From IMG/VR virus record IMGVR_UViG_3300037424_001778, positions 45,586-109,585 of that record: a DNA stretch of 64,000 nucleotides. One strand, written 5' to 3'. Below, one piece after another: positions 1 to 64,000 of this stretch. Each line of letters starts with the position of its first letter. The first letter of the stretch is position 1. The notes below the pieces were generated by a model. The model saw only the letters and a list, made by a program, of their open reading frames with translations, was not told the DNA's origin and made no database searches. Position numbers and translations under genes: made by a program. Origin of the DNA: a virus.

Positions 1-168
1 GCCCCTCTCCAAGACATCCAAGACGAGCTGAAGATGGCTATCCCGGAGGTGAAAATCCAAGCAGTTACGGCGCCTTTGCCGCCAGATGTACATATGATGT
101 TTGAAGACATAGATACCGACGCCTTCCCCGATGCGCAGCCATTCGGACCCCCACCTAAAATCCAGTAA
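1..168 (+). CDS. 3' end of a gene cut by the window edge (possible tail assembly chaperone)
   Basis: Frame 1 open from base 1 to TAA at 166-168 (...FGPPPKIQ*). Function guessed only from its position before the tape-measure-like gene. Confidence 0.5.
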   Translation, partial: APLQDIQDELKMAIPEVKIQAVTAPLPPDVHMMFEDIDTDAFPDAQPFGPPPKIQ

Positions 169-180
169 TCTAGACAATAT

Positions 181-2658
181 ATGGCCTCCGGTAAAGAACT
201 CAAAATCTCAGCTTCACTAGAGCAAGCAGGCTTTCAAGCTGCCAGTCGTGCTTTGACTGAGATGACCCAAAAAGCGAAGGAGCTGGCAAAAGCCCTGCAG
301 GGGGTAGGTATGCCTGGCGGTGGTGGTGGGTTGCTGAGCGGTGGCGGGGTAACGGGCGCAGGGGTTGGTGGCAACAGAGGCGGTGGGCCGACCGCATCTA
401 TCGCCCAAGGCATCAACGCAAACGCCAACGTCTTCAAGAATATGGCTACGTTGGGCACGGCTTCTTTGAAGGGGCTGACTGATGCTCTCAAGACATCCAC
501 CCAACAGCAAAAGACCCAACTCGATTCACTACAGCGCTCCTTGAATGCGTTGGGCGACACCTACGACAAGCTCAAAGGCAAGGGCACCCAAGCATTCGTC
601 CAAAAAGAGATGATTCAGGTCGCAGCCGAAATCAGGCAAGCACAAGCCGGCCTAGGCGTCCTGCAGGGCTTTGGTGACGACCGTGGGCTGAACCCGATGT
701 CGGGCCCACGAATGCTCCCCGGTGCTCGTAGCGGGCTCCCAGGCATGCCTACGGGGCTTGCTGGAGCAGCATGGCAATTCGGCAACGGAAACATCGGGGC
801 GGGGTTGATGACTCCGATTGGGCCCGGGAACATCAGCCCTCAGGGTCTGTTGCAATCATTGATGGGCTCTGGGGCTGGAGCCGTGGCCTTTCGCTCGGCC
901 GGACTCGTGGCGGGTGGGGCACAGGCGGTAGCGAGCACGTCCCAAGGCCTCAACAACATGATGATAGACACGCGTGCTGGGCGCGGTCAGGCCGTTCGTG
1001 GCGCCTGGGAGCGCATGCGCCGTGCAGATATTTCAGACGCAATGGCAGATAGAACTCTTGCCGGCATGTCCGGCCAAGACCAAATCGAAGCCATGCGCTC
1101 GGTTGGCAGTACTGAAGAAGATATAAGCCGGCTCTTTGGCGCTGGATGGAAAACCGCCAAAAGCCTAGGCAAGGACATTTCTGCGCTAACTCCAGAAGCG
1201 ATGCAGACCGCCAAATATGAGGGTTACGACAAGCTCCGTCAGCGCATCAAAGACATAAACTACGACAACCAAGGACGCGCATTGGCGTCTTTGGACGAGA
1301 CCCGCAGTACCAGAATGACGGGCAGTGCCATATTGGGATGGGGTTACAACCAGGACAAGACCGGCAAATGGTCGGACGACTTCTCCAAACGACAAGCAGC
1401 TCTCCACCGTACCGGATATAGCGTAGAAGAATTAGCAGGAGCTACGACTCAGGCCAGGAACATTGGGGGTGACGCCTTTGCTCGCAGCCATGCCGGCAGC
1501 ATCATGGGCGCATCTCGAGCCGGCTTCGACGTCAGCGGGCTTTTGGGGTCTGCGGCACGAAGTAGCGGCAACGGCCAGGCCAACTTCATGGCTCGCGCCG
1601 CGATGGGTGGGGGTATCGCCACAGCGGCAGGTATCCAATTGGGACAGAGCTTGTTTGGGTTTGACCCACGAGGTACGGTTACGGGCGCTGGGGCTTTGCA
1701 GGCCGTACAGCAAGGATTCGGTTTCGGAAACGGACCTGAAGACTTCAACCAAGTCCAACGGGCACAACTCGGAATGCAAGCTGCAGACAGGCTTGGCGCG
1801 GGGTTCGACAACTACCAAAAAGGCATGAACGTCTCGTCGGCGATTCGTGCAATGCCTGGTGGAACTACTTACGCTCAGGACGCTCTAGCAAACATGCAGT
1901 TCAAGGAATTAGCTGAAATCGCCGGTGGTGGTTCTTCTGCCAAAGCTAGAGCCTTCGGAATCACTAAAGAGCAGGCAATTTCCCAGCTCGGCGGACAGGC
2001 GCACGGGCTCTTTGCTCGCTATGTCGAACAAGGTGGGCAAGATGAAGTCAGCAAAGCGATGCGCGCTATGCGCTCTAGTGGCATGTCCGAACGCGAGTTC
2101 TTGGCAGACCTAGGTACAAAGAGCAAAGGCAAGGGCGCTGGCGCGGCCGAGGCGAGAGCCATGCGCGAAGCTCTGGGTGTGGAGGCTGGGGTATTGATGG
2201 GTGGGGACACGGAAGGCGGTATAGGGCTTGTCGATTTGTTGTCTGGCACAGGAGGCTTAGGCAAGGGAGGACTGAAGGCCAAGAAAAACCTTCCGTATGG
2301 TGGCATAGATGCGGAATCGGCTGCCAAACGAGGGGCCGAAGCGGACCAGATGCTCAAGGATGGCGTTGCCGTCATGGCAAACATCAAAGACGTAGTCAAG
2401 GAGTACGCTCAAAACAAAGAGCGGTTGACGGCGACCGAATCGTTCAAGAACTTTGCCAGTGAAATAGATGTATTGACCGAAAAATTCCAACGATTGGCGG
2501 GAGCCACAGAAGACGTCATCTCCAAGAGCACCGGAAGGACCACGGCGGCGGCAGCCAAGACTTCGGCCAAATCGTCAGAAGTCAAAGCTGGAGCCAAAGC
2601 AGCGGCTGGGGCAATTTTGGATGCTTTTATTCCCGGTGGCGGCCGTCTAGTGAGGTAA
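181..2658 (+). CDS. Tape-measure-like tail protein (825 aa)
   Basis: Ala/Gly/Gln-rich, predicted helical, N-terminal 'KELKISASLEQAGF' typical of TMP starts, first gene of the baseplate cluster. Confidence 0.65.
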   Translation: MASGKELKISASLEQAGFQAASRALTEMTQKAKELAKALQGVGMPGGGGGLLSGGGVTGAGVGGNRGGGPTASIAQGINANANVFKNMATLGTASLKGLTDALKTSTQQQKTQLDSLQRSLNALGDTYDKLKGKGTQAFVQKEMIQVAAEIRQAQAGLGVLQGFGDDRGLNPMSGPRMLPGARSGLPGMPTGLAGAAWQFGNGNIGAGLMTPIGPGNISPQGLLQSLMGSGAGAVAFRSAGLVAGGAQAVASTSQGLNNMMIDTRAGRGQAVRGAWERMRRADISDAMADRTLAGMSGQDQIEAMRSVGSTEEDISRLFGAGWKTAKSLGKDISALTPEAMQTAKYEGYDKLRQRIKDINYDNQGRALASLDETRSTRMTGSAILGWGYNQDKTGKWSDDFSKRQAALHRTGYSVEELAGATTQARNIGGDAFARSHAGSIMGASRAGFDVSGLLGSAARSSGNGQANFMARAAMGGGIATAAGIQLGQSLFGFDPRGTVTGAGALQAVQQGFGFGNGPEDFNQVQRAQLGMQAADRLGAGFDNYQKGMNVSSAIRAMPGGTTYAQDALANMQFKELAEIAGGGSSAKARAFGITKEQAISQLGGQAHGLFARYVEQGGQDEVSKAMRAMRSSGMSEREFLADLGTKSKGKGAGAAEARAMREALGVEAGVLMGGDTEGGIGLVDLLSGTGGLGKGGLKAKKNLPYGGIDAESAAKRGAEADQMLKDGVAVMANIKDVVKEYAQNKERLTATESFKNFASEIDVLTEKFQRLAGATEDVISKSTGRTTAAAAKTSAKSSEVKAGAKAAAGAILDAFIPGGGRLVR

Positions 2659-2664
2659 TCACAA

Positions 2665-4743
2665 TTGGCTAGATATTTTGACTTGCTATGGGGTTTCGGA
2701 GAAAAGGGCGTCGTAAATGACGCCTCAGAAGCACCCGATTGTCTGTCTACCTCTCCCGTCGCAATCGTAGCCATTTGGCGCTATCGCTTCCCCGTCACCT
2801 TCAGTCGAGACAAGCAAGCATCTTTCAGCAAGAACCCAGCAGATAGCACTCGCCTACGCGACGACGTGTTAGTCATCGTCGAGGACCTTCTCTCGTTGTC
2901 CATCTCCGAGAGCAAATCCAACCATGTGTCTCAATTGTCGGCGACCCTCCTGCCCGGTACCAATTACCTCACGGAAACGTTCCCGGGCGATTGGGTGGCG
3001 GCCTGGATAGTCAATGATGTAGCAACGGCCAATTCCCTCATCTCCAGAGTCCGCAAAGGTGAGGCCTGTAATGGCTTCAATGACGGCTTGAAGTTCCTGG
3101 GGCGTACGGCCGGAGGTCCTAGAGTCCGCTTGACTCAAAGCCCCACGGGCCTCAAGACGTCTGGGTACACCCTCAACGCCGCTGGTTTTACTGAATTCGA
3201 CGCCTCTATTTACTTTGAGCCGTATCTAGCCAGCGACAGTGTAGGCGCGGCCACGGAGTGGCTGAAGAAAACGGGCGAGGCCCTAAACAATTTGATTTTG
3301 GGCGGGACAGACAACCAGCAAGACCCGATGGTGACGACCGGTCGCGTACTACCTTTCTTCATCAATGCCTTTTATGGCGAGGGAGTCCCGGCCAGTCAGA
3401 GCTACCAGAGCACGCCTGGGGTTTCTACCACAAAGGGGTTAGATAACCCCAATGCATTCGTCATTCCAGACCCGATAGGAAGCCTGCTGGGAGTCACTAC
3501 CGGTACAAAATCTACCGGCCAAAAGGGGTGGAATGACATATGTAATATATTGACCGGGGTGCAGCGCTACCAACTCAGCAACGACAACGTAGCCTTTCTG
3601 AACTCGTCCAATACTGATAACTCTGTCACGTACAATTCGGCCGGACAAATCTTCACTCCTGACGGGTTGCCAGTCGACGGAACCTCACGTCAATTGGTAT
3701 GCCCGGACGAACTACTGGGCAGCTTCTTGCCTAATCCGCCCCAGTTTGATGGACAACAGACAGTGTGGTCCATACTCCAGCAATACGTCAACTCTGCCGT
3801 CAACGAAATGTATACTTGCCTGCGCGTTGGCCCCACTGGCGCCATCATGCCGACTCTCGTAGTTAGGCAGCTACCCTTCACGAGCGGGGTCCTAGACGAG
3901 ACCTACACACCAGCCAAGACCCCGTCTGCAATGACTCCGACGAAGAAGGACGACCCAAAAACGCAGGCGCAGAACAATCCGATAGACAATCCCAGACGTC
4001 TAGCTCTTACGAGATTCGGAGAATTGCCTTGCTGGGCCGTGCCACCAACACTAGTCGTCGGCGCAGACTTGGGCCGTTCGGACTCGGTTCGGTTCAACTT
4101 CGTACACGTCTACGGAGAAACCGGGCTCCCTACTCAAAACCGCAGTGAGTACATAGTACGCGACCCGCCAATCAGCGATGACCTGGACATTATCCGCTCT
4201 GGATTCCGCCCATACATGATGACGGTCGCGTGCTCCCCCAATGACGCCACCAACCGTAAAGCTGGGGACTGGATGTATATCGTCGCCGACTTTGTGATGG
4301 GACAGCACCTCACGCTGAGTGGCTCGATGGAGCTAGTCGGCATCCAGAGCCCCATCTGTATCGGTGACAACATTTCGTTCGACAATCATTTCTTTCACAT
4401 CGAGGGGGTCACCCATACCTTTAGCCACAATCCGAGTGGCGGGGTCAACACCTTCCGCACCCAGCTCGCCCTCAGCCATGGCATCAAGCAGGAGCAACTG
4501 ACCGGCGACGATTTCTCGATGTATACTGGCACTTCACAAGAGGACCTCCAGACGTATATGGGTTCCAGAAGCCGGGAGTACCAGGTAAACAAAAACGAAC
4601 CGTCCTCTCCTCCGATAAAGGGAGTCGAGGTCACACCACCAGTACAACACGCCGGTGCAGCTGAAGCTGAAATAGACCCCAACGCTCTGGGCGAGTCCGT
4701 TGGCAACATCGCAGCTCAATATCGTAGCGGGGTCAAGAACTAA
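2665..4743 (+). CDS. Putative baseplate hub / tail protein (TTG start)
   Basis: 692 aa between TMP and spike; C-terminal 'LSGSMELVGIQSPICIGDNISFDNHFFHIEGVTHTF' resembles the end of hub (gp27/gpD-like) proteins. Confidence 0.55.
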   Translation: MARYFDLLWGFGEKGVVNDASEAPDCLSTSPVAIVAIWRYRFPVTFSRDKQASFSKNPADSTRLRDDVLVIVEDLLSLSISESKSNHVSQLSATLLPGTNYLTETFPGDWVAAWIVNDVATANSLISRVRKGEACNGFNDGLKFLGRTAGGPRVRLTQSPTGLKTSGYTLNAAGFTEFDASIYFEPYLASDSVGAATEWLKKTGEALNNLILGGTDNQQDPMVTTGRVLPFFINAFYGEGVPASQSYQSTPGVSTTKGLDNPNAFVIPDPIGSLLGVTTGTKSTGQKGWNDICNILTGVQRYQLSNDNVAFLNSSNTDNSVTYNSAGQIFTPDGLPVDGTSRQLVCPDELLGSFLPNPPQFDGQQTVWSILQQYVNSAVNEMYTCLRVGPTGAIMPTLVVRQLPFTSGVLDETYTPAKTPSAMTPTKKDDPKTQAQNNPIDNPRRLALTRFGELPCWAVPPTLVVGADLGRSDSVRFNFVHVYGETGLPTQNRSEYIVRDPPISDDLDIIRSGFRPYMMTVACSPNDATNRKAGDWMYIVADFVMGQHLTLSGSMELVGIQSPICIGDNISFDNHFFHIEGVTHTFSHNPSGGVNTFRTQLALSHGIKQEQLTGDDFSMYTGTSQEDLQTYMGSRSREYQVNKNEPSSPPIKGVEVTPPVQHAGAAEAEIDPNALGESVGNIAAQYRSGVKN

Positions 4744-4744
4744 T

Positions 4745-5860
4745 ATGGCACAATTCCTCTCAGACGGGACATGCGTTCCAAGTTATTTGTCGGTGGAATC
4801 GAGAGGTAGCTCTCGAGGCGCCACGGCAAACATGAACGACTATGTGTTGCGCTTTGGGGAGGTCAAAGAGGTGGTGTGGCCCAGCTCCGCTCACAGCTAC
4901 ACCAAGACAACCGTAGAGTATGTCGTCCAGGTGATGCACCGCAACGGAAACAACACACCTAGCACAACCACCTTTAGGGGCTGCACCGTTTCCAATCTGT
5001 TTGGAGGTACGGCCGACCGCTTCTCTGCCACACTACGAGCCGACCCGAACACGGACAAACCGTTTGGTGTGGGAGCAAAGGTGCTGCTGCTCTGCTTGGA
5101 CGGCAACCAACAGCGCTCGATTATTCTCGGAGGTATCAAAGACACAGCCAGCAGCCAAGTAGACAACTCAGAGGACGGACACCACCTATTCTTCGAGTTC
5201 AACGGCATTCGATTCACCGTAGACAAAGAGGGGCAAGCCACGGTCTTGTTTCGAGGCGCCACCAAGGCTGACGGAACCCTGTCCGACGACGCAGACACAG
5301 AAGCTGAAGGCACCAAGGTCTCCTTCACTCGTGAAGGCAACGTCACCATCGCAACCCCAGACGACGCTCAATACATCAAAGTCAACCACCAGGACCGCAC
5401 GATAGAAATACTGGCCGATGACGACTACCACGTCACGTCCAACAGTACAGTCACGGTCGACGCTCAAGGCGACATCAACGCAACCACACAGGCCGGAGTC
5501 AATATCCAGGCCTCCAATAACGTAGATATCCAGTCGGCCGGGGTCCATGTAGGAGCGGCCACCGACGCTTGGGTCAAGGGTACAACTTACCGCAACAAAG
5601 AAACCACGATGCACACGCAGATGGCCTCGACTCTGGCCACCTTGAACTCGTTGGTCACCACCGCCGCGTCCAGCCTAGCGACCGCAGCCTCTCTCATCTC
5701 TGTTCCAATGGTAGGTGGCGGACTGGCAGCTCCAGGCCTGACAGCAGCTTCTGTGGCCCTTTTGTCTGCTGCACCATTGCTGAATACACTGGCCGGATAC
5801 ATTCAAGCATTCGAAGCCCAGGCCGCGACCTATTTGTCCACCAAGAACCTCGGGGACTAA
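4745..5860 (+). CDS. Putative baseplate central spike (gp5/gpV-like)
   Basis: OB-fold-like N-terminus (GAKVLLLCLDGNQQRSIILG) followed by beta-repeat segment (DINATTQAGVNIQASNNVDIQS). ATG at 4745 follows the upstream stop. Confidence 0.6.
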   Translation: MAQFLSDGTCVPSYLSVESRGSSRGATANMNDYVLRFGEVKEVVWPSSAHSYTKTTVEYVVQVMHRNGNNTPSTTTFRGCTVSNLFGGTADRFSATLRADPNTDKPFGVGAKVLLLCLDGNQQRSIILGGIKDTASSQVDNSEDGHHLFFEFNGIRFTVDKEGQATVLFRGATKADGTLSDDADTEAEGTKVSFTREGNVTIATPDDAQYIKVNHQDRTIEILADDDYHVTSNSTVTVDAQGDINATTQAGVNIQASNNVDIQSAGVHVGAATDAWVKGTTYRNKETTMHTQMASTLATLNSLVTTAASSLATAASLISVPMVGGGLAAPGLTAASVALLSAAPLLNTLAGYIQAFEAQAATYLSTKNLGD

Positions 5861-5863
5861 CCA

Positions 5864-6487
5864 ATGAGCCCACTGTTACTCAACGCAGACGACCAAACCC
5901 TCGTGGACGCAGTCAAAGTGGACGCCAGACTTTCGGACAGCGACGGGATTTCTATCGACACGACTGGGGACGGCATCGGCGATGTACCGTATTGCACATC
6001 GATTCTCCCCGTCCCTGATTTCAATACACTGGTGCCTCCCGGGTCCGCCATGGACACACAGGTCCTCGATGGCCTGGCTGCAGCTTCGGCCGCTTTGGCT
6101 TTGAGGGTTAGGCCGTTTGGGCTACACGTCGACTCAAGCTCGACCAATGTATCCTTTACGGCCCCCACCGACATACTGACCGGCACATTCGCCGCTGCGT
6201 CAAAGTTGGCAGTGGCCCGTATGGCGATGGCTGTAGTCAATTTCGGGTGCTACGTGGATGCATCGAACACGGCAGTGGAATACTGGCTAGACGTGGACGG
6301 AGCCCCCACACCGCATATGCAGTATTTCTTCAACGTGGCCGGCGACCACCGTTCTGTGGGCGCCACTTGGCTTCTTACGCTCCCTGCCCTCACGACGTCT
6401 ATTAAATTGCGGGTCGCGCGCAAATCCGGGACCGGGACAGTATTCGTAAATGCAGACGATAGCGCCAGTTTGACGCTGGTCGGATAA
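5864..6487 (+). CDS. Hypothetical virion protein
   Basis: 207-aa ORF tightly packed in the structural operon. Confidence 0.5.
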   Translation: MSPLLLNADDQTLVDAVKVDARLSDSDGISIDTTGDGIGDVPYCTSILPVPDFNTLVPPGSAMDTQVLDGLAAASAALALRVRPFGLHVDSSSTNVSFTAPTDILTGTFAAASKLAVARMAMAVVNFGCYVDASNTAVEYWLDVDGAPTPHMQYFFNVAGDHRSVGATWLLTLPALTTSIKLRVARKSGTGTVFVNADDSASLTLVG

Positions 6488-6506
6488 TCTACCATATATC
6501 CCCATC

Positions 6507-9020
6507 ATGGCCAACCAAGACTCAATCACACGAGCTGCGACCGAAAACACCGACCCGTTCGACGGCAAAAATATGCCGCACCCTTTCTGGTCCACCGGCG
6601 ACGACCTCGAGACGAATTGGGACAAGTCTTTTCCGTTTCAGCTTCTGTGGCTTCGCAAGCATGGCAGCAGCTATAGCGTAGCGGATATCGAGTCGAGATT
6701 CACGCTTCCCATCCCTCCCGAAGCCCTGTCCATCGGAACCCCGTTCGCAATCAACCTGAGCATCACACAAGGCGGCGCACTAGAAGAGCACAACGGGGCC
6801 CCCCTACGGAATATTACTTTGTCAGGTACGACAGGGGTCTTCCCACTGCGGGGCTCAGTGACTGCGCCGAACGACTTCTCTTCGGCCTCCCAAGGTATTT
6901 TTGCTGGTACGGTCAACTCCGTGCGCGGCATCGCAACGGCCATCAGCCAAGCCAACAACTTGCTCAGCGGCGGGACGAATACGCCCGTCAACGTTGTATC
7001 CGAAACCGACATGACTCCAGGTTCGCCCGAGTTGCAGGGCACCGGATTCTATCAATTTATTTTGCTCAAGCGTTTTCTCGAGGCGTATGTGGAGAAGAAG
7101 CGCAAGGGAGACAAGGACCTCCGGTTGGGGTTGGCGATATGGAAAGAGCAAGAAATCTACCTCGTCACCCCGCGCTCGTTTGACCTGTCCCGCAACGCAC
7201 AGCGCCCCCAAGAGTACCCCTTCAGCCTGAGCCTGACAGCATGGCGCCGTGTCGCCCTAGATGACCGCACAGGAGCTGCCAGTCCATATCAAGGGACGGT
7301 TGGAACCCGTGACCCCAACACCTTCGCACAGCTCGTAAATACGCTCGAGACGGGCCGCGCCGTGCTTGAGGGCGCCCGTACCGTCTTGCAGAGCGTAAGG
7401 GCTGACATCCAAAACGTACTATTCACCCCACTAAGGCAAGCGACGCTGTTTGCCAAAGACGCTGTGGGTCTCGTCCTGACCGCCGTCGATTTCCCTACCG
7501 ACATCATTTCAGACTTGCGGGAGCCGCTACTCGAGATGGCTGCTGCCAAGAATTCTGTCAATGAGCTAAGTCGTGTGGGTTCTCGTTTCCAACGGAACTT
7601 CGACGCTTCGGTCAATGCAATCCAAGAGGCGTTCAGGCAGTTATCTGTGTCATCTGGCAAGGCCGATACGAGGTCTGGACGTGATGTCGCTTCGCGGCGA
7701 GACGGCCTATTCGGAGACTCACAAAACGGCAACAACGCAGACCCCGTCAACAAAATCGTCGACACGCCGATTGAGAATTACCCATTCTTCTCAACCATTC
7801 GACCGAGCGACTTGAATCTGCGTCCAAACACCATCAAGAAGATGGAAGCAGAACGAAAATCGGTCCAGTCCCTGCGCCGCGAAGACTTCGAACGGGCCCG
7901 CAACCAGGCAGTGCAAGTGCTGGCCGACTTTTCAGACTTCATCGGAGCTGGGGATACCACATATACCAGCACGTACCACATGCCTGTCCGCACCACCACC
8001 AGGACCCCAACGGACGATGAGTGGGACGTAGTATTTTCGCTGAATGAAGTCATCCAACAGTACGACGCCCTAGCGGCCACAGCCTCCGTCAACCGGAACC
8101 AGGTCACCAGCCTTGATTACGTGGCTGGTTTGGCTCGTCGGTCGGGAATCGCGTTCCAGGTGCCGAAGTCGAAGTTCTCAGTGCCCTTCCCTTACGGAAG
8201 CACTTTAGAGACACTAAGCAACCGCTACCTGGGCACACCAGGGAGGTGGCACGAGATAGCCACCCTCAACGGGCTCCGCGCTCCATACGTCGACGAAGTC
8301 GGCTTCAAGTTGAACCTGCTGGTGAATGGCAACGCCAATCAAATACTCGTCAGCGATGCTTCTAATCTGTTCGTCGGTCAAAAGCTCTGGATTGAGAGCA
8401 CCACCACGCTGAGGGAGAGCAGACGCATTCAGAAAGTCACCCCAGTCGGAACACACTTCGCAGTGCTGCTCGACGGGGAACCAGACCTATCCAAGTTCAC
8501 GACAGCGTCTCAGTCCTTCGTGCAGGCCTTTTTGCCAGACACGGTCAATAGCCAGCAACAAATCTACATCCCCTCCGATGCCGAGCCGGCCGAAGACGGG
8601 TTTTTGGTCAAGTCTATTCCTGGGGTCAACTACTTCGACCCACTCGTGAGTACGTGCGGTATTGACTGGCTGTTGACTCAAGATAATGACATCATCATCA
8701 CGCCAGACGGGGATGGCCGTTTGGCGGCGGGCTTGGTCAACCAAATTCAAAAAATACGTCTGGCCTTGGCAACCCCCAAAGGCTCCCTCATGTATCATCC
8801 CGAGTACGGCTTGGGGCTCAAGCCTGGGACGAGCACGGCAGACGTATCGGCGCAGCAAATCAAATCCGACATCAGCCAGCTATTCCGCAACGACCCGTCT
8901 TTCACTGGAGTCAGTGGGGTCAGCGTACAGAAGGATGGCGGGGTCGTGCGCATAAAAATGTCGATTGGGATTGCCGGCACTAGCCAGTATATCCCAATCC
9001 AGGTGGACGTAAAGCAATAA
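6507..9020 (+). CDS. Baseplate protein with LysM-like domain and C-terminal gp25/GpW-like domain
   Basis: 'GSTLETLSNRYLGTPGRWHEIATLNGLRAPY' is LysM/tail-X-like; 'QKIRLALATPKGSLMYHPEYGLGL...QLFRNDP' is gp25-like. Confidence 0.65.
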   Translation: MANQDSITRAATENTDPFDGKNMPHPFWSTGDDLETNWDKSFPFQLLWLRKHGSSYSVADIESRFTLPIPPEALSIGTPFAINLSITQGGALEEHNGAPLRNITLSGTTGVFPLRGSVTAPNDFSSASQGIFAGTVNSVRGIATAISQANNLLSGGTNTPVNVVSETDMTPGSPELQGTGFYQFILLKRFLEAYVEKKRKGDKDLRLGLAIWKEQEIYLVTPRSFDLSRNAQRPQEYPFSLSLTAWRRVALDDRTGAASPYQGTVGTRDPNTFAQLVNTLETGRAVLEGARTVLQSVRADIQNVLFTPLRQATLFAKDAVGLVLTAVDFPTDIISDLREPLLEMAAAKNSVNELSRVGSRFQRNFDASVNAIQEAFRQLSVSSGKADTRSGRDVASRRDGLFGDSQNGNNADPVNKIVDTPIENYPFFSTIRPSDLNLRPNTIKKMEAERKSVQSLRREDFERARNQAVQVLADFSDFIGAGDTTYTSTYHMPVRTTTRTPTDDEWDVVFSLNEVIQQYDALAATASVNRNQVTSLDYVAGLARRSGIAFQVPKSKFSVPFPYGSTLETLSNRYLGTPGRWHEIATLNGLRAPYVDEVGFKLNLLVNGNANQILVSDASNLFVGQKLWIESTTTLRESRRIQKVTPVGTHFAVLLDGEPDLSKFTTASQSFVQAFLPDTVNSQQQIYIPSDAEPAEDGFLVKSIPGVNYFDPLVSTCGIDWLLTQDNDIIITPDGDGRLAAGLVNQIQKIRLALATPKGSLMYHPEYGLGLKPGTSTADVSAQQIKSDISQLFRNDPSFTGVSGVSVQKDGGVVRIKMSIGIAGTSQYIPIQVDVKQ

Positions 9021-9078
9021 TCTGCTCTTCGAGCGGGCTGGTCGCACCACCGCTAACCCCTGAACCAAAGGTAAGCCA

Positions 9079-12000
9079 GTGGCCAATATACCTCTACCCC
9101 GTTCTAGAAACCAAATCGTCGGCGGGATGATTAACACCATATTGTCTCGTACGGGGTACCCCTCCCTACAGGTCGGCAACCCGGTATTGAGCTTCGTTGA
9201 AGCGGCAGGACAGTCTGACCTTCGTGGTTCGCAAGACACGTTCAACGCGCTAAACGCCAATTCCCTAGACCGAGCAGAAAAGCAAGCCCTAGACCGAGCC
9301 GGTGCCGACGAGGACTGCCTTAGGTTGGCCCAGAGCCCCTCGACAGGGAACTTGACCATAACAGACACAAGCTTCACCAAAATCAGCACGAGCATCTACC
9401 AAGGGGCTGCGGCACCCATCGTCGGGGCTCCCGTCCTATTGGTGGAGTCGGCTCAGGACTTCCCCGCCATCGGCGGCAATCTATATATTGGTCGCGGCAC
9501 AAAAAACTACGAAGGTCCAATTCCCTACACCGCTACTGCGAATATGGGTTCGTACTGGACCATTTCTCTCGGCGCTGGCGGCACCACCAAGTTCCACAAC
9601 CTGGGCGAGTCTGTGGTGTTCGCTCGCGGTGGCAACAGGACGATAGACGTGGGGACGACAGTCCGCACCTCACAAGGCAACGCTGGTAGTTCTGTTCAGT
9701 TCGCTACGTCGTTCGCGGCCGTGATTCCAGACGGCGAAACAACCGTCCTCAACGTTCCAGCTACAGCTCGAATCCCAGGCACGGTTGGAAACGTTGTCAT
9801 GAACTCTGTGGTCGAGTTCGTCAGCGCTCCGTTTACTGGTGCTGCCGTCACGAACCCAATCCCATTCGCCAACGGTCGCGACACAGAAGACGACGACACG
9901 TACCGAGAGCGCATCCGTCAGGCACGTCAGTCCCGCTCTAAGGGAACGGCGATAGCCATCAAGTCTGGCATCATCGGCCTGACCGCTCCCGATGAAAATA
10001 ACCGCATCCTAAGCGCGTCGGTTGTAGTGCGCCAAGGCGAGCCTACGACGGTGTATATCGATGATGGCACTGGCTACGAAGAGAAAACCGTAGGCATCGC
10101 ATACGAGGCTATCGTTGATTCGGCCATCGGTGGGGAACAATACTTCCAGCTAGCGAACGGCCGACCCGTGGCCAAGGCTTTCCTGAAGAGCACTCTGCAG
10201 GCACCATTCGCACTCACCGCAGGGGCCGAGCTGGCCGTTGAGGTTGGCGGTCGCCGCTCGACTCATATTTTTCAGGCGGCCGATTTCGCCGCTGTGGCCA
10301 ATGCTACTTCGTACGAGGTCGTTGCCTCCATCAACGCCGACCCTACTTTGGGATGGACAGCCCGCACTGCCGATGGCCGAACAGACGTGAGCGTCTTTGC
10401 CAAGGCCGACGCCAACGAGACCATTCAGGTAGCGACGCCAGGCGTGGGAGCGTTTGACGCCAACGTAGCCTTCGGGTTCCCAACGCAGCGGGCCGAGTCG
10501 CTATGGCTCTACCAAGACGACCGTCTTCTCAGCAAGGACGGAAGGCTGGCTTCGTTGACGACCAAGACCCATTCCTCGTGGTCATCCATTTCCACCGGCG
10601 ACACATTGCTGATTGAAGTAGATGGCATCCCGTTGACCATCACGGTCAACGACATCGACTTCGTAAATGCTGGTACGTCGTACATCTCCGTCAGCCAAGC
10701 CAACAGTCTGTCTGCTTGGGCGAAGGTTCTGAACCGGCTGATTCCAGGAGTCACGACTTCAGTGTCTGGTGGCTCACTGACCCTGACAAGCAACCGAGAC
10801 CGTTCAAGCGAAGCCAGCCTTCGCGTCACAGGTGGAGTAATTGGCGCGGCCGTCTTCGCCGAGACCGAGTCGTTTGGAATGAACAGCGACTATACCCTCG
10901 ACCGCAACCTGGGCCAGCTCAAGCTGGATACTCCGTTGCTGGCCGGTAGCCGTCTGACCGCTGGAAGTTTTGCCACTCGAAGCTTCCTTGAGACTCCATC
11001 GTTCTCTGCCCTGACTGTGGCGGCCGAAGGAACAAGCGTGGCTGGCCAGCTCGGTGCTGAAATCTGGTTGGTCGTCGACGGAAATGCGGCTGTGGTTCCT
11101 GTGTCTGTCGGTCCTGGGTCTTCTTTGCAAGTCAGCGGGGCAGTAGAGTCCTGGGGACAGCGAGTTCGCTACACCAGTCCAACTGCCCTCAACCTTTTTG
11201 AGAACGCTCAGCGCGGCGATTGGCTGATTGCGACCGACGCAGCCTTCAGCGTCGACAACCGTGGCGCCTTCCGAATCGTAGACATCGCCACCTCGAGCCC
11301 CTTCTCTTGGGTAGAAGTGGAGCAAAGCTTAACGTGGGGTGCTGCCGAGCTGGTCTCGCTGACCAATGGCGGACTGAAGGTCGTTCGTGCGTCCGCAGTC
11401 CCTCAAAGAATCTATATCGGTACCGCAGGCAACCCCTGGACCGCTTCCACCCTAGCCGCCGCCATCAGCTCACAGATTGAGGGCGGCGAAGCGGCAACGT
11501 ACCGTACAACTCGGGTCCGTGTCCGCACCAACACCTTTACGGCAGATGGAAGTATTGCCTGCGTCGCAGGAAACCAAGCTGGGGTCGCGTTGGGCTTTGC
11601 TATGCTCGACGCGGAAGCATCCGGCGTCAGCCATCTAGCCAACCTTCGCACCACAAATTCACAAAACGGCACCCCATCCTTCGTCACGTACTCCGTCTCA
11701 AGCACGACCGGCCCAACCGTCGTCGACTACGGCTCCGGTATTGCTCCGAGCAGCGGCAGCATCTTCGAAGGGCTCAAGTCCATCCCAGACCTTCCCGGTA
11801 CGTCCGGTCCTCGCTGGGGCAACGACGATTACTTCAGCTCGCTCGAGTACAGGGCTGGAACCGTCCTCCATCTGCGACAGCCAGTCATCAAGCAGTGGCT
11901 GCCAGAGCAACGATTCTATGCGGCCTCTCCTTTTGCCATCACCCCAAATGACCAGCTCGGCCTGGTGGTGGATGGAGATGTAGTCAGCAAGCGGTACGTG

Positions 12001-14622
12001 ATGAATATGTTCCGACGCTGCACCCCAGCCGATTTGTCCTACGGCATCACGGCCACACTGCGGGACGCAGACAACGGAGGCCACAGCCTGGCTGAGGGAT
12101 TCGGCGTTGGATTCGATTGGAGCGACTTCGCTGTATACATGCACTCTCGCGCAACCACCGAACTATCTCCCGGCGCCACGTCCATCATGTGGCGATACTA
12201 CCGCCAGGGTCCAGAAGGAAACTACGCGTGCGTTGGGTATTCATATCCCGCCACTCCAAGCTCTCCTGTCGGCGTGTCAGTCGACAGCCGGTCGTCTGAC
12301 TACGTCAATGTTAGCGTTTCGCTAGCGTCTTCCGCCGCTCGCACTCTACCCAACTTCCGAGCCACAACGTATGTTGGACGGGCCATCACATTAATCGACG
12401 TACCAAACGGGCTCTCGACCTACACCGAGTTCTTCAACGTGTCCGTGTCGGCCGGGGCACGCCTAACAGGAACGACAACCCTCACCCTGACCACTCCAGG
12501 ACTAGGGCACGGGCTTTTGGATGGCGACCAAATCTACGTGAACCTGTCTGACCCATCGTTCCCAAGCGGGCCGAAGACAATTACCGCTCACGGCACCAAT
12601 ACGGTCTCGTATTCGGACCCTGGTGTAGATAGCGTGATGGTTGGGACCGGAACCGTCAGCCGCGACGTTGGAGGAATCGCTTCTTTGTCTGGGGCCAGCG
12701 CTCTGGTTGGCGACATTCGCACGTTCAGCGGAACAACGGCAAAGGCCCTCACACTGGCCGACGACAAAATCACCTACTCCCTCCCTGGCGTTGGGGTTGT
12801 GGGCTCCGTGCTGGTGTGGGTGCCAGTGGTGGCGACGTCCAATTACAAGCTCTACCCCCTCGACGCTTCCGCCAATACGACGTCCGCAATCGTCACATCC
12901 GTGAACGCCCTCGCCGGTACGCCGATAACAGGAGTAGAAAAAACGGCCGGAACTATTTCGTGGGCAACCTACGAGGCTCCGGCCAATGGACTCGGCGCAA
13001 TTGCACCTTGGTTCTCTTTCCAAGATGGCGTCAACTTCGTTCGGTCGACCAACACGCCAGCTCTACCCACTGACGATTTCGTATTCACGTTCAAAGACAA
13101 CGTGGCGACTGGCCTTGTCGACTGGCCCAACGAAGATGTGCGTCTTGTGCCAACAACGGCCAAGAACGTAGTCGATTATCTCAACACGGCAGCAGTAAGC
13201 GGTCTCTTCAGCTCGGCAGAAATTGTCCCAGCGCTACAGAACAAAAATCCGCAACTCACCACCATTACCCCTGGCGGCCTCGGTTCTATTCAGGCCAGTG
13301 GCGGGTCGGCCAACGCTCTGTCGGCGGCTGTCATCGGCAGTGCGGTCGTCTCGGGCACTGGCTGCACCTTCGCCGTTTCGTCGTCCGAGGTCGTCGGTCT
13401 TGGTGGGGATACTTGGGTCGCTTTGAATAACGCTATCGCGGGTCCCAAGTCCATCATTTCGTCTGCTACCGGCCTGACCACACTCGACGCTACAGGTCGC
13501 GTGGTCATCACCGGCACCCAAGCCTGGACGTCTCGCACCAACATCGATGGCGACACTTGGCAAGTCGAAAAGCAGGGCCACTTTACCGCCTATGTGTGGA
13601 ACGGGGCTCTGCCTCCTGGTGGATTTGCTTCCATTCAAGAGGGCGACTGGGCTGTCGTTGACCCCTCATTGGTTGACCCCGCGTACCCGACCACAGGTAC
13701 CATGAACTCCCTCAACCGTGGAGCGTTCAGAGTGGTCCGAACCGAACCGTCCACCTATACGTTCTGGATTGAGAACGCCAATACCGTCGAGGAGGTGGCA
13801 TCGGCTGATATTCACTTCTTCACCTTCGACAGCGTAATGCCCAACGACTCCCTCACCATCAACACTACGTTGTGGGGGGTCGACAATCTTGGCACCTGGA
13901 AAGTGACCTCGCTCGACCTCACCAACGCCTTCGCCTTCCGACTCAACACAACCTCTCGCACCCCAATCGCCATCGGGCCAGTAGGGGCGTTGGGCTCATC
14001 CGCTGGGCTTGTTCAAATCCACGAAGCCACTCCGGGCCGTCTCATCAAAAAGGTTCTCAGCATCGCTCCCAATGGGGCTTGGTCTGACGTCAAGGTCAGC
14101 ACTCCGGGCGGGCTAGCTGGAATCAGTGCAGCAGTGGGAACCGTGCTGAGTTCTCTAGACAAACTCGCTCTAGGAGCAGAACTAGTTCCAGGAGTGGACG
14201 GGTATACCCACTACACGGGCCTAATCGCCGAAGCGAACCGAGTCATCTACGCGGACGAGTCGCAATCCAGTAGCTACCCTGGGATTGCTGCAGCCGGAGC
14301 AGGCCTCAATATCAACGGGTCCCTCATCCGAAGAATCCAAGTGTCGCTTGGGGTTCGAACCAAGACTGGCGTCTCCACCCAAGACATCAAAGACACTGTT
14401 CGGTCCAATGTGGCTTCGGTCATCAACCAGACACCTGTCGGAGTTCCGGTCTCTATCGGGGCCTTGGTCGCGGCTGCACAAAAGGTAAACGGAGTTGTAG
14501 GAGTGAGCGTTCTGAGCCCAGCCTACGGCCCAGGCAACGACCTGATTGCAATCCAACCCTATGAGAAGCCTTTCGTGGTGAACCTCGAGCAGGACATCCT
14601 GGTTACCCTGGTTGGCGACTGA
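9079..14622 (+). CDS. Very large baseplate J-like wedge protein (1847 aa, GTG start)
   Basis: 'NGRDTEDDDTYRERIRQARQSRSKGT' and a J-type C-terminus (IKDTVRSNVASVINQTPVGVPVSIGALVAAAQKVNGV) flank a long beta-rich insert. Confidence 0.75.
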   Translation: MANIPLPRSRNQIVGGMINTILSRTGYPSLQVGNPVLSFVEAAGQSDLRGSQDTFNALNANSLDRAEKQALDRAGADEDCLRLAQSPSTGNLTITDTSFTKISTSIYQGAAAPIVGAPVLLVESAQDFPAIGGNLYIGRGTKNYEGPIPYTATANMGSYWTISLGAGGTTKFHNLGESVVFARGGNRTIDVGTTVRTSQGNAGSSVQFATSFAAVIPDGETTVLNVPATARIPGTVGNVVMNSVVEFVSAPFTGAAVTNPIPFANGRDTEDDDTYRERIRQARQSRSKGTAIAIKSGIIGLTAPDENNRILSASVVVRQGEPTTVYIDDGTGYEEKTVGIAYEAIVDSAIGGEQYFQLANGRPVAKAFLKSTLQAPFALTAGAELAVEVGGRRSTHIFQAADFAAVANATSYEVVASINADPTLGWTARTADGRTDVSVFAKADANETIQVATPGVGAFDANVAFGFPTQRAESLWLYQDDRLLSKDGRLASLTTKTHSSWSSISTGDTLLIEVDGIPLTITVNDIDFVNAGTSYISVSQANSLSAWAKVLNRLIPGVTTSVSGGSLTLTSNRDRSSEASLRVTGGVIGAAVFAETESFGMNSDYTLDRNLGQLKLDTPLLAGSRLTAGSFATRSFLETPSFSALTVAAEGTSVAGQLGAEIWLVVDGNAAVVPVSVGPGSSLQVSGAVESWGQRVRYTSPTALNLFENAQRGDWLIATDAAFSVDNRGAFRIVDIATSSPFSWVEVEQSLTWGAAELVSLTNGGLKVVRASAVPQRIYIGTAGNPWTASTLAAAISSQIEGGEAATYRTTRVRVRTNTFTADGSIACVAGNQAGVALGFAMLDAEASGVSHLANLRTTNSQNGTPSFVTYSVSSTTGPTVVDYGSGIAPSSGSIFEGLKSIPDLPGTSGPRWGNDDYFSSLEYRAGTVLHLRQPVIKQWLPEQRFYAASPFAITPNDQLGLVVDGDVVSKRYVMNMFRRCTPADLSYGITATLRDADNGGHSLAEGFGVGFDWSDFAVYMHSRATTELSPGATSIMWRYYRQGPEGNYACVGYSYPATPSSPVGVSVDSRSSDYVNVSVSLASSAARTLPNFRATTYVGRAITLIDVPNGLSTYTEFFNVSVSAGARLTGTTTLTLTTPGLGHGLLDGDQIYVNLSDPSFPSGPKTITAHGTNTVSYSDPGVDSVMVGTGTVSRDVGGIASLSGASALVGDIRTFSGTTAKALTLADDKITYSLPGVGVVGSVLVWVPVVATSNYKLYPLDASANTTSAIVTSVNALAGTPITGVEKTAGTISWATYEAPANGLGAIAPWFSFQDGVNFVRSTNTPALPTDDFVFTFKDNVATGLVDWPNEDVRLVPTTAKNVVDYLNTAAVSGLFSSAEIVPALQNKNPQLTTITPGGLGSIQASGGSANALSAAVIGSAVVSGTGCTFAVSSSEVVGLGGDTWVALNNAIAGPKSIISSATGLTTLDATGRVVITGTQAWTSRTNIDGDTWQVEKQGHFTAYVWNGALPPGGFASIQEGDWAVVDPSLVDPAYPTTGTMNSLNRGAFRVVRTEPSTYTFWIENANTVEEVASADIHFFTFDSVMPNDSLTINTTLWGVDNLGTWKVTSLDLTNAFAFRLNTTSRTPIAIGPVGALGSSAGLVQIHEATPGRLIKKVLSIAPNGAWSDVKVSTPGGLAGISAAVGTVLSSLDKLALGAELVPGVDGYTHYTGLIAEANRVIYADESQSSSYPGIAAAGAGLNINGSLIRRIQVSLGVRTKTGVSTQDIKDTVRSNVASVINQTPVGVPVSIGALVAAAQKVNGVVGVSVLSPAYGPGNDLIAIQPYEKPFVVNLEQDILVTLVGD

Positions 14623-14640
14623 TGGTAGAATGGTGACTTC

Positions 14641-16320
14641 GTGAACCTAACAGGACTGACAGACGGAACCGAACGAGAGACGGCCGCGACGGTCATCCGT
14701 AAGCATTTGTCTCAAGCCATCGGCGGCCCCATGACGGACGCCTTGATAGAAGCTCTGGCTTGGAGCGACGACGTCAACTGGACCAACACGATACTGGCGT
14801 TCGACCAGCTCTTCAAGGCTACAGCCTCCGGGAAGTATCTCACACGCCTAGCGGCAAACGACGGCCTCGAGCGGCCCAAGGACCTTGGGATTTCGGACGA
14901 CCTCTTTCGACTGTTGGCAATACGTCTCAACGCCAACAAAATCACCCTGCAGGCCCTACGCGAAGTCCTCGAGATATTTTATGGGCGCGACGCCCTACAC
15001 GCTTACGCCGAGACTTCCTTGGTCGAACCATTCTCTTTGTCTTCTGGTTTGGACTTGGAGTGGACGATAGACGAATCGCAGTCCTACCGGGTTGAGTTCT
15101 TGCCTGAGTGGTTCACGCAAATCACCAGCGCCAGCGCCTTGGAGGTTTCATCTGTTTTGACCAAGGTGATGAGTGATGCTGGGTCCACGGGCTTTGCCGT
15201 GTCGGTTGTCGACCCAGAGACGGGCGAGACCAAGGTTCGTATCTACAGCGGCTCTCTTGGCCTGAAGTCGTTTGTGAGGGTGAATGGTGGGCGCGCCCAA
15301 CCTTGGCTTAGATTCGATTCCTACAAGGAGGTGTACGGAGGTTCGGCCGCAGGGTTGGTTTGGGTGTATTCGGTCCCGAGCCCCAACGTGACCCGTCTGT
15401 CTCTTACTACTGTAGGTATACCGCTGGTCGACATTTCGATTGTAGAGGCAGGCGACTACCTCGTGATTGGCTCTGGGGTTGGTACCATCACACCAGGCAC
15501 ATATCGAATCTTGGACGTGTCCACAGAATGGAGCGGTGGAAGCTTCATCCAGCGCGTTGACCTCGATGCAGATTTGGGATTCGTAGGCGCAATCACCCAG
15601 TCATCCAACAATGACTACCGCTATTTTTCCCCGACCAAGAAGACCACGCTCAACGGCTCACGAACGGTTGTAGTCGCGCAGGTCTCACCTCACAGGGTGG
15701 ATATCCAAATCCCTGCCACGACCCAAGTAGTCAACAGGAATCCGCACTCTGCCGCGTACGCTCGTATCGACAATTCACCGCGACCCCCGGGAGACCCGGG
15801 CCCATACATCTATGACCCCCAGAATGGTCTAGCTGTCACAGCCATCCAAAGCACGCTGACGTCCCCCCTTCTCAAGTCGCAGCACTACGAGTACGTCGAC
15901 GTTCTCAGCGCAGCCGACTTCCCCGATGGGCCAGGATACTTCGTGTTGGGGTTCGGTCGCTCGCTCCAATCGAGCCCAATAAAGTACCTCAAGAAGATTG
16001 GGCCCAGTCGCCTATTGATTGACTTTGGGTACGGCATGGAGTTCGATTACTTGGCCGGCACAACCATCGACTGTCTTTCAGCGCGTGGACCATGGGTCCC
16101 AGCCTCACCTGCAGACACAGGCAACTTCTACATCACGGGTAGCGCTGCTGGGCGACTTGTGGCTCAATCCACATCTACCGACGCAGCCGCAGCCGGCATC
16201 GAACTAGATTTCACGGTTGTCTATCCGGGCGACCGAGGAGTCGGTGGGGAAGGCTACCCAACCGAAGGCGAAGGAAAATTGTCCGATATTGTAGAAATTT
16301 TTGGCGGGGACGAAGTATGA
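14641..16320 (+). CDS. Putative baseplate wedge protein (GTG start)
   Basis: Follows J; 'ITLQALREVLEIFYG' resembles gpI/gp7-type wedge proteins. Confidence 0.5.
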   Translation: MNLTGLTDGTERETAATVIRKHLSQAIGGPMTDALIEALAWSDDVNWTNTILAFDQLFKATASGKYLTRLAANDGLERPKDLGISDDLFRLLAIRLNANKITLQALREVLEIFYGRDALHAYAETSLVEPFSLSSGLDLEWTIDESQSYRVEFLPEWFTQITSASALEVSSVLTKVMSDAGSTGFAVSVVDPETGETKVRIYSGSLGLKSFVRVNGGRAQPWLRFDSYKEVYGGSAAGLVWVYSVPSPNVTRLSLTTVGIPLVDISIVEAGDYLVIGSGVGTITPGTYRILDVSTEWSGGSFIQRVDLDADLGFVGAITQSSNNDYRYFSPTKKTTLNGSRTVVVAQVSPHRVDIQIPATTQVVNRNPHSAAYARIDNSPRPPGDPGPYIYDPQNGLAVTAIQSTLTSPLLKSQHYEYVDVLSAADFPDGPGYFVLGFGRSLQSSPIKYLKKIGPSRLLIDFGYGMEFDYLAGTTIDCLSARGPWVPASPADTGNFYITGSAAGRLVAQSTSTDAAAAGIELDFTVVYPGDRGVGGEGYPTEGEGKLSDIVEIFGGDEV

Positions 16321-16736
16321 GGCAAAAAACCATAGTCAGCGCCGGGGTAATCTTGCATTTGAATGGCCGCCCATACGGTCGCGTGACTGCGTTTCAGTGG
16401 TCCTCCGATACGCCCCGTTCGGCTAAATACGGGCTGGACTCCCCCCTGCCTGTCGAGCTGGCCCCGACCATCACCAGGATTACCGGGACCGTGGGTGTGG
16501 TCCGCACGGTGGGGGATGGCGGTATCGAAGGGGCCGGGATGACGACCGCGTTCGAAAAACTGGTCAGAGAAAAGTATTTCATGTTGCAGTTGATAGAGCG
16601 CCGTTCTGACACGGTAGTGTTCGAAGCAAAAAACTGCAGCGTGGCCAAGCAGTCTTGGTCAGTGCCAGAAAAGGGCAAAGTGACCGGCGAGATTGCTTTT
16701 GAGGCCTTGTCTTGGGCTAACGAGCAAACTCAGTAA
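16317..16736 (+). CDS. Tail-tube-like protein (139 aa)
   Basis: Tube-protein size and pattern (GRVTAFQWS...YGLDSPLPVELAPTITRITGTVGVVR); ATGA overlap with upstream gene. Confidence 0.5.
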   Translation: MRQKTIVSAGVILHLNGRPYGRVTAFQWSSDTPRSAKYGLDSPLPVELAPTITRITGTVGVVRTVGDGGIEGAGMTTAFEKLVREKYFMLQLIERRSDTVVFEAKNCSVAKQSWSVPEKGKVTGEIAFEALSWANEQTQ

Positions 16737-16758
16737 TCTAAATACACAGGGTGACACA

Positions 16759-19362
16759 ATGGCCGTAACCAGATCCTTCAACTTTCTTTCGCAGATGAGG
16801 CTAGACGTCCCGCACTTCCGGGCCATTGAGTCGGCTATATGTGCAGACTTCGACGTACTCGCCGGGTTGAGCTTGGCAGGCGACAAAGCCCTGGTGCTGC
16901 GTGGATTTGTACTCAGCGGCGTGGCTAGCGGAGCGCCAGCCGTCGGCCTGCAAATGGCCACCGCCGATGGGATTGTCTGGAATCGCCAAGCCACCGAGTC
17001 TGGTACTTTTTTGTGGGTTCCGACCACACAGCCAATTGAACTTCTCAATCCAGCTACCAACGCCCGCGTCACTGGAGGCTGGACCGTTGGAACTATAAAC
17101 TATGTCGGGCTCAGTTTTGTCCGACTTGCCGATGATTCGACGATAGACTTGGCCCAGTTCATCGACTCTTCGACCCTCCTCGAGACCCCCAAGCTCGTTC
17201 CGCTAGGAAAGACCCTAGACTATCGCGTACACATCAGCGTCACTCCCTTTACCGCTTCGCCCGACATCGCACCCGTAGCTGTAGTGACCCTCGACTCCAA
17301 CGGGTTCATTTCAGATATCGAGGACGCTCGCAACTTGATGTACCGTCTCGGCGGCGGCGGCGACGCTCCGGACAAATACAACTTCTTTACTGGCTGGACC
17401 CGCAAAGAGAACTTCGGCACGCTCGACAATACCATCTTCAGTGGCGGCGATAAGGGCATTTGGAACCTCAAGGATTGGATGGACGCCTCCATGACACGCA
17501 CATGGGAGCTGGGCGGGGGAGAGTTCTGGTATTCAAACACATCTGACCGCAACGTAAACATGGTCACTCACGGAGCTCCGTTCGGCACTGGTGAGTACTT
17601 TACGTGGGACCTAGGGACTCAGACCCTGGCCTGGCAAGGTATCCGCTTCCTGTACGAAAACTCCACTTCATACACCATCGATGTGGCGGACGGCTCGGCG
17701 TCCCCACTGCTGGCGGGTGAGGCTCTCTATGTAGACTTGGACAGGACGGGGAGCCCGGGCCCCCTGACAGCATACAAGGCCCCTTTGCTTACGCTCGGGT
17801 CGGGTTCTCCTTTCGCGCGGTGGGTTATCGCCTGGCGTGATAGCAACCAAATATATGCTCGTGGATGGCGCTACCCGGTTGGGACTCTGTTCGTACCCGC
17901 GACCCCGACATCTCAGGGCGTTGTCAAAATCAGTCGAGATTATCTGGGCGTCAATACGCCATCTCCATCGGGCGCTCTTGACCCAATCGCGATTTCGGAC
18001 CGTGGCGGTTTTATCTACGCGCCTAGCGGGCAAAATGGTCTGACCATACTGGGAGGTACTGGCGTTTCTGTAGGTACCGAGAGATGTCTCTTCATCGACA
18101 CGGCTGGGCAAGGTCCTGGTAGTTGCGGGATTGAAGTACGAAACGCAGACGCCCACGCCATCGAAGCCACCACGTTTGGCCCAGCTTATGCCTCTGCCGT
18201 CTATGCGGTGGGAGCTTCTGCCGGCACTAGGGGCGTTTGGGGTCGTAATACTGCTGCAGGGGTGGGGGGGCACGCTGGAGTGTTTGACAGTTCAGGCTCC
18301 GCTACGACGGTTGCCATTACGAGTAGTGCGACAGGAAGCGCTTTAGATATCGTCAGCGGCGGTACGCCGGCACCTAGCTCGGCCACTACTGTCACGATCG
18401 CTAGCGGCACAGGGGCGGGCGTAAGGATACAAGGCGGGGTGACGGGCGCGACCCCAGCCACTACCGGACTGGTAATCGATGGTCTGGCGGTTCCCGGGAA
18501 TGCTGGGATTGTAGCGGGTATTATAGCGACAGCATTGACCGGCACGGCCATTACGGGCATTTCATCATTTGGCAATGGCATATCGGGCACCGGCCAAACT
18601 GGCGTTTCTGGCACCGGCACCGTGCGGGGTGTGTCTGGTTCAGGCCCGATTGGCGTACTTGGCGACGGTACTGTATACGGCATGCAAGGTTCTACATCGG
18701 CGGCGGGGGCAACTGGCGTCTATGGGGTTAATAGCGCGGCTACCGGAAACAACTTTGGCGTCAGCGGCGTATGCACTGCCACCAGTGGGATTGGAATTGG
18801 AGTCGATGGCAATGGGAAGACATACGGCGCCAAAGGCGCCTCGACTGGGGGCACGGGAGTGTACGGGGAGGGCGGGTCGTATGGTGTGTACGGTCTAGGC
18901 CTCAACGATGGAGCCCCAGCCGGAAAGTTCGTAGGAAACACAGCAGGCGTCACAACCATCTCGACAAACGGCGTAGTCTCCTTTACGGGGCCGAACACTT
19001 CCACCGCGACTGGTGTTTCCAACAAGGTAACGCCAGACAACGTGGTCAAGGCGTACGGAAGAGTTAGCGTCAACACAAGCGGGGTCAGCTCCATTATCGG
19101 AGGATTTAATGTCACTGTCGGTGCGGCGCCTACGACACAGTTGATTGTCAATTTCATCGACGACATGGCCGACGATACATTTACGGTCGTTCCGGTTGCT
19201 AGCGACTGGCTTGGCTCGGGCGGGATTAGAGTAGGATGGGGTTTGACGCCAGGTTCGGGTGCATCATTCTATCTGTACTTATATACCGACGTGGGCGGTT
19301 CCGTCAATTGGGACGACGGAATGAATCGGTCTATTTCTTTTGCGGTCTACGGCCGTCAATAA
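16759..19362 (+). CDS. Tail fibre / receptor-binding protein
   Basis: Last large gene of the baseplate module, with a long Gly-rich G(V/I)xG repeat shaft in its C-terminal half. ATG at 16759 preferred over the longer ORF start. Confidence 0.65.
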   Translation: MAVTRSFNFLSQMRLDVPHFRAIESAICADFDVLAGLSLAGDKALVLRGFVLSGVASGAPAVGLQMATADGIVWNRQATESGTFLWVPTTQPIELLNPATNARVTGGWTVGTINYVGLSFVRLADDSTIDLAQFIDSSTLLETPKLVPLGKTLDYRVHISVTPFTASPDIAPVAVVTLDSNGFISDIEDARNLMYRLGGGGDAPDKYNFFTGWTRKENFGTLDNTIFSGGDKGIWNLKDWMDASMTRTWELGGGEFWYSNTSDRNVNMVTHGAPFGTGEYFTWDLGTQTLAWQGIRFLYENSTSYTIDVADGSASPLLAGEALYVDLDRTGSPGPLTAYKAPLLTLGSGSPFARWVIAWRDSNQIYARGWRYPVGTLFVPATPTSQGVVKISRDYLGVNTPSPSGALDPIAISDRGGFIYAPSGQNGLTILGGTGVSVGTERCLFIDTAGQGPGSCGIEVRNADAHAIEATTFGPAYASAVYAVGASAGTRGVWGRNTAAGVGGHAGVFDSSGSATTVAITSSATGSALDIVSGGTPAPSSATTVTIASGTGAGVRIQGGVTGATPATTGLVIDGLAVPGNAGIVAGIIATALTGTAITGISSFGNGISGTGQTGVSGTGTVRGVSGSGPIGVLGDGTVYGMQGSTSAAGATGVYGVNSAATGNNFGVSGVCTATSGIGIGVDGNGKTYGAKGASTGGTGVYGEGGSYGVYGLGLNDGAPAGKFVGNTAGVTTISTNGVVSFTGPNTSTATGVSNKVTPDNVVKAYGRVSVNTSGVSSIIGGFNVTVGAAPTTQLIVNFIDDMADDTFTVVPVASDWLGSGGIRVGWGLTPGSGASFYLYLYTDVGGSVNWDDGMNRSISFAVYGRQ

Positions 19363-19372
19363 TCTACCCACC

Positions 19373-19846
19373 ATGGTCGACCTAACCGCACTCTACCCAC
19401 AGTTTCGAGCCAAGATTGACCAACTCGTGGTCAATTGCAGGGCTCGTGGTTGTGAATACAAAGTCACTTCGGGCCTGCGCACCGTAGCGGAACAAGCTCA
19501 CCTATACTCCCTCGGGCGAACCGTCAAGAACCCAGACGGGGCGAGACCAAGTAAGCCTATGGGCAATATCGTCACCAAAGCGAAGGGCACGCAAAGCATG
19601 CACAACTTCGCATGTGCCGCAGATTTTGCGCGCATGGTCGACGGCAAGGCTGTATGGGGAGCCAAGGACTACGCTGTACTGGGCGAGGAGGCGGCCAAGC
19701 TTGGCCTAGATTGGGGCGGCAAATGGGTCGACCCTGTCGATTGCCCTCACGTTCAAATAGGTGGCATCAAATTGGGATTCTTGCAAGCCGCTTACAGCAA
19801 GGGCAAAATGCCCGAGGTCTTTAAGTACCTGGACACAGTCAAGTAA
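19373..19846 (+). CDS. Endolysin, peptidase M15 (L-Ala-D-Glu peptidase) family
   Basis: 'TSGLRTVAEQAHLYSLGRT', 'SMHNFACAAD' and 'WGGKW...DCPHVQ' motifs. Confidence 0.85.
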   Translation: MVDLTALYPQFRAKIDQLVVNCRARGCEYKVTSGLRTVAEQAHLYSLGRTVKNPDGARPSKPMGNIVTKAKGTQSMHNFACAADFARMVDGKAVWGAKDYAVLGEEAAKLGLDWGGKWVDPVDCPHVQIGGIKLGFLQAAYSKGKMPEVFKYLDTVK

Positions 19847-19868
19847 TCTTTTTCATCAAGGTGAACTC

Positions 19869-20219
19869 ATGGCCGGTCGAATCATAAATGACGTCTCGCA
19901 AACCATCAGCGCGGTTGCAGCTGACGGCACCATCACAGTTACCAACACGGCTGGGCTCTATGAGCGGGCGTATGGGTACCTGTACCTTGCCGGCCAAACG
20001 GGCGAAACCGTCAAAATTATGCGCATTCTGACCACGGGCGCTGGCGGGACAATCAAGGTACAGCGTGTAACTGACCCTCGCGGAAACATCATCAATCAGC
20101 TACCGCTAGGTCTGACGTCCGGCAACTATACCTACTTCAACGCCACCGCATATATCGGTGGCGTGATTTCGCTTCCCAGCCAAGTCATCAACAATTCTAA
20201 TGACCTAGGTTTAGCCTGA
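19869..20219 (+). CDS. Hypothetical late protein
   Basis: 116-aa ORF after TAATCT motif; last + strand gene before the strand switch. Confidence 0.5.
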   Translation: MAGRIINDVSQTISAVAADGTITVTNTAGLYERAYGYLYLAGQTGETVKIMRILTTGAGGTIKVQRVTDPRGNIINQLPLGLTSGNYTYFNATAYIGGVISLPSQVINNSNDLGLA

Positions 20220-21324
20220 TTACTTCACGACCTTGAACTCAACCTCGACCTGGAAGGACTCAAGGCCTTCTTCGGCTGGGACGACGTAGAAGTGCTCGGT
20301 CGAGACACCGGTCCCACAATTAACGGGCTCGTTGATTGAGGTGACATAAATCTCGTGCATGCGGTCGGCGTCTGGACCAGCCAGCATGGGCTCCTTTTGG
20401 GGGAGTCGCTCCGCAATCCAGTCCGCCATGCCATCGATGATTTCGAGCTGGTATTCGGGCGTTTCGGGCTGTGGGTCCAAGTCGGAGGGGGTTTCGCTCG
20501 CTGACAGCTTGGCGTCGAGTTCCCGAATCTTGGCGACAAGGGCCCAAATCTCGGACGGGAAGATGTGCTCGCACTTTGCTAGATGATTCTCGATGCTCTC
20601 GAGGGTAAAAACGTGGCCGCTTGTTGACGTCAGTTCCATGATTCGTTGCTCCTTGGTTTGTATGGGAAAAGTCTACTGCGTTTTGGGCCCTGCGTCAACC
20701 CCCAGGTCGTAACCGACCTCTGGTGGCGGAACATTGAAAATCGGGCTGTACCCAATCGGAATGCCTTCTTCGTCTCCTGTAGGCATTTCGACGATTTCGA
20801 ACCCCTTGGGGCGGCCCAACCGCAGAAGCTCTCTGACACAGTCCGACTTGTGGTCGCTGAGAAAGGCCAACTGTGAATCGCAGTGGCCGAATTTTGCAAT
20901 CAACCACCACTTCATTTGCTGGGGCATGGCACCATCCTGCTTCGGATATTGCATACTCGTTTTGCGTGGTTTTCTTCTTCTTCACTCAACAGCTTCTCAT
21001 AGATGGCGTTGTACTTCATGGCAGCTTCTTCGTACGAGTCGGCGCTGTAGACGTAATGCCATCGCTTAGAGTTTTTCCTCGGAGTCCACACCACCATTCC
21101 GGGAGGTGCGTAAGGGCCTGGCGCCAGCGTGTCCTCTTTGACCTGTCGCAGACTTAGGGCATTAAGGTTCGTCGAATCTACAATCCAAACAAGTTTCATG
21201 GATTTGCGTCCTTGATGTAGATGGGGAATGCTGGCTTGGAATCCTTCGGGGGTTGCAGTACCACGATGTAGTCCTTGGTTGTGCCCATCAGAACTCCGGT
21301 GGGGCTGAAGATTCGGTGGTTCAT
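20220..21324 (-). CDS. Four small hypothetical genes (20220-20639, 20673-20915, 20912-21199, 21196-21324)
   Basis: Tandem ORFs with ATGA overlaps at 20912-20915 and 21196-21199; the first (42 aa, MNHRIFSP...) sits just after a promoter. Confidence 0.55.
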
Positions 21325-21360
21325 GGATTGACTTATGCCACCTTCCCCGCCGAGTGTCAA
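21325..21360 (-). promoter_or_regulatory. Sigma70-type promoter, probably leaderless
   Basis: TTGACA-N17-CATAAG-N7-ATG. Confidence 0.55.
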
Positions 21361-21508
21361 GCGGCGGTTGCCTCCTTCAGGGCCTTTTTCGCGGCACGCT
21401 CGGCCTTCTTCTGGGCCTTGGCGGCTTGGAAGGTCATAACTATATCCAACATACTGCGGCGCCGAAATGTCCCGTTGCGGACTATATCTGAAGCCAGGAG
21501 GGCGAACT

Positions 21509-22357
21509 TCAAGCCTTAGGCTTGACCATCTTCATTCTGGTGAGAACCGTTTGGTTCAATCCCTGATAGTTCTGGTGGGCCTTAATGGTCCCCTTGAGTT
21601 CTACCGTTTCGTCGGTGTCCCACTCGTCCGAGACTGAACCCGAAGCGAACCAGACCCCCACGTTCCCCTCGTCCGTCACGAACTTGACCAGCGTCGTCAG
21701 ACCCCACTGCGACTCAAGCTCCTTCAGCGAGATGATGGTGGCCTTGAAGGTGACCTTCTCGCCAACCGTGCCGAAGAACTTGGAGGTCTCCTTGAGATTC
21801 GTGAACTTTCGGCGCTCGACTTCCTGGCCCATCAGACGCTCGGCGGTCGGGATGATGCTTGCCGCGATGCCAGAGGCCTTCCGAGCAAGGGCGCTCATGC
21901 GGGTGATGACCTGGATATTGTGCAGGTAGTCGTTGACTTCGCCCTTCTCGAGTTCTGAGTCGATGTGGACCTGGATGTATTCGATGGCCTTCTGGGCTCG
22001 CTCGAAGTCGGCGGGGGTGGGCTTGAGTTCTGGCTTGACTTCCCGGCCCTCGCCAACGTCCGCCATCGTGCCCCAGGCTTGGTCGGCGGTGGCGCCATCG
22101 CGGCCCAGGTTGCGTGCGGCAGTACGGGAGAGCCAGCCACTCACCCGGATGTCGGCAGCGACGAAGCCGAGGAAGTGGGCGACTCCGAAGTGGTCGGCAC
22201 GACCCCCACCCATTCCTTCGCCATCGTCGGAGTCAGAAAGGGTGGAAATCTGGGCGAGGATTTCGAAGTAGGCGGCGACGTTTTCGGCGGTCTGGGTCCC
22301 CGTGAAGCTTGAGAGGCAGGAACTTCCGACCACCTTGAAGCTGTCCGTTGCGTTCAT
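21509..22357 (-). CDS. C-terminal half of a conserved phage protein (VGSSC motif plus OB-fold-like C-terminus)
   Basis: Begins MNATDSFKVVGSSCLSSFTG; ends 'GEKVTFKATI...KGTIKAHQNYQGLNQTVLTR'. Confidence 0.6.
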   Translation of the reverse strand: MNATDSFKVVGSSCLSSFTGTQTAENVAAYFEILAQISTLSDSDDGEGMGGGRADHFGVAHFLGFVAADIRVSGWLSRTAARNLGRDGATADQAWGTMADVGEGREVKPELKPTPADFERAQKAIEYIQVHIDSELEKGEVNDYLHNIQVITRMSALARKASGIAASIIPTAERLMGQEVERRKFTNLKETSKFFGTVGEKVTFKATIISLKELESQWGLTTLVKFVTDEGNVGVWFASGSVSDEWDTDETVELKGTIKAHQNYQGLNQTVLTRMKMVKPKA

Positions 22358-22392
22358 GATTTATATATACGCGAGTCGAACTTTGGTGTCAA
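22358..22392 (-). promoter_or_regulatory. Sigma70-type promoter, probably leaderless
   Basis: TTGACA-N17-TATATA-N6-ATG. Confidence 0.65.
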
Positions 22393-22397
22393 GCGCC

Positions 22398-23064
22398 TCA
22401 AACCGAATAGTACGGCCACTCAATCTGCGTTCCGTTTGGGAGCGAAACCGCCGGCATACCCTCACAGCACTTCAGCCAGGCGTAGGCTTGCTCGTGGTCG
22501 AGCCCAGCATCGGCGCAAGCCCCATGGAACTTGCTGTAGGCAGAGTCAGACCGGGCCACTGCAGCCCTGTACGCCTCGCGCTCTAGGGCGTCATTGGCGA
22601 CGACGGCCTTCTCCCAGGCTCCATCTTCCAAGTTGGCGAGGAGGGAGTAATCCGCGAACAGCGCCACAATTTCGGGAGTGATTTTGTTCATGGGGTTGGT
22701 GTACCAGGACTAAAGGACGCTGTCAACGGGCATCGAAGACGTACTGGAACAATTCAAAGGCCCGCGCGACGGTGTACTTGTCGGCATGTCGGGCGCGGTA
22801 CATGTTGACGGCTATAGTCTGGTTCTGACGCCACATTTTTTCTTCTGCAGAGGAGATGTGCGGCATGCGGACGCCACGGAACCAGGCACCGACGCTACCG
22901 AGCGGAGTCTGGCTTGCGCTTGACTGCCTGTGATGGTCTACATTGATGGTGTAGGTGTTTCTGCCCTCAGACACGACAATAGTGTCGGTTGATGGGGTCT
23001 CGACTTTGACCCCACTGTCCCCAACGTGGTACTCGGCCAAAAGCCGGAAAATCGTATCGGTCAT
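22398..23064 (-). CDS. Two small hypothetical genes (22398-22691 and 22723-~23064) inserted between the two halves
   Basis: ORF track; 22691 start is preceded by TTGACA-N17-TACACC-N6-ATG (22692-22726). Confidence 0.5.
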
Positions 23065-23081
23065 CGCCTTCTGCTTATCTA

Positions 23082-23546
23082 TTAGCTCTCCTTTTGAACC
23101 ACGTACAAAGTCTTGCGATTCCTCTTCGTGTTGCAGTGCTGGCATTCCTCGGTGTGGTTGCGGATTTCAGCCGGAATGGACTTGCCGGGGGCGGTTCGGA
23201 CCATGACCGACCTCTGACCGTCGTCAAGGGTCACAACGTCCATGGCGGCGACGAACTCCCAGCCATTGAGGCGGGGGCGAGGGCCAGACACGGTCACGGT
23301 GTGGTAGCGGTCGAAGACGCCGGTTCCTTCGGGCTTGCCGTTGGAGTCCAACATGACCTTGCCGTAGGGGTTCCGGGCGATGCGCTCGACATCTTCGGTC
23401 GCGATGACCGTCAGCACGATTGGCTGGCCGACCAGCTTCTCAGCCTTCCGGGACATTTTGGCAATCTTCTCGGTGAGCTTGGAGAGGTTGGCGTCGGGGA
23501 TGCGGAAGGTGGCGAGGACTTCGGCGGGGGCGGTTTCGGTAGCCAT
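23082..23546 (-). CDS. N-terminal half of a conserved phage protein (NGWEF...CxHC motif)
   Basis: 'PRLNGWEFVA...CQHCNTKRNRKTLYVVQKES*'. Confidence 0.6.
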   Translation of the reverse strand: MATETAPAEVLATFRIPDANLSKLTEKIAKMSRKAEKLVGQPIVLTVIATEDVERIARNPYGKVMLDSNGKPEGTGVFDRYHTVTVSGPRPRLNGWEFVAAMDVVTLDDGQRSVMVRTAPGKSIPAEIRNHTEECQHCNTKRNRKTLYVVQKES

Positions 23547-23581
23547 GAATTATGTATACGCGAACCTACCGGCGAAGTCAA
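23547..23581 (-). promoter_or_regulatory. Sigma70-type promoter, probably leaderless
   Basis: TTGACT-N17-TATACA-N6-ATG. Confidence 0.6.
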
Positions 23582-23895
23582 GTCCTTGCTCTGCGCTTAA
23601 GCGCATCCAGCATCGCTTCGGAGCGGGTCATAGCCTTGAGGTGGGACGGACATACGCATCCCGGAGTGCTGCACACGCTACCGACTACCTGTCCGATGTC
23701 AAGTATACCGCCCGCCAATGCGAACGAGACATGGCGCATCGTATAAAGGCGGCCGTTCACTTTTATTTGACACGACCCGCCGGGGCGGTACGGCACCTTC
23801 GTTGGCACTAGGCACCCAGTTTTAGGGACCAATTCCGTCTGCAATAGTAGTCGTTCTGTCAGCGAAATCTCGGTGTGACCTTGCAGGGCATTCAT
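23578..23895 (-). CDS. Degenerate HNH-like protein
   Basis: 'GCL...QIKVNGR...CSTPGCVCPSHL' follows the HNH_3 layout, but catalytic His/Asn residues appear altered. Confidence 0.45.
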   Translation of the reverse strand: MNALQGHTEISLTERLLLQTELVPKTGCLVPTKVPYRPGGSCQIKVNGRLYTMRHVSFALAGGILDIGQVVGSVCSTPGCVCPSHLKAMTRSEAMLDALKRRART

Positions 23896-24414
23896 GAGTT
23901 CGGCCTTGGAATCGGCCCACGAGGCATTCCACGTACCTGCGACAAGAAGTAGTCACCGCCCCGCCCCGCCATGGCCCTGCACAGCGCTACAGCAAACGGC
24001 CCCACCCCTTGAGTACACAGGGCCCTTTCGGCTTCCTCCCAATAGAGGTATTCGTAATCAGAGGGGCACGGCAAGAACGTCTCGTTGGGCTCAGGGTGGA
24101 CCTCTTCGCCGGGTCTGCGCCAGGGCGGAATGGCGATTGGCGGGACACGGTTCTGAATGAGCCATGCGCGCGTGTACAGCAGAGCGCTTCTAATCATTTG
24201 AAAGTTCATAGGTTCCTTAAGCCGAAGGACGTGACTTCATCACCACCAGGACCTTGCCGACTCCGCTCTCGATGGATTTGGCAAGAAGGACCTCGAGCGT
24301 TTCGGTCGTAAAGACGAAGACTTCGCCGTCTGACGTCTTGTATGAGGCCAGGCCTTGCTGCTGAATCTGGAAATCGGCGTCGTCTGCAATGTCACTCATG
24401 ATGTCCTCCAACAA
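23892..24414 (-). CDS. Two small hypothetical genes (23892-24209, 24217-24414)
   Basis: ORF track, tight packing on the coding strand. Confidence 0.45.
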
Positions 24415-25670
24415 ATTTTGACTTGCTTCTTAAAGCGAGAAATCGCTGTGTACCCCCATCTTCTACCATCGTTGGTTCCCAAACGCAAGCTCGGCTCTAT
24501 GACAACGATGCCATGGGGCCATTCTGACCCCTGTGACTTATGACATGTAAGTACGTACCCTACATTGGCTTGCAAGTATGGAGGCCCACCGACCTCGCCG
24601 TCGTCGGTGTGGCCGTATTCGTCCAGCAGCAACCTCTGAGCCGCTCGCTTGACGGCGAAGGCACCCACGGTCCCAAGAGTGCCGAAGACCTCCCTATCGG
24701 CCACACAGGCGACCTGGCGGCCCTTTAAGGGCGTATCCACCTGCACCTGAAGGAAGTTGACGAAGGCGCTCGAGGTCGTATGCGCATCATGGACGGCAAC
24801 GGGTGAGGTATTGATGGGAAGGGGAGTCGTCAAAGACGTTACCGTTTCCCCGTTGAAGGTCTCGAGCTGGTAGTTATTCTGGGTGACCAGCAAAGGCTCG
24901 CCCTTTTCTAGCTGGGCCTCCCCTTTGCCCATGTCCGAGCGAATGCCGTTGTTGAGTGCGTGACGCGTTACGTTACGGTGGACTATAACCACACCTTCAG
25001 ACTCGAAGGTATGGCGAGCCTCTTCTTGTAGTTTGGATTCAAGGACCAGAGGAAGGTCCGCTAAGGCGTCTCCGGCGAATTGGCCTTGTCTAAGCGCCAT
25101 CGAGGCCCGGATGATGGGTGAGTCTAGGGCTTGGCGGTGGATTTCTGTGAGCTGCAACTTGAAAGCGGCCGGCATGTCTGGAGAGAAGACAGAAAAACCT
25201 GCCCGCTTGGGGTCGGTCTCGACTGGGGGAAGTTGGAATCCATCCCCCACCAAAACGAGATTGAGGCCGAGCGCCTTACAGCGGCCGTAGAGGTCGCTAA
25301 AGACAGAGTGCGTAACCATGGAGGCTTCATCAACCAAAAGAAACCCGCACCTCGGTCGCTCCATCTTGGCGATTTGCTTGAGGCCCCAATTAAGAGCGCC
25401 AGTTTTTTCGTCCTCTGTGACTTCATAGAGCCACGAGTGGATTGTCTTGCTTTTTGCCTCGGCCGCTTCTCGAACCCTCACGCAAGCCTTTCCGGTCGGA
25501 CAGCAAACGAGAAGGTCATCGCAGTGCTCATCTGCCAATACCTTGATAAGACTAGTCTTTCCCGTCCCCGCGAAGCCTGCCACTACCCCCACCCCACCGC
25601 CATTGGGGTGCGACTTTTGAAGGCCTTGAATGGAATCCAGGGCAAGCTGTTGGCCGGAGGTCAGTTGCAT
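24396..25670 (-). CDS. RecD/Dda-like SF1B helicase
   Basis: GFAGTGKT, VDEASMV, VGDGFQLPPV, EIHRQ, TCHKSQGSEW, YTAISR. Confidence 0.9.
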   Translation of the reverse strand: MQLTSGQQLALDSIQGLQKSHPNGGGVGVVAGFAGTGKTSLIKVLADEHCDDLLVCCPTGKACVRVREAAEAKSKTIHSWLYEVTEDEKTGALNWGLKQIAKMERPRCGFLLVDEASMVTHSVFSDLYGRCKALGLNLVLVGDGFQLPPVETDPKRAGFSVFSPDMPAAFKLQLTEIHRQALDSPIIRASMALRQGQFAGDALADLPLVLESKLQEEARHTFESEGVVIVHRNVTRHALNNGIRSDMGKGEAQLEKGEPLLVTQNNYQLETFNGETVTSLTTPLPINTSPVAVHDAHTTSSAFVNFLQVQVDTPLKGRQVACVADREVFGTLGTVGAFAVKRAAQRLLLDEYGHTDDGEVGGPPYLQANVGYVLTCHKSQGSEWPHGIVVIEPSLRLGTNDGRRWGYTAISRFKKQVKICWRTS

Positions 25671-25672
25671 GG

Positions 25673-26671
25673 CTAAACCGTATAGTCCAAAATCCGGATA
25701 GGAGAGGGCATCACGTACGCTTTATTATCCGAGTAGTCGGCTAGCTCGGCCTGGGTCAGCGGGCTGCCGTGTGGCCCGATGATTGGAGCCCCCGTCTTGT
25801 CGAAGGCGTATATATCTGCATCGCAAGGCACGCAAGGCTTGCCGTCGATAGTTATCGTGACGGACGTCGGATTGTATGTCTTCTTGGACTTACGGTTCTT
25901 TGGCGATTCTGGGCAACCGGCGTTATGTCCGACCGACATCAAGTCTCGAATGTCGCATCGGCACTTCTTGGGTTCGACCGGCTTAGCTGGCGCGCCTACT
26001 GGGTATATGTATCGAGCCGACTGGTCTGCCCAGAAATGGTGAATCCACGCAACTGTCACTCCTGCCGGAACGACACTCCCCAGGGCTTTGTATATGTCTC
26101 CGTACCCGCCGCCGTATACTTCCATCTCGAGCTATCCGTGCGGGGTTGTCATAGCGTGTTTGATATCCACCTTGACTACGGTAGGTAGTACCATGATGGT
26201 ATCGACGATATCTTTTTGAGTGCTCATGGCCCCACCGCTTCCAACATGATGACCCATTTTTCGCCGTCATGGGTCATCTTCAAAGACTGCGGAGTGTTGT
26301 TTCCGCACGACATCATCCCGGGAGTTCCCAAACAGGTCTGCAACAGACTGCGCATGGCAAGGTACGAGGCCAGGGTGAGAGCTGGGCAGTCCTCTCCTTC
26401 GATTCGGACCTCCCACTTGAATTCGTTGTCGGTGCCAGTTGGGACAGATTTGATGGTGCGTGTCATGGCGTCACCGAATCAACGACGTCAGGTCTTCGGT
26501 CTCGATGGGGGCCTCGTCGTCGACATCTTCACTGAGCGAAAGGGCTCCTAGGTCCATGAGTTCGTAGAACATGCCGTGGAGCATTTCCTTGCGGTCCTTC
26601 TTGGCCACCGACCTGGGGAGATATTCTTCCATAACTCCAAGACATACATCTTCTGCTTCTGAGCGAGTCAT
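25673..26671 (-). CDS. Small hypothetical genes (25673-26125, 26224-26466, 26471-26671)
   Basis: ORF track; no recognisable motifs. Confidence 0.45.
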
Positions 26672-26752
26672 TGTTTGTCTCCATTGTACAGTATGCCTAT
26701 TCCAACATACACCGCGAAAATTACTACTAGAAAAACCGCTACGACAGTCACG

Positions 26753-26902
26753 TCATCCATTTGTCTCTCCAAAAAGAGGAGGGCAGATGATACCAACCAG
26801 AAGCCCGATACACACGAATACCCACAGAGAGGCGGTTGGGAAGAAGGCGAAGACAAGACCAGACAGCCCAGCAGACACCAAGACACTTTTGATTGGGAAC
26901 AT
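26753..26902 (-). CDS. Small two-TM membrane protein (holin-like?)
   Basis: 49 aa from MFPIKSV with two hydrophobic stretches and an SD-like GGAAGG/AAAGGT upstream. Confidence 0.35.
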   Translation of the reverse strand: MFPIKSVLVSAGLSGLVFAFFPTASLWVFVCIGLLVGIICPPLFGETNG

Positions 26903-26906
26903 ACCT

Positions 26907-27734
26907 TTACCTTCCAGCGAACGGGTGCCACGAAATTGCGGCACCGTAAAAGACACCCACGCCCGACCCGCCAATATCTATCCACACCTTTGGACCTACC
27001 TCAAACTTGCCAAACGCATACGAAGCTCCCACGCCACCCAAGAACCCCTGTGCACCAACTCCTAGGTCGACCCCGACCCCAATCTTCGAATACCACGGTG
27101 GAGCAAAAAGCGACGTATCTACAGCGGCGATTGAGATATCCACCCCCACGTTGTCCTCACTTGAGGTTACATCAGCCTTCCAGCTACCATCCTTGAGGCG
27201 CCCTACGACCAAAGTCAGCTTTAGGGGACGCCTGTTTGCGATAGACACCCAATATTCTGGAGGAGAGGTGAGGGTGTAGCCCTCCACACCAAGATAACCG
27301 AAGTCCTTGGCGAACGCTACTTTGATTCGGTCGACGGCGGGCTGTCCTGGTTGTGTTGGGGTCCCCGGGATGACAGTCTGGGTGCCTGGACCCTTGGCGT
27401 CGTACTTCTGCTTCCAGTATACGACTAGGTTGTTGGCTGTCAGTAGGTCTTCGTCTCGTTTGTCTAGCTCTTTGACCAAGGAGTCCACTTCCGAATTCGT
27501 ACGGTCGAGCAAGGCCTTGAGGTTCTCTGACTCCAGGGCGAGTTTTTCGTAGACGCCTTTGGAGACCTCGATGGTCTTGTCTTTGGACGCCACGTCATTC
27601 TGGAGCTTGGCTATGGTCTTGTTGTAGGACCATTGCTTGATGCCACCGTATGTCAACAGGGCGAGGAGAACACCAAATAGAGCGATGGCGAGTAGTTTGA
27701 TGTAATTTGTCTTAATTGCGATGGTATCAGTCAT
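26907..27734 (-). CDS. Membrane-anchored coiled-coil protein with beta-strand C-terminus (spanin-like?)
   Basis: N-terminal TM (LLAIALFGVLLALLTY), coiled coil, Gly/aromatic alternating C-terminus. Confidence 0.45.
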   Translation of the reverse strand: MTDTIAIKTNYIKLLAIALFGVLLALLTYGGIKQWSYNKTIAKLQNDVASKDKTIEVSKGVYEKLALESENLKALLDRTNSEVDSLVKELDKRDEDLLTANNLVVYWKQKYDAKGPGTQTVIPGTPTQPGQPAVDRIKVAFAKDFGYLGVEGYTLTSPPEYWVSIANRRPLKLTLVVGRLKDGSWKADVTSSEDNVGVDISIAAVDTSLFAPPWYSKIGVGVDLGVGAQGFLGGVGASYAFGKFEVGPKVWIDIGGSGVGVFYGAAISWHPFAGR

Positions 27735-27743
27735 TTGGGTTCC

Positions 27744-28109
27744 TCATTCTTCGGTGAAGTACTCGTTGGTGGGGGAAAACCCTGCCCGCCGCAGTGCGTA
27801 CATCATTTCTTCGGCCTTGGCGTAATTATGCGAATGAACATTGATGTAGAGGGGCAGATACCTGTCCGGGAGTACATCCAAGAGCCGCACTGCGTCCATT
27901 CCGGTCCCGTACAGCGTCTTGCCGGTGGTCGTATCGCCGAGGTCGTGGTCCAAGGAAATAAAACGGACTTCGCCAGGACAGTAGAGAAGGTGATGTAGGA
28001 GTTCCGCCATGTTGTAACAGCTTTTGATGTCGTCGAACTTCGCGCCGTACTTGGCTCGAAATGCGTCGTGGCGGCACTGCAGGTCGTCGAGAATGATGGC
28101 GTGTGGCAT
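27744..28109 (-). CDS. Cyclic-phosphate-processing receiver-domain (cREC-like) protein
   Basis: 'ILDD', 'ISLDHDLG...TGMD', 'VHSHN' pattern. Confidence 0.7.
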   Translation of the reverse strand: MPHAIILDDLQCRHDAFRAKYGAKFDDIKSCYNMAELLHHLLYCPGEVRFISLDHDLGDTTTGKTLYGTGMDAVRLLDVLPDRYLPLYINVHSHNYAKAEEMMYALRRAGFSPTNEYFTEE

Positions 28110-28146
28110 GGACCGTTCTATAGCATGGGGTTCGGGGATGTGTCAA
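28110..28146 (-). promoter_or_regulatory. Sigma70-type promoter, probably leaderless
   Basis: TTGACA-N18-TATAGA-N7-ATG. Confidence 0.6.
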
Positions 28147-28196
28147 GCGCTAAACCACAAGAGGATTTTTCGAGCGTTGTGGGTATTCTGCGGGAT

Positions 28197-29735
28197 TCAT
28201 ACTACGGTCCCTTCGTCTTTCTCGTTCATCGCAATCTTGTAGCCGTCGATAGCCCCTTCGGGTACATCTTTGTTCTTGTAGCACCGCAGCAGGTCGTCGA
28301 CTTGGTCAGACAATTTCATGTTTCCTCGGTAGGCGGTAGCCCCTAATTCGTCAGAGTGAGTCATACCCATGCCAAAATCGGACTTGGCTGTAATAGCCCA
28401 ACCAGTGTCCGAAGAGCGCGATTTTACTAGGTAATATGTAAGGTGCCCACTTGATTGAGCTTTTTCGTCTCGGTTGATAGTCAAGACGTTAGTAGCACTC
28501 ATAATAATCCCGAAGCATTCTGCAATGTCTTCGCTGGTCACCAACCTTCGTCCGCCGCCGATGCCCTTGTTGACTTTTGACCCTTCGCGGTTGGTTTGTG
28601 CTGCTAGCAGGCAGTGGAATTTCTCTTGTGCTGCCAGTTGCACGAATTGCCGGTACAGGTAATCCTGGATTTCGCGCAACCCCCACTTAGCGCCTTGGGA
28701 TTCCTTTGTCTGGAATATGGCTGGGTAGTCCACCACCAGTAAATCGTACGGTTTGCCAGTCTGAGCCAATCTAGCGGCTTGCATGCGAATGATGTCAGCG
28801 ACAATGTCTTCAACGAATGAGGTCACCTTCGGCACATGAATATAATGTAGTCTACGGTTCAAATACTTCGTCATCGTGGTCATTTCAGCCTCGCCTTCTG
28901 GGGTCTGAGACCACTTCCACAAATCCGCGCGCTGCTTCTTGAAGACACAGCAATACATCTTCGTCATCATGTCGAGCTGACGACCTTCTCGAGTCACCCA
29001 CAGCACGCTTTTGCCAGACATCACGTTATGTCGGGCAATGGTGGACATACATGAGGTTTTGCCTGAGTTCGAAGCGGCGATGATGACTGTGGTGTCTCCA
29101 GGGAGGAGGCTGCCTTTGGTCCCGCTAGGCAAAAGCTTACGGTCCAGCAAGCTCAACCCGGTGGATATGGCGTTTTTCGCGTCAATTGACTCGGCCTCTC
29201 TAACAGCCTTCCAATCCTCCCAATTCGCCACAGGGTCCTGCTGGAAGGAGCTGAACAGCAAGTCCTTGGAGGTCTCATGTAGGAGCTGTTCGGCTTTGTC
29301 GAGCTTGCGTGTGTTGACTAGATTGGCTATTTGGGGCAGATTGTTGACGCACAACTGCATCTTTTGCCATACGGTGATTTGCTCGGCGAGGTAGTCGACC
29401 CCGTAAGTCTGGGTCTTTGCGTGGCAAAGCGTGATTTTGTTGTTGATTCGTACCCGGTCGGCCTGGTCCAATGCCTGGAAGTCCTGCCAAGCGCGGAACT
29501 CATCTAGGCTGTTCGGGATGTGGTCGTAGTGCTTGTAAAAAGCGCAATATGCAGTGAAAATCTTCGACAAATCCGGGTCGGTGTACCAACCCGGCTCTAG
29601 GCGCTGGTAGACTTGCTTGAAGAATGTGTCCTTTTGCATGACGTGGCCCAAAAGCGCTTGCTGTTGGTCCTCCGAGAACGGCAATTGGGCTGGACCGGAC
29701 GTCGATTCTATCTTCAGGCTGAAGTCAGTGGGCAT
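28197..29735 (-). CDS. Replicative DnaB/gp41-like helicase
   Basis: AASNSGKT Walker A, LLVVDY Walker B, AAQTNR; adjacent to primase. Confidence 0.85.
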   Translation of the reverse strand: MPTDFSLKIESTSGPAQLPFSEDQQQALLGHVMQKDTFFKQVYQRLEPGWYTDPDLSKIFTAYCAFYKHYDHIPNSLDEFRAWQDFQALDQADRVRINNKITLCHAKTQTYGVDYLAEQITVWQKMQLCVNNLPQIANLVNTRKLDKAEQLLHETSKDLLFSSFQQDPVANWEDWKAVREAESIDAKNAISTGLSLLDRKLLPSGTKGSLLPGDTTVIIAASNSGKTSCMSTIARHNVMSGKSVLWVTREGRQLDMMTKMYCCVFKKQRADLWKWSQTPEGEAEMTTMTKYLNRRLHYIHVPKVTSFVEDIVADIIRMQAARLAQTGKPYDLLVVDYPAIFQTKESQGAKWGLREIQDYLYRQFVQLAAQEKFHCLLAAQTNREGSKVNKGIGGGRRLVTSEDIAECFGIIMSATNVLTINRDEKAQSSGHLTYYLVKSRSSDTGWAITAKSDFGMGMTHSDELGATAYRGNMKLSDQVDDLLRCYKNKDVPEGAIDGYKIAMNEKDEGTVV

Positions 29736-30741
29736 TGTACGGATTCTCTACATACAAAAAGATGTGATGTGGGTGGAGCTTGGGGGCGACTTGAGCTAGT
29801 TTGGCTACCTCTTCCATCGGCATGGCGCCGATGTCTTCGTATGGCTCCGGGGGGCGCAAATCGTATACGGCCAAGCTGCGGCTTACCTCCTGGAGGACTT
29901 TGCGTGATTCGACGAAGGCGTCTGGGTCCAACGCCAAATACAGCTTTTTGATGCCTGAATTCTTCAAAAGCTCGAGCTGGGTGTGACTGACGGCCTTCCC
30001 CAGTGAAGCCACATTCCCTCCTATCAAATGACACGCCAAGGCGTCGAATGGGCCTTCACACAGTACTGCATGGTCCCCAGTGATTCTGTCCCCAAACATG
30101 AAAGTCCGGTCTTTTTTGAGGCCTACAGAAGTGATGGCTTTGGGGATTTTGACTTCCACCCCGCTATCTCCGTCAAACCATCGGGTCGGGCCGATTACTC
30201 GAGTTTGCCAGCCAATCAACTTGCCTTCAGCGACGGCGGGGAAAACAACCGATTTCTGGGATGGCCAGTATTGAATCCCGTACTCCATCGCTACCATCAA
30301 AGGGATTCCGCGAGAAACCATGTAATCGAGTCCAGGTTTGCCTTGTGGCGAATTCAAGTCCCGGAATCCTGGGTCAGGTAGGACCTCGGGTAGCGCGTCG
30401 GGAATAAACATCGGGAGTTCGTCCGATTCGTCGAACCAGTCCTCGATATGAATGTCCAGATACAGAGATGAAGGCCCTTGGCCGGCCCCGTATAGCTCGC
30501 GACGAAGCTCCGCTACGGGTTTTCCTGTCAGCTCCGTCAGGCACCACTCAGCTTTACCTTTGAACCCTATCGTTTCCGCGCACACCCAACAAACAAACCG
30601 CCCATCAGACTTGCGGATGTAGAGCTTTTCACGCTTAGAGCATTTAGGGCAGGCCAAGATGAAACTAATTGAATTCGTCTTGTACTGGATTCCGGCTTCA
30701 TCGAGCAGATTTTTGAGCTTTTCGCCTAGGGGTGATGGCAT
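29725..30741 (-). CDS. DNA primase (Zn finger plus TOPRIM)
   Basis: CPKC...CWVC; EGPFDA; LALDPD. Confidence 0.85.
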   Translation of the reverse strand: MPSPLGEKLKNLLDEAGIQYKTNSISFILACPKCSKREKLYIRKSDGRFVCWVCAETIGFKGKAEWCLTELTGKPVAELRRELYGAGQGPSSLYLDIHIEDWFDESDELPMFIPDALPEVLPDPGFRDLNSPQGKPGLDYMVSRGIPLMVAMEYGIQYWPSQKSVVFPAVAEGKLIGWQTRVIGPTRWFDGDSGVEVKIPKAITSVGLKKDRTFMFGDRITGDHAVLCEGPFDALACHLIGGNVASLGKAVSHTQLELLKNSGIKKLYLALDPDAFVESRKVLQEVSRSLAVYDLRPPEPYEDIGAMPMEEVAKLAQVAPKLHPHHIFLYVENPYNAH

Positions 30742-30750
30742 GGGGGTAGT

Positions 30751-31908
30751 CTAGTCCGTTGGTGGAGGAAGAGCAAGCCATTGAAATATCTTCAGTAGGG
30801 CGGCGGCGGGGTCAGCTTCGTATTCGGCCTCGAGGACTCTGAGTAGAGATATCCCAGCCTCTATGCACTGCTGGTTTTTGCGGACGTCGCGTTCCTGCCC
30901 TACTGGATGGTAATACGTCCCGTCATATTCTATCGCTTTGCGTAGCGAAGGCACAAAAACATCGAGTTCCAAGAGCTTTGACTTCAACTCCCCTCGCTTC
31001 CCGTTGAGGGCGTCTGGGCGTTTTTCTTTGACTGCCGCAAAGATAGCTAGTTCAGCTTTGGAGTGCTGAAAGGAGCAATGGGGACAGCCAGTCTTACTGT
31101 ACGTCCTAGAGTTTGGTGTAGCTACCCAAGTGTGATTGCTGTTCTTAGAACAGATCCACACGACGCCCTTTCTGGAGCCGAATGTCATCTCGGCGAAGGG
31201 AATTGGATTGTCTGGGTGGTACTCTTTGGCGAGCCACGGGGCCCTCACCTCTAATGAATTTTTATCTGTCAAGAAGTTCTGTGGGCAATGCGGACAGCCA
31301 CTTTCTGAGGAGGTTCTGGAATTCGGCAAAGCCGGCCAAGTATGCTGTGGATTTTTGAGGCATTGCCACAATACTGAAACTTTCGAGCCATACCCGACCT
31401 CTTCGAATGGCAATGGGTTGGACGGGTGGTATTCTACTTCCAGATGCGGAGCGCGGGTCTTTAACGAATTCGCCGAAGATACATGGGTCCCGCTACAATA
31501 CGGACACCCCTGCTCTTGGCTCGTTCTCGAATTTGGGGCCATTTCCCATACATGCTCTGAGCACTGCGAGCACCGCCACTTTACTTTCTTCGTTGAGCCA
31601 AACGACACATCTTCAAATGGAACAAGGTTATCTGGGTGATATTCTGACTCTAGGTGAGGGGCTTTTGTTCTCAACGAATTCACTTCAGAGATCCGCCGCC
31701 CCGAACAATAAGGGCAGCGGGACGGATACTTCGCCTTCCTGGTCCGTAGGGCGGGTGGCGTTTGCCACCTGTGCCCTACAGAACAAATCCACCAAACCGG
31801 CTTATTGGAGGAAAACGGAACGTTATCAAACGGGACCGTGTTGTCTAGGCAATACTCTCCCTCTAGGTGCGGGGAATGCATCTTGAGGGAGGTCTTGCCG
31901 CGTGACAT
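30751..31908 (-). CDS. Zn-ribbon-repeat protein with C-terminal Vsr/DUF559-like endonuclease (putative homing endonuclease)
   Basis: Four ~70-aa repeats (PHLExEYHPxN...VxWxC..H.W...RT...GCPxC) then 'ELDVFVPSLRKAIEYDGTYYH'. Confidence 0.75.
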   Translation of the reverse strand: MSRGKTSLKMHSPHLEGEYCLDNTVPFDNVPFSSNKPVWWICSVGHRWQTPPALRTRKAKYPSRCPYCSGRRISEVNSLRTKAPHLESEYHPDNLVPFEDVSFGSTKKVKWRCSQCSEHVWEMAPNSRTSQEQGCPYCSGTHVSSANSLKTRAPHLEVEYHPSNPLPFEEVGYGSKVSVLWQCLKNPQHTWPALPNSRTSSESGCPHCPQNFLTDKNSLEVRAPWLAKEYHPDNPIPFAEMTFGSRKGVVWICSKNSNHTWVATPNSRTYSKTGCPHCSFQHSKAELAIFAAVKEKRPDALNGKRGELKSKLLELDVFVPSLRKAIEYDGTYYHPVGQERDVRKNQQCIEAGISLLRVLEAEYEADPAAALLKIFQWLALPPPTD

Positions 31909-31910
31909 TC

Positions 31911-33074
31911 TTACTCTTCGTCCATGGTCGGGATATCATCCCCAAGCGGGTCCGACCCATCTCGTACCGATTCAGGAGCACCTTTGCTCAGCTCATTAGC
32001 TTGGTCTCGCCGTCGTAGTTCATCGACGATGCCCTTACAGAGGTTAGGGTCGTTCTTGAGTGCCTCAAAGATAGCTGGCTTGCCTCGATATTCCTTGCCA
32101 CCATAGGCGTAGGTGAGTTGGTTGGGGCGTTCAATGATGTTATAGCCTGTGCCTAGCTTGAAAACTTCTTCCCAAGTATTGATGATTCCGTTGTGGTAGT
32201 CGAACGAAAACTCTCCGCTACGTTCCTTCGGACCCATGGTGGAGTCAATCATCTTGCACTTGATGCGGTGGGCGGTCTTCTCTCCCCTTCCGGCGACATC
32301 CTCGACTCGCTCGTCGTAGTATGACTTACCTTCTAGGTCTACCTTACCAGCGGCGTTTCGGTTCGCCTCGATGAACAGATTGTACTCGGCGACGTGTTGC
32401 TGCCCGAAGCTAGATTGGATACGATATTTATTGCCTCGCTTCACTTCCAGGGGGTCCATCTGTGCACGAACGTGGGATGTTAGGACCAATCCGAACCTCA
32501 ATCGTCTTTGAACCGGCAAGATTCGTTTGAGTCCTTCTTGAATCGTAGCGGCGTTATCGCCGATCTGTTGAGTGTTGATAGACGTCGCGTTCAGGGCCCG
32601 CCTGCCTTGCAACTGAGATGTCGAATCAATCGCAACCATCTTCAGATTCCAGCCACGGTCCTGTACGAGTGCCAAGAAGTCATTTTCGATGCGGTCGAAA
32701 ACTTCGTCGGGTCGGTTGGTCTGGAAGCAGATATAACGGCTGGGGTCGATGCCCCACATAACCATATCTTCTTCTGTGAGTTGGCCCTCTTCCCTCATCT
32801 CGGTGTCAAATTTGACCGCAAACGCTGTGGGGTCATCCTTGTGTAGTTGGGCAATCATCGAGTTGGTGAATACGGTCTTGCCGCACTTCGGAGGTCCCGA
32901 CACCTGCAAGGTGAATCCGGCCGGTAGGCCGTGGGCATGTCCAAAGCAGAAGTTCAAGCTGGGGCTGGGTGTGCGAAGGACGTACTCGTGTACGTTGCGC
33001 CGGCCCACGCTGGGAACTGCCCCAGACATACCCAGCAGCTTTTCCATGATTTTTGCGTTATTTGGAGGTGCCAT
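31911..33074 (-). CDS. RecA/UvsX-like recombinase
   Basis: GPPKCGKT, FDTEMR, VAIDS, TSHVR motifs. Confidence 0.85.
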   Translation of the reverse strand: MAPPNNAKIMEKLLGMSGAVPSVGRRNVHEYVLRTPSPSLNFCFGHAHGLPAGFTLQVSGPPKCGKTVFTNSMIAQLHKDDPTAFAVKFDTEMREEGQLTEEDMVMWGIDPSRYICFQTNRPDEVFDRIENDFLALVQDRGWNLKMVAIDSTSQLQGRRALNATSINTQQIGDNAATIQEGLKRILPVQRRLRFGLVLTSHVRAQMDPLEVKRGNKYRIQSSFGQQHVAEYNLFIEANRNAAGKVDLEGKSYYDERVEDVAGRGEKTAHRIKCKMIDSTMGPKERSGEFSFDYHNGIINTWEEVFKLGTGYNIIERPNQLTYAYGGKEYRGKPAIFEALKNDPNLCKGIVDELRRRDQANELSKGAPESVRDGSDPLGDDIPTMDEE

Positions 33075-33722
33075 TTAATATCGAGCCTTCCCTATCTTGA
33101 ATCCAGACTGCGTGGTCGTAACTGCTGAGGTTGGTTGTGTTGGTTGTGAATTCGGAACAGCTACAGTATCGCAGCCATACATGTCCCATTCGTCCTCGGG
33201 CCACGGCTTGGCTTTTGACGGCATGGGCTCTGGGGCCGAATCCATATTGGTGTTCTGCGAGTTGTAGTTTGGTCGGTTGTAGATTTGGTCTGTGTCGGAT
33301 ACGGCCTTCTTGACTGCGTTCAGGGCTGAATCCATATCCTTTATTTTGAGCTTGAAGTACATCAACGCTGCTTCGAACCTGTATTCAGTTTCAACCGCCG
33401 CGTTGTACTCTGGGTCGATATCCAAGAGGGCCTGGCGGGTCTCTGCGTTGGAAGCCAACTTCTTTTCGGCTATCTTACCTGGAACGACATCGATGGTCAA
33501 AATAGCCTTGCGTCGAGCTACCGCTTGGCCAGCCAAGAGATGTCCAAGTAGTACGTCAGGTAGATGCCGCCCCAAGACAAAGCAAGCCTTAGAGAAGCAA
33601 GCCATCAGCTCTGGGGCCTTGGGGCGCGACACGAAGGCTATTTCGTGAACGCGCTGCTCTGCCTCGTTTGGAACGGACATGTCGTACGACTTGCCGTCCG
33701 GCGTCTGGAAGAAATCGGTCAT
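33075..33722 (-). CDS. UvsY-like recombination mediator (tentative)
   Basis: Helical 'LLDIDPEYNAAVETEYRFEAALMYFKLKIKDM'; immediately upstream of the RecA-like gene. Confidence 0.4.
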   Translation of the reverse strand: MTDFFQTPDGKSYDMSVPNEAEQRVHEIAFVSRPKAPELMACFSKACFVLGRHLPDVLLGHLLAGQAVARRKAILTIDVVPGKIAEKKLASNAETRQALLDIDPEYNAAVETEYRFEAALMYFKLKIKDMDSALNAVKKAVSDTDQIYNRPNYNSQNTNMDSAPEPMPSKAKPWPEDEWDMYGCDTVAVPNSQPTQPTSAVTTTQSGFKIGKARY

Positions 33723-33725
33723 TGC

Positions 33726-33995
33726 TCAATCCATGAAGTAGACGGGCTGGGGCTCAGGGGAGACGTTTGTGGTCCATGGGCGCTTGGGGGAGTCGTCAAC
33801 CGCGAGCCCGCTAACGCTCAAGTCGAGGGAAACCTCTCCGGTCGACTCGACGTATCCCTCTCCGATGTCGCGGCAGCCGTACCGTGAGCTGAAGTTCAGG
33901 CCCTTGCTGTCTGGCTTGATTGCCAGAACCTGAATGGTACCGTCTTCCATCTCAAAACTCATAACGACCTTCTTCACGCCATGCTTGTAGTCCAT
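33726..33995 (-). CDS. Hypothetical protein (89 aa)
   Basis: ORF with AAGGA SD. Confidence 0.5.
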   Translation of the reverse strand: MDYKHGVKKVVMSFEMEDGTIQVLAIKPDSKGLNFSSRYGCRDIGEGYVESTGEVSLDLSVSGLAVDDSPKRPWTTNVSPEPQPVYFMD

Positions 33996-34064
33996 ATATT
34001 CCTTTGGGTCATCCTCAGCACGAGCCTTACTCGTGTACGGCCCGAACAGGCGCCGTTTCGACCT

Positions 34065-34163
34065 TTTTAGTTCTCCTTGCGGAGTGATGGCTAAATTCTT
34101 CTACTTCGCCATGAACGCATCCATGTCTTGACTAACCCCTTGCGGGGTGATGTAATTACTTAT
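34065..34163 (-). CRISPR. Delocalised mini-array: two diverged CRISPR repeats (34128-34163 and 34065-34100) with one ~27-nt spacer (34101-34127)
   Basis: Each copy is 23/36 identical to the main repeat by manual alignment; one has an unbroken 15/15 core (CTCCTTGCGGAGTGA), the other has compensatory stem changes (ACCCC-GCAA-GGGGT). Confidence 0.8.
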
Positions 34164-35331
34164 ACTTCGCCATAAAAGCATCCATATCGCCCTCCAGCTC
34201 GGCTAGCGCCTTTGAAGTGGGGGCCGGCTCGGGCTCCACCTTCGCCGGTTCAGCCTTCGGAGCTGACGCCTTAGCTGCCTTGCGTGCTGCTGCCGCTGCC
34301 ATGGCTGCCTGCAGGCGAGCCATCTCTGCCTCCTCCTCATCTACGACGGCCTCGACTGGAGCTGCAGCTACGGGGGCCGGTGCGGGCTTCGGGGCTGGGA
34401 GTGAGGCGACCTCTTCCTCGGGCTCCTCGTCGAGGATTTCGTCGACCTTGGCGGACGAAGCGGGGGTCTCTTGCTTGGCGACAATCTTGGGCATCTTGAA
34501 TACAGTGCGGACGACCTCTTCATCGCCGCCCGACTCAACCAACATCTTGATTTGGTCGAGCGTCAAGTCACGGCCAAGAGCGTCCAGAGAAGGTAGCTTC
34601 TCTAGTGCGTCTAGGTCAGATTGGGTCAGGCTGTCGTACTTGGTGCGCTGGACCGTCTCGCCGTCGAGGACTGCGTCTTCGGTATACACGGTGGGGATGT
34701 CTTTGATGTCGTTGAACGACTCGCCACTGCGCTCCCACTTAATCCAGACGCCCTTCTCTGGGCTCAGCGGGTCTACTCCCTTGCCGAGAAGCTTGTCGAT
34801 TAGCCCAGGCACGCGCTCGTTGCCCTTCAGAAGCTTGTAGGCTGCGTGTGAGCACTGGAAAAAGCCCCAAACCCCGTTGGTGTCCTTGGCTACGATGTGC
34901 CACTTGCGGTCGCAGTTGTGGTCGCGGGTCCATGAAGCGACGTACTGGGTTGCGGCTTGAACCTCTTCCTTGGACTTGCCTTCCTTCTCGAGGGACTCCT
35001 TCTTGGACTTGAGCTTGTCCTTCTGGACCTTAATCAAATCGCACTCGGGACAGTGCGTAGTGATTGTTCCGTCGCGGTCCGTCTTCTCGATGCACTTGAA
35101 GTTGAGCGGAATATTGCGCGACTTGCCGTCGTTCCCAACAAAGGGAACACTATATCCCCAGTGCTGCTTGAGATACAGAGCCCAAATTCCTCGGTCAGCG
35201 AGAGGTCCGATTGGGGGTGCCAGTCGCACTACCAGCGTGCGCTGCTTGGGCTCCTTGTGGCCCAACTTGTGGAAGGTGAGACGGGTTGATTCTTGAGACT
35301 TGTAATTTGCCTTGCCTACTTGGATTGCCAT
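34156..35331 (-). CDS. Single-stranded DNA-binding protein (gp32-like)
   Basis: 'VVRLAPP', 'KQHW', CxxC, Pro/Ala-rich linker and acidic/hydrophobic tail (DMDAFMAKYK), inside the replication cluster. Confidence 0.7.
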   Translation of the reverse strand: MAIQVGKANYKSQESTRLTFHKLGHKEPKQRTLVVRLAPPIGPLADRGIWALYLKQHWGYSVPFVGNDGKSRNIPLNFKCIEKTDRDGTITTHCPECDLIKVQKDKLKSKKESLEKEGKSKEEVQAATQYVASWTRDHNCDRKWHIVAKDTNGVWGFFQCSHAAYKLLKGNERVPGLIDKLLGKGVDPLSPEKGVWIKWERSGESFNDIKDIPTVYTEDAVLDGETVQRTKYDSLTQSDLDALEKLPSLDALGRDLTLDQIKMLVESGGDEEVVRTVFKMPKIVAKQETPASSAKVDEILDEEPEEEVASLPAPKPAPAPVAAAPVEAVVDEEEAEMARLQAAMAAAAARKAAKASAPKAEPAKVEPEPAPTSKALAELEGDMDAFMAKYK

Positions 35332-35355
35332 ATATAGTTGCCTTTCGAGTTACAG

Positions 35356-36066
35356 TTACGGTTGCTTCATCATCTTGCGGACTTGCTTGAATACGTCTGT
35401 TACGGTCTTTTCGTCTGCCGTTGCGTCTGCTGTTGCTGCCACAAACTTGCCCTGGAATAGCTTTGGGGCGATTTGGTCCTGTACTTCTTGTGTTAGCCCT
35501 GTAACGAGGACGGGAATGACCGGGGCCTCACACTCCATATCCTTGACCTGCTTCAGCGCTGCTAGTTCTACGACGCCTGCCAAAAACTCGGGCCCCAAGT
35601 AAGTTACCAAATACTTGTTGACTAGAGCAATGCAGGATGCCGAGTCTGGCAGGAACTGCGGGCCATCGTACTTGATGTCGGGGATGGAAGTCAACCCCAC
35701 GAGAGAGGCAATTGCTTTGACCTCACGAATCATGACAGCGAATACAGCCGGAGAAAAATCGCGGTGGTGGCCGATGGTTGAGATGACTGCGTTGTGGATT
35801 TCGCCCGTCGCCGCGCTAAGGTCGACAAATGCGACTTCAGCTAACTCTCGCGCTGCGTTGACGAACTCGGCAGTGCCAGGTCCGGTCACAAAAACTGGAA
35901 ACCCGGCCTTGCGAAACGCAACCATCAGCTCCTTCTCGATGGCGGGAAGCTCTGCCCTGGCCTGATTCCGCATCATTTCGCGGCCTGGGCGGGTTCGTGT
36001 GTCCCCAGCGACGGTCATTGTGGCTCGGGCGCTGATTTCTTCGTACTTCTGGACTAGTTTTTTCAT
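35356..36066 (-). CDS. Hypothetical protein (start MKKLVQKY)
   Basis: ATG at 36066 preceded by GAAGGGAA; the longer ORF start overlaps another gene. Confidence 0.55.
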   Translation of the reverse strand: MKKLVQKYEEISARATMTVAGDTRTRPGREMMRNQARAELPAIEKELMVAFRKAGFPVFVTGPGTAEFVNAARELAEVAFVDLSAATGEIHNAVISTIGHHRDFSPAVFAVMIREVKAIASLVGLTSIPDIKYDGPQFLPDSASCIALVNKYLVTYLGPEFLAGVVELAALKQVKDMECEAPVIPVLVTGLTQEVQDQIAPKLFQGKFVAATADATADEKTVTDVFKQVRKMMKQP

Positions 36067-36068
36067 TG

Positions 36069-36562
36069 TTATATTCCCTTCGGTTGAGTTGGAGCCTTGC
36101 GCTTGGGTGCGCCTAGTTGCTCCATGCATGCTACTCCAAGTGCAGTGACTTTGCGAACTTCTTCTAGGGCCTGAAGTTCGTTGGCGGACCTGCTGACGTG
36201 ATGTAGCCCCTCTTCGATGTAGTCGCGCATGTAAACCATCCACTCGGTGACGGTGTGCGTGTGTCCATCCCAACGGACTTCTTGGTAGTCTCGCTCTGTA
36301 TCGATTGCTTTATATACTTCTCGTCGTGATGTCATTATTTATTCTCCTGTGCGTTGCCCCTAGCAAGGGCCCGTCCAAATTGAGCCCAGAACTCCTGCTC
36401 TTCTTCGGAAGGCGCAAACCCTGAGCCGAATTCTACGGTGCCGTCTGGAAGAACCGCAACGGCCAGTGTGCCGACTGGGTCAACGGCCCGAAATAGCTGG
36501 CGACCTCCAGTTGTAAAGTGTCCAGTACCCACGCCAACCACTTCAATCTCATTGCTCTTCAT
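36069..36562 (-). CDS. Two small genes (36069-36335, possibly MazG/NTP-PPase-like; 36335-36562)
   Basis: 'IDTERDYQEVRW...EEVRKVTALGVACMEQ' resembles helical NTP-pyrophosphatase-like phage proteins. Confidence 0.4.
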
Positions 36563-39500
36563 GCGCTCTCCTCTTTGTCTGCCTTTGTATTTAGTGACTG
36601 CTGCAACATCATTACGTCACACAAAAAGAAATCCTTGCTGCCTCTACCTCGGTTGAATAGACACGCTACGATTGAGCCAGCCAAGGTCGAATCGAAGGCG
36701 GACGGTAGCCCCTCTTTAGAAGGCCACTTTACCACCGAGACGCGCCGTCCGTCAACGTCCAAAGTGAGTTCGCTTGCGGTCCTTGGCTCGCCCGTCGAGC
36801 GCTGTTTATAGTCGAATCGTCGGTCGGCAACTACATACGCAATCATCGCTATATCCAGCTCCCCTTCCATCGGGCCTAGGTCGCTCAGTCGCTCGAATTG
36901 TTGTTCTGTCACTATGCGCCACTCGTCACTGACATCGCCGACCCAGTGCTCTTTTGAGCCGTCTTCTAGGACTCGGTCGCCTTCCGAGACGAAGGTCAAC
37001 AGTTTGTTGCCGCTGATTCGGTAAGGAAGCGCCTTCTGGACTAGAGGTAAAAGCTTTGTGCTGTAGGCAGGTAGGACCTTCTTGCGGAGTTGGAGCCGGA
37101 TGAGAGGGGACTGCAAGTCGAACTTGGCCGCAAACGAATTGATTTTCTTCTTGCCGCCGCACACATCACGGGCTGTGAAGATGTATTGTACGAGCCGCTG
37201 CTGGACTGTCATCGGACAGCCGGATTCGTCTGTGGCTGGGAACAGACTGTCCATTGCCCCAGACACGATGAGGTTTTGGACGACGGTTGAGCTGATAGCC
37301 GACACACCCTTAGCCTGCACCGTTTTTGTCTCACGTGTCTTCTTGTCTTTTTTCTGGGTGGTGCGAGGATGGTCAACTTTCCACTGTTCGATTTTCTCTA
37401 GGAGGTCGCGCAAGGAAGAGTAGGGTGCGCCAGCCAAGAGCTGCTCGTGGGCCTTGTCGCCCAAACCATGCAGCAAACTCAGTGGGGCCCGAATGCGTTC
37501 GTTTTGGATATCGAAGCCTGCCTTGCTGAGTGAGACGTCTGGTAGGTCGATGAGGTGTCCGCAATATCGCCAGAACTTTTCGTCGATTTCGTTTCGTTTG
37601 GCATTCGACAGCACTGCCGTCCACCACTCGAGGGGGAAATTGTGTTTGAGCCAAGCGCAGGCGTAAGATATAGTCACGTACGCAACCGCATGCGACAGGT
37701 TGAAGGAGTACCCAGCAAAGGCATACAGCATGTCCCAAATCTTCCGGGCTGTATCGGGTCCTAGTTCTGGGGTGGCGCCCTCTAGGAAGATAGGTCGGTC
37801 TATTTTGTCTACATCGACCATCTTCTTCTTGCTGAATCGATAACGGAATTCGTTGGCCTGGATGGCTGTCGTGTGTCCTAGGTCCTGAAAGATGCGCTGA
37901 CATTGCTCCTGATATACGATTGTACCTTTCGTCTCCGGCAACATCTTGTCCAGGACAGGCACAGCCCCTACAGGCTTGAGGCCTTTAGAGCGCCGGGCGA
38001 ACTCGACTAGCATGTTGTGCGAGTTGCCGGATTCGTCCGTAACGGTAGCATCCAGAGGGCCTGGGCGGTCCAGGGCCGTGAAAGCTGCCAGGTCATTGAT
38101 GCTGCGTAGGGCCGGAGAGCCGTCCTCAGTCTCAAAGTGTCGTAGGCCTTGTCTAGCCGCTCCAGCGTCGAACTGAAATACCGTCTCAACGCGCCCTTGG
38201 CATATATCTTTGTAGACCTCGATGTCTTCTGGGAGGTCCCACACATCATACTGTCTCCCACCGTATGGGATGAGCCGGACGGCAGGGACCTTCTTCCCGT
38301 CTACCAGAGCGAGGGCGACTCCGTGTTCGTCGATTTGAAGCTGCCCCCCTGTACCGTGACGAGCTTGTATGTTTTTGATTGCTCCTTCGATGTCTCGCAG
38401 CGAATTGATGTTCAAAAAGTCAATCTTCAGGCCGCCCGATGCTTCGACCCCGGCTGAACCGAAACTTGTGACACGAACCTTGCCGACAGTCATCAACGGA
38501 ATAAAGTTCTGTATAGGTTCGTTCGCGATGAGGAATCCACACGGATGGCGGCTCGCGTTTTTGCCCAATCCTAGCAACAATTGCACAGCTCCCCACTCCT
38601 TGGGGTATTTGGAGATAAAGCGCTGTAGGACCTGATTCGTTTCTGTCAGCCCGGGAATCCACTCATCCGAGTTGTCTGTGTACCCAAAGACGAACTCTTT
38701 GTCGCTGACGCCTTGTGGCGAGTCTGGCAGGGCCTTGCATACGGCTTCAATTTCCTGAGGAACTCGTGGCTCTGGATTACCTGACTGTCTATCGAAGGCG
38801 CGGAATACGTCTTTGATAGAATTCTTGAGCTTGAAGGTAGTGATGACGGAGATTTGAGCAACGCAATCGCCAAACCTTTCCTTCAGCCAACCCCCTTGGT
38901 CCTCGGGACCAACCAGAATTTCCCGGCTGGCCAAGTCATTGTCAATGTCAGGAAATTTGCCAGTGGCGATACGGTCCAATGTCAAAAATCGGTCCAGAGA
39001 TAGATTGTATGGAAGGGGGTCGATGTGCGTGATGCCCAATAAATAAGCGAGACGGCACCCAGCGGCACTGCCACGTCCAGGCCCAGTTAATACACCCGCC
39101 TTGTGGTACTGAAACAGAGCCTCCTCGACTACCATGAAGTATGGCAGCAAGTCGATTGAGCCGTTTTTGTAGAGCAGCTTGATTTCTTCGTCGAGCCTTG
39201 CAACGGCTGCCTGGTTTCCCCAATCCATTCGACCGTGTTTCTTGATTAGACCCATTGTATAGCGCAGGGTGTCTTGTGGGTAGAAGGACACCGGAAGGGT
39301 CTGCCGGGGGCTGAACTTGAAATCCTTGAAGCGGTTGGCCCACTCGAGCCCGTTTTCAATCCAACCCTCGAATTGGGCCTGGGGGACGCCCATGTTGTCG
39401 CGGAAGTACTCGAAGGCTTCGTCGGATGAGCGTCGGTGGTAGCTGTTGGCCATTCGCCAGCTTCCCGACTGACCCAATCTGACGTCTTGGACTATCTTTT

Positions 39501-40482
39501 CTTCTGGACGCGAAAAATGCGCGTCATCGCTAATTATTACAGTGTCACCATACTTGCGCGCCATCGCCATGATGAATTGGTTGGCTCCAAACTGGAGGTC
39601 TCCACCAGGATTGGTTGGGGAGCAGTCATTGACGACCCATCCCTCCTTCTTGGTGACAGCCCTGAAGGCCAATGGCCTCTCGAGGACTGTCCACGCACGG
39701 GCCTCCATGACCTCCAAGATGGACTGGTGCTTCTGTACGGTGCCCTGTGGGTCTTTTTTGTACTCGGCCGCCAGGTCCTCTGCCTTGATTCCGTCTCCAC
39801 CAACTACCGTCTTGAGCTTCTTCCAAGGGCGAAAGGTAGAAGTCTTCCCGTCCTCTTCCGCCACCTCCACCTTGGATTCCCAGTTGCGGTCACAGACATG
39901 CGGGAAGACCTCGGCGTACCAATTGCCTGGTTTGAAGGTGCTGCGCAGACGCTCATAGTACTTCATGGCGCTGACGGGGTCCTTGCGCATCAAATGCCGC
40001 GAGACTGCGCCTATTAAACATCCTGAGCCGGCCGTGACGTTATATTGTCCGAGAGTTTCAATGTGCTGCCAGGTGAACAATGGCTTGCGTTCCGACCCGT
40101 GCCACTCTGCCCGTAGGTCTGCATCACTCACTGCCCGAGAAAGAGCCGAATAGGCCTCTTCGTCGAGACAATGTAGGGTGATGTGGCCGTACTTAAATCC
40201 GTCCCAAATGCCGTCCTTCGACTTCTGGACCCCGGCCGATGTAAGTATGGAACACTCATCGTCCCTCATGTAAGCTTCTATGCCCAAAATGGGCTTGAGC
40301 TTGCCTTTGAACTTCCCGGATGTACACAGGTCGTAGACGGTACGTGTAGCCTGAAGTGTTCCGTGGTCGGTGGATGTAAGATATCCAGTTCCCAACTCGG
40401 TTTCGCGCTTGGCGAAGTTCTCGATTGTGCTCGCAGTGTCTAGGCTCTGGGTGTGTACGTGTGGGGACGGAAAGTTTTTCAT
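36559..40482 (-). CDS. dnaE: DNA polymerase III alpha subunit (family C)
   Basis: PHP motifs HVHTQSLD and TDHG; GPGRGSAAG; PDIDND; KIDFL; YSFNLSHAVAY. Confidence 0.95.
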   Translation of the reverse strand: MKNFPSPHVHTQSLDTASTIENFAKRETELGTGYLTSTDHGTLQATRTVYDLCTSGKFKGKLKPILGIEAYMRDDECSILTSAGVQKSKDGIWDGFKYGHITLHCLDEEAYSALSRAVSDADLRAEWHGSERKPLFTWQHIETLGQYNVTAGSGCLIGAVSRHLMRKDPVSAMKYYERLRSTFKPGNWYAEVFPHVCDRNWESKVEVAEEDGKTSTFRPWKKLKTVVGGDGIKAEDLAAEYKKDPQGTVQKHQSILEVMEARAWTVLERPLAFRAVTKKEGWVVNDCSPTNPGGDLQFGANQFIMAMARKYGDTVIISDDAHFSRPEEKIVQDVRLGQSGSWRMANSYHRRSSDEAFEYFRDNMGVPQAQFEGWIENGLEWANRFKDFKFSPRQTLPVSFYPQDTLRYTMGLIKKHGRMDWGNQAAVARLDEEIKLLYKNGSIDLLPYFMVVEEALFQYHKAGVLTGPGRGSAAGCRLAYLLGITHIDPLPYNLSLDRFLTLDRIATGKFPDIDNDLASREILVGPEDQGGWLKERFGDCVAQISVITTFKLKNSIKDVFRAFDRQSGNPEPRVPQEIEAVCKALPDSPQGVSDKEFVFGYTDNSDEWIPGLTETNQVLQRFISKYPKEWGAVQLLLGLGKNASRHPCGFLIANEPIQNFIPLMTVGKVRVTSFGSAGVEASGGLKIDFLNINSLRDIEGAIKNIQARHGTGGQLQIDEHGVALALVDGKKVPAVRLIPYGGRQYDVWDLPEDIEVYKDICQGRVETVFQFDAGAARQGLRHFETEDGSPALRSINDLAAFTALDRPGPLDATVTDESGNSHNMLVEFARRSKGLKPVGAVPVLDKMLPETKGTIVYQEQCQRIFQDLGHTTAIQANEFRYRFSKKKMVDVDKIDRPIFLEGATPELGPDTARKIWDMLYAFAGYSFNLSHAVAYVTISYACAWLKHNFPLEWWTAVLSNAKRNEIDEKFWRYCGHLIDLPDVSLSKAGFDIQNERIRAPLSLLHGLGDKAHEQLLAGAPYSSLRDLLEKIEQWKVDHPRTTQKKDKKTRETKTVQAKGVSAISSTVVQNLIVSGAMDSLFPATDESGCPMTVQQRLVQYIFTARDVCGGKKKINSFAAKFDLQSPLIRLQLRKKVLPAYSTKLLPLVQKALPYRISGNKLLTFVSEGDRVLEDGSKEHWVGDVSDEWRIVTEQQFERLSDLGPMEGELDIAMIAYVVADRRFDYKQRSTGEPRTASELTLDVDGRRVSVVKWPSKEGLPSAFDSTLAGSIVACLFNRGRGSKDFFLCDVMMLQQSLNTKADKEESA

Positions 40483-40654
40483 TGGCAGGTCTCAGAGCTA
40501 TATAGCGCAAAACGACAAAATCGAGAAGTTACGGAACAATTAGATTGTCGCACTCGATTCTTCCAACGATACGACAAAATGATACAAAAGGCAAGGACGT
40601 TGAACTGAACGGAGCGAAGAAGGTAGCGAGCCCAACCCAACAGCCTTCTGGTCC

Positions 40655-40894
40655 TCATACCTTCACCTTCATGACGTGACGAATGGACCTGATTACCCGT
40701 TCTACTGTCTCCTTGACTTCGTCTTCCGTCATCTGAAGGGCCTGAGCGATGAGTCGAACGCCACGGGCGTCGTCTGGTACTCCGTTGGGATACTTTTCCA
40801 AGAACGACTCTAGGCTGTTCCCATAACGCTTTAGAGCTATGAAGTCTGGGTTCGTGTCTATTTGATTTCTAATCTGTGATGGGTCGTTGAGCAT
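40655..40894 (-). CDS. Small hypothetical protein, possibly HTH
   Basis: 'LIAQALQMTEDEVKETVER'. Confidence 0.4.
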   Translation of the reverse strand: MLNDPSQIRNQIDTNPDFIALKRYGNSLESFLEKYPNGVPDDARGVRLIAQALQMTEDEVKETVERVIRSIRHVMKVKV

Positions 40895-40969
40895 GAGGGA
40901 ACTCCAGAATGTTGTTTGGTGCAGCCACTTCGCAGTCTACCTCTGCCGTATATCAAGCAGCTTCTCATA

Positions 40970-42070
40970 TCAACGGTCCACCCAAATTGGTGCCTGGGTG
41001 CAGAGCCGCCCACCGTCTCGTTCGTGGACAACAAAGAAAGCTTGTTGAGGTGGCTCCGGGCTAGCAGCAATGCGCTGCGCGAAAGAATTAAAGCCAATCA
41101 AACTACCATTCCCAATGATGTCGGCACCAGGGAGGTATTGGTGAAAGTGGCCGAGTGCCGTCAAGTTCGCTCGAATCCCTCTCTCCCAGCCAGCAATCAT
41201 ACGCCGAAGAGGAATCGTCAGTCCGCCAATTCCGCCCGCGTACTTGCACTCGTATCCGTGGAGCAGACGCATGGTGAATGAGTCAAAGAACCGTCGATAG
41301 ACGATACCGCCATCGGCCAGGGAGATATTGACTCGAGGGTTGCCCATGAAACGCTCTACGATTCGGGCATAGGTAACGGTCTCGAGTGACGTGGCAACCA
41401 CATTGGCTGATCTAATCTTCATGGTTAGTCGGCCATGGTTCCCAGGCAGCGCGTCTCCGACGATGTTGTACTTGGAGTTCTTCAGCCAGTACGCAATCCC
41501 ACTAGCCAGCATGTCACCTGCGAACATCGCGGCTTCGACCGGAGACATGGAGTTGACCTCGCGCCCTTCCTCATGAATCCACCCAGAGAAGAAATCCCCG
41601 AGCAGGCCGAGGTAAATGGTGTCGATTTCCGATTCCTTGGCCGCGATGTCGACCAGCTTGAGTGCGTTGCGGAAGAAGGTTTCGCTGCGCACTTTGGCAA
41701 TGGCTGGATTGTATTCGTTGAGGCCGTTGACGACTCGTGGCTTCACGACCTCGTCTACGTGCCAGTCTGATGCGAGGACGCACGCGACCGCCCTCTTCCC
41801 ACCCACCGAGAACGAGGGTTTGCCTAGGCTGCGAATCACGGGCAGACCGATACTCGAAAAGACACCCAGCTCTTGTCGAAGCTGTTCGTTTTCCGCTAGA
41901 GCTTGCGCTAGGGCTTTGTCCTTGAGTTTTGCTTGTGCTGCTTTGGCCTGCTCAGCGCGCTCTACCTTGGCTGCGTCTAGCTCGGTGGGTGGTCGTCGCA
42001 TAGGGGCCTTTCTGTTACTTCGTCTCGGGGGTGGCGAGGACTTCGGCGGGGGCTGGCTTCTGAACCACAT
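40970..42070 (-). CDS. Calcineurin-like metallophosphoesterase
   Basis: SDWH, LGD, GNHG, HG, GHFH motifs. Confidence 0.8.
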   Translation of the reverse strand: MWFRSQPPPKSSPPPRRSNRKAPMRRPPTELDAAKVERAEQAKAAQAKLKDKALAQALAENEQLRQELGVFSSIGLPVIRSLGKPSFSVGGKRAVACVLASDWHVDEVVKPRVVNGLNEYNPAIAKVRSETFFRNALKLVDIAAKESEIDTIYLGLLGDFFSGWIHEEGREVNSMSPVEAAMFAGDMLASGIAYWLKNSKYNIVGDALPGNHGRLTMKIRSANVVATSLETVTYARIVERFMGNPRVNISLADGGIVYRRFFDSFTMRLLHGYECKYAGGIGGLTIPLRRMIAGWERGIRANLTALGHFHQYLPGADIIGNGSLIGFNSFAQRIAASPEPPQQAFFVVHERDGGRLCTQAPIWVDR

Positions 42071-43499
42071 CGTAGAACTCGACGACCTCGAAGGTGTGGC
42101 CGCTGGTGCTGGTGATGGTGGCTCCGACTCCCTTGCCCATCAACGAAGCTCGGAATTCTGGCATGACTTGGGATACCGCAAACTGCTTACGTGCTCCGAA
42201 CTGAAGAGGGTGGCCGTCCTTGCCCTTTTCGGTGAAGACCAGGTAAGAGGTCTCCCCGATGGCGTCGGCTGCCTTGAGTTCCCCGTTGGCCAGACCGTCA
42301 GCGATTTGCTTTGTTTGGGCAACGCGGTTGCGTTCATCGTCCCCAGACCGGTTCTGGGCCAGCGTTTCCCCGACTGAGTCGAGACCGACGACGTCGACTG
42401 TCGCACGGACCAGCTCGCTCATGGCGTCTACCTTAGCGTGGATGTCCTTGAGTGCGTTGTTGGTTGAGTCGATGACGGTCTGTACGACCTTGTTGCTGGA
42501 GTCTGCGATGGACTGTAGAGCGTCCTCAAGAGCTTTCACTTGTCGCTCCAGCTCTGTTACGCGCTGGACCGCGTTGCGTGCGTTCTTTGATGCTAGGTGG
42601 GCTTCGGTATTGGAAAACGTCATTTACATGCTCCTTGGTTATTGTGCCATCACTGCTGCTGCTAATCCCGCTATGCCTACACCACCACCCTCTGCTGTTT
42701 GTCCACCTTGAGCCGTCGCGCCCGTTACGTTGATTGCACCGGCATTCAGAGCGTTCTGGGCCTGCTGTGCTGCGATGGTGGCGATTGCCATCGCGTTAAG
42801 CGGGGGGTGGGGCTGTGGTCCGTTTTTGGGGCGTGCTGGGCGGGTGACGTTCTTCATGTAGAATTCACCGGCGTCGTTGGTGACCATCAAGTACTTGAGG
42901 CCGTTTTCGCCAATGTAGACTTTTTGGTCTCCTTCCATCACCACCTTGTAGGTGCGGGAAGTCCCGTCCTTTTGTGGCATGCGGAAGACTTCGCCCGTCT
43001 CTTTTGCTGCCGGCTTGGCTTTGGGGGCTTCTTTTGGTTTGGGCTGCTGACTGACCGGCTTTTTGACTTCAGGGGGCTTGGGAGACTGCGGGGCTGACGC
43101 ACGCTTGAGCTGGGGAGATGAGGGAGGCTGAACGGCAATCCCACCCAGCTCTGGACGCTTGAGGAGCTTTTGGGCCATCTTCTTGAGAATATCGATTTCT
43201 TCGGCGGTAAAGACAGACGCCGGGTCTGTAGCTGCGGCCCTGAGCCCTAGGAGGACGGACAACCTTTCCCGACTGAAGGTTTGGATTTCCTTCACGACCT
43301 CCAGGGCTGTTGGTGAGGAGTCGCCCTCGAAGATGGGCTCCTTGATGAGCACCTCGTAATACTTGGCCTTGGCGAATCGTCGTTCTGCCTCGCACAGAAG
43401 GTCTTCAACTTGCGTCTCTTCTGTGGGAGCAGACTCGAATGATGCTTGCGGGCCGACCGTGTCGGGCTCATCTTCGCCGGTCATGAAATTAAATGCCAT
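42015..43499 (-). CDS. Two hypothetical genes (42015-42623 coiled coil with FKBP/trigger-factor-like tail; 42639-43499)
   Basis: ORF track; 'MPEFRASLMGKGVGAT' is only weakly FKBP-like. Confidence 0.45.
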
Positions 43500-43531
43500 G
43501 TGTAACTCCGTTCGGCCCGCATTCTAGCATA

Positions 43532-44734
43532 CTACTTACCGGTACTTCCAAATCCAGCTTCGCCGCGCTCGCTGTCGGACAGTTCTGTCACCTGGACGAT
43601 CTCCAAGTTGACAATTGGCCGAGGAACGAGCTGTACCACGCGAGCGGGTAGAGCCAAATCAGGAGCATCAGGATTTGTTTTGATGAGGGCTACAAGTATC
43701 TCTCCGACGTACGACCTATCAATTACCCCAACAGAGTTGGCGAGCATGTATCCCGTCTTGATGATACTAGACCTTGGCAGAAGGTCAAAATAGTACCCAA
43801 ACGGTGGTGAGACCTTTATCCCTGTACCGTACAGAGTTACGTTCCCTAGTTTTCTGACTTCTTTGATGACGGCCACATCATATCCGCTATCAGAAGCATT
43901 ATGCTTGATGAGCGGAAGAGCCGCAGCGTCTGTGGTCGAATACATGAGTCCGCGACTAGAAATGCAGAAGCCCTTCGTCAACACAGGGACCCAGAGGCTC
44001 CAATCCACAAAAATGTCGCGCTTCCTGGATAGGTAAGGGAAGGTTGTGTCTGCGTATAGCTTGCCAAGAAAGTCGAGAGCGGCTACACCCGTCCATTTCA
44101 CCTGTTTGTTTTTGGGATCATCTTTCGCTCCCGCCGAGTTCTGAATAAAAAACTCTCGGATGTATGGCGAGTAGGACGCTACATTACATTCTGGGGTTCT
44201 TGTTCCACTCGGAAGCCTAACGCTACCGTCCCCATCGAAAAACCCTCGCATAAACGCCCACTTTAAGTTTGAGTCGGTCGTTTGAAGTGGCTCGACTATA
44301 GCGTCTTTTTTGACATCTACCGGAAGGCCAAGGTGGCGAGCCGCATCGTGTGCTAGCTGGGTTGAGTTAAGGGACAACCCCCACATCACCTTCTTTGACT
44401 TTATTAGCCTAGGCCCATTGTGTCCGACAAGGGCTGCAAGACTGGACAATATTTGCCTGTCTTTGGCGTGGACAGTTATGACCACACTGTCGTGGTTTAC
44501 ATGCCCGTCAGACGCAATCCACCCCAACAAATACGCCTTGTCTGGTGAATCGATTGCAGCCAAGTAGGAGTCATTTAGGTTCGGATGACGGCAATTGGGA
44601 TTGCCCCTTCCTGTTCTCCACTCTGGCGTAATATAATTGACGTCACCGTGGCGCCGATATCGGCGATAGTGCATTCCGCACCATCCACGTTTTTCGGCTG
44701 TTTTCCCGCAGCCTTCTATGGAGCACTTTTTCAT
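43532..44734 (-). CDS. dut: LAGLIDADG endonuclease fused in frame to a trimeric dUTPase
   Basis: N-terminal C/H Zn finger; 'AYLLGWIASDG' and 'AFMRGFFDGDG'; C-terminal dUTPase motifs SGYD, PRSS, GVIDRSYVGE, RGEAGFGSTG. Confidence 0.85.
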   Translation of the reverse strand: MKKCSIEGCGKTAEKRGWCGMHYRRYRRHGDVNYITPEWRTGRGNPNCRHPNLNDSYLAAIDSPDKAYLLGWIASDGHVNHDSVVITVHAKDRQILSSLAALVGHNGPRLIKSKKVMWGLSLNSTQLAHDAARHLGLPVDVKKDAIVEPLQTTDSNLKWAFMRGFFDGDGSVRLPSGTRTPECNVASYSPYIREFFIQNSAGAKDDPKNKQVKWTGVAALDFLGKLYADTTFPYLSRKRDIFVDWSLWVPVLTKGFCISSRGLMYSTTDAAALPLIKHNASDSGYDVAVIKEVRKLGNVTLYGTGIKVSPPFGYYFDLLPRSSIIKTGYMLANSVGVIDRSYVGEILVALIKTNPDAPDLALPARVVQLVPRPIVNLEIVQVTELSDSERGEAGFGSTGK

Positions 44735-44771
44735 TCATTTCCTCGCTTTGGGCGCAGCCTACCAGAATCCA

Positions 44772-46436
44772 TTAGGCTCCGCAAGTCCCACGGTTCGTCA
44801 AAGAGCAAACGTCAGCTTGTTCCTCAACGAAGACTTTTCCCGTCTTGGACATGGCGGTCTGGTAGTTCACCACATTCAATGGTTGGCCATCGCGAGCCCC
44901 GTCTGGATAGAAGGTCACTCCGCGCAGTTTTGGAAGGTATTTCATCAGCATGGTGCCGATGGAACGTACGGTCTCTTCGTTATTATTTTCAGTACCCCAA
45001 GGAGGAAGGTTGACGGTAGAGCTGATGGCATGGTCGACGTATTTTTGCATCCAGGCCTGGAAAGCGACGCGGCGCTCGATGTTCTCAGCCAGAGCGTATG
45101 CGTCTTCGATTGCTTCCGGCTTGATACCAGACTCAATCAGACGACGCGCTACCGGGTCAATCACATACTCGTAATGGACCACGGTCCCCTTGTAATAGCG
45201 ACGCTTGTAGGCAACGCAGAACAAGGGCTCGATACCACCGATGGTGCCGGAAACGATGCTGGTCGTGCCGTTAGGCGCGATGGCTCGTGTGCGCTTGGGC
45301 TTGGAGAGCCCCCACTGCTTGGCGAAGGGAGCTGCTGCCGTCCCGCTGGTGGCGTAGACCTCCATGAGCTTCTCGAGGTCGCTGTCGGGGCCGTACACCT
45401 TGCCGTGCGTCAGTAGCCATTCATGCACTCCCATCAAGCCTAAGCCGAGTAGGCGATTCTTGGTTCGCACTTTGTCTACATCTGGGTACGGCACATCAGA
45501 GTACACAGACCCAGCCAGCAAAAAGGCTGTGCCTAGCTCTACCAGCTCCTTCATGTGCTCGACGTCGCGTACTCGAGACAGGTTGATTGAACCTAGATTG
45601 CACACGTCGTCGCTGGTGTCAGAAGTGACCTCACAGCAGGCGTTTCGAAGGGAATTATTTGAGTTGACTCCAGTGTCGATGCTGAACCCCGGCTCGCCCT
45701 TCTTGAGGGCCTGACGCAGAACCTCCCAATAGATTGTGCTGGCGAGAGAGTTCTGTGGGTGCTTGGGGTCCTTGAACGCGTCGAAGAATTCGTCGTCTAG
45801 AATGACAGACACGTTGGTCATGTCTAGGGTGGCTGGGAAGTTGAAGTCCTTTGCCTTGAGGGCCCGGACCTCGGGCGACCAATCCTTGCCGTGGACGAAT
45901 TCCATAGCGTCTGGGTGCCACCAGTGGATGCCAGCAAAAATGGCCGACCTACGGCTTCCGCCCTGCATTACTTCGCGACCAACCTCGTTAATCATCTTGG
46001 CGAGAGGAAAGGGGCCCGAAGCGAGACCTCCCGTCTTGCGGATTGGAAGCCCCTTGGCTCTCACATCACTATAGACAATGCCGATGCCGGCTCCAGTCAT
46101 CAAAGCCATGGACGACTTCTGGAGAAGTTCTGCCCATCCCTCACGAGAATCGGTCGCACGCAGCAAAAGGCAATTGCAGGTTTGGTGGAATGGCCTCCCG
46201 GCAGCATACAAATATCGCCCTCCTGGGACGAATTCGCGATTGAGAATCGCCTTCTCTATGCGCTGGACCAGCTCCTTTGGCGCGTCTACGGCTCCCATTA
46301 CGTGCTTGGCTACGCGATGTGAAAGCTGGGCCCAGGTCTCCTTCGTGCCGTCCTTCAGGTCCCACAGGTAACGCAACTTGGCGATGTTATGTGCAAAGCT
46401 GCTATTGAACCCGTCATTCGGCTGAGTGTCTGGCAT
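44772..46436 (-). CDS. nrdJ: Class II (adenosylcobalamin-dependent) ribonucleotide reductase
   Basis: PGGR, GGSRRSA, NACCE, CNLGS, AIAPNGT, C-terminal Cys pair; no beta subunit in window. Confidence 0.8.
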   Translation of the reverse strand: MPDTQPNDGFNSSFAHNIAKLRYLWDLKDGTKETWAQLSHRVAKHVMGAVDAPKELVQRIEKAILNREFVPGGRYLYAAGRPFHQTCNCLLLRATDSREGWAELLQKSSMALMTGAGIGIVYSDVRAKGLPIRKTGGLASGPFPLAKMINEVGREVMQGGSRRSAIFAGIHWWHPDAMEFVHGKDWSPEVRALKAKDFNFPATLDMTNVSVILDDEFFDAFKDPKHPQNSLASTIYWEVLRQALKKGEPGFSIDTGVNSNNSLRNACCEVTSDTSDDVCNLGSINLSRVRDVEHMKELVELGTAFLLAGSVYSDVPYPDVDKVRTKNRLLGLGLMGVHEWLLTHGKVYGPDSDLEKLMEVYATSGTAAAPFAKQWGLSKPKRTRAIAPNGTTSIVSGTIGGIEPLFCVAYKRRYYKGTVVHYEYVIDPVARRLIESGIKPEAIEDAYALAENIERRVAFQAWMQKYVDHAISSTVNLPPWGTENNNEETVRSIGTMLMKYLPKLRGVTFYPDGARDGQPLNVVNYQTAMSKTGKVFVEEQADVCSLTNRGTCGA

Positions 46437-46437
46437 G

Positions 46438-47124
46438 TTACTTTCCTTGTTTGTTAAATACGTCCTTGTTGCTCAAGACATGGCATCCTAACAGATAGGC
46501 TTTGACCTGACAATGAGCATCGGCTACGTCGTCGTCGCCCTTCTTGAAGTTTGTATTCCAGGTCGCATTGCAGTAGGCTACAGATATGCTCTTCTTGTCG
46601 ACCTTGCCATGAATACACATCTTGCGTAGCTGGGCTTTGTGAGCATCTAGTTTATCCTTGGCCGCCTTCTTCGCTGCCTTGTCTGGTACCGCTGCCAGCT
46701 CCTTTTGGAGCCTCTTCAGCTCCAGCAAGAACGGCTTGGCTCGCTTGCGCGTCTCAGCCACCGACAGGCCCAGAGTTTTCCGCCAATCCGAGGTGTTGAT
46801 GTAATGGATAGGCAGGGAGGGGAGCGTCTTGACCACTGTATAGTGAAGCATGTCTAAAATTTTCTGGGCGTGACGACTCCCGAAGCGACTAGACGTCTTG
46901 TTGATTTCCTCTATCACTATATCTGTGACGCCTGGGAACTTCAACAGTAGGGCGAAGACTTGGGTCGCGATGTCATCCGCTACCAAGATGAAGTTGCGCG
47001 GGTATTCGGCTACGTCCCATCCAATACGTTTGGTAATGGTCCCGCAATGCGCCGGCACGCCATCGACAAAAATGGCCCAGCCGGTTGAAGTACTCAAATC
47101 TAGACCTAAAATGGTGTTTGACAT
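46438..47124 (-). CDS. RuvC-like Holliday junction resolvase
   Basis: ILGLDLSTSTG, VIEE, DDVADA acidic triad. Confidence 0.75.
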   Translation of the reverse strand: MSNTILGLDLSTSTGWAIFVDGVPAHCGTITKRIGWDVAEYPRNFILVADDIATQVFALLLKFPGVTDIVIEEINKTSSRFGSRHAQKILDMLHYTVVKTLPSLPIHYINTSDWRKTLGLSVAETRKRAKPFLLELKRLQKELAAVPDKAAKKAAKDKLDAHKAQLRKMCIHGKVDKKSISVAYCNATWNTNFKKGDDDVADAHCQVKAYLLGCHVLSNKDVFNKQGK

Positions 47125-47624
47125 CCCACCATTCTAACACACCAAAAACTGCGCGCCGACTTGAACGGCACATCGACCCACTTCGATGAGACGAGACGGA
47201 AGCCGTCCGTGGGAATGGCTTGTCGTCTGGCTGCTGGAGCCCTTCCAGCTCAACGCAGTTTGATTCTACGAGATCAACGCGAACTTGTCAAGCTTGCTCA
47301 TCGTTACCACCTTGCCACTGTTTGGTGCGTTGGACGGCCTTTGTGTATGCCTTCAAGCACCCAAGCAGATACTCAGCCAACACGAAATCTGGCGTATTGG
47401 AAAAGGTCTCCTTGGCGTGCTTGTTCAGCAGCATGGTCAACTCGTACTGGAGAGAGGATTCAGTCATGAGGTCGAATCCCAAATCGCCATAGAGATACCG
47501 CAATACATAACCACGGCAATCGTGCCAAACCCGACAACAATTGGCCACATGAACGCACATGCCACGTACACAGCAATACACATCCACGCTAGGGCGAACT
47601 TCCCAACGCGCTCTTGTGTATGGG

Positions 47625-48014
47625 TCATGACGACTTGACCACCAATGTCACATCGCCCATGTCACTTCGGAACTCCTGGACTGCTGCATCAAGGCCCGAG
47701 TCACCGGTCGACTTGCCGTTGTTGTCGAGGTGCTGGCGAAGGTACCCAACCATCAGCTTGTGCTGCTTGTAGTGGGGGCTATAGCTCTCCATCGCGGCCT
47801 TGACCGCCGCCTTCTTCTCCTGGAGGTCTCCGTCGTTCTCCTCGGCCTCCTTGAGGGCTGCGTTGTCGAGTGTTACCTTTGCAATTCGGTCCCGAACCGC
47901 TTTTTCGTCGTTGCCGAGCGCGTCAATCTCGTCGCGCCAATCCTGCGGCAGTGCGTCAAATGGATTGCTCTTTGCCTTACGTACGCCGTTTTTGCTGCCC
48001 TTTGGTCTACCCAT
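47625..48014 (-). CDS. AT-hook-containing coiled-coil protein
   Basis: N-terminal GRPKGSKN. Confidence 0.45.
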   Translation of the reverse strand: MGRPKGSKNGVRKAKSNPFDALPQDWRDEIDALGNDEKAVRDRIAKVTLDNAALKEAEENDGDLQEKKAAVKAAMESYSPHYKQHKLMVGYLRQHLDNNGKSTGDSGLDAAVQEFRSDMGDVTLVVKSS

Positions 48015-48019
48015 TGTAT

Positions 48020-48553
48020 TTACTCCTTGACTTCTGTGTTGGTTGCCGCTCTTTGGGAGCGAACGAATCCTGCTGGCGCCTCTCCCTTGAATTTTGCCAC
48101 GACGTCGAAAGACGCCTTGGGTCCCAATAGCTTATTGGGGTCAAGCATCACCTCGTAGCCACCCGAGGAATTAATGCGATTGATGCGAATCAGCCCCCGC
48201 CCCAGCATCTCCCTAAAAATCGCCACATCGGTTCCCATGGCCTCTATTTCCCTGGAAGTACCGAACATCGTAACTTCGTATATCTTCTTCATACTCATCG
48301 AATCCTCCTTGTTAGAATCGTACTATCATTCCACATTCTCCTCGATTCCTACCTCGATGTCAACCCCAACATTCGGCCCACCCGCATTGGCATGCAAAAA
48401 CTGCGTGCAGGCCTCCATCCAAGCGATTGTGACGCGCTGGTCCGAAGTGAGGTAGTCAGCGCTGCCCGGAAGACTAGTCTCGACCGGCATCGAGTGCCAA
48501 CGTGACATCGCATTACCGCGAATCTCCAGCAACTGCCTAGGGGTGAGTTTCAT
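48020..48553 (-). CDS. Two small hypothetical genes (48020-48298, 48326-48553)
   Basis: ORFs with AGGAGG SD or ATGA overlap. Confidence 0.5.
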
Positions 48554-50472
48554 GTCACGGACGATACACCGTCTCGGAACTCTATGTCAATGACCTTCGT
48601 GAATAGTTGCTGCATTTCAGTGCCATGGTCAATGACCAAAACCAATCGGTCTCGGGCGAATTCCTGCAGGACCTCCAAGGCGGCCTCCTTGGTGACCCCG
48701 CCCTGGCCCTCGAAGATTTCGTCCAGGCAGAGCCAGCCAGGCACCTTCCCACCCGTTCTACGGCCGATGACCGTCATAACGGCCAGGTCTACTACCTGAT
48801 GGATGGAGGTTTGCATGCCGCCAGAAGGGCCCACCTCGAGTTTGGTTCTATTGCCTCGGATGTCCACCCACGTCTGAATTTGGCGGCGGCCTTTTTCTGT
48901 TTCGGTTGTGAAGGTTAGCCCCACCCGGTTGACATTGGCGAGCTTGCCCATGCGGGCGTTGGCTTCGGCTGCAATTTCGCGCAGCACCTCTTCGAAGATG
49001 AGTCCTAAGAAGCCTGAACGTCCAAGAAGGCTCTCAAAGTCACGCTCCGCATTCAGTTCTGCCGTCAACGTACCAAGTTTGCTTTCGGCCGCAAGTAGGT
49101 CCTTTGAAGCAAGCTCTATGGCTGCATCCCGGCGCTTGATAGATGCCGCTCTCGATGAGGCCTGGGCTTTGGCGACCTGTAGGGCTGTGTTGGCTGTATG
49201 GTACTTGGCGTCGGAGTCGCGCAACATGGCTCGACTGGCTTCTAGCTGGGTGGCGAGCTTGACGGGTGTCTCTGACGTACGCTCCAAGATGCGCAACTCT
49301 TCTGTGAGTTGGATTTCAATTTGTCGGAGTTGTTCGATTTTCGGATTCGGTGTCCAGGTGCTCGATTCCGAAAGTTGGGTTTCGAGTTCTTGCTTTTGCT
49401 TGCGGTAGACAGCTTCGCCTTGAGCTTCGACCTGGAGGGAGGCTATCTTCTCGTCTATGGACTGGCGGCGTTCAGCGGCTTGGTCCCATTCCCGCTCACA
49501 CGTTGGGCACATCCCAACGGCCAGCCTGGCTCGCTCCTTCTGTAGCCGTACGATTTCGGTGGCTTGCTGCTGAAGGCGTTGAAGGGCTGAGGTTACACGT
49601 TGAAGGGATTGACGGGCTACACTTTCGGCGGCTCGTACTTCTTTGAGTTTGGAATTGTCCTCGGCCCGTAGCTTGCCCAGGAACGTACGTGCTTTTTCGA
49701 GAGCTGCAGACTTGGCGTCGATGTCCGATTGCTTGGACTTTCGTTGCTGCGCCTTGAGGTCAGCTATCTGCTTCTCGAGGTTGGCGATGGCTGTGGTCAG
49801 CGTTTGGCGGGCTGTCTGCGTTTGGACAACGTCTAATTCGAGTGGGTCTAAATTGACTTCAGGAGGGATTGCCTCCTCGGTAGCTGCGAGCAGACGCGTT
49901 CGAAGGGCGTCCACTAGAGCTTGCTTGGTCGCCGTTTCACTCTCAAGGACCTTCGCCCGTTCATGTGATGTCTGGATGGCTGTCTCGATGGCACCCAGCC
50001 CCAGCACGCCAGTCAGGAATTCAACCTTACCGGAAGGGGATTGTGCCAGGAAGAATCCACTCGCCCCCTGGTTGCGGTACGTGAGGGCTCGGAGGATTTC
50101 TGGACCGTACCCTACTAGACTTTGAAGGGCTTCTGGGTATGACTTGGCACCTTGGACAACTCGGTCCCCGAAATCGATGGAGGTCTTCTTGCCTCTCGAC
50201 AGCACTACGAGTTTGCCTTCGTGCTCGAGAGTCAGAGTGACCTGGAGAGGCTCTTCAGTGTTCCAGGACTGAAGAGACTTGGCCGAAAAACCAGTGGGGA
50301 GGATGTCTAGGGCGTAGGCTAGACCTAGCATGAGCGTCGTCTTCCCGGCCCCAGAGCTTTCGTTCGTATCTACGTCCTTGCCGCGAACGAGCACTAGCCC
50401 TTTTTCGGGGAACTCTATTGCGGAGTCGGAAAACGAACGGAAGTTCTGGAGCCGGAGAGATTTTAGGTGCAT
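48550..50472 (-). CDS. SMC/SbcC/gp46-like ATPase
   Basis: LQNFRSF, GAGKT, long coiled coil with central CxxC hook, SGG signature, LCLDE, IDH. Confidence 0.9.
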   Translation of the reverse strand: MHLKSLRLQNFRSFSDSAIEFPEKGLVLVRGKDVDTNESSGAGKTTLMLGLAYALDILPTGFSAKSLQSWNTEEPLQVTLTLEHEGKLVVLSRGKKTSIDFGDRVVQGAKSYPEALQSLVGYGPEILRALTYRNQGASGFFLAQSPSGKVEFLTGVLGLGAIETAIQTSHERAKVLESETATKQALVDALRTRLLAATEEAIPPEVNLDPLELDVVQTQTARQTLTTAIANLEKQIADLKAQQRKSKQSDIDAKSAALEKARTFLGKLRAEDNSKLKEVRAAESVARQSLQRVTSALQRLQQQATEIVRLQKERARLAVGMCPTCEREWDQAAERRQSIDEKIASLQVEAQGEAVYRKQKQELETQLSESSTWTPNPKIEQLRQIEIQLTEELRILERTSETPVKLATQLEASRAMLRDSDAKYHTANTALQVAKAQASSRAASIKRRDAAIELASKDLLAAESKLGTLTAELNAERDFESLLGRSGFLGLIFEEVLREIAAEANARMGKLANVNRVGLTFTTETEKGRRQIQTWVDIRGNRTKLEVGPSGGMQTSIHQVVDLAVMTVIGRRTGGKVPGWLCLDEIFEGQGGVTKEAALEVLQEFARDRLVLVIDHGTEMQQLFTKVIDIEFRDGVSSVT

Positions 50473-50653
50473 GGCTTAGGTTTGCTCGTAGGCTTGTATT
50501 CACCGTGCTTCTGAGCGTCCGAATGTGGTTGGAATAGGTCCCCGCACCAGCAACAAATTCGTCCCGGAGCCATTGGGTCTGTGTCCGGTAGGTCGTGCAA
50601 ACAGCAGCACTTGTCTTCGCCGTCGTTTTCGTCTGGCTTGTCTGGGCAGTTGT

Positions 50654-51389
50654 TCATATAATGTGGTCGTCTTCCTTCGATGCTATTTCTGCATGACTGT
50701 GACGTAACTCGTGGATGTTTGAGTAGCGTTCGACCTTTTTTGCCATTGCGCCATTATCCAGGGTGTCTAAAACTGATGTTGAGCCGCCAGTATCGCTCAC
50801 CATGGCGACGTTGTCAATCGCACACATTGGACTATCTGGACGCACGTCAGATAGCTTGCGTAACTTGGTGCCACACTTCGGGCAGATGTATTTATAGAGT
50901 GCCATTGGGTGCCAGTAGCAGGTAGGGTTGGCGGGTCGTTTCGCACTCCACGATCATATTTCGAGTGCGCCTGACTGTGAATTGTTCTTCCTTGTGACAA
51001 ATGGGGCAATCCACCCACAGATTGGCCGCACCTGGGTCTGGGTGGATGTGTGTCTCCCAGCCCTTGACCTTATGTAGGCAAGGAGGCCTAGTGTATTCTG
51101 GGTCAATCACGGCACCTGTGCCGCAGCACTTGTCGCACTTCTCGATGGCGCCGTTCAGGCAATTCGGACACTGCACTAGGTGCTGGTCTAGGTCGTCCTC
51201 TAGTCCGCAATCGAGACAGAAATTACCTGGCCAACTCTCGCTCCAACGATGCTGTTTTGGAATTGGAGTAAAATGGTCGTCGATTAGGCCTCGCTCACAA
51301 CACGTAATACATAACGGATGCCAAGCCTCTCTGTCCAGGTCTCTATTCATAGGATCGTTCAAGAAACACTCGCTACAGGGCTTAATCAT
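50654..51389 (-). CDS. FmdB-like Zn-ribbon protein (50654-50905) and Cys-rich protein (50892-51389)
   Basis: MALYKYICPKCG; multiple CxxC motifs. Confidence 0.55.
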
Positions 51390-51775
51390 ACCACCACCTC
51401 GGCGTCGATTTCTGGTGGGCCGGCTCGCCGAGCCCTCATCTCCATGATTCGGTCTGTCACCTTACGAAGAACCGTCCGGGCCTCTTCGAGCTTAGCTGTG
51501 GCTTGATGTCTACCTTCGACTCCGAACGGGATGTCGTTCAGGACACGCTGGGCGTCACAGAACATGCCCGAAACGCGGATAGCGTATTGGGCGACGATTT
51601 GGAATTCTAGGGCGTTGAATGGTGTCATTTTGTCTTCTTGATGTACGTGACTACGACCTTGTCCTTGCCCCTAACGTAGGAATCAAACACGTAGCCCCTA
51701 GGCGCCATACCTACCACAACACCAGCCAGGCTGGTGTATGGGTCGACGTCTAGCTCGATGATTTTCTTTTTCATA

Positions 51776-52333
51776 TCAGGGTCTCTCGTTTGCTGTGCAT
51801 TTTGTCTGGATGTCCTTTTGCGTACTGCAAAAAATAGCGTCAATGTCTTTATGCGGACATACACCACCGTTGCGCTCACGGCCCAGATTGCAATTGTAAC
51901 ACAATAGACGAAATTCGCCGGTTTGCGGAAAGCCCTGCTTCATCAGCCATCGATAAAAATGGATACCTGCTCGTCGGCCAGGTCCTAAGACCTCACGTCG
52001 GTGTTCTGTCCCGTTGTTCCGTACGTGGTCTATAGTCAAAAGCATAAGTCTCGATTCTCCACAGCACTCACAACTGCCGCCATAAGCGACAAAGGTCTGT
52101 TTTGTTATCTCCAAATTCCTGGCCTTTTGGTATTCCATAGCCCATGCCTTGTTGGCGTGATACCATTTCTTACAGCTCTCTAACTGTCCTTCCCATACAT
52201 ATCCAGCAGCGCGCGCTTTCTTTTTGCTCTTTCTTTCTGAGGCAAGAACCTTTTCTGGATTGTTTTTCCGGTACTCTCTCATGTATTGCGCCCGCTGAGC
52301 CTTCTCTTCTGGTGTCTTTGGTTGTTTGGCCAT
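51776..52333 (-). CDS. HNH endonuclease
   Basis: 'YGGSCECCGE...LTIDH...LLCYNCN'. Confidence 0.8.
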   Translation of the reverse strand: MAKQPKTPEEKAQRAQYMREYRKNNPEKVLASERKSKKKARAAGYVWEGQLESCKKWYHANKAWAMEYQKARNLEITKQTFVAYGGSCECCGESRLMLLTIDHVRNNGTEHRREVLGPGRRAGIHFYRWLMKQGFPQTGEFRLLCYNCNLGRERNGGVCPHKDIDAIFCSTQKDIQTKCTANERP

Positions 52334-52356
52334 AAGGCCAAGATTATGGCCGCTCG

Positions 52357-54153
52357 TTACGGCCTGAGGTCTGCTTCGTTGATTCCAGAGTGACGCAGGA
52401 ATTCGGCTGTGTCTTTTGCTTCGGACAACTCAAGCTCCCTATCACGAGGACAGACAACAGTACCACCAGCGGTGCCAAGAAGTCCAGCCACAGAAATGGA
52501 ATTTCGAAGTGCCTCCAGCACAGCCGGAAGACTGTCCAGCAATCCGCTTTCGATGGGGTCTACCCACTCTTCGGTCTATAGGTTGAACGTCTCGAGTTCG
52601 GAGAGACGTTGAACAAACGACTCCGCTTCTTGGGCTGTGTATCCAGCGTTACCGTAGAGCTTCCAAACTGGCTCCAGGAGAGCCTTGGCTGCTACCATTC
52701 GGGCGATGGCGGCCGTCCCCTCACTAGTGTTGGGGTAGTCTTCGGTCAGTCGAGCTAGGCCTGCCGAGAGCGTTGCCAGGACTACGCCTCCACCGGGTAG
52801 GGCACCGTGCTTGAGGGCTCCTCGGACTGCCATAATGGCATCTTCGGCTCGGTCTCTTCGCTCACGAATTTCAGCGTGACTCGACCCCTGAATAATCAGG
52901 CGGGCGATGCCACTGGTCATCTTAGCCAGACGCTCACGCAGCAAGGTCTTCTCTAGCTCGCTAGTGGCAATCTCGGAAAGCTGCTTTTGGATTTGGTCTA
53001 CGCGCGTCAGTGCCAGGTCGGGGTCGAGGTTTCCAATTATGTTGCTTCTGAATCGGGTAGCCTCGAATACGCGGGGGCCAACGCCGAGGTCGTCGAGCTG
53101 AAAATTCTGCAAAGGGCGCTCGAGGGGGTCGAAGACGGAAGCTCCTGTAAGAGCCGCTATGTCGAGCAGAAAGTCGTAGCTGCCGGTCTTGACTGGGAAC
53201 ATCGGAACTTTGAGTGGGTAGACATTCAAGGTGCCGTCTTGGACAAACCCAGCGGCTAGGTTAGCTAGGACGCCCTCACTGAACTCCGTCGCACAAACAA
53301 CCACATTATGTGTTAATTTGTGGCCCTTGACTTCTGAGTCTACGCTGTTGGCTATTTGGCCGAGGACGGGGAAGAGGGAATTGAAGTCTGTAATCCTACC
53401 GTAGTGCAGTACGAAGCTCGGGCGCTCCAAGAAACAGGTTTGGGTTCCAATATCGTTGATGAACTTATTGTGGGCGAACCCACAACTCTCCTCGTAACCT
53501 AGAGGGATGGGAAAGCCTTCGATTTTTTGTACGATATACTTCGAAGGTCCGTTGGCGTCCGAAAGGGTAATATTGCCTTCGTCGCCAATGATTTCGTAGC
53601 ACTGTAGGACAGCATTCGCTAGCTCTTCGTCCCCGTTAGCGCTCACCTTGGCCACTGCTCGAAGCGCGGCCTTACCTTCTGCGTCGGCCAAAGATGGATG
53701 AATTGCCATACTTTTGACCGTTGGCTCCATTACATCCTTGAAGAGAGACATAAGTGTGCGAACAACCCGTTGCGGGCTGACGTGCGGATTCTGCTTGCAG
53801 TACTCGATGGTGTGACGAACAAAACTCTCGACCAAAATAGTTGCGGTAGTCGTACCGTCGCCAGCTTCCGATGCTGTACGAACGCTAGCGTCGCGTGTGG
53901 TCATCATCAGCACATGCTTGGTCGCGTCTTGGAAGGCCAGGGAGCGGAAAACCGTCACTCCGTCTTTGGTGACCATCGGCGGCATGTTGATTTCGGAATG
54001 CTCAATAATCACACTGCGGCCACCTGGGCCCAAAGTGGCCCCGACAAGGTCGGCACAAGTCTTAAGTGTGTCTTGTATGATTTGCTGGAGCTTCTCGCTC
54101 CTCGGAATCATTATCTTCGCTGCGCTTTTGACTGTGGCTGATTGGATGGACAT
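52357..54153 (-). CDS. groEL: GroEL-like chaperonin, 598 codons, interrupted by one in-frame TAG at 52576-52578
   Basis: TLGPGG, TKDGVTV, GDGTTTA, GGG; the frame continues past the TAG as TEEWVDPIESGLLDSLPAVLEALRNSISVAGLL to TAA at 52357. Confidence 0.85.
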
Positions 54154-54179
54154 ACGTTTCTCCTATGGAATCGCTATTG

Positions 54180-54816
54180 TAGCACAACTCCTTGCGGAGT
54201 GAAGGCTTATATTGCAGGGCGTGGCCGGCGGGGGCGAAGTATCGAATCCAGCGTGTCTAACTCCTTGCGGAGTGAAGGCTTATATTGCAGACACGGTCGT
54301 AATTGTCGCCGCCTCTACTAGGACAGTGTGTCTAACTCCTTGCGGAGTGAAGGCTTATATTGCACGGACTAGCCCGCCTGTCAGAGGGACTGGCGACTGT
54401 TGGGTGTCTAACTCCTTGCGGAGTGAAGGCTTATATTGCTCGGGCAGCTTCGTCGGCTGGCACGTCTGCTATTGTTCGGGCTAGTGTCTAACTCCTTGCG
54501 GAGTGAAGGCTTATATTGCTAGTGGCTTGGCTAGGTCTGCGTCGTCTGTGACTAAGTAGTGTCTAACTCCTTGCGGAGTGAAGGCTTATATTGCTGGCTT
54601 AGGAGGACGGTAGTGCCAGAACCAGGAAGAATGTGTCTAACTCCTTGCGGAGTGAAGGCTTATATTGCCAGCAAATACATATCACTAGCAAGAGCGTGAC
54701 CGGTAGTGTCTAACTCCTTGCGGAGTGAAGGCTTATATTGCAGTTGCAACTGTAACTAAATCTCAAACCCAAAGGAATAAGTGTCTAACTCCTTGCGGAG
54801 TGAAGGCTTATATTGC
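54180..54816 (-). CRISPR. CRISPR array: 9 repeats of 36 bp and 8 spacers of 37-44 nt
   Basis: Repeat (+) GTGTCTAACTCCTTGCGGAGTGAAGGCTTATATTGC at 54253, 54328, 54404, 54484, 54559, 54633, 54706, 54781; degenerate terminal copy at 54180. Minus-strand hairpin ACTCC-GCAA-GGAGT and 8-nt handle TTAGACAC. Confidence 0.98.
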
Positions 54817-54953
54817 AGCTACATCGAATTCCACCGTAAAATCATCCAGTTGGAAGGGCCGTTTTCATGCACCCCCACCTCACCTTCCTGAAACGTATGT
54901 GGGTCGCTGTAAGACCGTTGTCAAAGAGCTTGATGCTACTGCCTTTTTGGGAA
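54817..54953 (-). promoter_or_regulatory. Putative CRISPR leader
   Basis: Non-coding 137 bp between cas6 stop and first repeat, opposite the degenerate repeat. Confidence 0.6.
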
Positions 54954-55541
54954 TCACGCACCCCTAAGGGGGAAACCTGGCCTTTCTCCCTGGGAAAAGT
55001 ACCCTCCGCCCATATGTCGACGGCCCCCGACCCCACATGCTTGAATCGCCAAAGACTCTTCCGACGAAAGGCCCGACACCTCTACCGCCGAGCCCCAAAT
55101 ATGGTTACCTTTGACCAGAATGGAGTCTGTATGGCCAAATTTAACCAAGCACCTAGGCGCAAGCAAATAAATCTGGCGTGCGATTTCTTCTCGTTGCTGA
55201 GCTGGGGTCTCTGCATTGGTCGTAACGAATCTTGACATCAGCTTTGCATGTGGAACGAGGAGTCGCACGGACGGGTCGCTCAGGACTACAGTCGCATCCC
55301 CCACCTGAATTTCGCACCCGCTAAGGGCCAAGAATTTTGGAGAGAGGGGGCCTCTGATGGTCAAAGTTGTTCCCTCCCTCCGTGCTCCGGTGCGCTTGCC
55401 TGTTATGGGCCCGAGTATCCAATCCATATCGTCGTGAAGAGATGGAGCTACAACGGACAGACCGGCGAACCAGAGATAACCTGAGTCTGTTGCGACGGTT
55501 CCTTTGACTGGGAACACAAAATCAACTGGCTGGACGGTCAT
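54954..55541 (-). CDS. cas6: Cas6 (MYXAN/type I-B-like)
   Basis: 'VDFVFPVKG', Gly-rich loop 'GVGGRRHMGGGYF'. Confidence 0.85.
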   Translation of the reverse strand: MTVQPVDFVFPVKGTVATDSGYLWFAGLSVVAPSLHDDMDWILGPITGKRTGARREGTTLTIRGPLSPKFLALSGCEIQVGDATVVLSDPSVRLLVPHAKLMSRFVTTNAETPAQQREEIARQIYLLAPRCLVKFGHTDSILVKGNHIWGSAVEVSGLSSEESLAIQACGVGGRRHMGGGYFSQGERPGFPLRGA

Positions 55542-55553
55542 GGTGTTTTTGTA

Positions 55554-56180
55554 TCAGGTATCGTGGTGGAGGTCAACTACCGGAATCATATTGTCGTACT
55601 CGATGGAATCTGTTGAGATAGACTTTACAACAGCATAGGAACAAAGGTTCTGTTGCGTGTATTTCACGACAACCGGAGTGGAAATCTCACCTTTGGTGTC
55701 GACAGAGAGCATCTTAGCCCACATGGGGGACCGAACCTCTTTGCATTGACGAATGGCGAATTCGCTTTCTCCCAGACTCCATAGTCCGGTCCTCTTCACC
55801 GGCTCGCCCAGCAGCATCGCGCGCAACCTGTCCTCCAATGTGGGGGATGAAGTTTCTCCTCTCGAGTCTACAGCCACTATTACCACCCCTCCAGTCAAGA
55901 CTTCCTCCTTGGCTGGGGCCTTGTTTGGGCCCTCAGCGTAGGGGGATTGGGGCGTCTTGAATCTATTGATAGACCGCAACCTGAGGCTTGGGGTGGGAGT
56001 TACCAGGAATCCGGTGCTCATACGAACACCGTAATGCCGGGTGGTATCAAACTCACCTACAGCCGACAACATGCACCCATAGGCGGTGGACACCGGGACG
56101 AACTTCAGGGAAGCCCGGAACATGGTTTGTGTAGGGTCCGCGAATCTCATCAATGGGACATCGAGCTGTAGGTAGAGCAT
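55554..56180 (-). CDS. cas5: Cas5 (DevS-like)
   Basis: 'LYLQLDVP...F...VPVSTAYGCMLSAVG', 'LGESEF'. Confidence 0.85.
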   Translation of the reverse strand: MLYLQLDVPLMRFADPTQTMFRASLKFVPVSTAYGCMLSAVGEFDTTRHYGVRMSTGFLVTPTPSLRLRSINRFKTPQSPYAEGPNKAPAKEEVLTGGVVIVAVDSRGETSSPTLEDRLRAMLLGEPVKRTGLWSLGESEFAIRQCKEVRSPMWAKMLSVDTKGEISTPVVVKYTQQNLCSYAVVKSISTDSIEYDNMIPVVDLHHDT

Positions 56181-56181
56181 G

Positions 56182-57285
56182 TCAGTACGCCTTCTTGACG
56201 CGAGCACTCAACTCGGCGAGGGCATCTTTGCGAGAGGTAAAGAGAGCTACCCCGACCTTTTCCAGGAGAACTTTGTTGTCTGGACTTATTCCCTCTACGA
56301 CCCTGCCCCCAATGACAAGATTCTCGGGGTGGTCAAAATCACCTCGGGTAATCGCAGAAATCAGGTAGCTGATGTTGACGTTGTCTTCGCCACCGCACCC
56401 GAAAGCATCCTGAATCTGAGAACAGCCGCTGTCGGATACGTGGCCCACCACAGACTCGGGGGTCCAGTCTACCAGGTTCTGTGTATTCCCTCCACCTACC
56501 CTCTGTAGGTGAGAGGCTACATAAAGGACAACCTCTGCGTCGGATGCTGTGACCTCAGCAAGGTTGAGGCTGAGCAAGTATTGCATTGCTGTGTAGTGGT
56601 ACTCCCGGCTGTATGGTGTCGGATTATCAGAATTCTGGGCACCTGCAGCCGCAAAGTGGTGCTCCATTTCGCCGCCGAACTGGGTCAAGCTAATGGCGCG
56701 ATACAGACTCATCGCAGCGCGCTGGGATTCACACGTCCCCTTGTGTTTGACCAGCACCACCTTCTTTTTGTCTGCGTCAAATGCCTGAACTACCGCCTTG
56801 AAGTCTACACCCTCCTGGTGGTCAGCCCAAGTATACGTATGCCACCCAACAGTGAGGAAGTCTGGGTCGTCGAGGACCACCTTGAATCCTCCTTTCTTCT
56901 TCTTCTTCTCCTTAGGAGAGAAGGTGATTTCTACGGTGGCGGCCGGAGCAGCTAGCTCGAACGTCACTTCGCCGTCCTCCGAAACGTCCCCGTCCGAAGA
57001 CGCTTCTGGTACCATCTTTCCAAAGAGGGTGCGGTCCAGTGGGTTCTTGGCGTCACGCCATTCGTGCTTGCGAGAGGCCTGATTCCAAGTCCGCTCGACG
57101 CGGGCCGAGCCGACAACCGTCTCGAGGAGCTGGCGCGCGGCGAAACCGAGGCAAGGATGACTCGTTACCGTGTAGTCTCCATCCAGGTGTCGCTCCTTCT
57201 GCATAGAAACGAGATTTCCTTCGGTTCCTGCCATATTATTTGAGAACTTCTGAAACTTGGTCACACTTTCAAGGTACAGGTACAT
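56182..57285 (-). CDS. cas7: Cas7 (DevR-like)
   Basis: 'SNNMAGTEGNLVSMQK', 'DRTLFGKM', 'AISL', 'DWTPESVV'; lies between cas8 and cas5. Confidence 0.85.
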   Translation of the reverse strand: MYLYLESVTKFQKFSNNMAGTEGNLVSMQKERHLDGDYTVTSHPCLGFAARQLLETVVGSARVERTWNQASRKHEWRDAKNPLDRTLFGKMVPEASSDGDVSEDGEVTFELAAPAATVEITFSPKEKKKKKGGFKVVLDDPDFLTVGWHTYTWADHQEGVDFKAVVQAFDADKKKVVLVKHKGTCESQRAAMSLYRAISLTQFGGEMEHHFAAAGAQNSDNPTPYSREYHYTAMQYLLSLNLAEVTASDAEVVLYVASHLQRVGGGNTQNLVDWTPESVVGHVSDSGCSQIQDAFGCGGEDNVNISYLISAITRGDFDHPENLVIGGRVVEGISPDNKVLLEKVGVALFTSRKDALAELSARVKKAY

Positions 57286-57289
57286 AATA

Positions 57290-58747
57290 TTAAGCGTCCT
57301 TCTTGGGTGAACGAATGGTGAGTGCGAGGAAGAAACAGGTTTGCAGTGAGGAGAAAGTAAGTGAACTGATTGATTCCAACTCTTTGGGTGTGATGTATCC
57401 GCCGTAGCGGGCTACAAAATTGCCTGCGATGTAGCCAAGTAGAGCTGAGAAGTCGTGAGATTGACGAATTGCGCGGCCGATTTCAGCCCTTTTGTTGTCT
57501 ACCTTATTCCACCCCCCAGCTTCATTTAGTTGAGAGGTAGCAAAGCGCCAAGTCCTCTGGAGGGCGTCGATGGTTGTCTGTTGGTCTGGCGTCATAGTAC
57601 CTTTCAGGTAGAACAGCGTTGTGCTCATTTTGTATCCGAAATCGTCGCCCATGGCAATAGCATCGGCCAGAAAAACGGGGCCCTTTTTGGTCTCAAGACA
57701 AAAAGAGATGAGGGAATTCCACCACACCTTTCCTGACGCAACATTCCTGGACGCAAATTTGAATAGGTCTGTATCTCGAGGGAGAAGGTCGGCGACGTCG
57801 GCGAGTGCCACGAATTTGTCGTCCGAGACGATGGTTACTTCCGTGACCGCAATGGGCCAAGTTTGATGGGAATCCCAGGCCACTGGCCCGAACTCTACTA
57901 CCAGCGCGGGGCCGAAAGCCTCCCTCCAGTCGCTGGAGATCCGTAGGTGGGTTGCCAGCGCACACGAACCAAAACCTCCGTTGATGCAACCACGGTAGGT
58001 GTCGGGGGTCAATCGGTGGCGTCCACGGCCGAACTTGATGAGGTCGGTCGGGGCAGGCACAAGCATGGCACCTCCTTTGAAACTTTTTGTTCCAACCCCA
58101 TTGTACCAAACGGGGGTACCTACCATAACAAAAAAAGCGGCTAGCGCGTGTTCTGGGGTATAGCTCTGGTTTTTTTGCCTTTGGGCTATCCAGGGCCCGG
58201 CCGCTCCGGGCAGTACAATGCCGCTTAATTGGACGGAGCCCTTCTTGACGGCTGCCAATACGCCAGTCGCCAAGTCTTTCTGGTGCTTGTATCCCTTGAC
58301 ACCACGAAAGTCCTCAAAACAAACAGCCGTTTTGTCTTCGTCGTTTGGGTCCTTTATGACTCTCGTAGCTCCTGGCAGATACTTCTTGGCAAGTGGGTGT
58401 TGCAGGAAGGTGGCTGTGTATGCACGGTGAAGGCCGAGGCGCACCTCCTCAGGAGAACCCTTTGCTGCGCCAGGCAGATACACAAGGCCGTCTTTGATTT
58501 GAAAGCTGTATTCCGACAGGGCTGTAAGTGTAGCTTTGGTGTCTTCCCCAAAATCCAAGTCAATGTGGTCCTGGTGGACCGTGGCTGTACCTGGCCCTAG
58601 CGGGATAGTTACTCCGTCCTCCCAGTCCAGCTCGAGGTCGCAGGCTAAGGCGTACAACGATGCCGCCAAGCCCCCTACCCCGGCGCGATGGAAGACTGAC
58701 ATGCCTGGGGAGGAAAGGGAGACGGTGATATTTTTTGTCTTTGCCAT
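57290..58747 (-). CDS. cas8: Cas8 large subunit, Cmx8/Csx13 (MYXAN) type
   Basis: N-terminal 'LSSPGMSVFHRAGVGGLA' signature. Confidence 0.85.
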   Translation of the reverse strand: MAKTKNITVSLSSPGMSVFHRAGVGGLAASLYALACDLELDWEDGVTIPLGPGTATVHQDHIDLDFGEDTKATLTALSEYSFQIKDGLVYLPGAAKGSPEEVRLGLHRAYTATFLQHPLAKKYLPGATRVIKDPNDEDKTAVCFEDFRGVKGYKHQKDLATGVLAAVKKGSVQLSGIVLPGAAGPWIAQRQKNQSYTPEHALAAFFVMVGTPVWYNGVGTKSFKGGAMLVPAPTDLIKFGRGRHRLTPDTYRGCINGGFGSCALATHLRISSDWREAFGPALVVEFGPVAWDSHQTWPIAVTEVTIVSDDKFVALADVADLLPRDTDLFKFASRNVASGKVWWNSLISFCLETKKGPVFLADAIAMGDDFGYKMSTTLFYLKGTMTPDQQTTIDALQRTWRFATSQLNEAGGWNKVDNKRAEIGRAIRQSHDFSALLGYIAGNFVARYGGYITPKELESISSLTFSSLQTCFFLALTIRSPKKDA

Positions 58748-58778
58748 ACCTATTAATACTCCTGGGCACACCAAAATG

Positions 58779-60950
58779 TCAAGCCCACTCAGCGCCTATT
58801 TCCGTGGAGTACGAAAGCTCGGCTGGCGTTACTACAGGTAAGTACCCCTCCTTGGGTAGGAGTTCAATGAGAGGGGAAATGCGGTCGGTTCTGACCATGG
58901 GAATGGCCCCCTTGATTCGAGCGGCGGCTGCAAGACCCCACTCGTGCCTAGCTGTATGGGCCCGTACAACCGCCGCGTCCTTTTCGAGGAGAACGTTGAC
59001 ACTCGGAAGCTCTGTTTTTCTAAACGGCACGGGAATGGTACTCGAAGGGTGGGCATCTAGGAGGGGGCAACGGGCAAGCCAGAACTCTTGTTCCCCGTCA
59101 ATTACTGCCGATTGTAGGTCCACCTGCGAAATTGCTCCTTGGAGTCTCTTCAGCCAGGCCCAACCTTCCGCCAAGGAGGCGGTGGAATAGGGAAGCGGCT
59201 GTCCGGTCCCACAAACGACGAAAGGGCACGCTGGGGTAAAACCGAACCTATTGAGGCGACCAAGTCTCTGAATAAGGGATGAGACTGGGGCAATATCTGT
59301 CACGAGGAGGTCTGCCGAGATGTTAAGACTCATTTCGGCCACCTGTGTAGTGAAGACCACCACAGCTCCGGCCTCTTGCGCTCCCAATCCCGACACGACT
59401 TCCCTGTGATGCTTAAGTCGGTCCTCGTACCTGAACCTCGAATGATAAATCAGCTTTCGGCCTGGACCTTTGTAGGAGAGGTAGGCCTCAACGCATGCGC
59501 CCACCGTATTCTTGACGACCAACACCTTGCCGCCAGAGGTGACGGCCTTAAGGATGGCAACTTCTGGGGGGTCGAAAGACCGAAAGTAGCGCTTATGTTT
59601 TTCCAGAGCTGCATCCCCCCCGATTACCTCCATCTGGACCCCGTGGACGGAGAAAACTGCAGCCTGAAGAGCAGCCTCCCTAGAAGCGGGCAGAGAGGCT
59701 GTCATAAGAAGGAGTGGAATACCGGGGAAGTGTCGAATGAACCCAAGCAGGGCCCCGAACATATCTGAATCGTAGGCGTGGATTTCGTCAAAAACAATAC
59801 TCGACCTAGCTGTGAGGGGCCACAGCCATCTCCCCTTATTTAAGTTGCACGTCACACCCAAGAGGGTATCCACAGTGCAAACTACGGCCGACGCCGCGTA
59901 CATACTAATAGTACGAATTTGCTCGATTTCTTCTTCGTCTTGAATACCCTGGTGTAAGTCGAATTCGTTCTCGTCGGCGGTGACCCTGGAGTGTTCCAGA
60001 TAACTTGAAGTCCCGGTGCCGTTTATGTCGACCCGGTACCCCTCCGTTGCTGTGCCTGTTGTGGGGTAGCAAAAAATAACCGATTTACCTCGGCTATGGG
60101 CCCAAAGATAAGCGGCGCTAGTTTTACCGTTCCCAGTCCCGGCCTTGACTAAGGTCACCGGAGATACAGAATCCCGAACGGACAATTGAAAGGCTCGTGG
60201 GGGGTTTTGTAAGATGCGCCCCACAACACCGTCCAAGTCGCATGGGCGGGACAGAACTTTTTGGAGCCAGGCTTCGTCCTTACGTGCGCGAGGCAGTGCG
60301 GAGCCGCATACGTCAGAGACGGTAACTAGAAGTTTGACTGCCGCAACCAAAGCTTTGTCCTTGGCCTTAATCGTATCGTCTATCCACTCTCTGTCTTCTT
60401 TGATATCCCCTTCGAGACCTCCCCTAGTTTTCATATCTACAGAAACGTTACTCAAGGGTGGGGGTGGGGGTAAGCCAAGATAAGAAGCCCCGAAATAGAG
60501 GAGGGAGGCAAAGTCGGGGTGGCCAGAAAAAACCTGCAAAGGGAGGCCGTCGTTAGTCTGCGGCTTATTTGTTTTTGTATGGTGCCCCCCAGCAGCAGAC
60601 AGCGCTATCGCTAGGTCTACTTCGGACGAAACGGCCTCCAGAAGCCAGGCCCTGAGTGGAGGTAGGTGCAGGACCATCCATACGCTTAGGGCTTCGTGGC
60701 GAACTCGCTGGCGGACATGGTGTGCAAGCTCGGCCTGAAAGTCGCTGCCCGCTTTGCCGAAGTCATGAATAAAAAACGCGAGTTTAGAAATATTGGTCAA
60801 TCTCTGGAGAGATTCCGAAGGAAGTCCCATCGCCTGGAGGGAGCTGTGTGCGGTAGCCAGAATCTGGAGGCCGTGGAGGCACACAGCACGAGTGTGTCCT
60901 TCGAATGTACCGGCCGGTTGGTTGCCAGACTTAGCTAGGAGCTTCTCCAT
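58779..60950 (-). CDS. cas3: Cas3 HD nuclease-helicase (723 aa)
   Basis: HT, IHDFGK, RHE, GHH, SD in HD domain; GTGNGKT, DEIH, TAS, TQVAEMSLNI, QRLGRLNR. Confidence 0.95.
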   Translation of the reverse strand: MEKLLAKSGNQPAGTFEGHTRAVCLHGLQILATAHSSLQAMGLPSESLQRLTNISKLAFFIHDFGKAGSDFQAELAHHVRQRVRHEALSVWMVLHLPPLRAWLLEAVSSEVDLAIALSAAGGHHTKTNKPQTNDGLPLQVFSGHPDFASLLYFGASYLGLPPPPPLSNVSVDMKTRGGLEGDIKEDREWIDDTIKAKDKALVAAVKLLVTVSDVCGSALPRARKDEAWLQKVLSRPCDLDGVVGRILQNPPRAFQLSVRDSVSPVTLVKAGTGNGKTSAAYLWAHSRGKSVIFCYPTTGTATEGYRVDINGTGTSSYLEHSRVTADENEFDLHQGIQDEEEIEQIRTISMYAASAVVCTVDTLLGVTCNLNKGRWLWPLTARSSIVFDEIHAYDSDMFGALLGFIRHFPGIPLLLMTASLPASREAALQAAVFSVHGVQMEVIGGDAALEKHKRYFRSFDPPEVAILKAVTSGGKVLVVKNTVGACVEAYLSYKGPGRKLIYHSRFRYEDRLKHHREVVSGLGAQEAGAVVVFTTQVAEMSLNISADLLVTDIAPVSSLIQRLGRLNRFGFTPACPFVVCGTGQPLPYSTASLAEGWAWLKRLQGAISQVDLQSAVIDGEQEFWLARCPLLDAHPSSTIPVPFRKTELPSVNVLLEKDAAVVRAHTARHEWGLAAAARIKGAIPMVRTDRISPLIELLPKEGYLPVVTPAELSYSTEIGAEWA

Positions 60951-60953
60951 CCC

Positions 60954-61349
60954 TCACCTGTACCATTTTCTCCACCACACCACAAGCCCGTCCATCAAAT
61001 CTGCGTGTCGCTTACAGTGCCACTTCATATTCAAAATACGGTCCTTTTCGGCCTGTGTCCGGGCCAAAAGTATCTGACCTTCACGCGTGCGGATATCCAG
61101 GTAGTGTGCCAGTTCATGGAGTACGACACGCACGTACCTGTTCTTGCCGTAAATTATGCGCCGGTCGGGTCCATCCCACACCAGCCACGAGCAGCCCTCG
61201 CTCTCGAATTCTACCGGCAATGGACGGACTCCATAGTCATGCCAGAACCGTGCTAATACCCGTTCGATGTTCTTTTGGGAAATGCGTTTTTGGGCGATAT
61301 CGGGGTGTCGCGCTTGTTCGGCTCGGTAGTACTCAAGAAACTTAGGCAT
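60954..61349 (-). CDS. Small HExxH (SprT-like) metalloprotease-family protein
   Basis: 'VVLHELAHYL...WHCKRH'; stop is 3 bp from cas3 start. Confidence 0.6.
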   Translation of the reverse strand: MPKFLEYYRAEQARHPDIAQKRISQKNIERVLARFWHDYGVRPLPVEFESEGCSWLVWDGPDRRIIYGKNRYVRVVLHELAHYLDIRTREGQILLARTQAEKDRILNMKWHCKRHADLMDGLVVWWRKWYR

Positions 61350-61592
61350 ATTATTTGACTTTCGGGGTAGGTTGTGAGCGTAGTTTCCCGTTGACGATAA
61401 AACTAATCAATTACTGGCTGACGTTAAATCTCAACCCAAGCTGAGCCTGAGTATATCTCTTTCCGCCACTGGCAAGAGGAGTCTGCCCTTCTTGCTTTCG
61501 AACGGTAGAGCGAACTCCAGAAACTTAGGCACGGAAGGCCTCCAGTCAGCCCCAGGAACGACGAACACTCCCAGGACCTAGCTCGGGTGGGG

Positions 61593-62516
61593 TCAGTTGA
61601 GTTGCGGGGCTACAGGGGGCGCTGAGCCCTCGTCTTCGTCCAGGGCGTGATGTACGATGGGGTACCATTCGCCATACAACACGGGGAGGACGGCTTGGCC
61701 GATTTCTTCGTCTGTGTAGTCCGAGAGAGCCTTGAACTCTTCGCCGAGGCGGGCACGCGCACGGAAACCTACATTTACTGGGTCGATGCCCCACGTAGAT
61801 AGATATAACCCGTGAGTATCCAGGCAGCAATCGCAAATATCACCGCCAACGGACTCTAGGTAGTTCTCGAAAACCTCGAAGACCCAATTGTAAATTCCTG
61901 TGAATTCGGGATTATCTGCGTGGAGGTTGTAAATCAGGTGGGTCAGCTTCTCGATTTTGTTCATTTTGTTGCCTTTCTTAGATGGTATCCAGAACCTGTA
62001 GACGGTCCAGGGCCCGCCGGTCAGCTTCGTATTGCGCATTCATTTTGGCTCTGTCTTCGTTACACACACGTTCGTGAGCTTCGATGTCGTACTTGCTAGG
62101 GCGACAGCGATTGGGCCCGTTCATTCGGTCGACTTCGATTCCGTCGCTCCATTCGCCGTATACCATTTCCAGCCCTTGTCTCAGCCTGTCAATCAACGTA
62201 TTCTTCATTTCGGCTCCTTTTTAACTAGCGATTCTGCATATTTGCGCAACACAGTACGGCACCACTTGCGGGCGCGCTCTTCGTCTCCGGGCCAGCCGCC
62301 GAGGTCGCAGATTGTGCTTAAATCTTGGCGCAAGGCACGTTCTAGGTCGTCCATTTCCATCTGACCCCACCCCTCCGGGATACACACCGCGAAGTTTTTT
62401 CTGGTCCCCAGCAGCTGTTCCACCCTAGTCAGTTCTTCCGTGTACCGTGCAACAGCCGACTGAATATCTAGCAGTTGGGAAGAAAGAGAGTGAAAATCGG
62501 AATCAGGTAGAATCAT
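61593..62516 (-). CDS. Three small hypothetical genes (61593-61964, 61978-62208, 62205-62516)
   Basis: Tandem or overlapping ORFs. Confidence 0.5.
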
Positions 62517-63130
62517 GTTGGTACTCCTCTTGCCTGTGTCATAAGTGCGTCAAGATACAATGTGCGGTGGTAGTCTACGTATTTTTCTACGGGATACAAG
62601 GAATCGAAGTTGTGGATTCTATTACGTAATTCGGCATCGGTCAATGACGAAACGTCACCCATGTCTGGCATTTTGAGCGTTTCTATTTTGTCTGGGGGTT
62701 TAGGGGCTACAGGTGCGACAATAGTAGGAGCAACCTTAGGCCTGGGGTTTTTTTGAGCCAGTGACGCCCTCTTTAGGTTCTCCTGTAGTGGGCGAGTATC
62801 ATACTTGTTCACACCTAGACCGACTCGGCTTATCGTGATATACCCCATCTCCTTCAATCCCTGGGCAGCTCGGTACGCCTTTTTGCACTGCCTGGATACT
62901 GGGTCGTAGGGCCATATCAGCTTCTTAGCTATGGCCTCGTGTCCATAGTAGCTACTGGTATTGTTCCCTTGAGTTGATACCAGGAAGTGAAGAAAGATGA
63001 ACTCGGCGTCTTCGAGCAGGAGCTTCTCTTTATTTTCGTTGATAGCCACGTAGACAAGGTCCATGGGTGTGCGTCCATCCCACAAGTGGTCCCAATCCGG
63101 AGGTCGCCGTTTGTTCTTAATGGTCTTCAT
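62513..63130 (-). CDS. Winged-HTH protein, Rep/replication-initiator-like
   Basis: 'FLHFL...YYGHEAIAKKL...AAQGLKEMGYITISR...NKYD' follows the HTH_36-like layout; promoter TTGACG-N18-TACTTT at 63141-63170. Confidence 0.55.
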   Translation of the reverse strand: MKTIKNKRRPPDWDHLWDGRTPMDLVYVAINENKEKLLLEDAEFIFLHFLVSTQGNNTSSYYGHEAIAKKLIWPYDPVSRQCKKAYRAAQGLKEMGYITISRVGLGVNKYDTRPLQENLKRASLAQKNPRPKVAPTIVAPVAPKPPDKIETLKMPDMGDVSSLTDAELRNRIHNFDSLYPVEKYVDYHRTLYLDALMTQARGVPT

Positions 63131-63173
63131 GGATGCTAGAAAAGTACCACAAGGCCGAGGTGTACGTCAAGCG

Positions 63174-63418
63174 CCAGACACGGAGAACTGGCACTGTCGA
63201 ATTAGGATGTGGTCAAATGTACCGACTACTGCTACCAATACTTACCGCTCCGGCCAGACGCCAAGCACTGGTGACTGCTGTCTGCACCAGACACAGGAGA
63301 CTGGTAGTGCCAGACACAGGAGACTGGTCGACCAGACACAGGAGACTGGTAGTGCCAGACACAGGAGACTGCTGAATCAGAGTAAGAGAATCAGAGCCAA
63401 TGAATCAGAGGTTGAATC
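63174..63418. repeat. Iteron-like repeats: six CCAGAC-N7-ACTG(G) units plus three GAATCAGAG units
   Basis: CCAGACACAGGAGACTGG at 63287, 63310, 63332, 63355 (last base differs); variants at 63174 and 63254; GAATCAGAG at 63374, 63388, 63402. Confidence 0.85.
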
Positions 63419-63566
63419 GGGGCCAGACCACCACCAGACAACAACCCTACCTTCGCCTTCGGCTCAGCTCGCCGCTTCGCGTCTCGGGGTCGTGTCTGGT
63501 GTGTTTCCGCTTCGCGGAACCCAACCATCACTTGCTGATGTATAATCCATGTGATACTCTCTTGTG

Positions 63567-64000
63567 ATGCTATACATTGACACTCCAACCAAAGTTCGAA
63601 TCCCTAAAGCTGATGTATCTGACATCCAACTACAGCAACTAAAAGCAGGACTCACCTATACAAACAAGACAGCCGTATTTGAATTATCTAGACTGAAGAA
63701 GCAAGCTCGGTGGATGACTGAAGAAGAATACCAAGAGAAGCAAGACACCCTGAAGGCTCAGACCAAAGTATGTTTACTATTTGAAGACCCCAACGACTAC
63801 TGGACCTATTCGGGCCTAGCCCAGTTCGTCTCTGGAACACTACGACAATCAATCCAAAACAACATTCAATATCCAGACCCCCAACTCCTGCCATGGGACA
63901 ACGAGCCTCCTTTCGCTATGAGGGCCTATCAAGAAGAGATATGCGATAAGCTCTTACAGTGTAAGCATGGAGGGGTAAGTGTAGGAACAGGGCTCGGTAA
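63567..64000 (+). CDS. SF2 helicase (UvsW-like), 5' part, truncated by window
   Basis: Manual translation MLYIDTPTK...MRAYQEE...GVSVGTGLG(K) shows Q motif and Walker A; TATAAT at 63541. Confidence 0.75.
   Translation, partial: MLYIDTPTKVRIPKADVSDIQLQQLKAGLTYTNKTAVFELSRLKKQARWMTEEEYQEKQDTLKAQTKVCLLFEDPNDYWTYSGLAQFVSGTLRQSIQNNIQYPDPQLLPWDNEPPFAMRAYQEEICDKLLQCKHGGVSVGTGLG

Follow-up and report, generated by a model that had tools for sequence, protein, structure and literature searches.

Directly downstream of its SSB gene, a phage genome of 164,882 bp (~165 kb) carries two repeat-like hairpins, here called B and A, with a single guide between them that resembles the end of that same gene, and the question raised by this locus is whether the structure derives from CRISPR repeats and, if so, at what its guide would be aimed. 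An earlier note on this DNA had read it as a delocalised mini-CRISPR directed at the SSB alleles of related phages, the resident allele escaping by synonymous change, and had gone on to suggest RNA-guided homing; taken as a whole, that interpretation is partly supported by the analysis below. The strings and minus-strand coordinates that it gave were all confirmed. Positions are those of the window, by which we mean the whole stretch of 64,000 nucleotides that was analysed, and to simplify the presentation we will refer to the hairpins and the guide together as the unit.

Table 1. Features of the SSB locus and of the CRISPR-Cas module in the window.
Feature	Position	Strand	Basis or remark
Repeat A as first delimited	34100-34065	-	
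AACTAAAA, remnant of the original stop-codon region (sister strain: AAGTAACA)	34065..34072	-	
Insert relative to the empty site of the sister strain, 89 nt	34067..34155	-	pairwise alignment; bounded by AAGTAA...AACTAA
Repeat A, 5' part of the repeat plus hairpin, ending at the predicted Cas6 cut	34073..34100	-	core 15/15 to canonical
Guide (spacer), 27 nt, copy of the lineage's own SSB gene end	34101..34127	-	
Repeat B as first delimited, overlapping the SSB stop TAA	34163-34128	-	
Repeat B, 5'-truncated (repeat positions 9-36)	34128..34155	-	20/20 to the common form of the repeat family
gp32-type SSB gene, 391 aa, C-terminal tail DMDAFMAKYK	34156..35331	-	ORF; stop TAA at 34158-34156
Resident target-like gene end (U1), 5' flank GGC	34162..34188	-	23/27 to the guide
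Diverged block, nucleotides 54-84% identical to those of the sister strain; flanks 97-100%	34162..39119	-	
Main CRISPR array, nine 36-nt repeats with eight spacers of 37-44 nt	54180..54816	-	
cas6 (Cmx6-like)	54954..55541	-	PF09559, E 2e-24; TIGR02807
cas5	55554-56207	-	Myxan-like type I-B Cascade; TIGR02586/TIGR02585/TIGR03485 across cas5, cas7 and cas8
cas7	56182-57285	-	Myxan-like type I-B Cascade; same TIGR set
cas8	57290-58774	-	Myxan-like type I-B Cascade; same TIGR set
cas3, HD nuclease and helicase domains	58779..60950	-	PF18019, PF00270, PF22590; TIGR01587

The phage carries its own CRISPR-Cas effector module, a cas3-cas8-cas7-cas5-cas6 operon of Myxan-like type I-B situated ~20 kb from the unit; cas3 is intact and cas6, cas5, cas7 and cas8 are cognate, so that Cas6, Cascade and Cas3 are encoded in the same genome. 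Neither cas1 nor cas4 was found in the phage genome. The nearest cas6 homologues are at most 41% identical (full HMMER search), a word-based Cas6 search matched the query alone, no array lies beside the gene on the 2 fetched contigs that carry Cas6 relatives, and no Cas7 relatives were found in IMG/VR. The main array is variable among strains, with 2 trailer-end spacers common to strain variants, and because the arrays differ in this way yet keep common trailer-end spacers we take the CRISPR system to be in use. Protospacers of the array spacers were sought in the phage's own genome, in all fetched loci, in the phage database and by one scan of IMG/VR, with nothing beyond chance-level matches of 12-17 nt, and BLAST of the unit locus and of the array against GenBank phages gave no match. 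The terminal repeat of the main array has a degenerate handle, a loss that it has in common with A.

Are A and B CRISPR repeats? Aligned over 36 nt without gaps, each agrees with the canonical repeat at 23/36 positions, which taken alone is unremarkable. The likeness is nevertheless above chance, the signal residing in the core and in the way the parts are arranged: a 17-mer repeat core, allowing 2 mismatches at most, occurs 11 times in the window against 0.07 expected, and TCACYCCGCAAGGRG has exactly 11 occurrences in the entire genome, in both cases the nine array repeats plus A and B. One widespread repeat family commonly has a CCCC/GGGG stem flanked by CATCAC; the TTACATCACCCCGCAAGGGG of B matches this common form throughout, and the same core is present in true CRISPR arrays of many bacteria. 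Judged by their sequence, the A and B hairpins belong to the repeat family of the phage's own array. With the core confined to the array, A and B within 165 kb, the idea of a two-repeat unit derived from CRISPR repeats is supported, and IMG/VR scans yielded no second mini-array of the same form.

The insert begins directly 3' of the SSB stop codon and consists of hairpin B with its handle, the 27-nt guide and hairpin A, bounded by a direct repeat of 6 nt. B has the stem ACCCC/GGGGT, the loop GCAA and the handle TTAGTCAA, which agrees with the canonical TTAGACAC at 6/8 positions, and both hairpins are present in the minimum-energy fold. As proposed earlier, each repeat retains the half that is required for one crRNA, B its hairpin and handle and A its 5' part and hairpin. 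Two details of the earlier description need correction. The "two compensatory changes" in B amount to a single base pair, T-A to C-G, and the stretch taken for a lost handle of A is homologous to the stop-codon region of the sister strain, which indicates that A stops at the edge of the insert and has not decayed. From the SSB stop codon to the unit nothing resembling a terminator was found, nor was a promoter-like site on the minus strand within 33600-35600; Rfam gave no match, and the sequence turned up in no RNA run. The second copy of the gene end would be coding if TAG were read as tyrosine, a reading that was rejected, as TAG ends 28 of the 172 genes and there is no suppressor tRNA.

The insert is carried by one genome only. 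A sister strain that shares the cas operon and array type has an empty site in place of the unit, differs at only 2 of the 250 nt that come next after the insert, and shows no visible cost of lacking it; the empty site is present in L030-L033, and its joint is seen in the soil runs X2 and X3. The unit is thus an insertion missing from the closest relatives, a presence/absence polymorphism with a clean empty site, and none of the 9 relatives has a repeat-like hairpin or duplication at that position. A plain tandem duplication of gene end plus terminator, which the earlier note had allowed for, does not account for this pattern, since relatives have other hairpins or none, never those of the unit; the tail of the second gene-end copy, moreover, matches the original stop region and not the tail of the first. 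Two further routes of origin were discarded: reverse transcription of a crRNA, as the genome has no reverse transcriptase, and ectopic Cas1-Cas2 integration into a local pseudo-repeat, as the empty site has no such sequence and cas1 and cas4 are missing.

The insert also lies exactly at the end of a diverged block of ~5 kb, where identity to the sister strain, 78% up to that point, abruptly becomes 97-100%. The block contains the 3' two-thirds of the DNA polymerase gene, small ORFs, ORF305 and the SSB gene. Diverged patches of this kind are frequent in the clade. A homing endonuclease present only in the sister strain was considered as the left boundary of the block and rejected, the drop in identity starting ~1.8 kb further on, inside the polymerase gene.

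The identity of the gene whose end the guide resembles rests on fold and on distant relatives. An AF2 model of the SSB (pLDDT 80) has a core that matches RB69 and T4 gp32 with probability 1.0 (Foldseek matches 2a1k, 1gpc and 8gme, each at probability 1.0), and PF08804 (gp32) matches 3 of 20 SSB homologues, distantly. The protein itself has no direct Pfam or PHROG match, so that the earlier assignment holds as gp32-type by fold and by distant Pfam matches, and lacks a direct match of its own. The DMDAFMAKYK tail motif is kept in relatives. The last 9 codons of the gene end in T at 5 of 7 degenerate codons, while GC3 for the gene is 0.71.

Between guide and resident gene end, 23 of 27 positions agree, and the mismatches at 3, 12, 15 and 27 all fall on third codon positions, as the earlier note had pointed out (chance of 4/4, 0.007). 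The guide retains the ancestral C3, G12 and C15, of which C3 and C15 are common to all close relatives and G12 is found in two of them; the resident gene has three derived wobble bases, including that at position 3, and its codons GAT, GCT and TTT are derived relative to all close relatives. T9, also derived, is present in the guide and the resident allele only, all close relatives mismatching the guide at this position, and on this account we conclude that the guide descends from the resident lineage. In the gene copy 3 of ~8 silent sites have changed, whereas for the guide the count is 1 of 27 (Fisher p = 0.03), with very few sites underlying both this comparison and the polarity of the changes. 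Read together, these features indicate that the 89-nt insert is, at the level of sequence, a degenerate and lineage-specific CRISPR unit with one guide copied from the phage's own SSB gene end.

What the guide would recognise is less clear-cut. The suggested escape of the resident allele is borne out to the extent that, of the close alleles, the resident alone has a mismatch within guide positions 1-8 and that 3 of the 4 differences are derived in it. The expected exact target in relatives did not emerge, the best matches being 25/27 (L009), 24/27 (the sister strain) and 23/27 (L011), and searches of IMG/VR, the JGI metagenomes and the fetched relatives turned up no perfect protospacer. Nor is there a consistent 5' PAM, the flanks, which are GGC for the resident allele, ATG for the sister strain and GAG for L009, with ATA, GGG and ACT elsewhere, having no common motif. 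A degenerate scan for alleles coding DM[DE]AFMAKY returned L009 alone in IMG/VR and none in the JGI metagenomes. Within the phage genome the adjacent SSB gene end is the only good match; no other seed-type target exists there, and none near the cas genes or cas promoters, which disposed of an alternative target by seed match. With 27 nt, the guide is 8 nt below the shortest of the array spacers (35-44 nt; 19 distinct spacers, 8 from the window and 13 from the sister strain, with 2 in common). In known systems, shortening of this kind accompanies binding in which the target is not cut.

The explanation that we favour, with a probability of about 45%, is that the unit supplies a working crRNA-like guide aimed at the SSB alleles of relatives. 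The SSB mRNA would carry the unit as its tail, and the phage Cas6 would cut 3' of each hairpin to release a crRNA of ~63 nt, made up of UUAGUCAA, the 27-nt guide and a 28-nt 3' part, which may then load into the type I-B-like Cascade of the phage. The guide would have stayed ancestral while three wobble bases of the resident gene were replaced, that at seed position 3 among them, and because of these changes the Cascade complex would be expected to spare the resident genome; with the SSB gene ends of relatives the guide could still pair at positions 1-8 and at most of the remaining ones. Competition with co-infecting relatives is the most likely use to which such a guide would be put, through Cas3 cutting or through binding without cutting, the latter being conceivable because the guide is short.

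The main rival, somewhat unlikely in our judgement, is that the unit is an inert relic of recombination, an illegitimate or microhomology-mediated join at a block exchange having left a fragment of an array, or a solitary-repeat fragment, along with a copy of the gene end. Such an origin would be in keeping with a unit placed exactly on a mosaic boundary in a clade where patches of this kind are frequent, with the 6-nt direct repeat around the insert, with a sister strain that does without the unit, with a guide off the spacer ruler of the array and with repeats just 23/36 to canonical, and wobble-only mismatches would be automatic if both copies were formerly coding gene ends. However, it leaves unexplained why two CRISPR-type hairpins stand in array orientation, each with exactly the half needed for a crRNA, and no relative has a hairpin of this kind at the site. 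The guide is also not the displaced backbone allele, given that the derived T9 is common to guide and resident, and it is far less changed than the silent sites of the gene copy.

It is improbable that the guide serves the phage itself as a regulatory crRNA-like RNA, placing Cascade on the resident SSB end without Cas3 as a roadblock or feedback on transcription that passes from the SSB gene through the unit to the downstream recombination genes. Known regulatory crRNA-like RNAs do have degenerate repeats and short guides (10.1101/2024.10.29.618823; 10.1101/2023.03.03.530964), and the adjacent gene end is the sole good match in the genome, at 23/27. However, the target is not a promoter but an ORF's 3' end, the resident mismatch at seed position 3 should weaken binding, the unit is 20 kb from the cas genes, and the guide is in the mRNA sense and therefore pairs with the template strand. 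In type I-E repression studies, template-strand pairing is the weaker orientation for blocking elongation.

Slightly less probable again is a role in Cas6-dependent mRNA processing, in which the hairpins, cut or bound by Cas6, would both define where the SSB mRNA ends 3' and stabilise that end, setting the mRNA apart from the downstream genes, the guide being a by-product. The unit forms the immediate 3' tail of what is probably an abundant mRNA, no terminator intervening, and both hairpins retain the Cas6-type core of the family. In T4, RNase E processing of the segG-gene 32 transcript stabilises gene 32 mRNA, a case of RNA processing regulating the same locus in other phages (PMC2988022). 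A single hairpin would suffice for this purpose, however, and the well-kept copy of the gene end, the handle of B and the sister strain without the unit are not explained.

A tandem joining of two strain variants by the metagenome assembler is very improbable: Logan contigs of the source-like run X1 do stop at 34129 and 34185, leaving 55 nt (34130-34184) uncovered, for which reason B is attested by the IMG/VR assembly only, but the two units have no common flanks and so form no linearised bubble, the contig ending at 34129 has the guide preceded by AA and not by the codons of the gene, and followed by A and the flank, and the second copy carries a stop codon and hence is not an alternative allele.

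If the unit does act as a guide against relatives, homing in the manner of a gene drive is a further hypothesis that is compatible with the evidence, although that it is a natural RNA-guided homing or marker-exclusion element acting in mixed infection seems to us unlikely. The crRNA would send Cascade-Cas3 to the SSB gene end of relatives free of the unit, Cas3 resection would proceed towards the SSB and polymerase genes, and recombinational repair from the attacking genome would copy the guide together with the immune SSB allele and the block beside it, in which case the ~5-kb polymerase-to-SSB block ending at the unit may be the footprint of one such event. The unit does sit on the boundary of the diverged block, at the side towards which the predicted Cas3 run would go, as would be compatible with homing. 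The position at the block edge does not in itself imply a direction of cause.

Among systems already described, the mini-CRISPR arrays that viruses carry against their relatives (review, PMC11656645; model, PMC7099407) are similar in having one spacer between two repeats of the cognate system, a spacer that relates to a gene of related viruses and a proposed role in inter-virus competition. The present case differs in that the virus has a full effector module and a full array, with the unit 20 kb off; its repeats are degenerate and truncated whereas those of mini-arrays are identical to the array repeat, its guide falls short of the usual spacer length, and that guide derives from the phage's own adjacent gene, since recoded, with 25/27 as the best target. 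CreA, CreR and the viral Cracr have degenerate repeats and shortened guides and bind without cutting (10.1101/2023.03.03.530964; 10.1101/2024.10.29.618823). They resemble the unit in repeats that each keep the needed half, a short guide and imperfect complementarity to the target; their targets, however, are cas or toxin promoters matched in the PAM-proximal part only, whereas here the guide is matched along its entire length, by the SSB ORF at its 3' end.

CRISPR-associated transposons use delocalised or atypical homing guides (summarised in PMC11656645), and here too there is a guide outside the array, flanked by atypical repeats and matching a conserved gene end beside the element's own seat. 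In contrast to those elements, no transposase was found among the annotated genes, including the nine replication-module proteins around the unit (PHROG annotation); a TniQ search gave no match in the phage, nor did it in the control genomes. Because Cas3 is intact, the expected outcome would be cutting or binding rather than transposition. RNA anti-CRISPRs, which are solitary repeat units (PMC10651486), likewise are hairpins of repeat-like sequence that a phage carries away from an array, but in the present locus the hairpin occurs twice, encloses a guide and has kept a handle, and a dominant-negative decoy would harm the phage's own system because its array relies on the same repeat type.

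A parallel in logic is found in T4-like phages, where the free-standing homing endonuclease segG, between genes 32 and 59, cuts gene 32 (PMC2988022), and nuclease genes occur at genetic-exchange boundaries (PMC10448857). In both cases an optional element, polymorphic for presence and absence, lies beside the SSB gene at an exchange boundary, the actual or proposed target is the neighbouring conserved gene in relatives, and the resident allele differs at the recognition site. Recognition here would be RNA-guided, and the nuclease is encoded 20 kb away and not in the insert; we regard the parallel as an analogy of logic and not as homology.

Should the unit prove inert, it would document the movement of a CRISPR-array fragment to a distant site, possibly a first step towards delocalised guides. 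If the guide works, the phage would be using its own CRISPR effector with a self-derived guide that adjoins its target, an arrangement completed by the immunising recoding of the resident gene. This would be the logic of a homing endonuclease or of a toxin-antidote drive carried out with RNA, and it would join three subjects that are seldom considered together, viral mini-arrays, atypical homing guides and the nuclease-driven mosaicism of phage replication modules, offering a concrete way to test whether inter-phage CRISPR targeting shapes recombination boundaries.

Re-reading of the window bears out the strings and coordinates that the earlier note had given for the repeat-like elements B and A and for the guide between them. 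On the minus strand, 3' of the SSB stop, hairpin B with TTAGTCAA is followed by 27 nt copied from the gene end, by hairpin A and by AACTAAAA. The guide matches the resident gene end at 23/27 positions and all four mismatches fall on third codon positions, as had also been claimed, the chance of such a placement being 0.007. A sister strain, a close relative known from four independent assemblies and having the same cas operon and repeat as the window, provides the empty site: its SSB gene ends ...AAG TAT AAG TAA C AAGGTCGAAACGG, with 2 mismatches to the window in the 250 nt that follow, and the same joint is present in the soil runs X2 and X3. Placed against this site, the window carries an 89-nt insert consisting of repeat positions 9–36, the guide and repeat positions 1–28, with edges AAGTAA and AACTAA. 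Because of this placement, the stretch previously taken for the lost handle of A (the handle being the 8-nt 3' end of the repeat) corresponds to the old stop-codon region and is not a decayed handle.

Features of the window and identity of its blocks to the sister strain
Feature	Position	Strand	Remarks
HNH/homing-type endonuclease gene	30751-31908	-	between UvsX-like recombinase and primase; in both strains; TAG stop, beyond which the frame stays open for 341 codons
Newest array spacer, bases 2-14, match	33997-34009	+	ORF89 ribosome-binding region, 56 nt from unit
Guide-copy frame continuous with ORF89 (start 33995)	33995-34127	-	sole break TAG, 34101-34103
Downstream flank	from 34161		97-100% to sister
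SSB ORF	34156-35331	-	391 aa
Diverged block	39119-34162		54-84% to sister; polymerase 3' two-thirds, small ORFs, ORF305, SSB
Upstream flank into polymerase gene	42949-39120		mostly 87-100% to sister
Chaperonin ORF	52576-54153	-	TAG stop at 52576-52578; sister TAT (Tyr), intact 598-aa gene
cas6, cas5, cas7, cas8, cas3	preceding main array		best model matches type I-B 'Myxan'
Main array	54180-54816	-	9 repeats, 36-nt repeat, spacers 37-44 nt

The window belongs to a 164,882-bp IMG/VR virus record rated complete, in which no cas1, cas4 or reverse transcriptase was found. The repeat core TCACYCCGCAAGGRG has 11 copies genome-wide, nine in the main array together with A and B, and a search of the window with the 17-mer core gives these 11 matches against 0.07 expected; across all 36 nt, A and B each agree with the canonical repeat at 23/36 positions, which by itself is at chance level. 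The same core forms the hairpin in a genuine CRISPR repeat family that is widespread in cyanobacteria, Clostridia and other groups. In its TTACATCACCCCGCAAGGGG B has exactly the form usual in this family, so that the C-G pair and the CATCAC flank are states of the family and not the private compensatory changes proposed before. A handle of type TTAG.CA. is peculiar to this phage lineage; B keeps 6/8 of its bases, and the last repeat of the main array has lost it, as has A. In bacterial contigs (L039-L062) the hairpin ...CATCACCCCGCAAGGGG..., carrying ACGGAAAC or ATTGAAAC as its handle, recurs as a very widespread repeat core, present in filamentous cyanobacteria, Christensenella and other Clostridia, and Syntrophothermus. 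Among these repeats that of the phage is divergent and has its private handle, and no other Cas6 exceeds 41% identity to the phage Cas6.

The sister array (L034:12470-13480; also L016) has 14 repeats, and its 13 spacers share with the eight of the window only the two at the trailer end, the eleven newer ones being different. Since the strains differ in their newer spacers the array turns over despite the missing cas1 and cas4, and spacers must be gained in trans, presumably through a host adaptation module that accepts the phage repeat. The match of the newest spacer near ORF89 has an E-value of 0.14, chance level given the many comparisons.

The SSB ORF, ending ...GAT ATG GAT GCT TTT ATG GCG AAG TAT AAG TAA, has no direct match in Pfam or PHROG searches. 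The name is justified by PF08804 (gp32 family) matches in 3/20 homologues, by an AlphaFold model (pLDDT 80) matching the RB69 and T4 gp32 cores with probability 1.0, and by the neighbours, a PolIII-alpha-type polymerase on one side and a UvsX-like recombinase, HNH endonuclease, primase and DnaB on the other. In all nine relatives read at the gene end the tail form DM[DE]xF[LM]xK[YF] is kept, and none of them has a second gene-end copy or a repeat-like hairpin there; among the genomes and IMG/VR records searched, one genome only carries the unit. Three sites of the whole genome record C1, at C1:76546 (window ~30961, -), C1:140043 (+) and C1:26280 (-), have in common a short GC hairpin whose loop is of the ACGCAA type, with ATAGAATA after it, possibly a promoter or regulatory motif of the phage that has nothing to do with the CRISPR repeat.

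At guide positions 3, 12 and 15 the guide has C, G and C where the resident gene has T; the two C bases occur in all close relatives and the G in the sister strain and the relative L009. At position 27 the guide is the odd one, with G (TAG) against T in the resident and T or C in all relatives, while at position 9 both have T where close relatives have C, A or G. Because T9 is common to both, the source of the guide is the gene end of the resident lineage itself and not a foreign allele. Since copying, 3 of about 8 silent sites changed in the gene copy and 1/27 sites in the guide (Fisher p = 0.03), a skew that, in small numbers, fits selective maintenance of the guide, selection for escape in the gene, or the two together. 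No close allele other than the resident is mismatched within guide positions 1–8. Among the last nine codons of the resident gene, whose GC3 is 0.71, 5/7 degenerate ones have T in third place. Our tentative reading of these patterns, with a probability of about 0.45, is that of a putative working single-guide crRNA-like unit directed against the SSB gene ends of relatives, the resident allele being immunised by recoding.

The TAT-to-TAG change of the guide copy is the same as that in the chaperonin ORF, where it looks like a nonsense mutation or sequencing error; TAG serves as a normal stop codon of the phage (28/172 genes), whose genome has no suppressor tRNA. Without the TAG in the copy, its ATG codons could act as starts of an N-terminally extended ORF89.

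As to origin, the plain tandem duplication of gene end plus terminator that had been set against the CRISPR interpretation is out, as the tail of the second unit is the original stop region and not the tail of the first, and nine relatives lack such a hairpin. Nor can Cas1-Cas2 have integrated ectopically at a local pseudo-repeat, as the empty site contains no such sequence. With the sister flank 99% identical, A and B differ too much from each other to have formed locally once the two strains had separated. Most likely the unit came ready-made with the diverged block from another lineage, its first formation possibly being a copied piece of an array, or a solitary repeat later duplicated. Identity in 200-nt windows puts the unit exactly where the block that is most diverged in some 40 kb compared has its downstream end, with protein identities to the sister of 100% for UvsX and DnaB, 90% for the polymerase, 88% for SSB and 71% for ORF305. 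This coincidence is suggestive but not decisive, since smaller diverged patches exist elsewhere and phage recombination junctions are often at gene ends. That the unit is an inert recombination relic is a somewhat unlikely alternative. A homing endonuclease gene (phrog_314, E 1e-19; L030:1979-2680) that the window lacks is part of a ~960-nt insert of the sister at a point near window 40950, ~1.8 kb before the start of the block.

The earlier note had looked to exact guide matches in SSB genes of relatives with a consistent 5' PAM. No perfect target was found in IMG/VR, JGI metagenomes or the fetched relatives; the best matches are 25/27 (L009), 24/27 (sister) and 23/27 (L011), every one mismatched at position 9, and their 5' flanks have no common motif. 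Array spacers likewise had no protospacers in the own genome, the fetched loci, a phage database and one IMG/VR scan. No RNA run was found to contain the sequence. Every array spacer exceeds the guide in length by 8 nt or more, and in characterised systems short guides together with degenerate repeats are the mark of crRNA-like regulators, which bind but do not cut (10.1101/2024.10.29.618823; 10.1101/2023.03.03.530964). A self-directed regulator is improbable here, and a Cas6-dependent mRNA processing site slightly more so. The Logan contigs of the source-like run X1 stop at 34129 and 34185, so that B is without independent confirmation; the 55 nt between (34130-34184) may be uncovered through an assembly-graph branch (microdiversity) or dropped short contigs, and an assembly artefact is very improbable.

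Within the reading of a working single-guide unit, RNA-guided homing is a sub-case that we consider rather doubtful. Cas3 of the type I systems studied so far translocates 3'-to-5' along the non-target strand and leaves the protospacer at its PAM side; by inference, this course would here lead it into the SSB gene and the polymerase gene, on the same side as the diverged block. The proposed homing would parallel that of T4 segG, a free-standing endonuclease gene adjoining gene 32 whose product cuts gene 32 of relatives (PMC2988022).
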